A stretch of 32,000 nt of DNA. Origin: Candidatus Methylomirabilis limnetica (GTDB lineage: Bacteria > Methylomirabilota > Methylomirabilia > Methylomirabilales > Methylomirabilaceae). The notes below the pieces were generated by a model. That model made no database searches. It saw nothing but the letters and a program-made list of their open reading frames with translations, and was not told where the DNA came from. Location of the stretch: assembly GCF_003044035.1 (NCBI RefSeq), contig NZ_NVQC01000022.1, positions 30,001 to 62,000 of the forward strand. Direction: 5' to 3'. The position numbers were made by a program, and so were the translations under genes. Shown here piece after piece: positions 1 to 32,000 of the stretch (positions are counted from its first letter, which is position 1; the number at the start of each line of letters is the position of its first letter).

Positions 1-1
1 A

Positions 2-958
2 TTAAGGCCAGAGGATGTCGTAACCGTCAAAGACTGGCCCGTCCTTGCAAACGAGGCGGTAGGTCCGACCTGCTTGGCTGGCAGACAGGTCTTGTTCGCC
101 ACCCTTCACCGGTACGACGCAGCCCATGCAGGCCCCGAAGCCGCAGGCCATGCTCGCTTCCATGGAGGCCTGATAGGGCAGCTCATATTTTTCGGCAATC
201 GTCGCAAGAGCCGCCAGCATGGGATGCGGGCCGCAGGCGTAAATCCCCCCAACCCCCCTTTTATAAAGGGGGGAACTGGCGGATTTGGGGTGCGAGGTGT
301 TGAGATACTGCTCCAGCAGTTCGGTCACCAACCCTTTCTGACCGGCGCTGCCATCTTCTGTGGCCACGTGAATCTTTGCGCCGACCCGCTTAAAATCGAC
401 GGTACACAGCAGATCAGCCTTAGATCTCCCGCCGAGAAAGACGGTCATCTTCGTTTCGCGTGATGCTCGGCGCGTGGCAAGACCCTCAGCAAGGGCGGCA
501 ATCGGAGGGACACCGATTCCGCCAGCAACCAGGAACACCTCCGTTGCGGAACGTGGAACCTCAAAGCCGTTCCCCAAGGGGCCGAGAGCCCGGAGGGACC
601 TACCTGGACGCATCGTCGCCAGGAGCGCCGTCCCGCGGCCACACACCTTGTACAAAATCTCTACCTCGCACCCCGGATCGGTGTCCGGGGCAGGCCCCGC
701 ACGCCAAATCCCCCCGTGCCCCTTAAATCCCCCCGTGCCCCCCTTTGATAAAGGGGGGTTGGGGGGGGTTTTTACACTTCGGATGCTCAAGGCTCGAGGC
801 AGCAGCGGATCCAGTCCATCTGTACATCCAAGCATGAGAAACTGGCCAGGGCGGAATCTGGCCAGGTATCGAGGGCCAACCAGACGCATCGAAAAGTACT
901 CCGGTGCGATCTGCCGATTGGACACCACTTCAACTTGGACCTCAGATGCCGTCGCCAT
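2..958 (-). CDS. pyrK: Dihydroorotate dehydrogenase (class 1B) electron-transfer subunit PyrK, carrying two in-frame repeat-derived inserts
   Basis: ORF 2..967 (-). Ferredoxin-reductase-type motifs are present: RALSI (RxxS FAD motif), CGRGT, LGPLGNGF, VAGGIGVPP, ACGPHPML. The C-terminal 2Fe-2S Cys cluster is CGFGACMGCV...CKDGPVF. ATG at 958 has GAGGGG about 8 nt upstream; GTG at 967 is the alternative start. It is the last visible gene of the minus-strand pyr operon. Confidence 0.9.
   Translation of the reverse strand: MATASEVQVEVVSNRQIAPEYFSMRLVGPRYLARFRPGQFLMLGCTDGLDPLLPRALSIRSVKTPPNPPLSKGGTGGFKGHGGIWRAGPAPDTDPGCEVEILYKVCGRGTALLATMRPGRSLRALGPLGNGFEVPRSATEVFLVAGGIGVPPIAALAEGLATRRASRETKMTVFLGGRSKADLLCTVDFKRVGAKIHVATEDGSAGQKGLVTELLEQYLNTSHPKSASSPLYKRGVGGIYACGPHPMLAALATIAEKYELPYQASMEASMACGFGACMGCVVPVKGGEQDLSASQAGRTYRLVCKDGPVFDGYDILWP
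241..286. repeat. C6/G6 palindromic repeat element, copy A (inverted, degenerate), inside the pyrK CDS
   Basis: AAATCCCCCCAACCCCCCTTTTATAAAGGGGGGAACTGGCGGATTT. It has the same architecture as copies at 706-773, 973-1020 and 6069-6114: AAATC6-3nt-C6-TTT, an AT-rich loop, then AAA-G6-...-ATTT. Confidence 0.8.
706..773. repeat. C6/G6 palindromic repeat element, copy B (with duplicated left arm), inside the pyrK CDS
   Basis: AAATCCCCCCGTGCCCC (706-722) is followed by TTAAATCCCCCCGTGCCCCCCTTTGATAAAGGGGGGTTGGGGGGGGTTTTT (723-773). It is near-identical to the intergenic copies C and D. Confidence 0.85.
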
Positions 959-972
959 TCCCCGCACCCCTC

Positions 973-1020
973 AAATCCCCCCGTGCCCCCCTTTACCAAA
1001 GGGGGGTTGGAGGGGGTTTT
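973..1020. repeat. C6/G6 palindromic repeat element, copy C, intercistronic between carB and pyrK
   Basis: AAATCCCCCCGTGCCCCCCTTTACCAAAGGGGGGTTGGAGGGGGTTTT. It fills most of the 968-1056 spacer between the carB stop and the pyrK start. Confidence 0.85.
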
Positions 1021-1056
1021 GCACTTCGCACATAGGGCAGCCACAAGGGACTGCCC

Positions 1057-4335
<3,279 letters not shown>

Positions 4336-4369
4336 AGCTGCAAGACTCCCGCTGATTGAACCTCACACG

Positions 4370-4564
4370 TCAAGCGACAGCGTACTCCACGGATTTAGGA
4401 TTCTGGACCCGCTTGGATGCGTTGAGGATTTCCATGCCCACAATGTTCCCGTCCTTGTCGTAGTCCAGAATTACCCCTGGTTTGTCCTGGTCACTCTCCT
4501 CAACCTGTGCGTCACTAAATTCGATTGTGAGTACATCCACTTCTTGGTCATATTTGACCTTCAT
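4370..4564 (-). CDS. DUF2283-family small protein (putative antitoxin-like partner)
   Basis: The reading MKVKYDQEVDVLTIEFSDAQVEESDQDKPGVILDYDKDGNIVGMEILNASKRV matches the DUF2283 pattern (YD.e.D.l.i......v......g.i.d.d..G.i.GiEil.as). GGAGGG precedes the ATG. The ATG at 4564 overlaps the upstream gene's TGA (ATGA overlap). The longer track ORF 4370..4660 has an implausible N-terminal extension. Confidence 0.75.
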   Translation of the reverse strand: MKVKYDQEVDVLTIEFSDAQVEESDQDKPGVILDYDKDGNIVGMEILNASKRVQNPKSVEYAVA

Positions 4565-4818
4565 GGCACCCTCCAGTACTTGCTGATCTTGCTTGTCCGG
4601 TACACGGTGACCACAACGGGGGGATCGACCGTTTCGTTGACCATCACCCGCAAGAGACAAGGCTTTCCCTCGATTTCTACCTGAGATTGATAGCAGGTAA
4701 CGTTGTCCACCTCAGGTACTTTCTGTTCCGGCCCTTGTAAAACCTGCTCCAAGAGCTTTCGCGAAATCTTACGTCTATCTAGTTCCTCATGCAGATGCTT
4801 AGAGTAGTGGAACCTCAC
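4561..4818 (-). CDS. DUF4258-family small protein (putative toxin-like partner)
   Basis: VRFHYSKHLHEELDRRKISRKLLEQVL... fits the DUF4258 N-terminal pattern (i.fs.HA...m..R.I....v..vl). GTG at 4818 has GAGGA about 9 nt upstream. The track start (TTG at 4842, TTGA overlap with the carA stop) is the alternative. Confidence 0.65.
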   Translation of the reverse strand: MRFHYSKHLHEELDRRKISRKLLEQVLQGPEQKVPEVDNVTCYQSQVEIEGKPCLLRVMVNETVDPPVVVTVYRTSKISKYWRVP

Positions 4819-4838
4819 CGTTCTGCATCCTCGATCAA

Positions 4839-6050
4839 TCAACCCTTCGCGCCCTCCCGGTTGCGCTTGCTCGCCATGAGGTCCACGAAGCGCTGAAAGA
4901 GGTAGCTGGCGTCATGGGGACCAGGGGAGGCTTCCGGGTGGTATTGCACCGAAAAGATCGGGAGGCGACGATGTCGCATCCCCTCGACGGTTTGGTCGTT
5001 GAGATTGATGTGGGTCAGCTCGATCTCTTTATCCGGGATCGAGGCGATGTCCAAGGCAAAGCCGTGATTCTGGGTGGTGATCTCCACCTTCCCGGTCGTC
5101 AGATCCTTGACAGGCTGGTTCCCGCCGTGATGACCGAACTTCAGTTTGTAGGTCCGTCCCCCGAGGGCGAGACCCAGGATCTGATGGCCCAAGCAGATGC
5201 CGAAGATCGGCGCGGCGCCAATCAGCTTTTGCACGTTGTCAATCAGATACGGCACGCCCTCCGGGTCGCCGGGGCCATTACTCACGAAGACCCCATCCGG
5301 GGCCAAACCCATGACCGTGGACGCAGGAGTATCCGGAGGAACCACCGTCACGTCGCACCCTGCCTCTACCAACCTCCGCAGGATATTCAACTTGATCCCG
5401 CAGTCGTAGGCCACCACACGGAAGGGTTTATGGGTTAGGGTAGAGGGGTTAGGGAACAGCGCGAGCTGATCTGCCAACTCGAAACTCGAAACTCGAAACT
5501 CGAAACTGCCTTCGTACCCCTTTCCCAATTGCCACGGTCCCTCGCGCCACGTGTAGGGCGAGGTACAGGCCACCTCTTTCACCAAATCGCGACCGATCAG
5601 GCCAGGCGAGGCCTTGGCCTTGGCAATCAGGCTATCTGGGTTCAGGTCTCTTGTTGAGATCACCCCTTCCATCGCCCCATGGTCCCTCAGATGCCTGGTG
5701 AGCGCCCTGGTATCGATCCCCTGAATTCCCACGACGCCCTGCTCTTTAAGGTAGCTGTCAAGGGTCCGAGTGCTGCGCCAATTGCTTGGGTAGGGGCTCG
5801 CCTCCTTCACAATGAACCCCTCCACGGCCGGCACTGTTGACTCGACGTCCTCAGGGTTGATGCCGTAGTTGCCGATCAGAGGATAGGTCATCACGACCAT
5901 CTGGCCCTTGTACGAGGGGTCGGTCAGGACCTCCTGGTATCCGGTCATGCTGGTGTTGAAGACCACCTCACCGACGGTCTCCCCTTCTGCGCCGAAGGAG
6001 ACACCCTCGAAGATGGCGCCATCGGCCAGCGTCAATAACGCCTGCTTCAT
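4839..6050 (-). CDS. carA: Carbamoyl-phosphate synthase small (glutaminase) subunit, with a repeat-derived linker insert
   Basis: 403-aa ORF. N-terminus [47 protein letters not shown]. Class-I GATase motifs are present: [10 protein letters not shown] (catalytic Cys) and [13 protein letters not shown]. Confidence 0.97.
5424..5510. repeat. Heptamer-tandem-repeat element inside the carA CDS
   Basis: On the plus strand: GGGTTTA TGGGTTAG GGTAGAG GGGTTAG GGAACAG, a 16-nt spacer, then (AACTCGA)x4 at 5476-5503 plus partial AACTGCC. On the coding strand this is (GTTTCGA)n ... CCCTAAC-type heptamers, translated as [24 protein letters not shown]. Confidence 0.85.
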
Positions 6051-6068
6051 AAGCGTCCCTTGTCCCCC

Positions 6069-6114
6069 AAATCCCCCCGTGCCCCCCTTTTAGAAAGGGG
6101 GGATGGGGAGATTT
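6069..6114. repeat. C6/G6 palindromic repeat element, copy D, intercistronic between pyrC and carA
   Basis: AAATCCCCCCGTGCCCCCCTTTTAGAAAGGGGGGATGGGGAGATTT, within the 6051-6138 spacer. Confidence 0.85.
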
Positions 6115-6138
6115 CGCATACCGTGCTTCGCACTCTCA

Positions 6139-7482
6139 TCACGCCTCCCAGACCACCTTGCCAGCGACAAGCGTCGCCACAGCCTGCCCCTTAAGCCGCC
6201 AGCCGTGGAAGGGGGTATTGCGGCTTTTCGACACAAAGGCGCCCGCGTCCACCTCCCACTCCCGAGTCGGATCAAAGATCGTCAGATCAGCGTCGGCGCC
6301 TTCGGCAATGCGTCCCTTTGGGAGCTTCAGGATGCGCGCGGGCTCGCTGGTGAACTTCCCCATCGCCTGCGAGAGTGTGAGTACTCCAGGATGCACCAGG
6401 GTTGTGATCGTCACGGCGAGTGCCGTCTCCAGACCGATCACCCCGAAGGGTGCCTGATCGAACTCCTGCTCTTTCTCCTGGACCGTGTGAGGGGCGTGAT
6501 CTGTCGCGATCACGTCGATGGTTCCGTCTCGCAGGCCCTCGATCAGGGCTTGCCGGTCGGCCTCGGACCGAAGCGGCGGATTCATCTTGGCGTGAGTACT
6601 GAAGCCACGGACCGCCTCCTCCGTGAGCGCCAGGTGATGCGGGGTCACCTCGCAGCTCACCCGGACCCCGCGGGCCTTGGCCTCGCGGATCAGACGTACC
6701 GATTCGGCTGCGCTCACGTGCGCAATGTGGAGTCTCGCGCCAGTCAGCTCCGCCAGGAGGATATCTCGCGCTACCATCACCGCCTCCGAGGCTGAGGGGA
6801 TGCCACGAAGCCCGAGATCGGTCGAGACGAACCCCTCATGGACCACGCCCCTGCCGCTCAGGTGCAGATCCTCACTATGCTGGATAACCGGCAGGTCAAA
6901 CATCGCCGCGTACTCCATGGCCCGCCGCATCAGTTCGGGGCTCATCACCGGCCGACCATCATCGGAGATAGCGACGCAGCCAGCCTCGAATAGCTCTCCG
7001 ATCTCGGCCAGCTCCTCCCCTTTCATCCCCTTCGTGATGGCGCCAACGGGGTACACCCGAACGACCCCCTCGCGCTTGGCCGCGTCAAGGATGAACTCGG
7101 TAACAGCGCGCGTGTCGTTTACCGGGTCGGTGTTCGGCATACAGCAAACCGCCGTAAAACCCCCCCGCGCCGCAGCCATCGTTCCGCTCGCAATGGTCTC
7201 TTTATCCTCACGTCCTGGCTGGCGCAGGTGGACATGCATGTCGATCAACCCCGGACAGACCACCAACCCTGTGGCATCCATCACCCGATCAATGGACTCT
7301 ACTCCTGCTGTCTGGGATCTCGAATTCTTTGATGTCTTCCCGTTTCCCCGGGTGTTAAGAGTGGGTTCTGCCGTGCTCCGGCCTAACCTTATAATCTTCC
7401 CGTCTTCTATGAGGAGATCCAGGATTTCATCGACCGCATTTGCAGGATCGATGACTCGACCACCCTTGATCAGAATCCGCAT
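6139..7482 (-). CDS. pyrC: Dihydroorotase
   Basis: 447-aa ORF. Amidohydrolase metal motifs are present: PGLIDMHVHLRQPG (HxH) and VIATDHAPH. Its position between pyrB and carA fits the operon. Confidence 0.95.
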   Translation of the reverse strand: MRILIKGGRVIDPANAVDEILDLLIEDGKIIRLGRSTAEPTLNTRGNGKTSKNSRSQTAGVESIDRVMDATGLVVCPGLIDMHVHLRQPGREDKETIASGTMAAARGGFTAVCCMPNTDPVNDTRAVTEFILDAAKREGVVRVYPVGAITKGMKGEELAEIGELFEAGCVAISDDGRPVMSPELMRRAMEYAAMFDLPVIQHSEDLHLSGRGVVHEGFVSTDLGLRGIPSASEAVMVARDILLAELTGARLHIAHVSAAESVRLIREAKARGVRVSCEVTPHHLALTEEAVRGFSTHAKMNPPLRSEADRQALIEGLRDGTIDVIATDHAPHTVQEKEQEFDQAPFGVIGLETALAVTITTLVHPGVLTLSQAMGKFTSEPARILKLPKGRIAEGADADLTIFDPTREWEVDAGAFVSKSRNTPFHGWRLKGQAVATLVAGKVVWEA

Positions 7483-7502
7483 GAGAGCTCCCTCACCCGC
7501 CT

Positions 7503-8432
7503 TTATCCCGCCTGCCCGCCGCCAGCAATGAGGTAGAGCAAGGCCATCCGCACGGCCAGGCCATTTTCCACCTGATTGAGGATCAGCGAATAGGGCCCAT
7601 CGGCGACGTCTGGCGCAATCTCCACGCCCCGATTGATCGGGCCGGGGTGCATGATCAGCACATTAGGCTTTGCAGCCTTCAGCCGTTCTACGGTGAGACC
7701 GAACAGGCGAGAGTACTCTCGCAGCGAGGGAAACAGCCCGGCCTGTTGGCGCTCGACCTGAAGTCTCAGCATCATGATGACGTCGACCTCGGCGATGGCT
7801 CGATCGAGGTTCGTAAAGACCTCAACGCCGAGTCGCTCGACGAAACGGGGAAGCATCGTCCGGGGCCCTGCAACCCGCACCTCCATCCCCATCTTCTGCA
7901 TCCCATGAATGTTGCTCCTGGCGACCCGGCTATGAGTGATGTCGCCGATAATGGCTGCCTTGAGTCCCTCCAGTCGCCCCACCTTCTCCCTGATGGTGAA
8001 GAGGTCGAGCAGGGCCTGGCTGGGATGCTCGTGAGCGCCATCGCCGGCGTTGATGATCGGCGCCGCAAGTCGCTTGGCCAGGAATTCTGCCGCTCCAGCG
8101 GATGGATGGCGGATAACCACGACGTCCGGGTGCATTGCTTGCAGCGTCAGGCCGGTATCCTTCAGACTCTCCCCCTTGGCCACCGAACTGGACGAGATGG
8201 AGATATTGACGACGTCGGCGCTCAGCCACTTGCCTGCGATCTCAAAGGATGTCCGGGTCCGCGTGCTGGGCTCGTAGAAGAGATTGATCAGGGTCTTGCC
8301 GCGCAGGGCCGGCACCTTCTTGATGTCGCGGCGGGCCACCTCCTTCATCGACTCGGCAGTATCCAAGATCAGCCGGATCTCGTCTACCGTCAGCTCCCGC
8401 ATGCTCAACAGATCTTTTCCTGCCAGGCCCAT
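7503..8432 (-). CDS. pyrB: Aspartate carbamoyltransferase catalytic subunit
   Basis: 309-aa ORF with [11 protein letters not shown] (carbamoyl-phosphate binding STRTR), [11 protein letters not shown] and MHPGPINRG motifs. Confidence 0.97.
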
Positions 8433-8443
8433 CGCTTCCTCTC

Positions 8444-9037
<594 letters not shown>

Positions 9038-9087
9038 TTATTCGACAAACGCTGCCTAGAATGATTTGCGAAGTTCCCACAGCATCT

Positions 9088-9120
9088 CCTTTTCGAACCT
9101 CTCTGAGTCCGATTAAAAGG
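9088..9120 (-). promoter_or_regulatory. PyrR-binding-loop-like RNA hairpin in the pyr leader
   Basis: The minus-strand RNA reads CCUUUUAAUCGGACUCAGAGAGGUUCGAAAAGG. An outer stem CCUUUU/AAAAGG encloses CUCAGAGAGGUU. This resembles the conserved UCCAGAGAGG core of Bacillus-type PyrR binding loops (recalled from memory). It lies between the candidate promoter and the terminator. Confidence 0.55.
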
Positions 9121-9127
9121 CCAGTTC

Positions 9128-9155
9128 ACTGTACCAAAACGCGGCTGACAGTCAA
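9128..9155 (-). promoter_or_regulatory. Candidate sigma70-type promoter of the pyr operon
   Basis: The minus strand reads TTGACT (9155-9150), a 16-nt spacer, then TACAGT (9133-9128). This places the TSS just upstream of the PyrR-loop hairpin. Confidence 0.45.
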
Positions 9156-9210
9156 GCCAAATCCTCACACGTCCAACTCATGGCTCATCTTCTTCCCTGC
9201 CGCTCTCCTC

Positions 9211-9504
9211 CTATACCGTAGGCGGCCCGGTCCGTCGCGCTTCAATCAATTCGCGGACAGCCGGAACCAGGTAGACTGTGGAAAGGTCGAACCGTGACAG
9301 GCAATCGGCCAGGACCCGTATTCGATCGCCCGGAGTAAGGCGATCATCGACGATCGCCACGAGTTGTCCTCGCAGCGTGCAGGTCCCGCTCTTCACGACA
9401 AATTCCTGCTGATCCAAGCTCTCGTAGAGGACCTTGACACCAAGCCGCTCTGCTAGCTCTTCGAACTGTTGCAGGAGTATAGCTTCGATCATCGCGCTCA
9501 CCAA
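9211..9504 (-). CDS. Hypothetical small protein (about 92-97 aa)
   Basis: ORF with coding-like composition and no competing ORF. No motif recognised. Start is uncertain (M1 or MIEAILL). Confidence 0.45.
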   Translation of the reverse strand: MVSAMIEAILLQQFEELAERLGVKVLYESLDQQEFVVKSGTCTLRGQLVAIVDDRLTPGDRIRVLADCLSRFDLSTVYLVPAVRELIEARRTGPPTV

Positions 9505-9573
9505 CGTGGGTGACCATCATCTGCAGAAGCCACCCTACAGAAGAAGCGCGCAAATGTCAAGGTGACGGCCAGA

Positions 9574-9715
9574 CCCAAGAACAGCGATAGGCTTCGCAAC
9601 TACTCGATTCTTCCCGTCGTTGCGAGTACCCGTAGGGTGCGTGGCAATCTCAGTGCAATAATGCGAGATTGCTTCACTTCGTTCGCAATGACAACTTTCT
9701 ATCGCTGTTCTTGGG
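9574..9715. mobile_element. 142-bp MITE-like palindromic element with 17-bp perfect TIRs and a CCAGA flanking direct repeat
   Basis: The TIRs are CCCAAGAACAGCGATAG (9574-9590) and CTATCGCTGTTCTTGGG (9699-9715). Internal arms are GTCGTTGCGAG...GGCAATCTC and GAGATTGC...CGCAATGAC. It is flanked by CCAGA at 9569-9573 and 9716-9720. It is non-coding. Confidence 0.75.
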
Positions 9716-9727
9716 CCAGAGTGCCAG

Positions 9728-9780
9728 GAAACAGAAGAAAACCGCTGCGGGACTCACCGGACGGTCAGTCCCGCAGCGGT
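9728..9780 (-). terminator. Rho-independent terminator of the 9816..10073 gene
   Basis: Perfect 14-bp stem ACCGCTGCGGGACT / AGTCCCGCAGCGGT (9741-9754 / 9767-9780) with a 12-nt loop. On the minus strand it is followed by UUUUCUUCUGUUUC. It lies 36 nt after the stop codon. Confidence 0.75.
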
Positions 9781-9815
9781 CGGAGGGAGGGGAGGTCACG
9801 CAGAGCAGGAAGCGT

Positions 9816-10073
9816 TTACCGCCAGTGGCCAGGAACCCAGGCACCCCATCGGTTGACGTGTCCAGGAACCCGGACAGGCCGATAATAGACAGGCGCAGGT
9901 CGCATGCGCCACCCTGGAGCCGGTGCCACAACAGGAGCCCGGGCGACGACCACGGGGAATGGGACCCCGACGTTGATTCCGACCCTAACCCATGCCAGAG
10001 CCGGCTGAGTTGCAGCAACCAATCCACCGATAACGAGCGCCATGACGACCAGTTTCGACAGATACTGCTTCAT
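9816..10073 (-). CDS. Small secreted protein (signal peptide; Pro/Val/Trp-rich, GHW repeats)
   Basis: MKQYLSKLVVMALVIGGLVAATQPALA is a typical Sec signal peptide with an AxA site. The mature part contains PGHVNRWGAWVPGHW. The terminator directly downstream supports expression. Confidence 0.6.
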   Translation of the reverse strand: MKQYLSKLVVMALVIGGLVAATQPALAWVRVGINVGVPFPVVVARAPVVAPAPGWRMRPAPVYYRPVRVPGHVNRWGAWVPGHWR

Positions 10074-10219
10074 GATCGTTCCCTCCTGTTGTGGTTGTTG
10101 TAACTGTTTGCCTGATTAGACAGCCGACATCGACAAGGGTTTAAGGGCCGAATTACCTTGCCTAGTTGGAGACATTCTGTTACCAATAGGCCGAAGGTTA
10201 AATCTGTGAATCCCTGTAA

Positions 10220-12609
<2,390 letters not shown>

Positions 12610-12715
12610 GGCGCGCTATTGACATTGTGAAGTTTCATCGCACTCATGGGCCATTTACTGGCAAAACAGGACCAACACACATCCTGGAAAGCAAAAACAC
12701 CATGCACGGAACCAT

Positions 12716-15547
12716 ATGAGCCAAGTCGTCATCGAAAACCCGATCATCAACTCGCCGTTCGACGAGCCGACCCGTCATTTTCGATTTAGCGACGAGGGCA
12801 TCACCAGCGAGATTGTTGACGGCCGCCGGACCAGTTCCTATTTCGTCCCCATCGCCAAGCCGAAGAAGAAGGGTGCCAAGCAGCTTCAATTCGCAACGGA
12901 ATGGACACAAGACCGCATCGAGGAGAACCAGCTCGTCAACGATGTCCGACGCCGCGTCGCCATGTGGCGCAAGGGCGGCTACCTGGGCGTGACACATACC
13001 ACCACGCGATTGATTGCCTACTGGACCGATCCCAATCGCGAGAAGAAACTCTTCTTCTGCCAGAACGAGGCCCTTGAAACCGCCATCTACATTACCGAGG
13101 TGGCAAAGAAATACGGCGATGCCTGGATAGAGAACGCGATACGAGAGGCGAACGACACATCGAACCCCGGCCTGCCGCGCGCAGCATTCAAGATGGCCAC
13201 TGGCGCCGGCAAGACCGTCGTCATGGCCATGCTCATCGCCTGGCACACGCTCAACAAGCGCGCCAACCCCCAGGACGCCCGCTTCTCCGACACCTTCCTG
13301 ATCGTCACCCCCGGCATCACCATCCGCGACCGGCTCCGCGTGCTGTTGCCGAACGACCCGGAGAACTACTACCGCCAGCGTGACATTGTACCGGCCCAAC
13401 TACAGGACCAGCTCGGACAGGCCAAAATCGTCATCACCAACTACCACGCCTTCGGACTGCGCGAGAGGGTCGCCGCCGGCAAGATCACGAAGTCGATTCT
13501 CGCCGATGGGCAGCCAAGCCCGTTTACCGAAACTCCCGACCAGATGGTGCGCCGCGTCTGTCGCGAATTGAGCACCAAGAAACACATCATCGTCCTCAAC
13601 GACGAAGCCCATCACTGCTACCGCCGCAAACCCGACGGCGAAGAGGAAAAACTCACCGGCGATGATCGCGTCGAAGCCAAGCAACGCGACGAAGAGGCTC
13701 GCGTATGGATTTCCGGCATCGAGGCCGTGAAGGCCAAGATCGGCGTGAAGGCCATCTACGACCTTTCGGCCACACCGTTCTTTCTGCGCGGTTCGGGTTA
13801 CAGCAAAATTACGCACGATGGTAAGAAAATCACCGAGGGGCTTCTTTTTCCGTGGGTAGTTTCTGACTTCTCTCTCATCGACGCCATCGAGGCCGGCATC
13901 GTCAAAGTGCCCCGTGTGCCGGTGGCTGATGACTCAATGATAGGCGAGCAGCCCACCTACCGCGACCTGTGGCTCCGCATCCGCGAGCACCTATCAAAAA
14001 AGGGTCGCAAAACCGATAAGGTGGTGGGCGAACCGAAGATCCCCCTCGAACTTCATGGAGCACTTCTCAGCCTCTACGGCAACTACAAGAAGTATCACCG
14101 CCTGTGGGAGCAGAACGCCGAGGCCCGCGCCCGTGGCATCACGCCGCCGGTGTTCATCGTCGTCTGCAACAACACCAACGTGTCCAAACGCGTCTTCGAC
14201 TTCATTGCCGGATGGGAAAAGCAGATCGGCGACCAGATCGTCGCCCAGGCCGGGCAGTTGTCCATCTTTCGCAACGACGACGGTAAGGGTGGCTGGCTGC
14301 ACCGCCCGAACACCATCCTGGTGGACAGCCAGCAGCTCGAGTCCGGCGGAGCGATGAGCGACGACTTCAAGAAGATCGCCGCCCGAGAAATCGACGAGTT
14401 CAAGGCCGACTACCGAGCCCGCTTTCCCGGCCGCGATGCCGAATCCCTGACCGACGAAGACCTCCTCCGCGAAGTGATGAACACGGTCGGTAAGGCAGGC
14501 AAACTCGGCGAACACGTCAAGTGCGTCGTCAGCGTCTCCATGCTCACGGAAGGGTGGGATGCCAACACCGTCACCCACGTTCTCGGCGTGCGCGCCTTCG
14601 GCACGCAACTGCTGTGCGAGCAGGTGGTCGGTCGCGCCCTGCGCCGCATAAGTTACGCCGCCAACGAGAAGGGGCATTTCAATCCCGAATACGCTGAAGT
14701 CTACGGCGTGCCCTTTTCCTTCATCCCGTGCAGCGGGGCAACTAAAGACCCCAAGCCCGGCCCGCTGCCCACCCGCGTTCGCGCCATCGAGCGCCGCATC
14801 GCCTGCGAGATCACCTTTCCACGGCTGCTCGGCTACCGCTACGACGTGGCTGGCGAGCGGCTCACCGCAACCTTCACAGCAGAATCGCACCTGGCACTCT
14901 CGACTGCCGACATTCCCACCAAGACCGAGAACGCGCCCATCGTCGGCGAATCCAGCATCCACACCCTCGACGATCTCAAACGCCACCGGCTCAACGAGGT
15001 CGCCTTCCTGCTGGCCAAGCTGACGCTGGAAAAATACTTCCGCGACGATGACGGCAACGATAAACCCTGGCTCTTCCCGCAACTGCTCGGCATCGCCAAA
15101 CGCTGGCTGGCCGAATGCGTCACGCTCAAGGACAACACCTTCCCGCAACTGCTGCTCTTGATCGAGTTAGCACACGACGCCGCCGACCGCATCTACAAGG
15201 CGATCGTCGCCTCGACGGACGGCACGGAGGGCGACCACAAGGGTGCGCCCCTACGGCCGATCCTGCGCCCGCATGATACGATCGGCTCCACCTGTGATGT
15301 GGATTTCGATACTAGCCGAGCCGTATTCGCCACCAGCAGCGACAAGTGCCACATCTCCCATGTGGTGGCCGATACCGATTCATGGGAGCAGAAGATGGCC
15401 GAAGCCCTCGAAGACTCGCCCGAGGTCATCCGCTACGTCAAAAACCACAACCTCGGCTTCACCATCCCCTTACACGCTGAACGGCGAAGAACACCAATAC
15501 ATCCCCGACTTCATCGCCTGCATCGACGACGGCCACGGCCCGAGTGA
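12716..15547 (+). CDS. Type III-like restriction enzyme Res subunit (SF2 helicase part intact; reading frame leaves the nuclease domain at about 15466-15471)
   Basis: N-terminus MSQVVIENPIINSPFDEPTRHFRF. Helicase motifs present: MATGAGKT (I), LNDEAHH (II, DEAH), SATP (III), MLTEGWDANTVTHVLGVRAFGTQLLCEQVVGRALRR (V-VI). The last 26 residues (LHAERRRTPIHPRLHRLHRRRPRPE) are Arg/His-rich out-of-frame junk. Confidence 0.85.
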   Translation: MSQVVIENPIINSPFDEPTRHFRFSDEGITSEIVDGRRTSSYFVPIAKPKKKGAKQLQFATEWTQDRIEENQLVNDVRRRVAMWRKGGYLGVTHTTTRLIAYWTDPNREKKLFFCQNEALETAIYITEVAKKYGDAWIENAIREANDTSNPGLPRAAFKMATGAGKTVVMAMLIAWHTLNKRANPQDARFSDTFLIVTPGITIRDRLRVLLPNDPENYYRQRDIVPAQLQDQLGQAKIVITNYHAFGLRERVAAGKITKSILADGQPSPFTETPDQMVRRVCRELSTKKHIIVLNDEAHHCYRRKPDGEEEKLTGDDRVEAKQRDEEARVWISGIEAVKAKIGVKAIYDLSATPFFLRGSGYSKITHDGKKITEGLLFPWVVSDFSLIDAIEAGIVKVPRVPVADDSMIGEQPTYRDLWLRIREHLSKKGRKTDKVVGEPKIPLELHGALLSLYGNYKKYHRLWEQNAEARARGITPPVFIVVCNNTNVSKRVFDFIAGWEKQIGDQIVAQAGQLSIFRNDDGKGGWLHRPNTILVDSQQLESGGAMSDDFKKIAAREIDEFKADYRARFPGRDAESLTDEDLLREVMNTVGKAGKLGEHVKCVVSVSMLTEGWDANTVTHVLGVRAFGTQLLCEQVVGRALRRISYAANEKGHFNPEYAEVYGVPFSFIPCSGATKDPKPGPLPTRVRAIERRIACEITFPRLLGYRYDVAGERLTATFTAESHLALSTADIPTKTENAPIVGESSIHTLDDLKRHRLNEVAFLLAKLTLEKYFRDDDGNDKPWLFPQLLGIAKRWLAECVTLKDNTFPQLLLLIELAHDAADRIYKAIVASTDGTEGDHKGAPLRPILRPHDTIGSTCDVDFDTSRAVFATSSDKCHISHVVADTDSWEQKMAEALEDSPEVIRYVKNHNLGFTIPLHAERRRTPIHPRLHRLHRRRPRPE

Positions 15548-15746
15548 CCTCTTGAACCTGATCGTCGAAGTCACCGGCGAGAAGAAGAAGAACAAGGCCG
15601 CCAAGGTCTCTACTGCGCGCTCCCTGTGGGTGCCGGCCATCAACAACCACGGCGGCTTCGGACGCTGGACTTTCATTGAGATCAGTGACCCGTGGGACGC
15701 GAAGAACCTGATCCGCGCCAGCCTAAAGAAAGGAGCAAAACCGTGA
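15468..15746 (+). pseudogene. Displaced C-terminal PD-(D/E)xK nuclease segment of the Res gene, in the +1 frame
   Basis: The frame of ORF 15243..15746 reads PYTLNGEEHQYIPDFIACIDDGHGPSDLLNLIVEVTGEKKKNKAAKVSTARSLWVPAINNHGGFGRWTFIEISDPWD. It joins seamlessly to ...NHNLGFTIP of the main frame if one nucleotide of the CCCC/TT run at 15466-15471 is removed. It contains a PD...EVxGEK nuclease-like motif. Confidence 0.75.
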
Positions 15747-16600
15747 GTGAAGAATTGCCAGCCGATTCCCAGGGCAAGATGATCGTATTCGGGGCGAAGC
15801 AGATTCGCCGTATTTGGCACGATGACCAGTGGTTCTTCTCCGTTGTGGACATCATCGGCGCCCTCACCGACAGCGAGAATCCACGCGATTACTGGTATCG
15901 CATGAAGCAGCGGGAGAAGGAATCTAGCGGAATCGAGTTGTCGACACTTTGTCGACAACTGAAACTAGTCTCATCTGACGGCAAGGCTTACCCCACGGAA
16001 GCCGCGTCCACCGAAGCCGCCTTTCGCATCATCCAGTCGATCCCCAGCCCCAAGGCCGAACCGTTCAAACGCTGGCTGGCTGAGGTGGGTTACCAGCGCG
16101 TCCAGGAGATCGAAAACCCCGAACTTGCCCAGCAGCGGATGCGGAAACTCTATCAGGACAAAGGCTACCCCGACGATTGGGTCGAAAAGCGCGTCCGTGG
16201 CATTGCCGTCCGTGACGAACTGACCAGCGAATGGCAGAAACGCGGTATTCAGGATCAAAAAGACTTCGCCATACTTACCGGCGAAATTTCCAAAGCCACA
16301 TTTGGCTTGACTCCTGCCGACTACAAGAAGCTGAAGGGCCTGAAGCGTGAAAATCTCCGCGATCACATGACCGACCTCGAGTTGATCTTCACCATGCTCG
16401 GCGAGGCCGCAACCACAGAAATCGCGCGCAACAAAAACGCCCAGGGCCTCCTAAAAAACAAACTGGCTGCCAAAGCAGGCGGCTCGGTTGCGGGCAATGC
16501 CCGTCGCCAGCTTGAAGCCAAGTCGGGCCGCAAGGTCATCACCCGCGACAATTACCTGATCGACAAACCCAAGCGCAAGCTTCCACCGAAGTCGGAGTAA
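15743..16600 (+). CDS. Bro-N domain / DinD-like (DNA-damage-inducible protein D family) protein
   Basis: The N-terminus FGAKQIRRIWHDDQWFFSVVDIIGALTDSENPRDYW is Bro-N-like. The C-terminal half (RDELTSEWQKRG...DFAILT...KGLKRENLRDHMTDLELIF...) resembles E. coli DinD as I recall it. GTG 15743 is preceded by AAAGGAG and overlaps the stop of the displaced Res frame (GTGA). ATG 15779 is the alternative start. Confidence 0.75.
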   Translation: MSEELPADSQGKMIVFGAKQIRRIWHDDQWFFSVVDIIGALTDSENPRDYWYRMKQREKESSGIELSTLCRQLKLVSSDGKAYPTEAASTEAAFRIIQSIPSPKAEPFKRWLAEVGYQRVQEIENPELAQQRMRKLYQDKGYPDDWVEKRVRGIAVRDELTSEWQKRGIQDQKDFAILTGEISKATFGLTPADYKKLKGLKRENLRDHMTDLELIFTMLGEAATTEIARNKNAQGLLKNKLAAKAGGSVAGNARRQLEAKSGRKVITRDNYLIDKPKRKLPPKSE

Positions 16601-16606
16601 CATTCC

Positions 16607-17011
16607 ATGGTCAAAAAGAAGACCACGCCGACGAAAGTCGAATCCATTCGCCATAAGGACAAGCGCGCGAACATCCCCACCGAGGAGCTGCGCGACTTCG
16701 ATGTGTACGATCCGACCACAGGACAGATACGAAACTCCTCCACCGACGATATCGCGTGCTGGTTTATCGACACCGACTACAACGGCGAGAGCTTCTTTGT
16801 CCGCCACGCCTACTTCACCGGGGCTGCACAAGACGGTGAGGGTCCTTACGATAAGCTCAAGCGGGCGCTACGGGCGGACATCGACGAAGCGGCCTGGAGC
16901 AGTCTCTACACCACCATCAGCCGGCCATTCGCCAAGCCCGAGACGGGCAAGATCGCCGTGAAGGTCATCAACCACTAAGGCGACGAGGTGCTGAAGGTGT
17001 TTCAAATATGA
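16607..17011 (+). pseudogene. Remnant of the cognate Type III-like Mod DNA methyltransferase (N-terminal about 31 aa fused to C-terminal about 100 aa; catalytic core deleted; premature TAA)
   Basis: MVKKKTTPTKVESIRHKDKRANIPTEELRDF matches the usual N-terminus of these large methylases. It is followed directly by their usual C-terminal tail: DVYDPTTGQIRNSSTDDIACWFIDTDYNGESFFVRHAYFTGA...SRPFAKPETGKIAVKVINH. No DPPY or SAM-binding motifs are present. TAA at 16976 interrupts VINH*GDEVLKVFQI*, the conserved tail continuing in-frame to 17011. Confidence 0.7.
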
Positions 17012-17080
17012 AGACGCAGGATGCAGGCAGGCAAGACGAGGATGCTGGCTACACATTACGACATAAGTCTCAGGCAGTTT

Positions 17081-17142
17081 GTCATTCCGGGCTTGACCCG
17101 GAATCCAGTGCTGTTCTGGATTCCCGCTTTCGCGGGAATGAC
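17081..17142. repeat. Nested palindromic repeat (two ATTCC-hairpin arms in inverted orientation)
   Basis: GTCATTCCGGGCTTGACCCGGAATCCAG tgctgtt CTGGATTCCCGCTTTCGCGGGAATGAC. Each arm is itself a hairpin: ATTCCGGG/CCCGGAAT and ATTCCCGC/GCGGGAAT. Confidence 0.8.
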
Positions 17143-17146
17143 GTCT

Positions 17147-17174
17147 ATTGTTGCGACTTACGATACTATGTATA
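17147..17174 (+). repeat. 28-nt repeat, copy 1 (promoter-like TTGTTG-N17-TATAAC), upstream of the HlyD/ABC operon
   Basis: ATTGTTGCGACTTACGATACTATGTATA matches 27651-27678 at 26 of 28 positions. Both copies directly follow a strong hairpin. Confidence 0.7.
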
Positions 17175-17199
17175 ACCATATCCGCACTGCAGGGGGTGT

Positions 17200-18258
17200 G
17201 TGACGGAACCAAGACGAAAGATAGCATTGCTCGTTGCACTATTGGCACTGGCTGGCGCTGCACTCTTCGTCGGCTGGGGGGTGGTGCGCGACAAGGGGGG
17301 CGGCGGCGGCCTGGTGGCGAATGGGACGATTGAGGCTACCGAGGTCGAGGTCAGCTCGAAGCTGCCGGGTCGTCTCGCTCAGCTCATGGTGAAGGAAGGG
17401 GCCCAGGTCCAGGCGAATCAGGTCATCGCTCGGCTCGACACCCCGGAGATCGAGGCGGAGGTAGCGCAACAGCAGGCGGTACTGGCCAAGGCCGAGGCGC
17501 AGCTCAAGGAGTTGCTCGCCGGCTCGCGCCTTCAGGAAATCGAAGAGGCGCGCGCCAATCTGCAGCAGGCCGAGGATAACCTGAAGCTGGCTAAGGATGA
17601 GTGGGACCGGTTTGACAACCTCTTCAAAGAAGGGGCCATCTCAGCGCAAGAGCGAGATCGCGCCAAGAACAGGGTCGAGATCGCGCAGAGCCAGGTCAAG
17701 GCGGCGCAGGAGCGATACCAGATGATCCGGATTGGGCCTCGATCAGAGGTGATTGAGGCGGCCCGCCACGAACGCGATCGGGCAAAGGCGGCGCTTGGCA
17801 TGGCCCAGGTCCGACTTCGCGACAGCACCATCCTGGCGCCCCTCGCCGGCATCGTCCTCATCAAGCGGGCCGAGCAAGGAGAGGTCGTCAATCCCGGCTT
17901 TCCCATCGTGATCCTCATCGATCCTGATGATCTGTGGCTGCGCGTCTACATCCCGGAGTCGGAGATCGGGTTGGTGGGTATCGGCCAGACCGCCGCGGTC
18001 ACCGTCGATTCATTTCCGAATCGGCGCTTCGAAGGGAAGGTGATCGAGATCAGCTCGAAGGCCGAATTTACCCCCCGCACGGTCCAGACCAAGAAGGAGC
18101 GCGTGAACCTGGTCTTCGGGGTCAAGATCAGCCTGGACAACCGCGAGCGCCTACTGAAACCAGGGATGCCGGCCGATACCGAGATTAAGGTAGGAGACAG
18201 AGGGACAAAGCGAACCAGCCGTCGATCGCCCGCCCGGTGGAGTCCCCTCCATGGCTGA
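17200..18258 (+). CDS. HlyD-family membrane fusion / periplasmic adaptor protein
   Basis: N-terminal TM anchor IALLVALLALAGAALFVGWGVV. Lipoyl-like halves are present (ARLDTPEIEAEV ... STILAPLAGIV). A long coiled coil is rich in AQ/EA repeats. GTG start with AGGGGG upstream. It overlaps the ABC ATPase gene by 8 nt. Confidence 0.9.
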   Translation: MTEPRRKIALLVALLALAGAALFVGWGVVRDKGGGGGLVANGTIEATEVEVSSKLPGRLAQLMVKEGAQVQANQVIARLDTPEIEAEVAQQQAVLAKAEAQLKELLAGSRLQEIEEARANLQQAEDNLKLAKDEWDRFDNLFKEGAISAQERDRAKNRVEIAQSQVKAAQERYQMIRIGPRSEVIEAARHERDRAKAALGMAQVRLRDSTILAPLAGIVLIKRAEQGEVVNPGFPIVILIDPDDLWLRVYIPESEIGLVGIGQTAAVTVDSFPNRRFEGKVIEISSKAEFTPRTVQTKKERVNLVFGVKISLDNRERLLKPGMPADTEIKVGDRGTKRTSRRSPARWSPLHG

Positions 18259-19243
18259 GATCGACCGCGATAGTTGCGCGGTCATCACCAAGGGGTTGAC
18301 GAAACGATTCGGCAAGATCGTGGCCGTGGACCATGTGGACTTGACTATCAAAAGAGGCGAGATCTACGGGTTCCTCGGTTCGAATGGGGCCGGGAAGTCC
18401 ACCACCATCCGGATGCTCTGCGGACTCCTGGACGCGACCGAGGGGTCAGGGTATGTGCTGGGCCACGATATTGCCACGGAGCCGGAGCGGATCAAGGAAA
18501 AGATCGGCTACATGTCCCAGCGGTTCAGCCTGTACGAGGACCTGACCGTCCGGGAGAACCTCGACTTCTACGCCAGCCTCTACTCGGTCCCGAATGGGAT
18601 CAAGCGGGCCCGAATCGAGCAGATGATTCAGATGGCCGATCTGACCGGACGTGAGGGCGAGCTGGCGGCCCACCTGTCAGGCGGCTGGAAACAGCGCCTG
18701 GCCTTAGGGTGCAGTATCATTCATAAGCCAGAGCTCCTGTTCCTGGACGAGCCGACCGCAGGGGTCGATCCGGTCTCCCGCCGCAACTTTTGGGACCTGA
18801 TCTACCGGCTCTCTGAGGAAGGGATCACCATCGTTGCCACCACCCACTACATGGATGAAGCGGAACACTGCGACAGTCTGGGATTTATCTATCAAGGTCG
18901 GATCACGGCCCAGGGGAGCCGTGAGGAGATCAAGGCGAATGCCCTCAAGGGCCAGGTCCTCGAGATCGAATGCCACCCGATACGGGAGGCCACGATATTC
19001 CTTGAAACGCTTCCCGGCGTGGCAGAGGTCGTCCGATTTGGGAACACCATCCACGTGGTGATCGAGGAGGGTGGCCCGTCGCCCACCGATGTGGAGGCGC
19101 GCCTGACCGGCGAGGGGCTCAAGGTTAACCGGGTTGAGGTGGCGACCCCATCGATCGAGGATATCTTTGTCTCATTCGTCGGCCTGGTCGACCGGCGCTC
19201 TCTCCGGGCGCAACTGAAGCGAATGCGGGAAGGCGAGATATGA
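18251..19243 (+). CDS. ABC transporter ATP-binding protein (ABC-2 / drug-efflux type)
   Basis: Walker A GSNGAGKST, signature LSGGWKQRL, Walker B LLFLDEPTAGVD and H-loop TTHYMDEA are all present. Confidence 0.95.
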   Translation: MAEIDRDSCAVITKGLTKRFGKIVAVDHVDLTIKRGEIYGFLGSNGAGKSTTIRMLCGLLDATEGSGYVLGHDIATEPERIKEKIGYMSQRFSLYEDLTVRENLDFYASLYSVPNGIKRARIEQMIQMADLTGREGELAAHLSGGWKQRLALGCSIIHKPELLFLDEPTAGVDPVSRRNFWDLIYRLSEEGITIVATTHYMDEAEHCDSLGFIYQGRITAQGSREEIKANALKGQVLEIECHPIREATIFLETLPGVAEVVRFGNTIHVVIEEGGPSPTDVEARLTGEGLKVNRVEVATPSIEDIFVSFVGLVDRRSLRAQLKRMREGEI

Positions 19244-20370
19244 GGTCACGCCTGCTCGGCATGATCCGCAAAGAGTTTATCCAGATGTGGCGCGACCGCT
19301 TTACGCTGGCCATGATGCTTTTTATGCCGATGATGATCCTCGGCATCATCGGGTGGGCCGTCAATACCGACGTCAAGCACATGCCGACCGCTGTCTTCGA
19401 TCAGTCCCGGACGCCTGAGAGTCGAGAACTCCTCCATGCTTTTACCAACTCTCAATATTTCAACCTCGACTATCATGTGGACAGCTATGAACAGATTGCA
19501 CGCCTTATCGACAGCAGCAGGGCCAAGGTAGGAATCATCTTTCCACCTGACTATGCCCGCTTGCTCAAGCAGCAGCGCGTCACGCAGGTCCAGGTGATCG
19601 TGGACGCCTCGGACCCATTGGTGGCGACATCGGCCATCAACGCGGCTAACGCGATCGGCCAGGTTGGCTCGATGCGGATCGTATCGGAGACGCTGCAGCG
19701 GAGCGCCGGTCGGGCCACCTCCACCGCCCCTCTGGATGTCCGGGTCCGGGCCTGGTACAACCCGGACCTTGTCAGCGCTATCTTCATCATCCCTGGCCTG
19801 CTGGGCTTCATCTTGATGCAAACCACTATCACCATCACCGCCATGGTGGTAGTGCGGGAGCGGGAGCGTGGAACGCTCGAGGCGCTGATCGTGAGCCCAC
19901 TGCGCCGCTGGGAGTTGATGATCGGGAAGATCGTTCCGAATGTCCTGGTTGCCTATGCGCAAATGACATTCGCCCTCGTGTTCGGCGTCTGGATCTTCGA
20001 CATCCCGATACGTGGAAGCCTGTTCCTCCTCTACTTCCTGTCCCTGTTCTTCATCATGGGGACCTTGGGTCTCGGTATCCTGTTATCCACCATCGCCAGG
20101 ACCCAGGCGCAGGCCATGCAGATGTCGTATTTTATCTTCATCCCGTCGGTCTACCTCTCCGGAGTTCTCTTCCCGGTCGAGGCAATGCCGCCCTTGGCCA
20201 AGACCGTCGCCTACATAATCCCTCTCACCTATTACGTGGAGATTATTCGCGGGATCATCCTGAAAGGAATCGGCATCTCCTATCTCTGGACTCACCTGCT
20301 GGTCCTCACCGCCATCGGGGTGATCCTGATCACGACAAGCATTCTCCGCTTCCACAAGAAGCTCGGATGA
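19240..20370 (+). CDS. ABC-2 family transporter permease
   Basis: 376-aa ORF with one N-terminal TM, a large extracytoplasmic loop, then a cluster of 5 TM helices (the YbhS/YbhR-like layout). ATGA overlap with the ATPase gene. Confidence 0.9.
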   Translation: MRSRLLGMIRKEFIQMWRDRFTLAMMLFMPMMILGIIGWAVNTDVKHMPTAVFDQSRTPESRELLHAFTNSQYFNLDYHVDSYEQIARLIDSSRAKVGIIFPPDYARLLKQQRVTQVQVIVDASDPLVATSAINAANAIGQVGSMRIVSETLQRSAGRATSTAPLDVRVRAWYNPDLVSAIFIIPGLLGFILMQTTITITAMVVVRERERGTLEALIVSPLRRWELMIGKIVPNVLVAYAQMTFALVFGVWIFDIPIRGSLFLLYFLSLFFIMGTLGLGILLSTIARTQAQAMQMSYFIFIPSVYLSGVLFPVEAMPPLAKTVAYIIPLTYYVEIIRGIILKGIGISYLWTHLLVLTAIGVILITTSILRFHKKLG

Positions 20371-20424
20371 GCACAGGGCCTCTTTTCAAGGCACAGCAGG
20401 GCCTATTCACGTGGTAGAATGAAC

Positions 20425-20466
20425 GTAACTACTAAGGTGGATAGACCGAAGGCTGAAGGCTGTTAG
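20425..20466. repeat. Solo terminal inverted-repeat copy of the CTGAAGG-heptamer MITE
   Basis: GTAACTACTAAGGTGGATAGACCGAAGGCTGAAGGCTGTTAG aligns with the left TIR of the element at 23216-23376 (GTAACTGCTCAGGTAGATAGACTGAAGGCTGAAGGCTTTTAG). Confidence 0.7.
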
Positions 20467-20517
20467 TAATGCTGGCCCTCGCCGCGTCCGCTAACAAAGT
20501 AACGATAGGTGAAAACC

Positions 20518-21003
20518 ATGCCTGACCCGGCAAGACTTGAACTGGCGGAATTCTATTTTAAAGAAGGACACCGACTGCAAGCGAGCTCGGATCTGGATGG
20601 CGCGATTGCAGCCTACAAGCGGTCCATAGAACTCTACCCGACGGCTGAGGCTCACACCTTCCTGGGGTGGGCATACAGCTTTCAGGGACAGATCGACGAG
20701 GCTATCAAGGAGTGTGAGGCTGCCATCCAGGTCGACCCTGATTTCGGCAATCCGTACAACGACATCGGCGTCTACCTGATTGAGAAGGGGCGGTACGACG
20801 AGGCGATCCCGTGGCTCGAACGGGCCATGGTGGCCAGGCGGTACGAACCTCGCCATTACCCCCACATGAATATGGGCCGAGTCCTTATGCGGAAAGGGAA
20901 ATACCAAGAGGCGATCAGAGAGCTAAAACTGGCCCTGGAAATTGAGCCGAATTATACTGCGGCCCGCGTCGAGTTGCACAAGGTCCTGGGGCTGTTGAAT
21001 TGA
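20518..21003 (+). CDS. Tetratricopeptide-repeat (TPR) protein
   Basis: Repeated 34-aa units with A..Y..AI...P....A...LG pattern (AIAAYKRSIELYP, AIKECEAAIQVDP, AIRELKLALEIEP). ATG 20518 is preceded by AGGTG. GTG 20509 is the track start. Confidence 0.85.
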   Translation: MPDPARLELAEFYFKEGHRLQASSDLDGAIAAYKRSIELYPTAEAHTFLGWAYSFQGQIDEAIKECEAAIQVDPDFGNPYNDIGVYLIEKGRYDEAIPWLERAMVARRYEPRHYPHMNMGRVLMRKGKYQEAIRELKLALEIEPNYTAARVELHKVLGLLN

Positions 21004-21034
21004 CTGGCTGACCCCTTATCGAGGTCTGCGCTGC

Positions 21035-22327
21035 ATGTTATCGCAATGGTCCATCCCTCTGTTCTTACTGGTGATTGCCGGGGCGACGATCATACCTGAA
21101 AGGCAGGCGCTTGGAAGCGAGTCTCCGCCTTCGGATCTACGCACCTCATCCGCCGATAGGACCAGACAGTATTTTACCCCTGAAGAGATCGACAGGGGGC
21201 GGGCATACGCGCGAGGGCGATATGTGTTGTATGGCGTGCGAATGGCGTTGACCCTCGGCCTCTTTGGGCTCATGACCCTGAGCCCACTGTCCGCGAAAAT
21301 TCGCGATCTCAGCATCTCGGTCGCAAGCGGGCGTGTGTGGCTAACCATTGCGGTGTACGGCCTCTTGGTGGCTCTGCTGTATTATGCGGTCACGTTCCCT
21401 GTCAGCCTCTACGGGGGCTTCCTCCGCGAGCATACATTTGGCCTCTCTCGCCAGTCGGTCGCTTCGTGGGCGTGGGATTATACCAAAGGGGCACTGATCA
21501 ACGCGGCGATCCTGCTCCCGCTGCTGATGCTGCTCTACGCTTTTATCCGATGGGATCCCGTCCGTTGGTATCTGTCGGCATGGGTTATCCTTGTCCTTGT
21601 GATGGGCTTGCTCGCTGAACTGTCTCCGATCCTCCTCGATCCGTTGTTTCACACGTTCCGACCGGTGCAGGATAAAGCGTTGGTGAACCGGCTCCGTGCG
21701 TTAACTGATCGGGCTGGTCTCACAGTAGGGCCGATCCTGGAGATAGATGCCAGCAAAAAAACCAACAAAACCAATGCCTACTTCACGGGGCTCGGACGAA
21801 CGAGACGCATCGTTCTGTACGATACGCTGATCGCCGGCTCCACCCCTGAGGAGGTGGAACTGATTGTGGCGCATGAGTTGGGCCACTGGAGACGGCACCA
21901 CACCTGGAAGGGGATGGCCATTAGCGCGACCTCGGCGCTGGCAGCCATGTGGTTGATCGCTCGCCTTCTCAATACCGCAGCCGACTCCGGACGCTTTGGT
22001 TTTATTCATCCGGCTGACCCTATGTCGTTACCGTTCCTGCTGCTCCTCTTCCTCGCCCTCACCATCCTGACGACGCCTATCCAGGTAGCTATTTCGCGGT
22101 CCTTTGAACGAGAAGCCGACCTCGAATCGCTCCGTCTCAGCGCTAACCCTGAGGCCTTTATCGGCGCAGAGGTCAAGCTTGCCAGGACGAATTTCGCAGA
22201 CATCGAGCCACCGCGAGCCATGGTCTGGCTCTTGTATACCCACCCTCCGGTCCTCGAGCGGATCGCCATGGCCGAGTCTTTTCGAGCGAAACAGGGGCAG
22301 CGAAGAGGTGAAATTGATGACCGCTAG
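21035..22327 (+). CDS. M48-family (Ste24/HtpX-like) integral-membrane zinc metallopeptidase
   Basis: HEXXH motif VAHELGHW with a downstream E(A)D. There are multiple TM helices before and after it. 430 aa. Confidence 0.9.
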   Translation: MLSQWSIPLFLLVIAGATIIPERQALGSESPPSDLRTSSADRTRQYFTPEEIDRGRAYARGRYVLYGVRMALTLGLFGLMTLSPLSAKIRDLSISVASGRVWLTIAVYGLLVALLYYAVTFPVSLYGGFLREHTFGLSRQSVASWAWDYTKGALINAAILLPLLMLLYAFIRWDPVRWYLSAWVILVLVMGLLAELSPILLDPLFHTFRPVQDKALVNRLRALTDRAGLTVGPILEIDASKKTNKTNAYFTGLGRTRRIVLYDTLIAGSTPEEVELIVAHELGHWRRHHTWKGMAISATSALAAMWLIARLLNTAADSGRFGFIHPADPMSLPFLLLLFLALTILTTPIQVAISRSFEREADLESLRLSANPEAFIGAEVKLARTNFADIEPPRAMVWLLYTHPPVLERIAMAESFRAKQGQRRGEIDDR

Positions 22328-23207
22328 ATCGTTCGGTCCTGTGATCCTTATCCATGGAGGCGCAGGAAAGGTAGCTCCTGACTTAGTTGAGTTACGGCGA
22401 GATGGTATTCGGGCAGCCGTTGTGAATGGATGGCAAGTGCTCACAGCGGGAGGCTCCGCGGTGGACGCCGTCGAGCAGGTAGTCAAGACACTGGAGGACG
22501 ATCCGGCCTTCAACGCTGGCCGAGGCGCCGTCCTTAATCGGGATGGAGAGATAGAACTCGACGCCTCGATCATGGACGGCCGAGGTTTGGCAGCCGGAGC
22601 CGTCGGCGCCGTGAAACGGATCGCTAATCCTGTGACGCTCGCAAGAACAGTAATGGAGGCTGGCGGGCCAACCCTGCTTGTCGGGGAGGGGGCCCAGCGA
22701 TTCGCCGCAGCGGTTGGGATCAAGGAGTGCGTGGCCGAAGCGCTGATTACGGAACGACAGCGTGCCCGATGGTCCGCCCTGCGAGAGGAGCAGGTCGAGG
22801 GTGTCGGTACCGTCGGCGCCATCGCCATCGACCAAGCGGGGCACTTAGCCGCAGCAACCTCGACGGGCGGCCTGCCGCTGAAGACACCAGGCCGCGTAGG
22901 CGACTCTGCGCTGATTGGCTGCGGGACCTATGCCGACGATCAGCTCGGCGCGGCCAGTTGCACTGGCAATGGGGAGGCGATCATTAAACTGGTGCTCGCA
23001 AAAACCGCTCTCGAGTTCCTTCGGATGGGCGAAGAGCCAATGGCGGCGGCCAGGCGTGCCGTCGGAGAGCTTACGGCCAGGACCGGCGCCGAGGTCGGCA
23101 TCATCCTGCTCGATCAATACGGCCGAATTGGCGTTGCGAGGAATACCGCGCAGATGCCCTGCGCTTGCATCCGGGAGGGCAACACAGATCCTGAGATCTT
23201 TGATTGA
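22317..23207 (+). CDS. iaaA: Isoaspartyl peptidase / L-asparaginase (Ntn hydrolase, plant-type asparaginase family)
   Basis: ILIHGGAG near the N-terminus. The autoprocessing site GTVGAIAID carries the Thr nucleophile. ATSTGG and GCGTYAD motifs are present. ATG 22317 overlaps the end of the M48 gene by 11 nt. The longer track ORF from 22104 is an out-of-context extension. Confidence 0.9.
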   Translation: MTARSFGPVILIHGGAGKVAPDLVELRRDGIRAAVVNGWQVLTAGGSAVDAVEQVVKTLEDDPAFNAGRGAVLNRDGEIELDASIMDGRGLAAGAVGAVKRIANPVTLARTVMEAGGPTLLVGEGAQRFAAAVGIKECVAEALITERQRARWSALREEQVEGVGTVGAIAIDQAGHLAAATSTGGLPLKTPGRVGDSALIGCGTYADDQLGAASCTGNGEAIIKLVLAKTALEFLRMGEEPMAAARRAVGELTARTGAEVGIILLDQYGRIGVARNTAQMPCACIREGNTDPEIFD

Positions 23208-23215
23208 GTCGAATG

Positions 23216-23376
23216 GTAACTGCTCAGGTAGATAGACTGAAGGCTGAAGGCTTTTAGGGGTAAGCCGCGTGATTATTTAAAACCCCGAGAAGGTCTTGAG
23301 GGGCTCGGTTCGTACCCTCTGATATAATTTAGAGCCTTCAGCCTTCAGTCTTCAGCCTAAACACCTGAGTAGTTAC
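23216..23376. mobile_element. 161-bp MITE-like element with about 40-bp TIRs that contain inverted heptamer tandem repeats
   Basis: Left end: GTAACTGCTCAGGTAGATAGA(CTGAAGG)x2CT. Right end: AG(CCTTCAG)x2 TCTTCAG CCTAAACACCTGAGTAGTTAC. CGAATG is present on both flanks (23210-23215 and 23379-23384). It is non-coding and lies between iaaA and the AI-2E gene. Confidence 0.8.
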
Positions 23377-23403
23377 GCCGAATGAACGAAGAGGGTGGAG
23401 AGA

Positions 23404-24537
23404 ATGGGCGATAAGAAACATGATGGCAGGGTTTCCAGATGGGGCGGGAATGGAACTGGCGTTTCCGCCGCGTTCTTCTATGGGTCTCTGCTCCTACTCC
23501 TCTACCTGACCTACCTGATCCTGATTCCCTTCGGGTCTCCGATTCTCTGGGCAGCCGTACTGGTCATTGTCTTTCAACCGGTCTATCGCCGCCTGCTGCA
23601 ATGGCTCGGTGGCAAGTCCGCACTCACCGCCCTTGTGCTGACGATCACTGTGATTGCGGCCGTGATGATCCCGGCTATCCTGTGCGGGTGGGTACTGACG
23701 CGCGAAGCCGCCAGCTTCTATCAGGCGACAGAGCGTCTCTATCAGCAGCAGGGAGTCGCAGGGATCTCATCCCATCCGGTGGTGATGGCCGGGCGGGCCT
23801 TTTGGGATCGTATAAGCCTGCCCTTTACGCGTCTGGGCTTCGATCTGAATGCGCTACTGCTGAGCGGCCTGAGTGCGGTCAGCAGCTTCATCGTCGACAA
23901 CCTAAAGGGGATCGCCCTCAACCTGTTGAGTTTTACGGTCAATTTCTTCCTCACCGTCTTCACCTTTTTCTTCTTACTCAGGGACGGTGAGGCGATCGTC
24001 GGCAGCCTCCAGAGGCTCTTGCCGCTTGAACGGAGACATGCCGAGGTGCTCTTTTCGCGTCTCTACGACGCTGTGTCAGCCGTAGTCCGCGGCACACTCG
24101 TGACGGCCCTGGCGCAGGGCGTCCTTGGTGGGGTAGGCTACTGGACCCTCGGTGTCCCGTACCCGGTCTTTCTCGGGCTGGCCACCGCCCTCTTCTCGTT
24201 ACTCCCAGTTGGCGGATCAGGGCTGATCTGGGTCCCCGCAGCCGGTTATCTGTTCCTGGAGGGAAGCTGGATTAGCGGTCTCTTCCTGATCGCCTGGTCG
24301 GTAGTGGTCGTCAGCACTGCCGATAATGTGCTGAAGCCGGCGCTCATTTCAGGCGGCACCAATCTGCCGACGCTATTTCTATTTTTTGGTATGCTTGGCG
24401 GTCTTCAGGTATTCGGTATTCTCGGGTTCATCCTGGGGCCAGTGCTTCTAGTGACGCTCGCGACTTTCATCGAGATCTACGTAGAGCTATCGGCAACCCC
24501 GGCCGACCAGTCTATCGGAGGTAGGCAGGACAGGTGA
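23404..24537 (+). CDS. AI-2E family transporter (PerM/YhhT-like permease)
   Basis: About 377 aa with 7-8 TM helices and the typical PerM layout. The conserved C-terminal region is present (VVVSTADNVLKPALISGGTNLPTLFLFFGMLGGLQVFGILGFILGPV). ATG 23404 follows GGTGGAG. GTG 23395 is the alternative start. Confidence 0.85.
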   Translation: MGDKKHDGRVSRWGGNGTGVSAAFFYGSLLLLLYLTYLILIPFGSPILWAAVLVIVFQPVYRRLLQWLGGKSALTALVLTITVIAAVMIPAILCGWVLTREAASFYQATERLYQQQGVAGISSHPVVMAGRAFWDRISLPFTRLGFDLNALLLSGLSAVSSFIVDNLKGIALNLLSFTVNFFLTVFTFFFLLRDGEAIVGSLQRLLPLERRHAEVLFSRLYDAVSAVVRGTLVTALAQGVLGGVGYWTLGVPYPVFLGLATALFSLLPVGGSGLIWVPAAGYLFLEGSWISGLFLIAWSVVVVSTADNVLKPALISGGTNLPTLFLFFGMLGGLQVFGILGFILGPVLLVTLATFIEIYVELSATPADQSIGGRQDR

Positions 24538-24603
24538 CGACAAGACAATGACCTTTCGGGTGTTATTAAAAGTGGTAAGGGATCTCAGGATCTCTCAGCA
24601 GGT

Positions 24604-24642
24604 AAGAGAAAATCAAGCAGGCTTAAGCAACCTAAGCCTGCT
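24604..24642 (-). terminator. Terminator hairpin between convergent genes (better U-tract on the minus strand)
   Basis: 10-bp perfect stem AGCAGGCTTA / TAAGCCTGCT (24616-24625 / 24633-24642) with a 7-nt loop. On the minus strand it is followed by UGAUUUUCUCUU. It lies 26 nt after the RRM gene stop. Confidence 0.6.
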
Positions 24643-24667
24643 CTTCGGAAATTGTGCGCTACCGCGG

Positions 24668-25069
24668 TTAATAGCCGCCCCTGCGACCGCCGCCACCGCC
24701 GCCGCCACCGCCGCCGCTACCGCCGCCGCCGCGATATCCGCCACCGCCGCCGCTGCTGCTACCACCACCACTGCGATATCCGCCACCACCGCCACCACCG
24801 CCACCACTTCGGCGAGGAGCCTGTTCTTTTGCCTCATTGACCGTCAGCGCCCGACCACCAACATCTCGCCCATTCAAGGCCTGGATAGCGGCCTCAGCGT
24901 CGCTCGGACTCTCCATCTCAACGAAGGCAAAGCCCCGGGGTCGTCCAGTATCACGATCTGTAATGATCTTGACATCGGTGACCTTACGATCACCCTCTTC
25001 AAAGAGGGTGCGGAGCGCAGATGCATCCGTATCAAACGGGAGATTACCAACATACACTCGTGTTCCCAT
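24668..25069 (-). CDS. RRM-type RNA-binding protein with glycine/arginine-rich C-terminal tail
   Basis: RNP-2 VYVGNL and RNP-1 RGFAFVEM are present. The tail reads RRSGGGGGGGGGYRSGGGSSSGGGGGYRGGGGSGGGGGGGGGGRRGGY. ATG 25069 is preceded by GGAAGGAG. The track ORF start 25165 adds an unsupported N-terminal extension. Confidence 0.92.
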   Translation of the reverse strand: MGTRVYVGNLPFDTDASALRTLFEEGDRKVTDVKIITDRDTGRPRGFAFVEMESPSDAEAAIQALNGRDVGGRALTVNEAKEQAPRRSGGGGGGGGGYRSGGGSSSGGGGGYRGGGGSGGGGGGGGGGRRGGY

Positions 25070-25188
25070 GCTTTCGAAACTCCTTCCGTCGGCCTGCGGC
25101 CGACTTCTCACGGGTAGTTCGATTAGCGCCATCGCCATGGCCCCGCATTCCATGGCTGGCTTCATCCGCCCGGACCTCCCCGGGGGAC

Positions 25189-25470
25189 TTAGAATTCCGC
25201 CGGGTCGCGGCGAACCGCGCGAGCCGCCTGGCGGCGAAGTCTACGTGCGGCCTCGCGAACCTTTCGGCGACGCTTCTCCCCTGGTTTTTCGTAGTGCGCT
25301 CTTCGTTTCAGTTCCTTCAAGATCCCATCGCGCAAGATGAGCTTCTTGAAGAGTCGAAGAGCTGATTCTACCCCTCGGCCATCTACCTTGACTTCGAGGG
25401 GGCGATGCCTCGTCCCTTTGTCGTACCTCGAACCCCCGCCTGTTTCCTCAGTACCATCGTCAAGAGCCAT
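25189..25470 (-). CDS. rpsU: 30S ribosomal protein S21 with about 25-aa N-terminal extension
   Basis: The core LEVKVDGRGVESALRLFKKLILRDGILKELKRRAHYEKPGEKRRRK matches the S21 pattern (V.V......ALRRFKR.....G.L.E.R.R..YEKP...RKRK). There is no in-frame start codon between M1 and the core. Confidence 0.88.
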   Translation of the reverse strand: MALDDGTEETGGGSRYDKGTRHRPLEVKVDGRGVESALRLFKKLILRDGILKELKRRAHYEKPGEKRRRKVREAARRLRRQAARAVRRDPAEF

Positions 25471-25672
25471 TATCCCTCGTCATCGCAGTGTCGCTTCCCG
25501 CTGACATGATTCACGGTCTTAGAAACGAAAATACCGCGAGCCCCTGGTCCTTGCGGTGTTTTCAGTAAACGCAAACGCAGGCCTCAGACCAAAAATCGAC
25601 TGAGTATAAGCATCCCCTGCAGGTGTGTCAAGGATAATCAGCCAACACCCCGGTAGAGACATCAACCAGCCC

Positions 25673-25701
25673 TTGCGCTCGCCCTGATCCTGATGTATAT
25701 A
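25673..25701 (+). promoter_or_regulatory. Weak candidate promoter for the Cld-like/mqn gene pair
   Basis: TTGCGC (25673-25678), a 17-nt spacer, then TATATA (25696-25701). Only partial matches to consensus. Confidence 0.3.
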
Positions 25702-25814
25702 AGAGATGTGGCGAAGGTAACACGCATGGGGCAGCGTGGGCAGCGGCCCAACCCGAAGCAGGATGAATAAGGGCAATGATATGCCGGCCTCGGACAGGGA
25801 GCAATTCATAAATT

Positions 25815-26102
25815 TTGCTTTTTACCTGGTACCTGCTGCCGATCGGTCAGCGTCAGGAGATCATGAATGCCCATATCAAGGTAGGTCACAAGTTTCCATC
25901 GGTGAAACTGAACACCACCTACTCATTTGGCCTCGATGACCAGGAGTTTGTGGTAGCATTTGAAAGCGACAGGCCGGCAGATTTCGTGGAGCTTATTATG
26001 GCGCTCCGTGAGACCGAGGCCAGTCGTTTTACCCTTCGCGATACGCCGATCTTCAGCTACATTCAAAAGACCATTCACGAGACCCTGGACGACCTGGGCT
26101 AG
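25815..26102 (+). CDS. Single-domain chlorite-dismutase-fold (Cld/HemQ family C-terminal-domain-like) protein
   Basis: WYLLPIGQRQEIMNAHIKVGHKFPSVKLNTTYSFGLDDQEFVVAFESDRPADFVELIMALRETEASRF matches the Cld-family C-terminal domain pattern (WY.L...eR..iM..H...G..y..v.q....S.GLDD.E..v.f..D....f..l...mR..e.s.y). Start is uncertain: TTG 25815, ATG 25863 (after AGGAG), or an upstream frame via a frameshift. Confidence 0.6.
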   Translation: MLFTWYLLPIGQRQEIMNAHIKVGHKFPSVKLNTTYSFGLDDQEFVVAFESDRPADFVELIMALRETEASRFTLRDTPIFSYIQKTIHETLDDLG

Positions 26103-26116
26103 AAAGCGGACAGCGC

Positions 26117-26956
26117 ATGGAGACACGTCTCATCCACATCGGACATAGTCCGGACCCGGATGATGCATTTATGTTTTACGCCCTGGCCAAGGAGCGACTT
26201 GACACGGGCCGGTTTCGCTTCCAGCATATCCTCGAAGCGATAGACGTTCTGAACGGTTGGGCGATGGAAGGCAGGCTGGAGGTGACAGCGATCTCAGCCC
26301 ATGCGTACACGTATGTGTCTGACCGCTACTTTCTGCTGCCCCATGGCGCCAGCATCGGACGGAACTACGGGCCGATCCTCGTGGCGAAGCGCCCACTCGA
26401 TCCTGCCGACCTCCGTGGCAAGCGAATTGCCGTTCCCGGTAGACTCACGACGGCCTTCCTTGTGCTGCAGCTCTACTTGCGTGAGTTTCAGGCTGTCGAG
26501 GTCCCCTTCGACCAGGTCTTCGACGCGGTCGAAAGAGGAGAGGCGGATGCCGGACTTGTCATCCACGAGGGGCAGCTCACCTTCGAGGCCAGCGGTTTTA
26601 CCAAGCTGCTGGATCTCGGAACCTGGTGGTACGAGCAGACCGCGCTGCCCCTGCCATTGGGGGCCAATGCTATCCGCAAGGATCTGGGTGAACCGTGTTG
26701 TCTGGAGGTTTCGGGATACCTTCAGGCCAGTATCAACTATGGCCTGGCTCACCGACAAGAGGCGCTTCAATACGCCATGCAGTTTGGTCGTGGATTAGAT
26801 GTGGCTCTAACCGATCGATTCGTCGGTATGTATGTGAACGAGGATACCCGTACCTGGAATCAGGAAACCAGACAGGGCCTCGAACATCTCCTGAATTTAG
26901 CATGGGAACAAGGCCTGATAACCAAGCGAATCCAACCGGAGTTCCTCCCCGGTTAA
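26117..26956 (+). CDS. MqnA/MqnD-family periplasmic-binding-fold protein (futalosine-pathway menaquinone biosynthesis-like)
   Basis: The N-terminus IHIGHSPDPDDAFMFYAL is characteristic of the MqnD-related branch. 279 aa. The exact enzymatic step cannot be assigned. Confidence 0.7.
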   Translation: METRLIHIGHSPDPDDAFMFYALAKERLDTGRFRFQHILEAIDVLNGWAMEGRLEVTAISAHAYTYVSDRYFLLPHGASIGRNYGPILVAKRPLDPADLRGKRIAVPGRLTTAFLVLQLYLREFQAVEVPFDQVFDAVERGEADAGLVIHEGQLTFEASGFTKLLDLGTWWYEQTALPLPLGANAIRKDLGEPCCLEVSGYLQASINYGLAHRQEALQYAMQFGRGLDVALTDRFVGMYVNEDTRTWNQETRQGLEHLLNLAWEQGLITKRIQPEFLPG

Positions 26957-27041
26957 GCCCCTACTCCCCTCATTTCTTCACACCCTCGGTCCGATCCGAC
27001 CCACAACTGTCGGCAACCGGATCCCTCCCCCATCACCACTC

Positions 27042-27070
27042 TTGACACCGTGCAATGCCGCGTCTATGCT
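27042..27070 (+). promoter_or_regulatory. Candidate sigma70 promoter of the secreted repeat-protein gene
   Basis: TTGACA (27042-27047), a 17-nt spacer, then TATGCT (27065-27070). It lies about 90 nt upstream of the ATG at 27162. Confidence 0.5.
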
Positions 27071-27161
27071 CAGCTCGATGGAGAGCCACCGTAGTGAAAG
27101 TTCTTACACTCTAGTTGGCGTGTCGTTCATCATCAGCATTCTAACCAAGGAGGGCTTGCAG

Positions 27162-27620
27162 ATGAAACAGATTCTCACATTTACCGGTGCCGTCACGAGC
27201 GCGCTGTTGTTCAGCACGTGGGCCTTTGCCCAATACCAACCACCCGTAATCCCGACGGTACCGACGATCTCGGACATCAAGACCGGGGTTGAACAAAAAG
27301 CGGCGGAGGAACGTGGGAAAGCGGAAGGGAAGGCCAAAGCGGCCGTTGATAGAGTAGAAGAGAAATCAAAGAAAGCCGCAGACAAGGCGGCCATGAAAGC
27401 TGAGCAGGCGCAGAAGAAAGTCCAGCAGGAGACGGAGAAGGCGGCTGCAAAGGCCGAGCAGCAGAAGCATAAAGCAGAAACCAAGGCGATCCAGATGCAG
27501 GGAAAAGTTAAGGAACAAACAGAGAAGGCACACAACGCGGCCGTGGGACACGTAGAGAAAGCCGAAACAAAGACCTCACGGGAGATAGAGAAGGCCGAAA
27601 AGAAGCTCTTGGGAGAATGA
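27162..27620 (+). CDS. Secreted Lys/Ala/Glu-rich helical-repeat protein (LEA/apolipoprotein-like)
   Basis: ATG 27162 is preceded by AAGGAGGG. The signal peptide is MKQILTFTGAVTSALLFSTWAFA. The mature part is repeated KAxxKAEQ/EKAxxK helical units. The track ORF from 27042 includes non-coding leader. Confidence 0.75.
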   Translation: MKQILTFTGAVTSALLFSTWAFAQYQPPVIPTVPTISDIKTGVEQKAAEERGKAEGKAKAAVDRVEEKSKKAADKAAMKAEQAQKKVQQETEKAAAKAEQQKHKAETKAIQMQGKVKEQTEKAHNAAVGHVEKAETKTSREIEKAEKKLLGE

Positions 27621-27658
27621 ACTACCCCGCGGCAAGCCGCGTGGTAGTTCATTGTTGC
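27618..27658 (+). terminator. Terminator-like hairpin after the repeat-protein gene
   Basis: TGAACTACCCCGCGGC aa GCCGCGTGGTAGTTCA has 15 of 16 positions paired. It is followed by TTGTTG. It starts within the stop codon. Confidence 0.5.
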
Positions 27659-27678
27659 GACTTACGACGCTATGTATA
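27651..27678 (+). repeat. 28-nt repeat, copy 2 (TTGTTG-N17-TATAGC), upstream of prk
   Basis: ATTGTTGCGACTTACGACGCTATGTATA matches 17147-17174 at 26 of 28 positions. Confidence 0.7.
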
Positions 27679-27732
27679 GCAATGAGTAGCGCGCCATTTG
27701 TCCGCTTAATGCACAGCCCCTATCAAAAGATA

Positions 27733-27761
27733 TATACAGCCACCTGGGGTTCGGCTAGAAT
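27733..27761 (+). promoter_or_regulatory. Candidate promoter of prk
   Basis: TATACA (27733-27738), a 17-nt spacer, then TAGAAT (27756-27761). It lies 45 nt upstream of the prk ATG, which follows GAGGAG. Confidence 0.35.
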
Positions 27762-27805
27762 GTTATGAGATTGCGCATCTAAAAAATCTTCCGAGGAGAA
27801 GCTCC

Positions 27806-28723
27806 ATGTCCAAAAAGCATCCAGTTATTGCAGTTACCGGATCATCTGGGGCAGGTACTACCTTTGTTAAACGTGCGTTTGAAAACATTTTCCGCCGCGA
27901 GGAAATTATCTCCGCGATTATTGAAGGTGATAGCTTCCACAGCGTAACCCGCGCGCAATTCAAGGAACGCTCTGCGGTTGAGCACAATTTCAGCCACTTC
28001 GGCCCCGAAGCCAACGACTTCCACGCACTCGAAGCGCTATTCAAGAGCTACGGTGAAGCGGGGGTTGGCAAAAAGCGTCACTACCTGCACAACGCTGAAG
28101 AAGCGGCATTCCATTGCAAGCGCTTGGCGGATGCGGGTATCGCCTGCAACGCTGGTTCAGGCGAATTTACCCCGTGGGAAGACACTGGAAGCAACACCGA
28201 CGTCCTGTTCTATGAAGGCTTGCACGGTTTGGTGAAAGACACTTCCCCGGACCAGAAATACGGCGGCTATGACGTAGCCCAGCATGTTGACATCGGCATC
28301 GGGGTAGTGCCTAGCGTCAATTTGGAATGGATTCAAAAAATCCACCGTGACCACGCTGAGCGCGGCTATTCGCCTGAAGCAACCGTAGACAACATCATGC
28401 GCCGGATGCCGGACTACATTAACCATCTGGCCCCGCAATTCTCACGCACCCACGTCAACTTCCAGCGCGTGCCTACTGTGGATACCTCCAACCCGTTCAT
28501 CGCGCGTGACATCCCGTCCGCAGATGAAAGCTTTGTGGTGATCCGCTTTGTCGATCCGAAACGTTTCGGGGTTGATTTCCCGATCCTGTTGGCGATGATC
28601 AATGGCTCATTCATCTCACGCCGTAACACCATCGTTGTTCCGGGCGGTAAGATGGTCTTGGCAATGGAACTGATCTTAGCCCCGATCATTCACATCATGA
28701 TCGAGAACAAGCTCAAGGCGTAA
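27806..28723 (+). CDS. prk: Phosphoribulokinase (bacterial class I type)
   Basis: 305-aa ORF. MSKKHPVIAVTGSSGAGTTFVKRAFENIF carries the P-loop and the typical proteobacterial PRK N-terminus. EGLHG, NLEWIQKIHRD and PDYINHL..QFSRTHVNFQRVPTVDTSNPF are also present. Confidence 0.93.
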   Translation: MSKKHPVIAVTGSSGAGTTFVKRAFENIFRREEIISAIIEGDSFHSVTRAQFKERSAVEHNFSHFGPEANDFHALEALFKSYGEAGVGKKRHYLHNAEEAAFHCKRLADAGIACNAGSGEFTPWEDTGSNTDVLFYEGLHGLVKDTSPDQKYGGYDVAQHVDIGIGVVPSVNLEWIQKIHRDHAERGYSPEATVDNIMRRMPDYINHLAPQFSRTHVNFQRVPTVDTSNPFIARDIPSADESFVVIRFVDPKRFGVDFPILLAMINGSFISRRNTIVVPGGKMVLAMELILAPIIHIMIENKLKA

Positions 28724-28790
28724 CATAACGCCCAATGTGTTCCGCCAGCCTTTGCGCCAATGCAGGGCTGGCAGATCCTAACGTGTCCAT

Positions 28791-28813
28791 CTGAGTAGTT
28801 ACGGCCGAACATG
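28791..28813. repeat. Fragment of the MITE right terminus
   Basis: CTGAGTAGTTACGGCCGAACATG aligns with CTGAGTAGTTACGCCGAATGAACG at 23365-23388. Confidence 0.55.
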
Positions 28814-28825
28814 CAAGCCCTCTGA

Positions 28826-29332
28826 CTACCTGATGCGGTAGGTCTCTATGCGCTCATGAGCGGCGCCCAGACCCAGCCAACCGGATGTCAGGCTCGTTCG
28901 CCCTTCCAAGTTTTTGTACACGTTAAAGAAGTGTTCGATTTCTTTCAGCACATGAGGCTCTACGTTGGCAAGATCCTCGATCCGCTGATAGCGCGGATCG
29001 CCGTGTGCTACGGCGAGGATCTTCTCATCGATCCCCTTATCATCGACCATGTCCAGCATCCCAACGGGCCGGGCTTCGACCAGGCAACCGGGGAATGTCG
29101 GCTGGGAGATAAGGATCAAAATGTCAAGCGGGTCCCCATCCTGACCGAGCGTGCCAGGGATAAATCCGTAGTCGGCCGGATAGTGCACCGGTGAGTACAA
29201 TACGCGGTCCAGCCGGAACACGCCCAGATTCATGTCGTATTCGTACTTATTGCTCGATCCTGAGGGGATCTCCACCACTGTGTTGACAATAATCGGTGAG
29301 CCCTCCCCGATCGGTAAGCTTTTGTAGTTCAT
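28826..29332 (-). CDS. ppa: Inorganic pyrophosphatase (family I)
   Basis: 168 aa with VVEIPSGSSNKYEYD, YPADYGFIPGTLGQDGDPLDILIL and DDKGIDEKILAV motifs. Confidence 0.96.
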   Translation of the reverse strand: MNYKSLPIGEGSPIIVNTVVEIPSGSSNKYEYDMNLGVFRLDRVLYSPVHYPADYGFIPGTLGQDGDPLDILILISQPTFPGCLVEARPVGMLDMVDDKGIDEKILAVAHGDPRYQRIEDLANVEPHVLKEIEHFFNVYKNLEGRTSLTSGWLGLGAAHERIETYRIR

Positions 29333-29519
29333 CGTTAAGCCCTCCTCAACTCACGACAACAGTGAGAATCATTGGGGTCTGCCCCGCTCAAGAGTAGAGA
29401 CCATGAGTGCCAGTATTCTCATTGAATGGTCACCTCTGGGTTCACGCTATTATCTCACGGTGGGGTCTGTCTCGGAAGAACTTCGTGACGCGGCGTGAAT
29501 CGCCCGAATCGCCCGAAGA

Positions 29520-29548
29520 TTGCCTTTGAGGTGGCCATAGTGTATGAT
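29520..29548 (+). promoter_or_regulatory. Candidate sigma70 promoter of the radical-SAM gene
   Basis: TTGCCT (29520-29525), a 17-nt spacer, then TATGAT (29543-29548). It lies about 45 nt upstream of the GTG at 29593. Confidence 0.45.
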
Positions 29549-29592
29549 TTCCGGGATGTGGCGTTACCGTGGGTGAACAAGGAGACGCGTGA

Positions 29593-32000
29593 GTGCATAG
29601 CTTTCGGCAAGTGATAGTGGATGAGATTCTCCCTGCAGTGAGTAAGCCGTCCCGGTACATCGGGATGGAATGGAACGCCATCAAGAAGGACCCCGCCAAC
29701 GCTAAAGTCAAAGTCGCGTTAGCCTTTCCCGATACGTACGAAATCGGCATGTCCCATCTGGGCCTGAAGATCCTGTACCAGATCCTGAACCGGCGGCCGG
29801 AGTTTATGGCGGAGCGGGCCTATGCGCCGTGGGTGGATGCGGAGCGGCTGCTGCGGCAGCAGAGGGTTCCACTCTGCACCATTGAATCCGGCTACAGCCT
29901 GGCGGATTTCGACCTGATTGGCTTCACGCTGCAGTACGAACTCTCCTACACGACGCTCCTGAACATGCTGGACCTGGCCGGTATCCCGCTCCAGAGCGAG
30001 CAGCGCCGCGAAGGGGATCCATTCGTGATCGCGGGTGGTCCTGTCGCCTTCAACCCGGAGCCGATCGCCGACTTTATCGACCTATTCCTGCTCGGCGATG
30101 CGGAGGAAGCGATTATAGAGATCTGCGAAGCGGTCATGCAGTGGAAAGCAACGGGGGGGCCGCGTGAAGAGCTCCTCGAGGCATGGGCCAAGATCGAAGG
30201 CTGCTACGTGCCCGCGCTCCACCAGGGCGAGACGATTCGCAAGCGGACAGCGATCCACCTCGATGGGATCGACTATGGCGCGTTTCTGGTCCCATTCATG
30301 GAGATCGTTCACGACCGCGTCAGTATCGAGGTGATGCGTGGATGTACGCAGGGGTGCCGCTTCTGTCAAGCCGGCTACATCTACCGACCGCTTCGAGAGC
30401 GATCCGCCGAGGAGATCATGCAGATGACCCTGCAGGCAAGACGAGGGACGGGGTATGAAGAGGTCTCGCTAGGCTCGTTGAGCATCGCCGATCTGACCGA
30501 TCTCCCTCATCTTATCCACCCGCTCATGGAGGATCTCTTGCCGGAGAAGATCTCGCTGTCCCTCCCCTCCCTGCGGGTTGAAGCCCTGAACCGTTTTCCG
30601 CAGGTGGCCGAGGAGATCGGACGGGTTCGAAAGACCGGCTTCACCATCGCGCCGGAGGCCGGAAGCCAGCGGCTTAGAAAGGTGATCAATAAGGAGGGGT
30701 TCGACGAGGAACAGATCTTCATGGCCGTGAGGAATGCCGCCAAATCCGGCTGGGAGTCGGTGAAATTCTACTTTATGATTGGGCTCCCGACCGAGACGCA
30801 GACGGACCTGGACGAGATGATTCGCATCACGCGGGAATCGGCGCGGATCGCGCGGGCGGAGTCGGCTCGAGGCTTTGGGCTGACAGTCAGTACCTCCTCG
30901 TTCGTCCCGAAGCCCCACACCCCATTCCAGTGGTACGCACAGGAGCCGATGGATATCCTCAAGGAAAAGCAGGATTTCCTGAAGCGAAAGTTACGAGAGG
31001 CGAAAGTGTCGTACAAGTGGCATCATGTCCAGTCCTCCTTCCTGGAGGCGGTCTTCTCCCTGGGTGACCGCTCACTTGGTCGAGCCATCCTTCGTGGCTA
31101 TGAACTCGGGTGTCGGCTTGACGGCTGGACTGAACATCTGAGGTTCGACCTATGGATGCAGGCCTTCGACGAGACAGGGATCGATCCGAAGGCGATCGCT
31201 AATCGGCCGCGCAATCTGGATGAACCGCTACCGTGGGATCATATCGACATCGGCGTCAACAAGTCGTTCCTACAGCGAGAGTACAAGAAGGCGTTAGAGG
31301 TCCGCGGGACGGCCGATTGTCACACGGCTCCATGCACGGCCTGTGGCGAGATCTGCCAGCCCAACTGGCCAACCTGGGCGGAGAAGGTCGGAATGAAAGT
31401 TTCGGGTCCAGAGTTTCGAGTTTCGAGTTCGACGTGCGTTGTTCCTGGCGCTGAACCCGAAATTCAAAACTCAAAACTCAAAACTTTATATGAAGCGCCC
31501 GTTCAGCGCATCCGGTTTATTTTTCAGAAGATCGGGGTGCTGCGGTATCTTTCGCACCTGGAGTTAATGAAGGCGTTGGGCCGGGCGGTGCGTCGGGCTC
31601 GGATAGCCGTAGCCTACTCCCAGGGGTATAACCCCCAACCAAAACTCGCGTGTGCCATGGCGCTTCCAGTGGGGGTCGAGGGGTGGCAGGAATTGGCGGA
31701 CATCGAGTTGAGCGCGGCCATAGCCCCAGAGGAGTTGGTGGCACGAGTCAATCGGTCCCTGGCACCGGAGCTACACCTGCTCCGAGCCTGGGAGGTTCCA
31801 TTGGCGTCGCCCTCGCTTACACCGTTGGTGCGGGAGCTCAACTATCGAGTCTCATTGCCGTTGGATAGCTCCTCCCAGGAGATCCGAGTGAAGCTCAGCT
31901 CCCAGGCGCTCTGCAATGAGTGGCTCGATCGGCCAAGCATCCCGGTCCGCGTCAGGCGAAAGGATAGGCTCGTGGATGTCGATGTCCGGCCGCAGATCCT
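29593..32000 (+). CDS. B12-binding-domain radical SAM protein (TIGR03960-like) fused to a DUF2344/TIGR03936-like domain; 3' end beyond the window
   Basis: This ORF is not in the supplied ORF track. I translated frame 1 by hand and found it open from the TGA at 29590 to the window end. GTG 29593 has AAGGAG 8 nt upstream. The sequence reads ...LPAVSKPSRYIGMEWNAIKKD..., with radical-SAM cluster motif RGCTQGCRFCQAG, then ...PKPHTPFQW... The DUF2344-like part is RIRFIFQKIGVLRYLSHLELMKALGRAVRRARIAVAYSQGYNPQPK. Confidence 0.85.
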   Translation, partial: MHSFRQVIVDEILPAVSKPSRYIGMEWNAIKKDPANAKVKVALAFPDTYEIGMSHLGLKILYQILNRRPEFMAERAYAPWVDAERLLRQQRVPLCTIESGYSLADFDLIGFTLQYELSYTTLLNMLDLAGIPLQSEQRREGDPFVIAGGPVAFNPEPIADFIDLFLLGDAEEAIIEICEAVMQWKATGGPREELLEAWAKIEGCYVPALHQGETIRKRTAIHLDGIDYGAFLVPFMEIVHDRVSIEVMRGCTQGCRFCQAGYIYRPLRERSAEEIMQMTLQARRGTGYEEVSLGSLSIADLTDLPHLIHPLMEDLLPEKISLSLPSLRVEALNRFPQVAEEIGRVRKTGFTIAPEAGSQRLRKVINKEGFDEEQIFMAVRNAAKSGWESVKFYFMIGLPTETQTDLDEMIRITRESARIARAESARGFGLTVSTSSFVPKPHTPFQWYAQEPMDILKEKQDFLKRKLREAKVSYKWHHVQSSFLEAVFSLGDRSLGRAILRGYELGCRLDGWTEHLRFDLWMQAFDETGIDPKAIANRPRNLDEPLPWDHIDIGVNKSFLQREYKKALEVRGTADCHTAPCTACGEICQPNWPTWAEKVGMKVSGPEFRVSSSTCVVPGAEPEIQNSKLKTLYEAPVQRIRFIFQKIGVLRYLSHLELMKALGRAVRRARIAVAYSQGYNPQPKLACAMALPVGVEGWQELADIELSAAIAPEELVARVNRSLAPELHLLRAWEVPLASPSLTPLVRELNYRVSLPLDSSSQEIRVKLSSQALCNEWLDRPSIPVRVRRKDRLVDVDVRPQI
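31396..31487. repeat. Heptamer-tandem-repeat hairpin element inside the radical-SAM CDS (domain linker)
   Basis: (GAGTTTC)x2 GAGTTCG at 31411-31431, a 32-nt spacer, then (TCAAAAC)x3 at 31464-31484. The reverse complement of the second array is GTTTTGA-type, so the two arrays form imperfect inverted repeats. It is translated as SGPEFRVSSSTCVVPGAEPEIQNSKLKTL. Confidence 0.8.

Follow-up and report, generated by a model that had tools for sequence, protein, structure and literature searches.

The pyrK gene of Candidatus Methylomirabilis limnetica probably carries a very small, non-autonomous mobile palindromic element that is tolerated in frame as a loop of the encoded protein. We analyzed a 32,000-nt stretch of this genome (hereafter the window), in which pyrK, encoding the electron-transfer subunit of dihydroorotate dehydrogenase B, occupies positions 2..958 of the minus strand as an intact ORF of 318 amino acids starting at ATG. 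The gene lies in a pyrR-pyrB-pyrC-carA-carB-pyrK-...-pyrD cluster and hosts two copies of the element, insert 1 (725..771) and insert 2 (241..286). The original prediction had placed at 706-773, inside the pyrK frame, the same repeat as at 973-1020 and 6069-6114, translated without stop or frameshift. Both statements were borne out: the three sites share a core, with 79-89% identity over 61 nt, and the minus-strand ORF 2..958 stays open across the element, reading ...SIRSVKTPPNPPLSKGGTGGFKGHGGIWRAGPAPDTDPGCEVEILYK.

Insert 1 is a full two-tier palindrome of 47 nt (AAAT-C6-GTG-C6TTT-GAT-AAAG6-TTG-G8TTT), laid out at 725-771 as AAATCCCCCC-GTG-CCCCCCTTT-GAT-AAAGGGGGG-TTG-GGGGGGGGTTT and translated from the minus strand as (K)TPPNPPLSKGGTGGF. 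Next to it, at 706..724, part of the left arm is repeated in tandem over 19 nt (AAATCCCCCCGTGCCCCTT, translated KGHGGI(W)), a duplicate also found in the orthologue L125 (P0003). The segment 706-773 is 1.4 element copies; its minus-strand reading, in frame, is KTPPNPPLSKGGTGGFKGHGGIW, and its predicted fold has an energy of -41.1 kcal/mol (z = -2.7). We also asked whether the 706-724 duplicate had been copied from sequence flanking the intergenic copy; that flank reads CCCCGCACCCC and not CCCCGTGCCCC, and the duplicate is better explained by duplication of the arm within the element itself. A second small palindrome, CCCCGGATCGGTGTCCGGGG at 671..690, interrupts the remnants of a (GGTGCGA)n heptamer array (about 664-674 and 692-704). 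It had been assigned to the extra segment of PyrK, in agreement with its absence from the closest element-free orthologues: at this site L001 and L003 show an alignment gap and (GGTGCGA)x3 instead of the hairpin.

The core of the element, CCCCCCTTTnnnAAAGGGGGG, is present in four exact copies in the 32-kb window (253-273, 738-758, 986-1006 and 6082-6102) and was never found in 100 dinucleotide shuffles of the window. The 61-nt block 712-772 shares 89% identity with 960-1020 and 79% with 6056-6116, and is inverted-complementary to 241-297. Two copies of the same element as insert 1 are intergenic, one (973..1019) between the stop codon of carB (1057) and the start codon of pyrK (958), the other (6069..6114) between pyrC (6139-7482) and carA (4839-6050). 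A different, GTAG-headed palindrome lies beside the element at 1025-1053. Insert 2 points the opposite way and is an older copy that has partly decayed; it is translated KSASSPLYKRGVGGI, its outer stem has lost its pairing, and the heptamer motif GGGGTGCGAGGTG comes directly after it, at 287-299. A fifth copy is located at the 3' end of an aminotransferase-IV gene, with GGTGCGA units on its flank. Three of the five copies are therefore in coding sequence (two in pyrK, one in the aminotransferase-IV gene). All five lie within 8.6 kb in the pyr gene cluster, and none was found in the remaining ~33 kb of the ~42 kb of M. limnetica DNA that were read (the window and contig L127). This clustering at pyr genes could reflect local copying or local function rather than random transposition, two alternatives weighed below.

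A native PyrK loop that is palindromic by chance, a pseudogene or an assembly error would each account for an odd sequence at this position, and in several assemblies contigs break beside the intergenic copy (L131 and L132 begin 51 nt before pyrK; assembly breaks are common at repeats). We nevertheless regard this group of explanations as extremely improbable. No copy is expected by chance, the element is also intergenic and present in other phyla, and orthologues without it exist. The window protein is 100% identical to PyrK of Ca. Methylomirabilis limnetica (P0001), and at least 10 contigs encode exactly this 318-aa protein. They come from no fewer than 6 independent runs (ENA ERZ4201064 and the Logan assemblies of SRR6684602, ERR3856785, ERR3856787, ERR3856789 and SRR24858484), so that independent assemblies speak against an artefact. 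Neither the reading frame nor the catalytic residues are damaged. The PyrK alignment is invariant at R55 and S58 of the RxxS motif, at the GxGT motif and at each of the four Fe-S cysteines, and both Pfam domains (PF10418 and PF00175) are matched. No second PyrK from M. limnetica was found among the homologues listed. None of the three refuting outcomes named with the original prediction (a conserved peptide of equal length in orthologues lacking the palindrome, a pseudogene, an assembly artefact) was obtained.

To measure the extra segment, we used Lactococcus lactis PyrK (5ksw_B, 1ep3_B) as the structural reference, and not the B. subtilis protein. The window protein matched 5ksw_B with an E-value of 9.6e-27, and the top Foldseek matches of its model were 5ksw_B and 1ep1_B, which have the PyrK fold. 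The 38 residues counted in the original prediction between RALSI and EVEIL were recovered exactly; query residues 61->101 align to residues 59->69 of the L. lactis chain, leaving ~30 extra residues, and a second gap of 13 residues corresponds to insert 2. Insert 1 starts 3 residues past the Ser of the RxxS motif. In the AlphaFold2 model of PyrK, strands 55-63 and 97-104 are connected by coil (residues 64-96), and the pLDDT falls below 50 over residues 72-91 (41-47 in the insert region). The model thus fits the expected surface loop, and we infer from its low confidence that insert 1 probably forms a disordered, exposed loop.

Comparison with orthologues gave the presence/absence patterns. Among about 100 NC10 PyrK proteins the insert-1 segment varies from 10 to 45 residues with unrelated content, and no peptide of the same length is conserved; the palindrome is missing from the DNA of the close relatives L001 and L003. 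Insert 1 is absent from the orthologous DNA of L001, L003, L004 and L126. The best presence/absence pair is L133 (P0020), which has AAATCCCCCCACCCCCCCTTTTCAAAAGGGGGGAACGGGGGGATTT, against L134 (P0048), which has a pure (AGTGCGA)x5 array; the two differ by a net +33 nt and are 94.8% identical over the downstream 600 nt. The carB-pyrK intergenic copy is present in the window, L125 and L126 and absent from L001, L003 and L004, and the aminotransferase-IV copy is shared with L003 and missing from L001 and L004. At the site of insert 2, a diverged copy occurs in L001 and L003, and L004 has (ACACCCG)x3 without the element; between compensating indels, the middle of the insert is read in two frames, as SSPLYKRGVGG in the window and as PHPPFTKGGYWG in L001. 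The same insertion point, orientation and frame are found in P0001-3, P0012 and P0020, which reflects either a single old insertion that was later lost or replaced several times, or recurrent insertion at a hot spot.

We compared five sites with element-free orthologous sequence (insert 1, insert 2, the carB-pyrK spacer, the aminotransferase-pyrD junction, and L133 versus L134) and found no target-site duplication at any of them. At the compared sites the element takes the place of about two heptamer units. AT(T/C)T lies at the boundaries of two empty sites: L004 has ATTT at the place of insert 2, and L001 and L003 have ATCT at the place of insert 1. Microhomology of 1-3 nt with the heptamer units leaves the element edges imprecise, so that the target motif is drawn from four or five site comparisons.

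These observations bear on a rather unlikely alternative, in which the copies spread by gene conversion or by template switching during replication or repair between shared heptamer arrays, with no transposase specific to the element. The in-frame outcome would be the same and only the means of spread would differ. Such local copying would agree with five M. limnetica copies within 8.6 kb, with a GGGTGCG(A/G)G-like unit after every one of them, and with the lack of both a target-site duplication and a nearby transposase. It would also suit the loop of insert 1, which is GGT in L125, like that of the intergenic copy 250 nt away, and ATC in the window, three adjacent changes that look like conversion. 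However, it leaves unexplained why the same 33/46-nt sequence with a sharp AAAT end recurs beside quite dissimilar heptamer units in phages and in at least 15 phyla, and why copies exist that adjoin no array at all.

Under the preferred reading, a mobile element tolerated in frame, insert 1 would have landed in an existing 7-nt microsatellite, ((A/G)GTGCGA)n, that would encode the PyrK hairpin loop between the RxxS FAD-motif strand and the next strand. The full 46-47-nt form would fold as a two-tier hairpin. The conserved positions of the element hold no fixed stop codon in any of the six frames, so copies with a net change that is a multiple of three leave the gene open; if the variable positions held random bases, a frame would be open with a probability of 0.61-0.87. 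Since the 46-nt element and the 7-nt unit are each 1 modulo 3, gain or loss of heptamers by slippage can restore the frame. The outcome would be a Pro/Gly-rich peptide, PPxPPLxKGGxGGF, tolerated as a disordered surface loop. This peptide is probably expressed; it would be neutral, the insert having no function of its own in PyrK.

A use of the hairpins by the pyr operon, with the pyrK copies kept for mRNA stabilisation, ribosome pausing or transcription attenuation, appears improbable to us. E. coli REP hairpins stabilise upstream mRNA, the hairpins predicted for the element copies are very stable (-34 to -41 kcal/mol), and five copies sit in a single pyrimidine cluster, two of them exactly between cistrons. 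Yet copies are missing in close relatives with the same operon, the same element occurs in unrelated genes elsewhere, and insert 2, with its outer-stem pairing lost and its frame switching between lineages, follows a pattern of drift. In addition, a search of window positions 1-7000 against Rfam at permissive thresholds returned chance-level matches only, below every Rfam threshold, with nothing for the element and no PyrR-binding element reported.

To follow the element beyond M. limnetica, we defined its unit as AAAT-C6-n(2-3)-C6TTT-nnn-AAAG6, to which the full 46-47-nt form adds a mirror arm, n(2-3)-G6-ATTT. A 24-base pattern matched at least 120 genome DNA stretches from at least 15 phyla, with cultured isolates among the hosts, and the element was also found in real phages. 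The AAAT end is conserved at 84-99% per position and positions -5 to -8 are random; as the search pattern left this end out, the matches across many phyla are unlikely to be unrelated. The sample comprised 19 full palindromes, 70 lone halves and 59 inverted pairs (28 + 31), the pairs being counted among 223 half units. The arms (AAATCCCCCC...GGGGGGATTT) are inverted repeats, and L...R pairs span spacers of 5-448 nt. Eight of 152 copies adjoin a tandem array with a 7-nt unit (background 0.65%), and tandem periods of 5, 6, 8 and 9 beside copies showed no enrichment.

Of the 152 copies, 49 lie in a frame that stays open for 50 codons or more to either side. Pfam domains confirmed the in-gene status of 15 of the 20 such ORFs tested, and at least 11% of the 152 copies elsewhere sit in verified genes. 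Domains flank or span the element in LeuRS, RecJ, Lhr, Tex, CbiG-CobJ and two radical SAM proteins, as well as in SBP_bac_5, RlpA, IOR, FGE, PALP and Cu-oxidase_4; in GH3/NagZ and a sensor kinase, the element is C-terminal to the domains of a recognised protein, and a Mur ligase is a probable sixteenth in-gene host. RecJ with the element has 27 extra residues compared with 5f54_A. Taken at its widest, the proposal is that of a previously undescribed, stop-free family of 33/46-nt hairpins in many phyla and also in phages, which would use heptamers as landing pads, be moved by a widely shared enzyme and seed Pro/Gly loops in PyrK, LeuRS, RecJ, Tex, Lhr and other proteins across at least 15 phyla. 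We put this forward tentatively, as a possibility somewhat short of an even chance.

We then looked for a mobilising enzyme. Among the 119 ORFs nearest to elements at 120 genome loci, no transposase family occurred more than once, only ordinary families being recovered, and no Y1 transposase was prominent; a single-copy RAYT would escape such a sample. Element halves lying 0.4-5 kb from each other bracket 10 genes; no transposase stood out among these, which encode an amidotransferase, a GGDEF protein, a phage terminase, a capsid protein, Mu gp27 or proteins with no match. At one further locus (L102), a perfect inverted pair of elements 6 kb apart encloses several ordinary-sized ORFs. No parent insertion sequence with the same ends was found among the 205 loci sampled. 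Because no mobilising enzyme was identified, the word mobile refers here to presence/absence patterns only. We infer that the element may be moved in trans by an enzyme reading the hairpin in single-stranded DNA. The sharp AAAT end, the lack of a duplication and AT(T/C)T at two empty-site boundaries make a Y1/HUH transposase of the RAYT or IS200/IS605 kind our best guess, and the same features hint at an IS200/IS605-derived (PATE-like) element.

The original prediction likened the insert to the Rickettsia palindromic elements (RPEs), a comparison that holds for behaviour, an in-frame coding palindrome, and fails for size, sequence and host; it is an analogy and not a membership. RPEs measure ~100-150 bp, form about ten families and are limited to Rickettsia (Ogata et al. 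2000, 2002, via PMC10969869). They are multi-copy palindromes, both intergenic and in frame in unrelated housekeeping genes, and are translated into an extra peptide thought to be surface-located, with the function of the host protein kept (PMC10969869), all of which resembles the present case. In contrast, the element described here is 33-47 nt long, built on GC runs, spread over many phyla and phages and tied to 7-nt microsatellites, and appears unrelated in sequence to RPEs.

The element also resembles the REP/REPIN sequences mobilised by RAYT, in being a short (20-40 nt), GC-rich imperfect palindrome with a conserved end tetranucleotide that occurs singly or in inverted pairs, lacks a target-site duplication and has no adjoining transposase at most copies. 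It differs from them in its conserved end (AAAT, and GTAG in REP), in its many intragenic copies, whereas REPs are extragenic by definition, and in being near-invariant across phyla, whereas REPs are usually species-specific in sequence. The small dispersed repeats (SDRs) of Nostocaceae are reportedly tiny hairpin-forming mobile repeats of 21-27 nt that occur within tandem heptamer arrays and inside other repeats and that insert without leaving the usual transposon hallmarks, and their sequence is said to be unlike that of the element here. To our knowledge, in-frame colonisation of essential genes is not a main feature of SDRs. They have been reported only from a few heterocyst-forming cyanobacteria (PMC5861425). 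MITEs such as ERIC, the Coxiella QMITE and the Anabaena MITEs are likewise non-autonomous, have inverted-repeat ends and occasionally form in-frame fusions (PMC10969869, PMC5896051, PMC3184786). Terminal inverted repeats are indeed present in the element; unlike it, MITEs are typically 100-400 bp long, with target-site duplications and a recognisable parent insertion sequence, of which none was found here. That this repeat family had been thought undescribed agrees with our searches of Rfam and of the literature, in which no description of the element was found, the core sequences retrieving only papers on the HIV polypurine tract and unrelated ones.

Palindromes in coding DNA have until now been regarded as peculiar to Rickettsia. 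A 2024 review considers their frequency in that genus unusual, and the same elsewhere is only speculated upon (PMC10969869). RPE-like behaviour is now seen for a much smaller element, in free-living bacteria of many phyla and in central enzymes such as LeuRS, RecJ and PyrK. In practice, such inserts break assemblies (some contigs end at the element) and distort alignments, domain calls and gene-length statistics. If our interpretation is true, it would reveal a general way for selfish DNA to place disordered loops in conserved proteins, and would account for a class of Pro/Gly-rich "PPFxKGG" segments and probably for many spurious short ORFs in metagenome annotation. It would also link two unexplained genome features, 7-nt microsatellites and tiny hairpin repeats, and raise the question of which enzyme recognises a sequence that is near-invariant across phyla.

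The core of the C6/G6 element, CCCCCCTTTnnnAAAGGGGGG, is found at exactly four places in the 32-kb window (253-273, 738-758, 986-1006 and 6082-6102) and not once in 100 dinucleotide-preserving shuffles of it. Aligning the four copies gave the unit AAAT-CCCCCC-n(2-3)-CCCCCCTTT-nnn-AAAGGGGGG-n(2-3)-GGGGGG-ATTT, a two-tier hairpin of 9 + 10 base pairs with a small internal loop and predicted folding energies of -34 to -41 kcal/mol. The original prediction, that a palindromic repeat at 706-773 is translated in the pyrK frame, held: the minus strand reads SIR-SVKTPPNPPLSKGGTGGFKGHGGIW-RAGPAPDTDPGC-EVEILYK through this segment (insert 1) with no stops and no frameshifts, and the segment comprises a full element copy (725-771) and a 19-nt duplicate of its left arm (706-724). 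The 38-residue spacing, the extra hairpin at 671-690 and all other details of that reading were correct. Using contig L127, which adds 10 kb of M. limnetica DNA past the window's left edge, we located a fifth copy (L127 13438-13458) inside the 3' end of an aminotransferase-IV gene, bordered on either side by GGTGCGA units. It is common to L003 and missing in L001 and L004 (three related loci), and the product is 332 aa long in M. limnetica versus 294 aa in L001. The five copies span 8.6 kb at the pyr cluster, three of them in coding sequence, and no further copies were found in the remaining ~33 kb of M. limnetica DNA read.

The host gene is intact. pyrK is an ORF at 2..958 on the minus strand whose 318-aa product is 100% identical to Candidatus Methylomirabilis limnetica PyrK, in the gene order pyrR-pyrB-pyrC-carA-carB-pyrK-(pabB-like)-(aminotransferase IV)-pyrD. 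Both PyrK domains were matched in a Pfam search, and aligning 45 homologues showed no variation at R55, S58, the GxGT motif or the four Fe-S cysteines. Compared with Lactococcus lactis PyrK (5ksw_B, 1ep3_B), query residues 61-101 align with chain residues 59-69, leaving about 30 additional residues directly after the RxxS strand, and a second gap of 13 residues coincides with the element copy at 241-286 (insert 2). In an AlphaFold2 model (mean pLDDT 74.9; top structural matches 5ksw_B and 1ep1_B, both PyrK), residues 64-96 form a coil joining strands 55-63 and 97-104, with pLDDT below 50 at residues 72-91; the insert loop is presumably neutral and placed at the surface. An assembly error can be excluded because at least 10 contigs encode the identical protein, and these derive from at least 6 separate sequencing runs and assemblers.

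We then compared orthologous loci at the DNA level. L001 and L003, whose PyrK is ~80% identical, have neither insert 1 nor the copy between carB and pyrK (973-1019), and carry (GGTGCGA)x3 at the insert-1 site. L125 (P0003) has insert 1, arm duplicate included, and L126 (P0005) has the intergenic copy, with arrays of other heptamers at the insert-1 site. Across ~100 NC10 PyrK proteins this segment runs from 10 to 45 residues, refuting a conserved peptide of fixed length, and four types of content occur: a "ground state", SAKCEVRSAKCE, itself translated from (AGTGCGA)n; the C6/G6 element (P0001-3, P0012, P0020); a different GC palindrome (PPPFPPPRRGEGEGGG); and long stretches derived from heptamers. 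The cleanest pair, L133 and L134 (94.8% identity across 600 nt downstream), differs by the 46-nt element versus (AGTGCGA)x5, a net gain of 33 nt with no target-site duplication. Insert 2 is older than insert 1. In many lineages it is still there but decayed; it is missing in L004, which has (ACACCCG)x3 at that site, and its middle is read in different frames in the window and in L001 (P0007), as SSPLYKRGVGG versus PHPPFTKGGYWG, with compensating indels at both bounds. Gain or loss of the element between related genomes is thus well supported.

Several other repeats were seen in and around these genes. P0083 has two tandem element copies at the insert-2 site. Another GC-rich palindrome-like insert, translated PPPFPPPRRGEGEGGG or PSLPLPPPRGRDGWGG, occupies both PyrK loops in other lineages (the insert-1 site of P0004, P0038, P0039, P0046 and P0086; near insert 2 in P0003 and P0011), and the C-terminal tails of many orthologues, for example NWSIPSIRSTDQTDQ, also look repeat-derived. 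Within carA, an (AACTCGA)x4 array (5476-5507, minus strand) encodes a 10-residue peptide in frame; it has a reverse-complement relative 26 kb away (31398-31445), and related "QFPVSSFKFRV" stretches stand at the insert-1 site of P0005 and P0011. Directly after the carB stop codon lies a GTAG-headed REP-like palindrome (1025-1053, minus strand, GTAGGGGCAGTCCCTTGTGGCTGCCCTA), distinct from the C6/G6 element and kept at the same spot in L001, L003 and L004; it also occurs at the L001 aminotransferase-pyrD junction (about 4900-4930) and therefore represents a second family of dispersed repeats.

A 24-base pattern, run against one genome per species, matched at least 120 DNA stretches. The cultured isolates among the matches listed include Chromatium okenii, Thiorhodococcus, Thiothrix, two Lysobacter, Luteimonas (complete genome) and Geomesophilobacter; metagenome-assembled genomes bear the labels Nitrospirota, Nitrospinota, Desulfobacterota and other "delta" groups, Myxococcota, Methylomirabilota, Planctomycetota, Chloroflexota, Aminicenantes, Bacteroidota, Deinococcota, Omnitrophota, Schekmanbacteria, Binatia, Bacillota, and Alpha-, Beta- and Gammaproteobacteria. 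The four bases preceding the arm were not part of the search pattern and are AAAT in 84-99% of the 153 matches listed, while the next four bases outward are random, which marks the matches as homologous and the end of the element as sharp. Among the matches listed, 19 are full palindromes and 70 are lone halves; the pairs number 28 in L...R order and 31 in R...L order, the latter tightly spaced (7-30 nt). In IMG/VR, 85 stretches carry the element. One 23.6-kb contig (IMGVR_UViG_3300035670_001258; L213, L136, L151) has at least 10 intergenic copies among genes that include a large terminase and major capsid protein E, so real phages carry it; tandem half-unit runs and modules of hairpin + GACGGTGGCGGCGAAGCCGCCAAGCTTTAG were also seen there.

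Among 152 copies, 49 sit in reading frames that stay open for 50 codons or more to either side. We tested 20 of the longest such ORFs and confirmed 15 as in-gene, 13 of them with Pfam domains flanking the element on both sides or spanning it: LeuRS (within the editing domain), CbiG-CobJ (two copies), RecJ, Lhr helicase, Tex, two radical SAM enzymes, a family-5 solute-binding protein, RlpA, an indolepyruvate oxidoreductase subunit, an FGE-sulfatase domain protein, a PLP enzyme and a Cu-oxidase_4 protein. The other two are a GH3 hydrolase and a hybrid sensor kinase, recognised proteins within which the element falls C-terminal to the Pfam domains; a Mur ligase probably makes a sixteenth. RecJ has 27 more residues than 5f54_A and LeuRS 7 more than 1h3n_A. 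The insert peptides are of the types NPPxPPFxKGGxGG(F/I) and KSPxxPLxQRG, matching the consensus prediction.

None of the six frames has a stop codon at the conserved element positions, and with random bases at the variable positions the probability of an open frame is 0.61-0.87. Heptamer tandem arrays occur within 40 nt of 8 of the 152 copies (background, 0.65% of positions) and adjoin the AAAT/ATTT end; arrays of period 5, 6, 8 or 9 near these copies were not enriched. Every site in the pyrK region has a heptamer array in those orthologues that are free both of the element and of other repeats. Because 46 and 7 both equal 1 modulo 3, we infer that array slippage can repair the frame after an insertion. 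No target-site duplication was found at the five sites compared, two of whose empty forms are bordered by AT(T/C)T (ATTT in L004 at the insert-2 site, ATCT in L001/L003 at the insert-1 site), and transposases are not enriched near element copies. Taken together, this suggests a non-autonomous element mobilised in trans, most plausibly by an enzyme that would recognise single-stranded-DNA hairpins, as REP/RAYT and IS200/IS605 systems do. For spread inside the pyr cluster, gene conversion acting locally is an alternative to be taken seriously: all five M. limnetica copies cluster at pyr genes, and the insert-1 loop of L125 equals that of the intergenic copy 250 nt away.

Elsewhere in the window, two small ORFs between carA and carB (4370-4842, minus strand), called DUF4258 (85 aa) and DUF2283 (64 aa) in L127, look like a toxin-antitoxin-like pair wedged in the pyrimidine operon. 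A 40-nt repeat with (GAAGGCT)x2 (20424-20470, 23216-23257 and 23324-23377; direct and inverted, ~2.8 kb apart) could represent the termini of a further small mobile element. A GCC/ACC triplet-repeat run with 12-nt periodicity (24662-24820) would give a Gly-rich low-complexity stretch on the minus strand, and a 33-nt AT-rich sequence, ATTGTTGCGACTTACGAYRCTATGTATARC, occurs at 17147-17179 and 27651-27683 (88% identity, 10.5 kb apart).

Among known systems, Rickettsia palindromic elements (RPEs) show the same behaviour, which supports the proposed likeness of a dispersed palindrome tolerated in frame by an intact gene; the C6/G6 element is not itself an RPE, being unlike them in size, sequence and host. 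REPs/REPINs are alike in form, but their GTAG and "extragenic" hallmarks do not hold for this element, and neither the target-site duplication nor, among 205 loci, the parent insertion sequence that a MITE should have was found. The small dispersed repeats of Nostocaceae are likewise tiny and embedded in heptamer arrays; they are shorter, unrelated in sequence and not known outside one lineage. We found no description of the C6/G6 element in Rfam or the literature searched, and the many-phyla family as such stands a fair chance of being undescribed. The inserted PyrK peptide is probably expressed. It is well supported that insert 1 belongs to a dispersed palindromic element, that an intact pyrK tolerates it in frame, and that the element family does this widely, pyrK being one example.

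Follow-up and report, generated by a model that had tools for sequence, protein, structure and literature searches.

A degenerate copy of a short palindromic element is read in frame within a predicted surface loop of PyrK in Candidatus Methylomirabilis limnetica

The pyrK gene of Candidatus Methylomirabilis limnetica holds two copies of a short palindromic sequence that are translated as part of the protein. The second of these, referred to here as insert 2, raises the question of whether such a copy is kept for a function of its own or is tolerated by its host gene. We addressed this question by analysing the window, that is the whole 32,000-nt stretch of DNA that carries the gene, together with related sequences from genomes and metagenomes. 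The features discussed are collected in Table 1.

Table 1. Positions of pyrK, of the palindrome copies and of the repeat-derived flank in the window.
Feature	Positions	Strand	Remarks
pyrK coding sequence	2..958	-	318 aa from ATG at 958 (GTG at 967 also possible); intact
Insert 2, degenerate ~46-nt palindrome copy	241..286	-	consensus match, profile, hairpin, phase 0
Left flank of insert 2, heptamer-repeat-derived, CCTCGCACCCC	287..297	-	with A298 gives codons T-S-H-P
Insert 1	725..770	+	opposite orientation relative to pyrK; read as KTPPNPPLSKGGTGGF
Intergenic copy, spacer between carB stop (1057) and pyrK start (958)	973..1018	+	consensus and profile
Intergenic copy, spacer between pyrC stop (6139) and carA start (6050)	6069..6114	+	consensus and profile

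The open reading frame that hosts insert 2 encodes PyrK. Its protein is 100% identical to a Ca. Methylomirabilis limnetica protein, and its best NCBIfam matches are models of the dihydroorotate dehydrogenase electron transfer subunit, all scoring below their curated cut-offs. Sequence matches in the PDB comprised 5ksw_B and 1ep3_B, and the best fold matches of the AF2 model were 5ksw_B and 1ep1_B. The four [2Fe-2S] cysteines and the NAD/FAD motifs were invariant in a 37-sequence PyrK alignment. Insert 2 lies wholly inside this conserved gene, in frame and free of stop codons, and pyrK is otherwise intact. The minus strand across the insert translates as KSASSPLYKRGVGG, within LNTSHPKSASSPLYKRGVGGIYACGPHPML (ORF 2..958/967), which corresponds to the phase-0 reading K-S-A-S-S-P-L-Y-K-R-G-V-G-G-I-(Y). 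Predicted peptides across the insert would include SASSPLYK and GVGGIYACGPHPMLAALATIAEK.

The element itself is an imperfect palindrome of ~46 nt with the architecture AAATCCCCCC-GTG-CCCCCCTTT-loop-AAAGGGGGG-TTG-GGGGGATTT, which folds into a two-tier stem in which GTG opposite TTG is a conserved internal mismatch. Its length ranges from 44 to 50 nt among 60 distinct copies (mode 46 nt). The left-arm consensus AAATCCCCCCGTGCCCCCCTTT was matched four times in the window, against 0.00 expected from 100 shuffles. With a family profile built from 24 copies of the palindrome, family copies gave E-values of 1e-11 to 1e-15, and insert 2 was detected at E=9e-11, with 40.1 bits on the minus strand vs 27.4 on the plus strand. 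The orientation of insert 2 is thus the canonical one on the coding (minus) strand of pyrK and opposite to that of the other three window copies (all plus). It is also the most degenerate of the four, with three mismatches to the left-arm consensus on the minus strand; the outer left arm carries three substitutions that weaken the outer stem, which is decaying. The predicted hairpins of the window copies range from -15.7 to -18.6 kcal/mol as DNA (z from -2.5 to -3.9), with insert 2 at -15.7 kcal/mol (z=-2.8). An earlier note had quoted the sequence at 241-286 exactly and had described it as an inverted, more degenerate copy of the palindrome of insert 1, and the profile and consensus matches both agree with this description. 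A partial duplicate of the left arm also precedes insert 1 on the plus strand (~700-724; partial profile match at 706-722), and heptamer arrays are common in the window. Relatives carry copies at both pyrK sites and, in L134, inside pyrC; an alignment meant to reveal a decayed counterpart of the intact L134 copy in the window's own pyrC was unconvincing.

Insert 2 falls within the loop between the last helix and the last strand of the NAD-binding domain. An alignment with Lactococcus PyrK showed a gap of 13-14 residues exactly at this position, and the alignments with 5ksw_B and 1ep3_B were gapped there as well. In the AF2 model, insert 2 (residues ~223-235) is coil between H211-222 and E236-243, except for a short four-residue helix (231-234), with pLDDT values of ~59-70 that fall below 50 at residues 228-230. 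The insert thus maps to a predicted surface loop compatible with the fold. Outgroup PyrKs and most of those from Methylomirabilota have a GLVT..YACG loop of 17-18 aa; here it spans 27 aa, so that an ordinary loop length for the clade was ruled out and the extension is abnormal, as the earlier note had supposed. Its estimate of the excess, 14-15 aa matching the 46-nt element, held for the presence of extra length and not for its size: relative to the closest element-free relatives, the element contributes 42 nt (K...G, 14 codons), and a heptanucleotide-repeat tract has lost 15 nt (5 codons) in exchange, a net gain of nine codons rather than a clean insertion of 46 nt.

The comparison with relatives identifies the element as an addition, because homologues without it exist among the outgroups and most Methylomirabilota. 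The element-free relatives carry a 3x heptamer tract at the same pyrK codons, and the DNA of L042, L043 and L048 lacks the element at the insert 2 site. The left flank of insert 2 is common to the left flanks of other copies and to the (CACCTCG/CACCCCG)n tract in the pyrK loop of these element-free relatives. The copy in the carB-pyrK spacer similarly stands in place of 13 nt of the element-free alleles L042 and L132. In these two filled/empty comparisons we found no target-site duplication and no clean empty site. Because both show 13-15 nt replaced, we can only infer that the element entered pyrK by insertion. The pair P0018/P0068, ideally placed on the tree for a clean filled/empty comparison, was set aside since its whole loop region differs, probably by recombination.

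The same pyrK codon is occupied by the element in the FWD orientation in the window, L046, L132 and L133 and in the REV orientation in L045 and L047, and in the window, L045, L046 and L047 the two can be told apart by profile score. Sample ERZ27280322 contains a FWD allele (L132) and a REV allele (L045) on separate contigs. REV alleles encode a different peptide, KSPHPPFTKGGHGG, from that of FWD alleles, KSPRSPLYKRGVGG, and reverse-complementing the FWD loop TTTATAAAA does not give exactly the REV loop TTTACAAAA. The L131 allele is a tandem REV-(CACCCCG)3-FWD, and other lineages carry other repeats at this site. On a masked NJ tree of PyrK the element states are intermixed. Insert 2 is kept throughout the sub-clade P0001-P0012 (73-100% identity).

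Exact matches to a 22- or 31-base core were identified at 41 genome loci and 68 metagenome loci. The records that bear it are labelled as ~8 different phyla, come from groundwater and sediment communities and have flanks with G+C of ~0.40 to 0.68, and the element is conserved near base-for-base among them. The repeat consensus was therefore found elsewhere, both in the three further window copies and in many other genomes. Pfam-confirmed in-frame hosts, spread over several phyla, are radical SAM+DUF2344, DnaE, LeuRS, FolC, IspE, PriA and PyrC, with FolC showing a FWD/REV polymorphism at one site as in pyrK. Copies embedded in coding sequences occur in both orientations and in phases 0, 1 and 2, with five of the six combinations used. 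No stop codon occurs in the arms, which consist of runs of C, G, T and A. Five reading frames out of six are open in 82-93% of the 60 copies, so the element can be read through as a peptide. What is conserved across host proteins is the DNA and no peptide.

A Pfam scan of the 81 ORFs flanking the 41 genome copies returned unrelated housekeeping families and no recurrent transposase or RAYT. A Syntrophaceae-type unit of ~110 nt contains the palindrome and has a MITE-like look; when the 400 nt upstream of ~20 such copies were aligned, conservation extended over only ~45 nt, which rules out an adjacent IS. The exact 22-mer was not found in IMG/VR; the looser core C6TTT-N3-AAAG6-N3-G6 occurs on 82 viral or proviral contigs, mostly without a complementary outer arm. 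A blastn search of plasmids gave no match, although a query of this kind may be masked by the low-complexity filter. The flanking motifs CGCAC/GCACC/GCACT were present in 10 of 60 left and 11 of 60 right flanks, mostly at loci with a G7-TG-G6 right arm, which include records labelled Methylomirabilota; the carB-pyrK spacer copy is flanked by GGGGTGC-like units. A literature search returned no relevant account of Methylomirabilis palindromic repeats or of the peptide and DNA motifs of the element.

Several known repeat systems resemble the element in part. Cyanobacterial SDRs, described by Elhai and colleagues (2008, in Genome Res), are reportedly very small mobile repeats that lie preferentially inside tandem heptanucleotide (STRR) and other repeats. 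The palindrome here is likewise enclosed or adjoined by (CACCTCG/CACCCCG)n tracts, both at pyrK and in the carB-pyrK spacer as well as at many Methylomirabilota copies, but it differs in phylum and sequence, and SDRs are said to span 21-27 nt. Rickettsia RPEs (Ogata et al) are also dispersed palindromes found in frame in unrelated housekeeping genes, sometimes twice per gene, with the ORF left intact and with inserts described as fold-compatible. However, RPEs are ~100-150 bp long and occur in Rickettsia alone, whereas this element is found in genomes labelled as several phyla. A CGTC tag, absent here, marks RPE-4 and RPE-6, and each RPE family is described as coding for a conserved peptide, whereas this element uses at least five orientation/phase combinations. 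Membership in the RPE families proper is excluded by length (44-50 nt) and by the Methylomirabilota host.

REPs of the GTAG/CGTC super-families (Di Nocera et al, 2013; PMC3733652) share with the element a short, G+C-rich imperfect palindrome, a mostly intergenic location with a minority wholly inside ORFs, and the occurrence of both singletons and inverted dimers; intragenic members are documented in genes including DnaE/DnaE2 and tRNA-synthetase genes. By contrast, a terminal GTAG/CGTC or its complement is present at an end in only 0-2 of 60 distinct copies here, no RAYT or REPtron was seen among the 81 ORFs next to the 41 genome copies, and the two-tier stem with its GTG/TTG mismatch sets the element apart. 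REP families are further described as species-specific or common to several species, whereas this element is nearly identical in ~8 labelled phyla. Intragenic RPEs provide a documented precedent, and the intragenic MITEs ERIC, Correia and BOX are likewise non-autonomous, have inverted-repeat architecture and can create in-frame fusions (PMC10969869). Assignment to MITEs was rejected: the whole element is one hairpin with a far shorter core, 15 and 13 nt were replaced without duplication of the target site, and no cognate IS was found.

Based on these observations, we consider insert 2 to be a short, non-autonomous REP/RPE-like palindrome that entered a heptanucleotide tract and is tolerated in a flexible PyrK loop, and we give this reading a probability of roughly 0.78. 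The element would have entered the heptanucleotide-repeat tract that encodes the loop, where its read-through would yield a Pro/Gly-rich peptide that merely lengthens it. Its spread may have proceeded by copy-in through ectopic recombination or template switching by way of flanking homology (C-runs and heptamers) and of the outer arms that copies have in common, which we prefer, or through a trans-acting enzyme that recognises the hairpin. The FWD and REV alleles could derive from deletion within a tandem REV-heptamer-FWD allele like that of L131, or from inversion between the outer arms. Insert 2 would then persist through harmlessness, with insertions that break the frame or fold of pyrK purged, and we infer that it is neutral or nearly so. 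The earlier note had argued that two frame-preserving insertions in one gene indicate selection on function. This stands insofar as frame-breaking insertions in a needed gene are purged, and fails for a function of the insert itself: orientation, tandem arrangement and presence vary, five of six frame combinations occur and the outer stem is decaying. The kept frame is best read as purifying selection on pyrK and not as a function of the insert.

A more far-reaching version, which we regard as tentative, holds that a single ~46-nt two-tier hairpin is a mobile or recombinogenic element in active horizontal spread, homes to C-rich heptanucleotide tracts, including those in essential genes, and is flipped or replaced in situ. 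Were it true, one codon position would alternate between the two peptides of the FWD and REV alleles, and one would expect both a trans-acting recognition system of a kind not yet described and, in these lineages, a general way of making core-enzyme loops hypervariable. The cross-phylum conservation suggests either recognition by a conserved factor or recent horizontal spread; if it reflects an active recognition system, the element offers a handle on a new mobilisation mechanism. This conservation counts against our main reading, since DNA that is purely selfish and decaying would not usually stay near base-for-base the same across phyla. Against that reading, too, no mobilising enzyme was found near the copies, conserved flanks reach only ~45 nt in one sub-family, and the filled/empty comparisons gave neither a target-site duplication nor a clean empty site.

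It is rather unlikely that the palindromes act in cis, as RNA or DNA structures, to regulate the pyrimidine cluster, for instance by stabilising mRNA, marking processing sites, pausing translation or binding proteins; the copies in coding sequences would then be kept for this role, with the peptide as a by-product. Within the window, the four copies are confined to the pyrC-carA-carB-pyrK stretch (241-6114), the other 26 kb being free of the element, and two of them fall exactly in intercistronic spacers; in relatives, the element recurs in the same spacer, at both sites in pyrK and in pyrC. The predicted hairpins are stable, conservation is at the nucleotide level and independent of frame, and REPs are known as 3′-UTR and mRNA-stability elements. 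However, close relatives lack the element at each position with the same gene order, L042 having no copy at any window-equivalent position; orientation differs at one and the same site; and insert 2 is losing its outer stem. Copies in other genomes adjoin or sit inside unrelated genes (TIM, Hsp70, H+-PPase, PriA, LeuRS), and no Rfam covariance model matched at E<=1 in window positions 1-8000. The clustering of four copies within 6 kb of the pyrimidine cluster, together with the pyrC copy of a relative, could hint at a local regulatory role.

We consider it very unlikely that the loop extension is adaptive, with the Pro/Gly-rich peptide selected for changed PyrK function, partner binding or stability. 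The retention of the insert by the whole sub-clade P0001-P0012, the fairly constant segment PLYKRGVGG among FWD alleles and the modelled helix would fit such selection, but the same site tolerates the REV peptide, two elements (L131), other repeats or nothing, and in other host proteins the peptide varies by frame. The insert is modelled with low to moderate confidence and occupies a loop running from helix to strand; in alpha/beta folds, loops of this type generally face away from the cofactor cleft. Survivorship alone accounts for the kept frame. Least credible of all is an origin in situ by heptanucleotide expansion, mutation or normal loop variation with only a coincidental likeness to the palindrome, or an assembly artefact: the loop is a repeat-expansion hot spot (alleles of 25, 32 and 39 aa, in 7-aa or 21-nt steps) and the C-run/3-nt/C-run pattern of the arm resembles CCCCGCACCCC heptamers, but the 46 nt match the family over their full length, loop and both arms, related alleles hold near-perfect copies (51.8 bits in L046, 54.8 bits in L047), and the same insert 2 allele is shared by NCBI, ENA, Logan and JGI assemblies made independently, which rules out an artefact.

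Selfish DNA in coding genes is already a known phenomenon, and the pyrK insert is a fresh example of it and not a new type of system. It extends the range of palindromes inside essential genes beyond Rickettsia and a few REP-rich proteobacteria to Methylomirabilota (nitrite-dependent methane oxidisers) and to co-occurring Nitrospirota, Desulfobacterota and Chloroflexota. For annotation, such inserts lower family-model scores, as with the NCBIfam PyrK models here. The repeats can mislead alignment-based phylogeny and may add to the fragmentation of short-read assemblies. In PyrK, they render two loops and the C-terminus hypervariable, and the protein measures between 271 and 350 aa.

Insert 2, the repeat copy at window 241–286, is a genuine palindromic repeat of REP/RPE-like type that sits in-frame in an intact housekeeping gene, within a loop that tolerates it. 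On re-reading the window, its sequence was identical to that given in the earlier note. The surrounding ORF encodes PyrK, which serves class 1B dihydroorotate dehydrogenase as its electron-transfer subunit. PyrK models were its top NCBIfam matches, every score lying under the curated cut-off, the top PDB sequence matches were 5ksw_B, 1ep3_B and 1ep1_B, and the product matched a Ca. Methylomirabilis limnetica protein at 100% identity. For an AF2 model made from 37 homologues (pLDDT 70.5), the best fold matches were PyrK structures. In this model, insert 2 (about residues 223–235) is composed of coil and one 4-residue helix, flanked by helix 211–222 and strand 236–243 (IYACGP), with pLDDT about 59–70 and below 50 at residues 228–230. 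Since helix-to-strand loops of Rossmann-like domains generally face away from the nucleotide-binding cleft, the insert 2 loop would be expected on the side opposite this cleft. Insert 1, the copy at 725–770 in the same gene (residues 64–96), is modeled as coil with pLDDT about 36–41. Directly adjoining the insert 1 copy, the left arm is partly duplicated in tandem (AAATCCCCCCGTGCCCCTT, window 700–724), and this duplicate supplies PyrK residues KGHGGIW.

The 22-nt left-arm consensus, AAATCCCCCCGTGCCCCCCTTT, matched four sites in the window at ≤3 mismatches, where shuffling predicted 0.00; a chance match is thereby ruled out. With a profile built from 24 copies, 241–286 scored 40.1 bits on the minus strand (E=9e-11) versus 27.4 on the plus strand, so its orientation is opposite to that of the other three. 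It is also the most degenerate of the four, in agreement with the inverted, more degenerate copy described in the earlier note. Every window copy forms a two-tier hairpin containing an internal mismatch (DNA folding energies −15.7 to −18.6 kcal/mol; z-scores −2.5 to −3.9); in 241–286, three substitutions weaken the outer stem.

Positions of the repeat, its host genes and heptanucleotide arrays
Feature	Position or locus	Strand	Detail
Insert 2	241–286	inside minus-strand ORF	AAATCCCCCCAACCCCCCTTTTATAAAGGGGGGAACTGGCGGATTT
pyrK ORF	2..958 from ATG; GTG start at 967 also possible	-	product includes LNTSHPKSASSPLYKRGVGGIYACGPHPML
Left-arm match	265–286	-	3 mismatches
Left-arm match	725–746	+	0 mismatches
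Left-arm match	973–994	+	0 mismatches
Left-arm match	6069–6090	+	0 mismatches
Radical-SAM/DUF2344 protein	L001, L041		interdomain linker
DnaE	L011		between HHH and OB domains
LeuRS	L014		editing domain
FolC (Mur-ligase family)	FWD L026, L201; REV L156, L165/L170		one site, both orientations in different lineages
IspE	L037		
PriA	L159		
PyrC of close relative (86% identical to window PyrC)	L134:6662–8344	-	intact in-frame element after residue 32
Partial copies			type IIG restriction-modification enzyme; protein with phosphatidylglycerol lysyltransferase C-terminal (LPG_synthase_C) domain
Heptanucleotide arrays	20448–20462, 23237–23252, 23333–23358, 31411–31429, 31460–31485		GAAGGCT, CTGAAGG, AGCCTTC, GAGTTTC, AAACTCA

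Aligned with Lactococcus PyrK, the window protein shows a gap of 13–14 residues at shpksassplykr. Among 120 PyrK homologues, the segment from GLVT to YACG spans 17–18 residues in outgroups and most Methylomirabilota, 27 in the window, and many other lengths elsewhere (e.g., 24, 25, 31, 32, 38, 39, up to 65). Three element-free relatives (L042, L043, L048) carry heptanucleotides repeated in tandem at these codons: CACACCCGACACCCGACACCCGACACC, (CACACCC)n or (GACGCTC)n. The window DNA reads ACC TCG CAC CCC, then the element, then TAC GCC, so that 42 nt (14 codons, K...G) replace 15 nt (5 codons), and comparison with these relatives identified no target-site duplication. The repeat does lengthen the loop, as the earlier note held, by a net 9 codons over element-free relatives rather than the 14–15 residues proposed there. 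Similarly, the intergenic copy at 973–1018 takes the place of 13 nt found in L042 and L132, and sits between GGGGTGC-like heptamer units. Among homologues P0001–P0120, the two loops and the C-terminus of PyrK vary greatly within Methylomirabilota (271–350 residues); sources of this variation include (CACCTCG)n read as HLAPRTS repeats in 7-residue steps, a APRQGRSKQRPY unit, PPPFPPPRRGEGEGGG, and C-terminal NWSIPSI..DQTDQTD extensions.

Once variable loops were masked, a neighbour-joining tree showed elements at the insert 2 site in just one of the two large Methylomirabilota PyrK clades, where their distribution was patchy. Both orientations occur at the identical codon with equal length: FWD, that of insert 2 on the pyrK coding strand (C6-GTG/GTT-C6 ... 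G6-TT-G6), in the window, L046, L132 and L133, and REV (C6-AT-C6 ... G6-CAC/TAC-G6) in L045 and L047. Profile bits split them clearly (e.g., 54.8 versus 33.5 for L047; 51.8 versus 32.6 for L046), and the encoded peptides differ, KSPRSPLYKRGVGG in FWD and KSPHPPFTKGGHGG in REV. One metagenome sample contained both L132 (FWD) and L045 (REV). The pyrK loop of L131:190–783 (P0083) holds REV, (CACCCCG)3 and a truncated FWD without GTGCCCCCC in tandem. From such an allele, a deletion between the outer arms that the copies share would produce either form with a single copy, the junctions being identical, which makes L131 a possible intermediate for both; alternatively, the 10-nt outer arms may have mediated an inversion.

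The element was also present in-frame in other genes, whose products were verified by Pfam. The opposite orientations at one FolC site represent the same polymorphism as at insert 2. At the position of the L134 PyrC element, window PyrC (6139–7482, minus strand) has an unrelated-looking 16-residue segment, LGRSTAEPTLNTRGNG, possibly a decayed copy. Host genes use both orientations and phases 0, 1 and 2, in 5/6 combinations. No frame meets a stop codon within the arms, and five frames are open in 82–93% of 60 copies; the sixth, that of window insert 2, is open in 28%, as decided by the loop sequence. Given the use of both orientations and all three phases, and the mostly open frames, conservation is at the DNA level and the peptides are by-products. 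A peptide-level role is opposed by the polymorphism of the site (either orientation, tandem copies or no element), by the use of several frames and by the decay of the insert 2 copy. Of the "selection on function" that the earlier note drew from two frame-preserving insertions, survivorship alone stands, as no frame-breaking events were seen in pyrK; a function of the insert is not implied.

Exact 22-mer matches numbered 41 loci in the species-representative genome set, labelled Methylomirabilota, Nitrospirota (including Thermodesulfovibrionia), several Desulfobacterota families, Dehalococcoidia, Aminicenantes, Eubacteriales, Baltobacteraceae and Pseudomonadota, and the 31-base core was found at 68 metagenome loci. 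Flank G+C ranged from about 0.40 to 0.68, a spread that rules out mis-binned Methylomirabilis DNA as the source of all copies. The right arm, AAAGGGGGG-(T/G/A)TG-GGGGGGATTT, is conserved even though it lay outside the search pattern, and the internal GTG/TTG mismatch thus characterizes the family. We identified two sub-families. The first is labelled Methylomirabilota wherever a record title exists, and cgcac(c/t)tcgcac heptamers flank the element. The second, present on Syntrophaceae-labelled genome contigs and many metagenome contigs, is a unit of ~110 nt whose flanks are conserved (TAACCCC.ATGCCC.GGCG.GGGCACAAC.AAACATGA-[palindrome]-TCATATAAA). This unit is MITE-like, with many copies in Syntrophaceae-type contigs and a perfect or nearly perfect palindrome, CAC standing opposite GTG in some (L135, L136, L142, L144–L146, L148, L150, L162, L167, L176, L180, L182, L002, L006, L031). 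A looser core, CCCCCCTTT-N3-AAAGGGGGG-N3-GGGGGG(G)ATTT, matched 82 viral or proviral IMG/VR contigs (L049–L130; G+C 0.38–0.72), usually without the complementary outer left arm, which suggests that related hairpins form a super-family of much greater extent.

Intragenic palindromic repeats are already known as Rickettsia RPEs and as GTAG/CGTC REPs in DnaE and tRNA-synthetase genes (PMC3733652, PMC10969869). The element departs from RPE families, tagged REPs and MITEs in the defining tests of each, and we therefore claim a resemblance in how it works rather than membership. The GTAG and CGTC tags, or their complements, each stood at an end in 0–2 of 60 distinct copies, an Rfam scan of window 1–8000 gave no match at E≤1, and the searchable literature yielded no relevant paper on the element. 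What is unusual is its sequence identity across phyla together with orientation polymorphism at one site.

Spread may have proceeded by recombination or template switching, which the repeated replacement without duplication, the association with C-rich heptamer tracts and the shared outer arms favour. Near-identity across phyla leaves room for a candidate recognition enzyme behind the spread; no recurrent transposase was found among 81 ORFs neighbouring element copies. A less favoured alternative is that the copies regulate the pyrimidine gene cluster in cis: all four in the window are no more than 6 kb from it, including two in intercistronic spacers, but relatives of the same gene order lack these copies.

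Heptamer repeats appear to characterize the window's genome generally, much as STRR repeats do in cyanobacteria. A perfect tandem at 5476–5507 (AACTCGA x4.6) is in-frame in carA (4839..6050, minus strand), and the same family, inverted at 31398–31445, encodes a QFPVSSFKFRVV insert at the pyrK insert 1 site of homologues P0005, P0006 and P0008. Two small overlapping ORFs (96 and 93 residues; 4370–4842, minus strand) break up the carA-carB pair. A long imperfect CCG/CCA-rich repeat at 24662–24820, with periods 3, 9, 12 and 42, would give a Gly-rich tract on the minus strand.

Follow-up and report, generated by a model that had tools for sequence, protein, structure and literature searches.

The carA gene of Candidatus Methylomirabilis limnetica carries, in frame between the two domains of its product, two arrays of heptanucleotide repeats around a short peptide-coding centre. 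The most probable reading, to which we give a probability of about 0.6, is that this is a translated, STRR-type heptamer quasi-palindrome that sits in a permissive inter-domain surface linker of CarA and is renewed by slippage, conversion and recombination.

The gene lies at 4839-6050, minus strand, within the window, the 32,000-nt stretch of DNA analyzed here, and its 403-aa ORF encodes the small subunit of a glutamine-hydrolyzing carbamoyl-phosphate synthase. It matches the E. coli CarA chains in the PDB with an E value of 1e-116, the identical gene in locus L161 has the Pfam domains CPSase_sm_chain and GATase, and the best CarA homologues are named Candidatus Methylomirabilis (NC10). In phmmer alignments to 1cs0_B and 1bxr_B, residues 2-178 correspond to 3-180 of the E. 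coli chain and residues 206-396 to 188-378, so the gap between the two blocks holds 27 residues here in place of 7. This insert (residues 179-205; 5436-5516, minus strand) separates the N-terminal domain from the glutaminase domain. The initial annotation, made from the letters alone, had proposed a longer linker than that of E. coli CarA, and the alignment to solved structures now delimits it. Measured from W....W to VVAYDxGxK, the linker has 53 aa here, that of Rokubacteria-like relatives and of many other phyla has 30 aa, and within the genus its length is tightly kept at 52-54 aa. AlphaFold2 gives a pLDDT below 50 at residues 181-206 in a model that is poor overall (mean pLDDT 66.6), weakly suggesting that the insert is disordered.

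The arm that is 5' in mRNA sense (5476-5507, minus strand) is a perfect H1-type array of 4.6 GAGTTTC units, translated as FEFRVSSFE. Tandem Repeats Finder reports it with period 7, 4.6 copies and 100% matches under the plus-strand unit AACTCGA, which extends the four copies first described at 5476-5503, and it is the longest perfect period-7 run of the whole window. The 3' arm (5424-5453, minus strand) reads CCTAACC CCTCTAC CCTAACC CATAAAC CC, a degenerate array of the CCCTNNA type (R-A) that encodes 10 residues; on the plus strand it reads GGGTTTA TGGGTTA GGGTAGA GGGGTTA GG, with 62% period-7 self-match over 28 nt. The second, GGGTTAG-like array of the initial annotation thus exists, though degenerate, and its end moves from 5460 to 5453, since 5454-5468 (minus strand; CAG CTC GCG CTG TTC) encode the centre, Q-L-A-L-F, at residues 195-199. 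Both arrays had been placed in frame within carA as a 24-residue stretch, and the ORF translation agrees. A slip by one heptamer unit would shift the frame of carA, an essential gene. An assembly artefact was ruled out, as the exact protein is called on four long contigs, the source contig has about 370x coverage, and the 32-nt array is shorter than a read.

Period 7 is characteristic of this DNA. A scan of the window with 4-unit windows at a self-match of at least 75% gave four matches for period 7 and none for periods 5, 6, 8, 10 and 11. The units found are GAGTTTC, CCCTAAC and CTGAAGG, and they make up three heptamer loci in 32 kb, two of which have the same unit and two of which are in frame in genes. 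The second element (31405-31485, plus strand) consists of (GAGTTTC)x2.7, 34 nt and (AAACTCA)x3.7, with complementary arms (z = -3.7 and -4.0), and sits, in frame, where the parts of a radical-SAM/DUF2344 fusion join. The fusion ORF runs open from 29593 to the window end and has Pfam matches to PF19864, PF04055 and PF10105. This element and the 5' arm of carA have the unit GAGTTTC in common, and their centres are unrelated. The third element (23216-23376, neither strand assigned) is intergenic and, by the Pfam matches of its neighbors, is flanked by genes for an asparaginase and an AI-2E transporter. Its inverted arms, 37 nt long and 87 nt apart, end in (CTGAAGG)n and (AGCCTTC)n. No further copies of its 37-nt arm were found in the related loci searched.

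In 2.0 Mb of related loci, period 7 accounts for 141 arrays and each of the periods 5, 6 and 8-11 for 3-29. Arrays occur in frame at inter-domain sites of carB, pyrC, pyrK and MqnC-like genes in several phyla, and their hosts besides NC10 include Nitrospirota and Omnitrophota, among others. Non-orthologous genes have unit classes in common, and these also occur in intergenic DNA. In the census of coding and intergenic arrays, which covers the DNA around carA in the related loci, 53 of the 76 arrays outside the carA linker are intragenic (70%, against 80% of random positions).

The initial annotation had compared the arrays with STRR sequences. This comparison is apt, as period 7 dominates the related DNA and the GAGTTTC unit recurs at 31411-31429 of the window. 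STRR sequences belong to heterocystous cyanobacteria and have canonical units; the host here is an NC10 bacterium, and the units differ. Other long simple sequence repeats with a heptanucleotide unit have been described as GGGAATC arrays in Xanthomonas, which form convergent inverted pairs (PMC4692102), and as TAACTGA repeats in Beggiatoaceae (PMC4679880), and the literature consulted describes heptamer repeats as mostly intergenic and under-represented on the coding strand. The present arrays resemble these in being tandem 7-nt units of few copies, apparently of several unit families per genome, often as inverted pairs able to form stem-loops, and in that no other long repeat period comes near period 7 in frequency. 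They differ in lying in frame in essential genes at about the rate of random placement, and in occupying orthologous protein sites across a clade, with a conserved central peptide in the carA copy. The literature searched yielded nothing specific on heptamer repeats or palindromes in coding regions of Methylomirabilis or Nitrospira.

The arms of the carA insert turn over rapidly. The period-7 phase is shared across lineages, and columns of G and T in the left arm and of A and C in the right arm do not vary, which indicates that the arms are homologous. The flanks of the window carA are 91-99% identical in nucleotide sequence to those of L081, L083 and L085, yet the arms differ wholesale. In these four loci the left units are AGTTTCG or GGGTCTA and the right units CCCTNNA or GAAACTC-like. 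Relatives with nearly the same flanks carry two left-arm haplotypes and two main right-arm types in shuffled combinations. The 5' arm of the window carA is identical to that of L081, its closest relative, and its 3' arm is near-identical to the right arms of L085, L087 and L082. Copy number did not vary where it could be compared, at 4.6 copies in both the window and L081. Since the unit sequence changes very fast, the arm peptide changes too, and the arm peptides of close relatives are without common features (for example, one of 20 residues vs SSKFQVPSSKS).

In most relatives the two arms are complementary to each other. Complementarity was assessed from arm-versus-arm duplex energies against shuffles of the right arm, because the pairing registers vary between haplotypes; an earlier matrix of cognate vs non-cognate duplexes was discarded as confounded by arm length and GC content. 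The arms are complementary at z < -2 in 32 of 53 inserts, and units that match at 6 or more of their 7 positions are seen in 26/53 cognate pairs, compared with 25% of non-cognate pairs. Matched arms are found in at least six different unit families. The closest relative, L081, has an arm-arm duplex z of -6.2, and its right arm has been converted in part from the ancestral CCCTNNA type into a complement of the new left arm.

These observations could also mean that the hairpin itself is selected, as a structured element in mRNA or single-stranded DNA within the coding region, whose arms co-evolve by compensatory selection. Such an element might pause ribosomes between the CarA domains, act as an RNase site or stabilizer, or be recognized by a heptamer-reading protein. 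That cognate arms match far more often than shuffled or non-cognate ones, that they do so in at least six unit families, that the L081 right arm is shifting as described, and that inserts lie at domain boundaries in several genes would all fit such selection, and it, rather than mutational bias, could underlie the strong association of left with right arm types. However, the arms are unmatched in the window carA (z = 0.1) and in L082, L086 (both M. oxyfera-like) and L095, though carA is intact. Nor is pairing on the mRNA strand favored; the antisense strand folds slightly more stably, with 266 vs 180 G-U pairs. RNAalifold found no consensus structure in 20 aligned relatives, Rfam gave no family at gathering thresholds over the whole window, and only 28 of the 76 arrays outside the carA linker have a complementary partner. 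Selection on the hairpin therefore seems an unlikely explanation.

It is less likely still that the arms are selected as protein, that is, as a heptad-like flexible or charged spacer of defined length, with the DNA periodicity secondary. The narrow range of linker lengths in the genus, the predicted disorder of the insert (in a poor AlphaFold2 model) and the centre, which is clearly selected as a peptide, are what such a spacer would lead one to expect. Against this, the arm peptides of close relatives have nothing in common while the DNA units are perfect and in phase, a 7-nt period cycles through all three frames, unlike the origin of peptide repeats, and the same DNA units occur in other genes and in intergenic DNA. 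The initial annotation had likewise regarded the repeat as one of DNA rather than of protein, and the perfect period-7 copies and the wholly different peptides of close relatives agree with that view. It had also considered that related genomes might encode the same linker peptide on non-repetitive DNA; the relatives instead have different arm peptides on different repeat units.

The insert is ancestral to Methylomirabilis-type CarA and is not recent. It is present in 120/120 of the best CarA homologues, down to 68% identity, and the frame is open through the linker in 80/80 metagenomic loci, which have no stop codons there. No empty site was found inside the Methylomirabilis-type clade; such sites occur only in a separate, Rokubacteria-like lineage whose linkers have 30 aa. 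A search of genome contigs with full-length CarA gave, among the matches listed, mostly other phyla, which served as outgroups, and few Methylomirabilis genomes. In the cassette, the segment that encodes Q-L-x-L-F is flanked by one heptamer array on the left and another on the right.

Purifying selection acts on the centre at the peptide level, and synonymous codons are free to vary. In the unselected alignment A2 of 90 CarA sequences, conservation is at least 90% at Q195, L196, L198 and F199, and 53 of 56 distinct long-linker loci fit Q[LM]x[LIM]F. In the 53 distinct sequences, a set chosen by the motif, Q, L or M, L or I, and F occupy their positions in 53/53 each. The codons in this set are mixed: Gln is CAG in 28 and CAA in 25, Phe is TTC in 39 and TTT in 14, and Leu at position 2 is encoded by CTC, TTG, TTA, CTG and CTT. 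The positions flanking the centre are hypervariable, with entropies of 2.1-3.3 bits.

This age and conservation bear on whether carA has recently received a mobile, MITE- or REP-like insertion that reads through by chance, which is very unlikely and by now largely refuted. The inverted-repeat architecture in relatives and the unit in common with the element at 31405-31485 would suit a mobile origin, as would a dispersed family of palindromes that is inserted in frame in the window pyrK (C6/G6 palindromes) and in the pyrC of L083. Every Methylomirabilis-type CarA, however, carries the insert at an identical site and with an identical period-7 phase, no relative in the clade has an empty site, and what is conserved at the centre is a peptide and not a DNA sequence. 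No full-length second copy of the carA element was found within the window and the related loci searched; only the 7-nt unit is common. The proposal of an inserted DNA element in the initial annotation thus holds in the sense of an insertion relative to other CarA proteins, and not in the sense of mere read-through, given its presence in all 120 best homologues, the shared phase and the conserved centre. That annotation had also overlooked that the two arrays form the arms of a quasi-palindrome, that these arms are unmatched in this genome, and that in-frame arrays of a similar kind occur in other housekeeping genes. A phase-variable contingency locus, in which slippage of a non-triplet repeat switches carA on and off, has the classic architecture of a perfect non-multiple-of-three repeat in a coding sequence but is extremely improbable, with 0/80 loci frame-disrupted, equal copy number in the window and L081, the same protein on four contigs, and a QLxLF centre conserved in frame downstream of the array in a core biosynthetic gene.

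Rickettsia palindromic elements (RPEs) offer a further comparison. They are in-frame elements of about 150 bp in which sequence and encoded peptide are conserved per family and which show presence/absence polymorphism (PMC10969869). The likeness of the heptamer inserts to RPEs and MITEs is that repeat DNA, palindromic in 32 of 53 carA inserts though not in the window carA, is translated as an extra segment of unrelated metabolic enzymes at fold-compatible positions and that the host frame is kept (80/80 loci here). They differ in that only the 7-nt unit is common to the loci, the arms turn over and the clade has no empty site. The C6/G6 palindromes of the window pyrK are a closer analogue of the RPEs than the carA insert.

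If the carA insert is a translated heptamer quasi-palindrome, its arms would be DNA-level repeats homogenized by slipped-strand events and intra-array conversion, as the patterns among a few close relatives suggest. Recombination within the conserved centre may swap arms between alleles. The arms would tend back to complementarity through intrastrand template switching, a correction of quasi-palindromes of which the right arm of L081 may be an example. Quasi-palindrome correction of this kind is the templated mutagenesis of the Ripley type, known from reporter assays with short quasi-palindromes. It would account for clustered changes that render one arm complementary to the other, and the right arm of L081 has such changes. 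To our knowledge, no long-term role in the evolution of heptamer-array arms inside genes has been ascribed to this mechanism.

Selection would act on this process only as a filter, passing arms whose length is a multiple of three, that have no stop codon and whose peptide is tolerable and flexible. The CarA site probably tolerates the turnover because it is an exposed inter-domain loop. With the arms turning over at the DNA level under such a filter, they would amount to a spacer, variable and flexible, on which the conserved QLxLF is presented. The same process may fill the inter-domain loops of the carB, pyrC, pyrK and MqnC-like genes and the radical-SAM/DUF2344 junction. That near-perfect arrays survive clade-wide could also mean that the arrays themselves are under selection.

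The centre resembles a known linear motif. The beta-sliding-clamp-binding motif is Q-phi-x-[L/M]-[F/L], and QLxLF is its highest-affinity consensus (PMC11139829). In essentially all members the insert centre is Q-[L/M]-x-[L/I]-F, within a variable and probably disordered region, and S and D are the commonest residues at position x, as in the classical QL[SD]LF. On the other side, a match of five residues may be a coincidence, or the peptide may engage some other partner or make an intramolecular contact. No link to the clamp is known to us for CarA, a metabolic enzyme. It is doubtful, although conceivable, that QLxLF binds the clamp from a disordered, heptamer-encoded CarA tether that would link carbamoyl-phosphate synthetase to the replisome or to clamp-loaded DNA, and that translated heptamer quasi-palindromes in loops between domains are a so far undescribed source, in multiple phyla, of disordered linkers and short linear motifs that are new to housekeeping enzymes. 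If true, clamp binding would be an unexpected tie of pyrimidine and arginine precursor supply to replication.

Essential genes normally lose repeats with a unit length that is not divisible by three, or such repeats serve as on/off switches. In the core enzymes CarA, CarB, PyrC, PyrK, MqnC-like proteins and the radical-SAM fusion, heptamer arrays have stayed in frame across the phylum and beyond. They suggest a testable route by which selfish or mutation-driven DNA repeats may equip bacterial proteins with disordered linkers and new short linear motifs, and possibly give rise to gene fusions. The arrays may be of practical use as hypervariable strain markers inside conserved genes of the methane-oxidizing NC10 bacteria. 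Some caution is also in order, as segments encoded by them can mislead alignments, phylogenies and structure prediction. The CarA linker itself is a permissive site, as other phyla have different tandem-repeat inserts at the same position and the relative L149 has a C/G palindrome there.

The carA gene (4839-6050) belongs to a cluster of pyrimidine genes on the window's minus strand, with pyrR (8444-9025), pyrB (7503-8432), pyrC (6139-7482), carB (1057-4335) and pyrK (2-967). Wedged between carA and carB on the same strand is a DUF4258/DUF2283 pair of small overlapping ORFs (4370-4842), which resembles a toxin-antitoxin pair. The heptamer repeats that the initial annotation reported in carA are confirmed. 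Tandem Repeats Finder returns a perfect period-7 array at 5476-5507 (AACTCGA x4.6, or (GAGTTTC)n in the mRNA sense), and a degenerate second array lies at 5424-5453 (CCTAACC CCTCTAC CCTAACC CATAAAC CC in the mRNA sense, period-7 self-match 62%); both are within the carA frame and translated. The linker is also longer than that of E. coli, as had been claimed: in an alignment to the solved E. coli CarA, residues 179-205 (27 aa) stand where the loop joining the N-terminal and glutaminase domains has 7. An assembly artefact, which had been considered, is ruled out, since gene calls on four long contigs give the identical protein and the source contig (ENA ERZ4201064 NODE_16, 242 kb) has a coverage of ~370x.

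The feature is probably (about 0.6) an ancient quasi-palindrome, similar to the cyanobacterial STRR families of heptanucleotide repeats and translated in a permissive inter-domain loop, in which the arms are DNA-level and the centre is a captured peptide. The top CarA homologues belong to Candidatus Methylomirabilis and to other bacteria of NC10 (Methylomirabilota), and all 120 of the 120 best matches, with identity down to 68%, have the enlarged linker. The carA DNA compared was taken from 80 genomes of species and 80 contigs of metagenomes; in it the linker, counted from the W....W motif to VVAYDxGxK, is 51-75 aa in Methylomirabilis-type genes, as against 30 aa both in many phyla and in a Rokubacteria-like group sharing the YDCGIK motif. 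The frame is open in 80/80 metagenome loci, and total linker length is constant within the genus (52-54 aa).

All long linkers have a common plan of left heptamer array, short centre and right array. The arm units vary with lineage (AGTTTCG, GGTTCAA, GGGTCTA, GTTCAAC, AGTTCCA, AGTGCCA, GAGAGCC, GAGCCGC, GAGCCAC, GGGGGCA and others). Despite these differences, an alignment of 20 sequences from the genus-level group has one period-7 phase common to all arrays, with invariant G and T columns in the left arm and A and C in the right; the arrays are therefore homologous, having evolved in place, and do not stem from independent insertions. Nitrospirota and other phyla have their own repeats at the same linker (loci L058, L063, L065, L077 and L009). 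L058, from Nitrospira, has a period-8 array of octamers, CCGAACTT x4, facing GGAAGCGC-like units; arrays of telomere-like CCCTAAA units occur in L063, CTCATCA x4 in L065 and GTTCCAC x4 in L009.

As a rule, the left and right arm complement each other. The arm-arm duplex scores z < -2 against a shuffled right arm in 32 of 53 inserts, and 6 or 7 of the 7 positions of the consensus units pair in 26/53 cognate pairs versus 25% of non-cognate ones. Some of the hairpins are very strong, two of them folding at -87 (L002) and -102 kcal/mol (L136). Such pairing would fit a hairpin that is itself the selected function, a doubtful explanation in view of the other observations. Complementarity is dispensable, the arms being mismatched in the window (z = 0.1) and likewise in L082, L086 and L095. 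Over 53 loci, whose sequences are not independent, antisense-strand folds are slightly more stable than mRNA-strand folds (Wilcoxon p = 0.02) and contain more G-U pairs (266 versus 180); thus there is no sign of selection for mRNA structure. RNAalifold gave no consensus structure, and no Rfam match was found. Arm mismatches in the 53 carA linkers and at window positions 31405-31485 tend to be A-C on the coding strand, hence G-U on the antisense strand.

The centre, QLALF in the window, is conserved as a peptide. The pattern Q-[L/M]-x-[L/I]-F occurs in 53/56 distinct long-linker sequences. In an alignment of 90 proteins, the membership of which was not chosen by this motif, conservation is 90% or higher at Q195, L196, L198 and F199, and the surrounding positions are all variable. 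The codons differ for Gln (CAG 28, CAA 25), the first Leu (CTC, TTG, TTA, CTG, CTT) and Phe (TTC 39, TTT 14). Position x is most often S (15), then D (14), and the positions beside the centre have entropies of 2.1-3.3 bits. Selection on the arms as peptide is improbable. The centre fits exactly the definition of the beta-clamp-binding motif, Q-phi-x-[L/M]-[F/L], for which QLxLF is the highest-affinity consensus and disordered segments are the usual location (review PMC11139829). Residues 181-206 have pLDDT <50 in an AlphaFold2 model that is poor overall. That QLxLF truly acts in clamp binding in CarA is an unlikely reading.

The carA flanks of the window have 91-99% nucleotide identity to those of three relatives (L081, L083 and L085), despite which the cassettes are wholly different. 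Two haplotypes occur on the left, H1 (RGTTYNN units, then ...GGCAGAYCAGCTC) and H2 (CAGGGTC-type units, then ...CAAYTG), and two main right-arm types, R-A (CCCTNNA) and R-B (GGAACCC). H2 is complementary to R-A, as combined in L083 and L085, and H1 to R-B; the window has the mismatched H1 + R-A. L081 has the exact left arm of the window, and its right arm (CC GAAACCC AAAACCC GGAACTC GAAACTG) is a mosaic of ancestral R-A and its new left arm's perfect complement. H1 and H2 are intermingled in the tree of flanking sequence, suggesting that alleles recombine within the conserved centre, and one arm may template conversion of the other by intrastrand template switching. If the feature is an ancient quasi-palindrome, its arms would be renewed via slippage or conversion, via recombination between alleles and via templating of one arm on the other, filtered solely for frame, lack of stop codons and tolerability, and the centre would be a short peptide that was captured and is conserved. 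The initial annotation's reading of a DNA-level, STRR-like element that is read through holds; the insert is, however, ancient, dimorphic and apparently recombining, with a conserved peptide. A recent mobile insertion is very unlikely alongside the presence of the linker in all the best matches and the shared phase of its arrays. Phase variation, for which repeats in a coding frame could speak, is scarcely credible with that frame open in every metagenome locus.

The carA case is one instance of a habit that these genomes show more widely. The 2.0 Mb of fetched DNA has 141 period-7 arrays and 3-29 for each of periods 5, 6 and 8-11; carA linkers hold 54 of the 141. Heptanucleotide repeats are the most frequent long simple repeats in many prokaryotes, are reported as mostly intergenic, and form convergent inverted pairs in Xanthomonas (PMC4692102). 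Distinct arrays outside the carA linkers number 76; 53 of them (70%) are situated well within long ORFs, versus 80% of random positions, so the arrays are scarcely kept out of genes. Their host genes, confirmed by Pfam, carry them at inter-domain positions: carB (around residue 417, residues 473-527 and 554-584), pyrC (around residues 57-69), pyrK (three sites) and two MqnC/CofH-like radical-SAM genes on a Nitrospira contig. At carB residues 554-584 of L058, (CAGGGGT) x7.4 is followed by (AACTCCG) x4.5, in frame and between domains. A complementary partner lies within 110 nt for 28 of these 76 arrays. Unit classes, 75 among the 141 arrays from ~1,170 possible, recur across different genes and genomes; pyrC and pyrK share the GTGCGAG class, and carB, carA and pyrK share CGGGGTG. 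In-frame translated palindromic elements are known from Rickettsia (RPEs) and some MITEs (PMC10969869); in the literature, incompletely covered, no account was found of heptamer quasi-palindromes lying in frame in genes of NC10 or Nitrospirota.

A second hairpin in the window (31405-31485, plus strand) is built from the carA unit, as (GAGTTTC)2.7, 34 nt and (AAACTCA)3.7. It occupies, in frame, the junction of a fusion ORF (29593-32000, plus strand; 802 codons open, continuing past the window) of radical-SAM (PF19864, PF04055) and DUF2344 (PF10105) domains, and encodes the junction peptide. The arrangement suggests that arrays with no stop codon in any frame could help make a fusion linker out of an intergenic spacer. 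The third hairpin (23216-23376) is intergenic. Its 37-nt arm, GTAACTGCTCAGGTAGATAGACTGAAGGCTGAAGGCT, has a solo copy at 20426-20462 (33/37 bases matching), and the two constitute a small element in dispersed copies, whose inner end carries a heptamer array. Both sites end 20-60 nt upstream of gene starts (a TPR protein and an AI-2E transporter), and may be located in 5' untranslated regions.

A second repeat family, unrelated to the heptamers, consists of C6/G6 palindromes built on the pattern AAAnCCCCCCnnnCCCCCCTTTnnnAAAGGGGGGnnnGGGGGGATTT, with folding energies of -32 to -51 kcal/mol. Copies lie inside pyrK (241-286 and 725-771), in the pyrK-carB spacer (973-1019) and in the pyrC-carA spacer (6065-6120). 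The pyrK copies are in frame, translated as KTPPNPPLSKGGTGGF (PyrK residues 66-81) and PKSASSPLYKRGVGGIY (residues 228-243), at sites where other lineages have heptamer arrays. Copies are present too in L081, L083/L084 and L118, one of them in frame in the PyrC of L083, and the CarA linker of L149 has a similar palindrome. The family appears to be the true analogue of the Rickettsia RPEs. Elsewhere in the window, a long imperfect CCG/CCA-rich repeat (24674-24807; periods 3, 9, 12, 24 and 42) in overlapping ORFs at 24548-25165 probably encodes a low-complexity Pro/Gly-rich segment. The poorly coding stretch from pyrR to a DNA ligase gene has a perfect 17-nt inverted repeat (9574-9590 and 9699-9715, 108 nt apart) and an adjoining 19-bp hairpin (9741-9780).

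Follow-up and report, generated by a model that had tools for sequence, protein, structure and literature searches.

The short open reading frame at positions 16607-16978 (forward strand) of the window, by which we mean the whole 32,000-nucleotide stretch of Candidatus Methylomirabilis limnetica DNA analysed here, raises the question of what becomes of a restriction-modification (R-M) methyltransferase gene once its catalytic core is gone. R-M remnants are usually dismissed as junk. Read from the sequence alone, this one had been taken for a Type III-like adenine methyltransferase (Mod) reduced to its two ends, and for either a snapshot of R-M decay or a retained mini-protein. Which of the two applies is considered here from the anatomy of the gene, its divergence among relatives, its present state in this strain and its likeness to known systems.

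The mini-gene and its parent methyltransferase

The mini-mod ORF comprises 123 codons closed by a premature TAA; its relatives encode 130 aa. A GGAG ribosome-binding site (16594-16597, +) is located 9 nt 5' of the ATG, within the 3' end of the preceding Bro-N gene, and the coordinates thus bear out that the 123-codon frame, its GGAG and its ATG were all kept. The Bro-N stop and the mini-mod start are separated by a 6-nt gap, with the same spacing in the relatives L001-L007. When the intact 882-aa Mod P0121 was compared with the window by tblastn, only its residues 1-31 and 766-882 found a match. The N-terminal arm, corresponding to Mod residues 1-31, occupies 16607-16699 (+) at 87% identity to P0121 and contains the near-invariant HKDKRANIPTEELRDF motif, which is at least 90% conserved among 114 full-length Mods. 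Residues 766-882 match positions 16637-17008 at 73%, and the C-terminal module (C-module) of Mod occupies 16700-16975 (+), cut in the window copy to 92 of ~99 residues. The Type III methyltransferase (MTase) models used were Pfam PF01555 (N6_N4_Mtase) and PADLOC MTase_III (PDLC03632). By PADLOC, residues 30-130 of the intact relative P0003 align to positions 883-983 of the 983 in the Type III MTase model (E=2e-42). Both halves of the mini-gene resemble methylase termini, as had been proposed, and the homology of both kept ends places the mini-mod by descent in the Type III Mod family.

The arm and the module meet at 16697-16702 (+), where TTC|GAT encodes ..RDF|DVY... In comparison to the Mod at the same chromosomal site in the sister lineage L100, exactly 745 codons (2,235 bp) are gone, between ...EELRDF and DVYDP...; against other intact homologues the loss is 723-760 residues, and the figure of roughly 900 given in the original prediction is hence too high. 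The junction DNA is identical in six aligned sequences (the window, L001 and L004-L007), and microhomology at the TTC|GAT junction amounts to 1 nt only. A 5-nt CGTGG repeat flanking the junction was rejected as the source of the deletion, as it predicts DFVDVY and the junction reads otherwise.

A single in-frame loss of 745 codons took the MTase core, the target recognition domain (TRD) and the greater part of the mod C-terminal region. The catalytic domain, with its DPPY and SAM-binding motifs, is absent from the mini-mod, its position in the intact protein (~153-489) falling within the deletion; the TRD is likewise absent, with the variable region at ~261-430 (39% mean identity) wholly deleted. 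Since only residues 1-31 and the last ~99 remain, the product can neither bind SAM nor recognise a target nor methylate, and m6A or m4C at a specific motif is predicted to be absent. Neither Pfam nor NCBIfam has a match for the 123-aa product, which indicates that no MTase domain is left. A sequence search of the mini-protein against the PDB gave no match at E up to 1, its AF2 model is poor (pLDDT 52.6, 119 sequences), and Foldseek with this low-confidence model returned nothing significant (best E 0.09). A scan for promoters and terminators around the mini-mod found sites no more numerous than in shuffled sequence.

To describe the parent family, species-representative genomes were scanned with the C-module and 80 loci were retained. 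The gene order is res, an optional cargo gene and a mod of ~870-890 aa in ~50 of these 80; Bro-N is present as cargo in L008, L039, L043, L046, L068 and L082, and many intact systems lack cargo altogether. With >8,000 matches at 75-84% identity over full length, the family is very large. In intact Mods the N6_N4_Mtase domain spans ~residues 160-490, and ~390 aa of C-terminal sequence have no annotation. Among solved structures these Mods are closest to Type III Mods, for example EcoP15I 4zcf and 6k0w, and in fold the model of the intact Mod is matched best by 4zcf (E=1e-16). The AF2 model of the full-length Mod, as a monomer, has a pLDDT of 61.7 and is disordered over residues 1-144, N-terminal arm included. 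The C-module is 85-91% identical across phyla, with a mean identity of 89.5% among intact Mods. Some proteins have the C-module in an N-terminal or internal position; these were rejected as a clue to function, being read-through fusions to downstream defence genes and uninformative in this respect.

The closest intact comparator occupies the same site. The ligA of the sister lineage L100/L101 falls in the same 90% cluster as the window ligA, and is accompanied there by a 487-aa gene, higB, higA, Res (1005 aa), a 277-aa gene, DUF5131 and a Mod (875 aa) that retains its MTase domain. The mini-mod and the 3' end of the L100 mod share 92% DNA identity. The left island edge in the window is marked by an orphan higA antitoxin (12301-12609, +) abutting ligA, where L100 has higB and the 487-aa gene. 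Directly upstream of the mini-mod lies an intact Bro-N/DinD-like cargo gene (15692-16600, +; starts in relatives at ~15746-15758), recognised by Pfam Bro-N and by PADLOC PDLC04920 (E=1e-117); its residues 28-291 align to positions 5-269 of the 286 in PDLC04920, a full-length match to the candidate defence family PDC-S13. The ancestral locus is a Type III-like operon of res, cargo and mod, inserted beside ligA-higBA. With an intact system at the same site in the sister lineage, the view that a Mod was reduced here by in-frame deletion to an N-/C-terminus mini-gene is upheld.

Divergence and exchange among mini-gene alleles

The relatives L001-L006 share a layout of ligA, HTH, Bro-N, mini-mod, a variable spot and then hlyD-ABC. 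All six have the same junction as the window, at dS 0.22-0.31 to it, and the proteins P0003-P0006 are intact at 130 aa. Alleles with one junction that have diverged this far indicate, as far as sequence comparison can date it, that the deletion is old and not fresh decay. Three-way dS is star-like (window-L001 0.22, window-L100 0.24, L001-L100 0.24); since the mini-genes and the L100 Mod termini are approximately equidistant, the deletion dates near the split of the window, L001 and L100 lineages.

Ratios of nonsynonymous to synonymous change were computed by the Nei-Gojobori method. The mini-mod has dN/dS 0.13-0.16 (dS 0.22-0.31) between the window and L001, L004, L005 or L006, and 0.14-0.17 (dS 0.24) when either the window or L001 is compared with the L100 Mod termini. 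For neighbouring genes, the window gives 0.14 for ligA (dS 0.36, versus L001/L004), 0.16-0.19 for hlyD (dS 0.26-0.31, versus L001/L005) and 0.24 for Bro-N (dS 0.43, versus L001/L004/L006). Third codon positions hold 21 of the 26 differences between the window and L001 mini-genes, and a binomial test against neutrality gives p ~1e-6 per pair, the pairs being non-independent. Polarised with intact outgroups, the window branch carries 12 synonymous and 8 nonsynonymous changes, stop included, and the L001 branch 4 and 2, respectively. The comparison favours a mini-gene that evolved like housekeeping genes after the deletion, that is under purifying selection, with imported variation as a live caveat.

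This caveat is the core of the strongest alternative, in which the mini-gene is a plain functionless pseudogene relic whose low dN/dS stems from variation imported from full-length mod, or whose alleles are younger than they appear. Differences imported from functional full-length homologues could lower dN/dS without selection on the mini-gene, and the window and relative populations recombine heavily: divergence is mosaic, with a breakpoint near 16260 inside Bro-N, and the ABC genes reach a dS of only 0.07-0.08. Besides these mosaics, a relic would accord with a clustered patch of 13 differences inside the L004 mini-gene, with two pairs in which the mini-gene is more diverged than its own upstream flank, with the stop and insertion in the window allele itself and with the decay of the neighbouring res. 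However, the divergent tracts in those two pairs do not end with the mini-gene and carry on into downstream DNA that is not homologous, namely a hicBA-like insertion in L004 and L006 and a repeat element in others, as ordinary inter-strain exchange at an island edge would produce. Furthermore, L098 and L099 differ both before and after the junction within a few nucleotides, beyond what a single tract from a full-length donor would give. Because the tracts enter non-homologous DNA and the L098/L099 differences straddle the junction, exchange among mini-gene alleles explains the divergence better than conversion from full-length donors. Conversion also adds differences and never removes them, and the mini-gene dN (0.03-0.05) is far under the neutral level of its flanks (dS 0.26-0.43). 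Gene conversion from full-length donors was hence judged insufficient as the cause of the low dN/dS, while still to be borne in mind, and we regard a functionless relic as unlikely.

Retention of the same parts is also seen elsewhere in the family. N-C fusions make up 16 of the 120 best database matches and fall into 10 distinct junctions, in a census biased by a query that held both termini and by the calling of only in-frame fusions as one ORF, so that the number of junction classes is no proof of an in-frame excess. None of the 16 has less than residues 1-31 and the last ~93 residues. P0027 and P0062 have a common junction that differs from that of the window and lies in another context; between them dN/dS is 0.20 (dS 0.25, p=3e-6), with 0.15 in the C-part and 0.31 in the N-part, and the differences straddle the junction. 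Three further fusions (P0017, P0065 and P0071) are found in decayed loci, two directly after MNT/HepT cargo and the third after a ResIII fragment. The L060 mod pseudogene is scattered over four or more reading frames (49-59% identity), with residues 733-882 kept as one open frame at 85%; the regions corresponding to these two parts average 88% and 89.5%, respectively, in intact genes. That only the C-module is preserved in L060 is a further point against a mere relic, and on sequence grounds the C-module appears to be a selectively kept unit.

The choice between decay and retention can thus be divided. Pure decay is disfavoured, as free-standing proteins of this architecture are conserved in relatives; the shared junction, the intact 130-aa ORFs and the dN/dS of 0.13-0.17 speak for retention, and decay applies in part to this strain, through its TAA and the res frameshift. 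We consider it fairly probable that the mini-gene arose from a collapsed mod, was long retained as a functional small protein and is now failing in the window strain.

Lesions of the mini-mod and res in this strain

The premature stop (TAA, 16976-16978, +) stands where relatives have TAC (Tyr), and removes YGDEVLKVFQI. The family conserves these 11 residues at 90% or more, and the last predicted beta-strand consists of them; the C-module of the window copy is therefore incomplete. The codons after the TAA do continue in frame to 17011, as had been noted, giving an orphaned tail GDEVLKVFQI and the original TGA (16979-17011, +; TGA at 17009-17011). As these 33 nt are identical to the DNA of the intact L001 allele, the TAA is recent. 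An identical truncated protein is found on 11 contigs, and the stop is present on all 11 and in P0002. The TAA had been described as the only further lesion, but alignments place a 12-nt in-frame insertion at 16825-16836 (+), which turns GADEPY into GAAQDGEGPY in a conserved loop; it is lineage-specific, being absent from L001-L006, L100 and all intact outgroups examined.

The operon partner Res, an SF2 helicase-nuclease, is present in the window, though frameshifted. Its gene (12716-15746, +) belongs to the BPTD_3080 family by NCBIfam NF046055 (1092.8 bits versus a cut-off of 800). A +1 T frameshift at ~15470 leaves an upstream ORF of 943 codons, and every other indel relative to L100 is a multiple of 3. 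The C-terminal 92 codons past the frameshift (15471-15746) are open in another frame and conserved. Downstream of the frameshift lies a YIPDF...VEVTGEKKK segment, which may be a PD-(D/E)xK nuclease motif. An assembly error was rejected as the source of the frameshift: L088-L090 show the same 943-aa and 64-aa ORF calls and DNA identical to the window across the res region, exact through the frameshift, and L091 differs by two SNPs and an additional -1 frameshift at 15153.

Between the window and the intact L100, omega is 0.118 for res and 0.105 for ligA. A neutral 918-codon ORF would be stop-free with P <=0.02 at d >=0.05. The low omega and the long stop-free ORF together imply that purifying selection acted on res almost to the present, whereas mod, linked to it, seems to have collapsed much earlier. 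Possible reasons for this conservation of res are a function beside the mini-Mod, service by a Mod elsewhere in the genome, or later formation of a res+/mini-mod recombinant haplotype. The L001 lineage lost res by a clean ~3 kb deletion (window 12775-15761), which leaves the first ~19 res codons and upstream DNA directly before Bro-N and the mini-mod. With the TAA, the loop insertion and the res frameshift, the module is now being lost in the window strain, and the truncated window allele may already be non-functional.

Possible roles of the mini-protein

In the course of events, an in-frame deletion fused mod residues 1-31 to the last ~99, leaving a mini-gene behind the cargo gene. This was then kept as an open, translationally coupled ORF, and one lineage later lost res and kept cargo and mini-mod. 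The mini-protein would be functional, or have been so until recently, presumably with the conserved C-terminal module as its active part. The N-terminal arm would supply at least the promoter, ribosome-binding site and start codon, and may matter chiefly for these expression signals, or perhaps be a partner-binding peptide as well; its predicted disorder in the AF2 monomer is as expected of such a peptide. By analogy, the most likely role of the mini-protein is that of a protein-protein adaptor and not of an enzyme, and its partners could be Res or Mod subunits of the family, or the cargo protein.

The analogy is drawn from EcoP15I, in which dimerisation depends on the Mod N-terminal domain (NTD) jointly with the MTase domain, and ModA contacts Res extensively through its C-terminal domain (CTD) (PMC4490356). 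The suggestion in the original prediction that the C-module is the Res-interaction or oligomerisation part may fit this arrangement. The EcoP15I Mod (4ZCF) is, like the intact family, a beta-class N6/N4 MTase; it is the best fold match and also matches in sequence. Its layout is NTD, MTase, TRD and CTD, of which the NTD and CTD would correspond to the kinds of region kept in the mini-gene. The two differ in that intact relatives have ~875-890 aa and the EcoP15I Mod 644 aa, and in that res precedes mod in the window family, often separated from it by cargo. No sequence similarity between the C-module and the EcoP15I CTD is detectable and, unlike the EcoP15I Mod, the mini-protein has neither MTase nor TRD.

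A role restricted to the adjacent Res is insufficient, since the mini-gene persists in L001-L006 without res. The adaptor reading can be widened to a freed C-module with N-terminal arm that was repeatedly kept as an autonomous adaptor without methylation, either holding or regulating Res or the cargo, or acting as a dominant-negative decoy against incoming R-M elements of its family; we put this forward tentatively, as an idea with a small chance of being right.

A more doubtful proposal makes the mini-protein a partner or regulator of the preceding cargo (Bro-N/PDC-S13 here, MNT-HepT elsewhere), kept independently of Res. It would account for Bro-N and mini-mod being neighbours at one spacing in every relative, also in those that lack res, and for the mini-mod start abutting a HepT or HepT-fragment gene in L094 and L096; the L001 res deletion, too, keeps the res 5' end, presumably with the operon promoter, before both genes. 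A specific pairing is nevertheless unlikely given that the cargo varies by locus (Bro-N, MNT-HepT, or DUF5131 with the 277-aa protein), that no cargo gene precedes the P0027 mini-gene and that many intact systems do without one. Equally hard to credit is a mini-Mod that kept Res working or in check without methylation, or titrated incoming Res or Mod, with both becoming dispensable together in this strain: the selection on res almost until now despite the old mod collapse, the recent lesions in both genes of one strain and the Res-contact role of the EcoP15I CTD (PMC4490356) would agree with it, but the L001-L006 mini-gene is constrained without any res, the breakpoint in Bro-N allows a fairly recent recombinant origin of the res+/mini-mod haplotype, and a full-length Mod elsewhere in the genome could serve Res in trans.

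An adaptor retained after the collapse of mod can be set beside other incomplete systems. With decayed R-M loci the window shares the loss of the catalytic core and a frameshifted neighbouring res, and frameshifts, 5' deletions and res-mod fusion ORFs also occur elsewhere in the family. In contrast to such loci, the window remnant kept an open frame, ribosome-binding site, coupling and housekeeping-like dN/dS, and the outcome recurs independently; judging from the alignments, the locus resembles ordinary R-M decay in its origin and not in its later evolution. Truncated or half-size HsdS subunits of Type I systems are deletion derivatives that keep the conserved interaction regions and still assemble and function. 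They differ from the mini-Mod in that a truncated HsdS keeps a target-recognition domain in an active methylase, whereas the mini-Mod has neither recognition nor catalytic part. A likeness also exists to orphan antitoxins, small proteins that outlast a toxic partner, and the same island has higA without higB. The antidote activity of Mod is methylation, however, and unlike an orphan antitoxin the mini-protein cannot exert it, so that any protective role would work by binding. Literature on BPTD_3080, PDC-S13 and truncated-Mod selection yielded no description of retained Mod N-C mini-genes.

An R-M remnant unable to methylate has thus evolved as a real gene would while its carriers diverged substantially, and N-C fusions of a similar kind originated 10 or more times. 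Retention singles out a module of ~99 residues with 85-90% identity between phyla, in a family of >8,000 members. Should the mini-protein modulate Res or block related systems, it would represent a new route by which a host domesticates or neutralises mobile R-M elements, and annotation pipelines would in that case be throwing out functional small proteins as 'partial methyltransferases'. If the adaptor reading holds, pieces of selfish R-M systems would be domesticated by bacteria and serve them as small proteins in regulation or immunity.

Res frameshifts and the left edge of the island

The res gene (window 12716-15746, + strand), a member of the BPTD_3080 helicase-nuclease family, carries a +1 T frameshift at about window position 15470. 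Apart from this frameshift, comparison with the intact res of L100, a sister lineage with a complete res-cargo-mod system at the same chromosomal site, yields an omega of 0.118. The res tail beyond the frameshift is out-of-frame, yet it remains open and conserved, and a putative PD-(D/E)xK-like segment is located directly after the frameshift. One population variant (L091) has an additional -1 frameshift in res, at window-equivalent position 15153.

The higA gene (window 12301-12609, + strand) overlaps the ligA stop and is not accompanied by higB. In L100, a 487-aa gene and higB sit between ligA and higA (2764-5317). In the window, higA is thus an orphan antitoxin at the left edge of the island.

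The cargo slot and uneven divergence

Between res and mod, the cargo is interchangeable and differs from locus to locus: a Bro-N gene matching PDC-S13 in the window (15692-16600), MNT-HepT in two other loci with N-C fusion mini-genes (L094, 7332-8001; L096, 7548-8001), and a 277-aa gene with DUF5131 in L100 (8438-10011). Homology between the window and L100 ends at the res 3' end and picks up again at the mod 5' end; this break suggests that the cargo was replaced by cassette exchange.

A sharp recombination breakpoint is located within Bro-N, at window ~16260. When compared to L001, a syntenic relative with an intact 130-aa mini-protein, differences reach 21 positions per 50 nt in the Bro-N 5' half. 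From the 3' half of Bro-N through the mini-gene the count drops to 0-7 per 50 nt, except in the block that contains the 12-nt insertion. The downstream ABC transporter genes have a dS of 0.07-0.08, far below the 0.36 of ligA.

A structured palindromic repeat, with two hairpins and a DNA fold z of -4.2, is found 3' of the mini-gene (window 17081-17141). This spot varies among relatives: the L001 version of the repeat is longer, and in L004 (4140-4376 onward) and L006 (1794 onward) the repeat is replaced by a hicB/hicA-like pair, as assigned from the translated sequence alone.

Other rearrangements and spread of the res-mod system

Other deletions join res directly to the mod C-module as a single ORF. 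The L033 ORF (9410-10342) consists of res residues 4-56 followed by the C-terminal part of Mod. In L037 (7487-10345), res residues 72-614 are fused in-frame to Mod residues 502-882, giving a 952-aa ORF. In the 189-aa database protein P0009, a divergent C-module is duplicated in tandem, with both copies in one ORF; its contig, at 655 nt, is too short to reveal the surrounding genes. In L068, a gene is inserted in the mod variable loop immediately ahead of the C-module (about 8600-10000); its translation, judged by eye, resembles a four-helix-bundle protein of the 23S rRNA intervening-sequence type.

Across the 80 C-module loci from species-representative genomes (L008-L087), which span many phyla, conservation of the whole res-mod system is unusually high. 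Cross-phylum amino-acid identity is 65-88% for Res, about 75-84% for Mod and 85-91% for the C-module. Such conservation would imply that the res-mod R-M element has been horizontally transferred often and recently.

Follow-up and report, generated by a model that had tools for sequence, protein, structure and literature searches.

A Translated Heptamer-Array Hairpin in the Interdomain Linker of a Radical-SAM/DUF2344 Gene of Methylomirabilis: Most Likely a Tolerated Repeat

Introduction

The window (the whole 32,000-nt stretch of DNA that was analysed, from Candidatus Methylomirabilis limnetica, a methane-oxidising bacterium of the NC10 group) ends within a gene for a fused radical-SAM (TIGR03960)/DUF2344 (TIGR03936) protein, which was delimited by open reading frame coordinates, homologues, and domain matches (29593..32000, + strand, running past the window end). 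A hairpin with arms built of 7-nt units is translated in the linker between the two domains. A repeat with a period that is not a multiple of three thus persists inside a coding sequence genus-wide, with its length and register kept and its unit rewritten in concert, in some cases together with the opposite arm. A preliminary description of this DNA suggested that the element may mark, or may even have mediated, a gene fusion.

Structure of the Element

The whole element is 92 nt long (31396..31487, + strand) and was defined by inverted-repeat analysis, RNA and DNA folding, and the predicted disorder of its product. It consists of a 5′ arm (31396..31430) and a 3′ arm (31453..31487) of 35 nt each, which are 77% complementary and are separated by a 22-nt loop (31431..31452). 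The core of the arms (31412-31429 and 31468-31485) is 89% complementary. Tandem Repeats Finder detected a GAGTTTC array in the 5′ arm (31411-31429, period 7, 2.7 copies, 100% match) and an AAACTCA array in the 3′ arm (31460-31485, period 7, 3.7 copies, 94% match). As read, the arrays are GAGTTTC GAGTTTC GAGTTCG (31411-31431) and three copies of TCAAAAC (31464-31484); placed in the register shared with the orthologues, which the 5′-arm units also keep, the 3′-arm units are CCCGAAA, TTCAAAA, CTCAAAA, and CTCAAAA. A short direct repeat, read from the sequence, surrounds the hairpin on the + strand, with ATGAAAG on the left (31393..31399) and ATGAAG on the right (31490-31495), and an RTGA(A)AG ... 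RYGAAG pair is found around the element in orthologues as well.

The preliminary description had proposed a hairpin with heptamer-array arms and suggested that its RNA and DNA be folded; the hairpin that it described is confirmed. The + strand RNA folds significantly, at −35.2 kcal/mol (z = −3.9), a value equalled by 0 of 200 shuffled sequences; the DNA fold is weaker (−15.4 kcal/mol, z = −1.8). The − strand RNA folds more stably than the + strand RNA (−40.3 kcal/mol, z = −4.9), because C·A mismatches on the + strand turn into G·U pairs on the − strand. On the coding strand, both arrays are free of stop codons in every frame, so the element is simply translated.

The Host Gene and Its Linker

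A protein search returned host-gene homologues of 867 aa with 99% identity, and domains were assigned with NCBIfam and Pfam models. In P0001, a full-length protein that is 99% identical, the NCBIfam model TIGR03960 matches residues 10-586 (693.5 bits, cut-off 462.3) and TIGR03936 matches residues 639-840 (154.8 bits, cut-off 71.9); both models thus score above their cut-offs in one polypeptide, as in the class of fused radical-SAM proteins. The element lies in frame and wholly between the two matches, precisely in the interdomain linker where it had been described. Within the open reading frame that starts at 29593 and is open at the window end, it is translated as MKVSGPEFRVSSSTCVVPGAEPEIQNSKLKTLYEAP, a peptide of about 30 low-complexity residues. 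The loop encodes a semi-conserved, Cys-containing stretch (..STCVVPG..), as seen in the homologue alignment. In the AlphaFold2 model, residues 575-633 lack secondary structure and have pLDDT values under 50, and the segment encoded by the hairpin is predicted to be a disordered tether joining the two domains.

An internal translation start at the element, which had been put forward for checking, is not conserved: the ATG at 31393 is ATA (Ile) in L004 and many orthologues. A single read-through product of ~97 kDa is predicted, with linker-spanning peptides such as VSSSTCVVPGAEPEIQNSK. Directly downstream of the radical-SAM/DUF2344 gene lies an RNase E/G gene, and this synteny is kept at all orthologous loci.

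The Element and the Gene Fusion

The proposal that the element mediated, or is the scar of, a fusion of two formerly separate genes is attractive for two reasons: the element sits exactly at the domain junction, and DUF2344 is, as had been stated, a separate protein in many organisms. Among the best 150 representative DUF2344 matches, 117 are proteins of no more than 300 aa and 17 are fused proteins of at least 780 aa. However, close and distant Methylomirabilota homologues are all fused. Both domains are found in one protein in the best 120 homologues (57-99% identity, all Methylomirabilota), except for three truncated sequences, which comprise one confirmed contig end, one sequencing-type frameshift, and P0038 (‘partial’ according to its source). 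More distant homologues carry linkers that are unrelated or heptamer-derived, and fused proteins that are 33-53% identical in DUF2344 have non-repetitive linkers of ~25-60 aa. These linkers come close to the equally long, non-repetitive ones that the preliminary description had named as evidence against its own proposal. Split open reading frames with an intergenic heptamer element, which it had suggested looking for, were not found in any relative examined. The fusion idea is largely refuted by these findings, and we regard it as hardly tenable.

Two of the truncated sequences were considered as candidates in their own right and rejected. P0099 (L131), the sole confirmed split, might have been a natural split at the repeat, but it results from a 1-nt deletion in a C5 homopolymer run, and frameshifts are numerous elsewhere in its assembly; it was treated as an artefact because neighbouring genes in that assembly are also fragmented. 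P0042 (L132) is cut short by the end of its contig, ~35 nt before the linker. Heptamer repeats may break assemblies and may inflate linker variability in alignments.

Orthologous Linkers in Methylomirabilis

Heptamer arrays are present between ..VGM and (S)EAPVQRIRF at 10 of 10 orthologous loci. The linker is 150 nt long in five species, within a full range of 120 to 264 nt. In four species that share the 150-nt linker, the four 3′-arm units occupy the same columns, and the unit is CTCAAAA in the window, CCCGAAA in L002, CTCAACA in L001, and CCCGACA in L003. The opposing units correspond, with 5′ AGTTTCG, AGTGTCA, and GTGCGAG facing 3′ CGAAAC-, CAACAC-, and CGCAC-type units, respectively. When arms were paired across species, the own-species pair of L001, L004, and L006 gave the best duplex by row as well as by column, and joint changes of the two arms are seen in two or more lineages. 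Selection on the repeat at the protein level was rejected, because species that keep the DNA register fixed have wholly different peptides.

The species-specific units in a fixed register, together with the opposite arms that match them in some lineages, indicate long residence with concerted evolution, and the element's presence here predates the divergence of the Methylomirabilis species. An empty site (which in its precise form would read ..GGAATGAAG.. or ..GGAATGAAGCGCC..) was not found within the genus, where all ten orthologous loci are filled. The ATGAAAG/ATGAAG flanks are suggestive of, and may represent, an old target-site duplication. A scan of metagenomes for linker alleles, with degenerate flanks and a gap of 60-90 nt, recovered two alleles, both identical to L002, and no variant differing by ±7 or 21 nt. 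No out-of-frame length variants were found among full-length homologues, and the two metagenome alleles, a small sample, are equal in length. The out-of-frame variants among close relatives that characterize a phase-variable contingency locus were not seen in this sample.

These comparisons also bear on the possibility that the hairpin is a selected RNA or DNA structure, acting in ribosome pausing, as a processing or stability site, or by binding a protein with a 7-nt periodicity. The concerted change of both arms, the persistence of the arrays at constant length throughout the genus, the conserved RNase E/G synteny, and the significant + strand folds in the window, L002, L004, and L005 (z from −2.6 to −5.1) are consistent with such a role. 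However, the hairpin has been lost or has decayed in L003, L007, L009, and L010, where the fold is not significant and the gene is intact; in L007, a deletion has removed most of the 3′ arm. In L008, a different palindrome stands in place of the 5′ arm. Wherever the hairpin is significant, moreover, the mRNA folds worse than the antisense strand, because sense-strand transitions give A·C mismatches and not G·U pairs. No promoter-like or terminator-like site was found in 30800-32000, including intrinsic terminators (a GC-rich stem followed by a T-run). No Rfam family was matched. All hits were miRNA-like hairpins that scored below threshold, the best being a miRNA precursor model with 21.8 bits (threshold 83, E = 0.26). 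The same kind of element also occurs in unrelated genes and spacers, and a selected structure is quite improbable on this evidence.

A related proposal is that the paired arrays are actively kept complementary and homogeneous, by hairpin-templated correction or by selection, and act on the mRNA between the domains, having been co-opted repeatedly in linkers (carA, histidine kinase). The action on the mRNA might, for example, consist of a ribosome pause, or of a processing site tied to the downstream RNase E/G gene. The compensatory arm changes could reflect selection for pairing instead of neutral correction, and yet we consider this broader proposal very doubtful.

Heptamer Arrays Elsewhere in the Genomes

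The heptamers of the linker belong to a wider class. A pattern search with GAGTTTCGAGTTTC, allowing up to 2 mismatches, gave 8 matches in the window, compared with 0.2 expected. They include an array in carA (5476..5507, − strand), also identified by Tandem Repeats Finder and domain matches, in which GAGTTTC is repeated 4.6 times in frame in the interdomain linker and is read FEFRVSSFE; the unit common to both genes had been recognized in the preliminary description. The carA linker contains a second, non-complementary heptamer-like array (5424..5454, − strand, CCCTAAC type on the coding strand), which was read from the sequence and from orthologous carA linkers. In a sample of 202.6 kb of Methylomirabilis DNA, which is not a whole genome, perfect arrays of at least three units numbered 8 for period 7 and 0 for periods 5, 6, 8, 10, and 11, and shuffled sequences had none. 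With a looser threshold, the counts were 49 for period 7 and 0 for period 8.

Besides the linker copy, at least four others lie in frame within coding sequence. In addition to carA, they are found in a histidine kinase, within its HATPase loop (L005 7256-7324, peptide VSSSEFGVSS..NSKLKT), at the C-terminus of obg (L006 9558-9650), and, in L003, at the C-terminal end of the host gene of the linker element (L003 7660-7726). Intergenic heptamer hairpins occur at L005 14656-14738 and at L006 7523-7594 and 8214-8288. Besides the MITE at 23216-23376 described below, one further intergenic heptamer hairpin varies between species: L005, L001, L002, and L008 have it, and L009, L131, and L010 do not. 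The same few unit families are found at unrelated loci within one genome. GAGTTTC-type copies have only the heptamers in common, and their loops, termini, and flanks differ.

A literature search for heptamers in Methylomirabilis/NC10 found nothing, and on that search heptanucleotide repeats have not previously been reported from this group. The GAGTTTC array was found in a genome scan in at least 120 bacterial genomes of many phyla, and in 18 viral contigs, compared with 7, 95, and 6 for three control units of the same composition. A special, horizontally spread GAGTTTC element was rejected on these counts; the unit is not special, because viral contigs carry same-composition heptamers equally or more often.

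A Proven MITE Family and the Origin of the Element

The window also contains a 161-bp intergenic element (23216..23376, no strand assigned), in which (CTGAAGG)n arrays adjoin the inner ends of the terminal inverted repeats. It is bounded by an 8-bp target duplication, GTCGAATG (23208-23215) and GCCGAATG (23377-23384), and the orthologous sites in L002 and L010 are empty. This family is a proven MITE, and one that was previously undescribed in Methylomirabilis genomes. A solo terminal repeat of the family, with GAAGGCT twice, is located at 20425..20462 (+ strand). Copies of the family have GAATG-like flanking sequence.

Compared with such a MITE, the linker element has terminal inverted repeats, since its 35-nt arms (77% complementary) reach its ends; no empty site in a relative and no dispersed copies that align from end to end were found for it, the GAGTTTC-type copies sharing only arrays. 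Compared with LSSR/STRR-like repeats, it has a tandem 7-nt unit, a period-7 excess in the 202.6 kb, and copies and units that vary between relatives. The linker copy is not intergenic, a location that is usual for those repeats and no strict criterion.

One alternative is that the element is a purely local microsatellite, produced by slippage in an unconstrained linker and by inversion through template switching, with no mobile ancestor. The GAGTTTC-type copies, which have no loop or termini in common, are as compatible with a simple-sequence origin as with a mobile one. Heptamer arrays with arbitrary units are common in public sequence, as the viral contigs and the bacterial genomes of many phyla illustrate, and surveys cited in PMC4679880 and PMC4692102 report that, among the long simple repeats of bacteria, 7-nt units are the most frequent, which they ascribe to polymerase slippage. 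When the linkers were matched against themselves, a lag of 7 aa, equal to three heptamers, was the most frequent one in 37 of 116 homologues, including those that are only 60% identical. However, a local origin does not readily account for the recurrence of a few unit families at unrelated loci in one genome, nor for the clean presence and absence of heptamer hairpins at two other sites, one of which has terminal inverted repeats and a target duplication. The left boundary of the linker element, GGAATGAAAG, is also similar to the GAATG-type sequence that flanks copies of the proven MITE. We consider a purely local origin rather unlikely.

Proposed Explanation

We consider it probable that the element belongs, as a resident copy, to a class of small repeats with arms of 7-base units, many of them paired as palindromes, which is common in Methylomirabilis genomes; it is most likely a tolerated selfish or neutral sequence. 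It would sit in a disordered tether, the one part of the radical-SAM/DUF2344 gene that would tolerate almost any sequence. Replication slippage and gene conversion would homogenise the units inside each arm and would keep the two arms complementary for a time, and selection for the reading frame would let through only those length changes that add up to 0 or to a multiple of 3 nt. The element appears to have no adaptive role beyond that of a spacer, and to have neither caused nor marked the fusion. The favoured origin, which is not proven, is an old insertion of a MITE-like element, suggested by analogy only, because every orthologous locus examined in the genus is filled. Together with the carA and histidine-kinase cases, the locus offers a convenient system for studying why 7-nt repeats abound and how they homogenise.

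Comparison with Known Systems

Heptanucleotide repeats are known as the cyanobacterial STRR, GGGAATC in Xanthomonas, GGGGA(T/C)T in Nostoc, and TAACTGA in Beggiatoaceae (PMC4692102, PMC4679880). Like the linker class, they consist of tandem 7-nt units, typically in 2-5 copies, with a genome-wide period-7 excess (PMC4692102, PMC4679880), and the number and sequence of their units vary between close relatives at one site. Some are inverted pairs able to form stem-loops, as here (PMC4692102, PMC4679880). They are reported to be mainly intergenic and under-represented in coding regions, whereas the Methylomirabilis arrays are in frame in at least four proteins. The linker arrays also differ in their fixed register and length across species, and in the matching changes of both arms.

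The MITE at 23216-23376 shares with the linker element a hairpin, heptamer arrays inside both arms, and GAATG flanks (in the linker, at the left edge). The 22-nt non-repetitive terminal inverted repeats, the clear 8-bp target duplication, and the empty sites are demonstrated for the MITE only, and the units differ (CTGAAGG in the MITE, GAGTTTC in the linker element). REP/BIME sequences resemble the linker class as short, dispersed, imperfect palindromes of high copy number; unlike the linker element, they are extragenic, have no tandem heptamer structure, and occur in association with RAYT transposases. Rickettsia palindromic elements (RPE), together with other MITEs inserted in frame in genes, are likewise small palindromes that are translated as an extra, fold-compatible peptide in enzymes (PMC10969869). 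RPE form families of ~150 bp with a conserved peptide, whereas the linker element has heptamer arms, an unconserved peptide, and no common core. No sequence relationship between RPE and the linker element is expected.

A heptamer hairpin in an interdomain linker predicted to be disordered

The radical-SAM/DUF2344 gene, which belongs to a Candidatus Methylomirabilis of the phylum NC10/Methylomirabilota according to the names of its homologues, starts at 29593 on the plus strand and extends past the window end. A 92-nt heptamer-repeat element (31396-31487) is translated in frame within it as ...AEKVGMKVSGPEFRVSSSTCVVPGAEPEIQNSKLKTLYEAPVQRIRF.... In P0001, a 99%-identical full-length homologue of 867 aa, the TIGR03960 match spans residues 10-586 and that of TIGR03936 (DUF2344) residues 639-840. 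The element, at residues ~602-632, is therefore entirely interdomain, in agreement with the preliminary description, which had placed it at the domain junction. AlphaFold2 modeling (32-sequence alignment, mean pLDDT 68) assigned residues 575-633 pLDDT values below 50 and predicted no secondary structure there; the element is thus translated as part of a linker that is predicted to be disordered.

The sequence confirmed the arrays first described, GAGTTTC GAGTTTC GAGTTCG at 31411-31431 and three TCAAAAC units at 31464-31484, both of which were assigned period 7 by Tandem Repeats Finder (2.7 copies with 100% match, and 3.7 copies with 94%, respectively). They are indeed imperfect inverted complements, and lie at the heart of a longer inverted repeat, likewise imperfect, with arms of 35 nt each (31396-31430 and 31453-31487; 77% complementary) and a 22-nt loop. 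Folding as plus-strand RNA gave -35.2 kcal/mol (z = -3.9), a stability reached by none of 200 shuffles, whereas the DNA fold was weaker (z = -1.8). The minus-strand RNA folds better still (-40.3 kcal/mol, z = -4.9), because each C·A mismatch on the plus strand becomes G·U. The linker hairpin is real. Its heptamer unit is also shared with carA, as had been noticed: GAGTTTCGAGTTTC, allowing at most two mismatches, has eight matches in the window compared with 0.2 expected, and the carA array at 5476-5507 is one of them. The loop (31431-31452) and its orthologous counterparts encode a cysteine kept in most genus orthologues (..STCVVP.., ..SKCQVP.., ..PRCVDP..), while the remaining linker changes freely.

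Concerted evolution of the linker arrays

Linker DNA was extracted from ten orthologous loci (75-92% protein identity), in every one of which an RNase E/G gene lies directly downstream. In all ten, the stretch from ..VGM to (S)EAPVQRIRF contains heptamer arrays. The linker, measured from PTWAE.. to ..QRIRF, is 150 nt long in the window, L001 (M. oxyfera), L002, L003, and L010; in the remaining loci its length ranges from 120 to 264 nt. An ungapped comparison revealed four 3′-arm units in identical columns in four of the five 150-nt linkers: CCCGAAA, TTCAAAA, CTCAAAA, CTCAAAA in the window, CCCGAAA four times in L002, CTCAACA four times in L001, and CCCGACA, CCCGATA, TCCGACA, TCCGACA in L003. 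L010 has four CTCCCAA units, shifted by about two units, and the units of L009 and L006 are of the CCCCCAA and CGCACCC types. Arrays that are uniform within species and different between them, with register and length fixed, imply common descent with concerted evolution; judged from these sequences, independent point mutations would not give such a pattern.

The 5′ arms change in step, with AGTTTCG in the window, L002, L004, and L005 (M. lanthanidiphila), AGTGTCA or AGTGTCG in L001 and L007, and GTGCGAG in L006. When energies were compared for all combinations of 5′ and 3′ arms, the own-species duplex was best in row and column for L001, L004, and L006, with arm length as a partial confounder. 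Evolution of the units is concerted, and some lineages show matched changes in both arms. Selection for an RNA or DNA structure is one of two main rival explanations for the element, and against it stands the decay of the hairpin in several lineages in which the gene is intact. The hairpin is not significant in L003, L007, L009, and L010; in L007 most of the 3′ arm is gone; and in L008 (2535-2600) the place of the 5′ heptamer arm is taken, in frame, by a different palindrome, C7AC7-T6A3-G6CACG6 (CCCCCCCACCCCCCC-TTTTTTAAA-GGGGGGCACGGGGGG, translated KPPHPPFFKGGHGG). The hairpin structure is dispensable. Moreover, of the two strands the sense mRNA folds less stably, and an Rfam search gave no match for the linker hairpin.

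A lag of seven residues (three heptamers) is the commonest linker self-match in 37 of 116 homologues, among them some of 60% identity whose repeats are of the AESREPx type. Heptamer arrays have therefore occupied this linker in much of the phylum. The linker copy is old at its site.

Relation to the domain fusion

It had been proposed that the element marks, or even mediated, a gene fusion. The premise that DUF2344 is separate in many organisms was upheld: in a search of the DUF2344 part against 1.84 billion representative proteins, 117 of the best 150 matches were stand-alone (at most 300 aa) and 17 were fused (at least 780 aa). The proposal itself was not. Both domains are present in all 120 best homologues (57-99% identity) except three incomplete sequences, and in distant fused proteins, which share 33-53% identity in the DUF2344 domain, the linkers are non-repetitive and span roughly 25-60 aa; fusion is therefore widespread and does not depend on heptamer arrays, the linker element included. 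No two-ORF relative with an intergenic heptamer element was found among the relatives compared. An internal translation start also found no support, since the ATG at 31393 is unconserved, being Ile in many orthologues, and a pattern scan detected nothing promoter-like or terminator-like at the element.

One of the incomplete homologues (P0038) is labelled ‘partial’ at its source. P0042 was rejected as an unfused relative, its contig (VEOU01000124.1) ending ~35 nt short of the linker repeat; from this one contig end, the repeat may break short-read assemblies. P0099 was rejected as a natural split: a 1-nt deletion in a C5 run, together with fragmentation of neighbouring genes in the assembly, points to a sequencing artefact.

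A heptamer class with mobile members

In 202.6 kb of DNA (the window plus the ten loci), perfect arrays of at least three units numbered eight at period 7 and zero at periods 5, 6, 8, 10, and 11, with zero in shuffles; a looser threshold gave 49 period-7 arrays versus no period-8 arrays. The linker element is one of a class, which includes mobile members. The carA interdomain linker (5424-5507, minus strand) carries in frame 4.6 copies of GAGTTTC and a non-complementary CCCTAAC-type array, which flank a conserved QLxLF peptide, and heptamer-type peptides that change fast occur on both sides of it in all Methylomirabilis carA proteins. Compared with typical CarA, this linker is extended and fast-evolving phylum-wide. 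In M. lanthanidiphila (L005 7256-7324), an in-frame GAGTTTC/GAAACTC-type hairpin encodes VSSSEFGVSSVEPETGNSKLKT in the HATPase-domain loop of a histidine kinase, and the matching site in M. oxyfera (L001, about 8075-8125) holds a different unit, in CCCTATA/CCCACTA-like arrays. Other in-frame copies lie at the obg C-terminus (L006 9558-9650) and at the C-terminal end of the radical-SAM/DUF2344 gene of L003 (7660-7726). Intergenic hairpins built like the linker element were found in the window (23216-23376), L005 (14656-14738), and L006 (7523-7594 and 8214-8288). The window also contains a CCG/CCA-rich repeat (24674-24807; periods 3, 9, 12, and 42) inside an ORF with an RRM_1 domain (24668-25165, minus strand), which presumably encodes the Gly-rich tail of an RNA-binding protein.

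The 161-bp element at 23216-23376, with genes for an asparaginase and an AI-2E transporter as its neighbours, has terminal inverted repeats, GTAACTRCTCAGGTR.WTAGRC, with (CTGAAGG)n arrays just inside, and is bordered by an 8-bp target duplication, GTCGAATG / GCCGAATG (outer span 23208-23384). In L002 and L010 the orthologous spacers lack the element and contain a single GCCGAATG. The element is therefore a bona fide MITE with the full signature; no description of such MITEs was found for Methylomirabilis. A solo end of the family, with two GAAGGCT units, lies at 20425-20462, where it separates an ABC-2 transporter gene from a TPR gene, and L002 holds a further copy. In four species, another intergenic heptamer hairpin precedes an alcohol-dehydrogenase gene (L005 14518-14756, L001 15197-15524, L002 17624-17978, and L008 6086-6445). 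It consists of AGCTGTC/GCTGATA and variants that differ by species, has further palindromic elements nested in its loop, and is absent from L009 (15761-15897), L010, and the additional locus L131. At least some members of the class are mobile.

Distribution, origin, and comparison with known repeats

The 18-mer AGTTTCGAGTTTCGAGTT was found in at least 120 loci, against a chance expectation that we estimate at ~17; the matches listed include Acidobacteriota, Planctomycetota, Desulfobacterota, Bacteroidota, Chloroflexota, Cyanobacteria, and Gammaproteobacteria. Among these matches (L011-L130), a complementary C/A-type array follows the GAGTTTC array within 200 nt in 20 of 108 usable loci and precedes it in 2, a topological bias, G/T-rich array first. 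Viral contigs argue against GAGTTTC as a special element, the array being present in 18, and three control heptamers of the same composition in 7, 95, and 6. This fits a published observation, cited in PMC4679880 and PMC4692102, that among the long simple repeats of bacteria 7-nt units are the commonest, with polymerase slippage as a possible cause.

The other main rival is that the linker arrays arose purely locally, as a microsatellite. Copies of the 23216-23376 MITE family are bordered by GAATG-like sequence, and the linker element has GGAATGAAAG as its left flank and ATGAAG as its right, which suggests a possible old target duplication. We favor a model in which the linker copy began as an insertion, slippage and gene conversion would homogenise its units, selection for frame would fix the net linker length, and the copy would have no function beyond that of a spacer.

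The fusion hypothesis, though attractive, fails, and the locus instead provides a neat natural series for the dynamics of heptamer repeats. The closest known counterparts of the linker element are bacterial heptanucleotide repeats (STRR; the repeats of Xanthomonas, Nostoc, and Beggiatoaceae) and palindromic MITEs inserted in frame, of which the Rickettsia palindromic elements are an example (PMC10969869). A literature search found no heptamer repeats of these kinds described in NC10/Methylomirabilota, and the element extends them to a phylum without an earlier description. It is unusual in having resided in frame for long, with a turnover of units that preserves the register.
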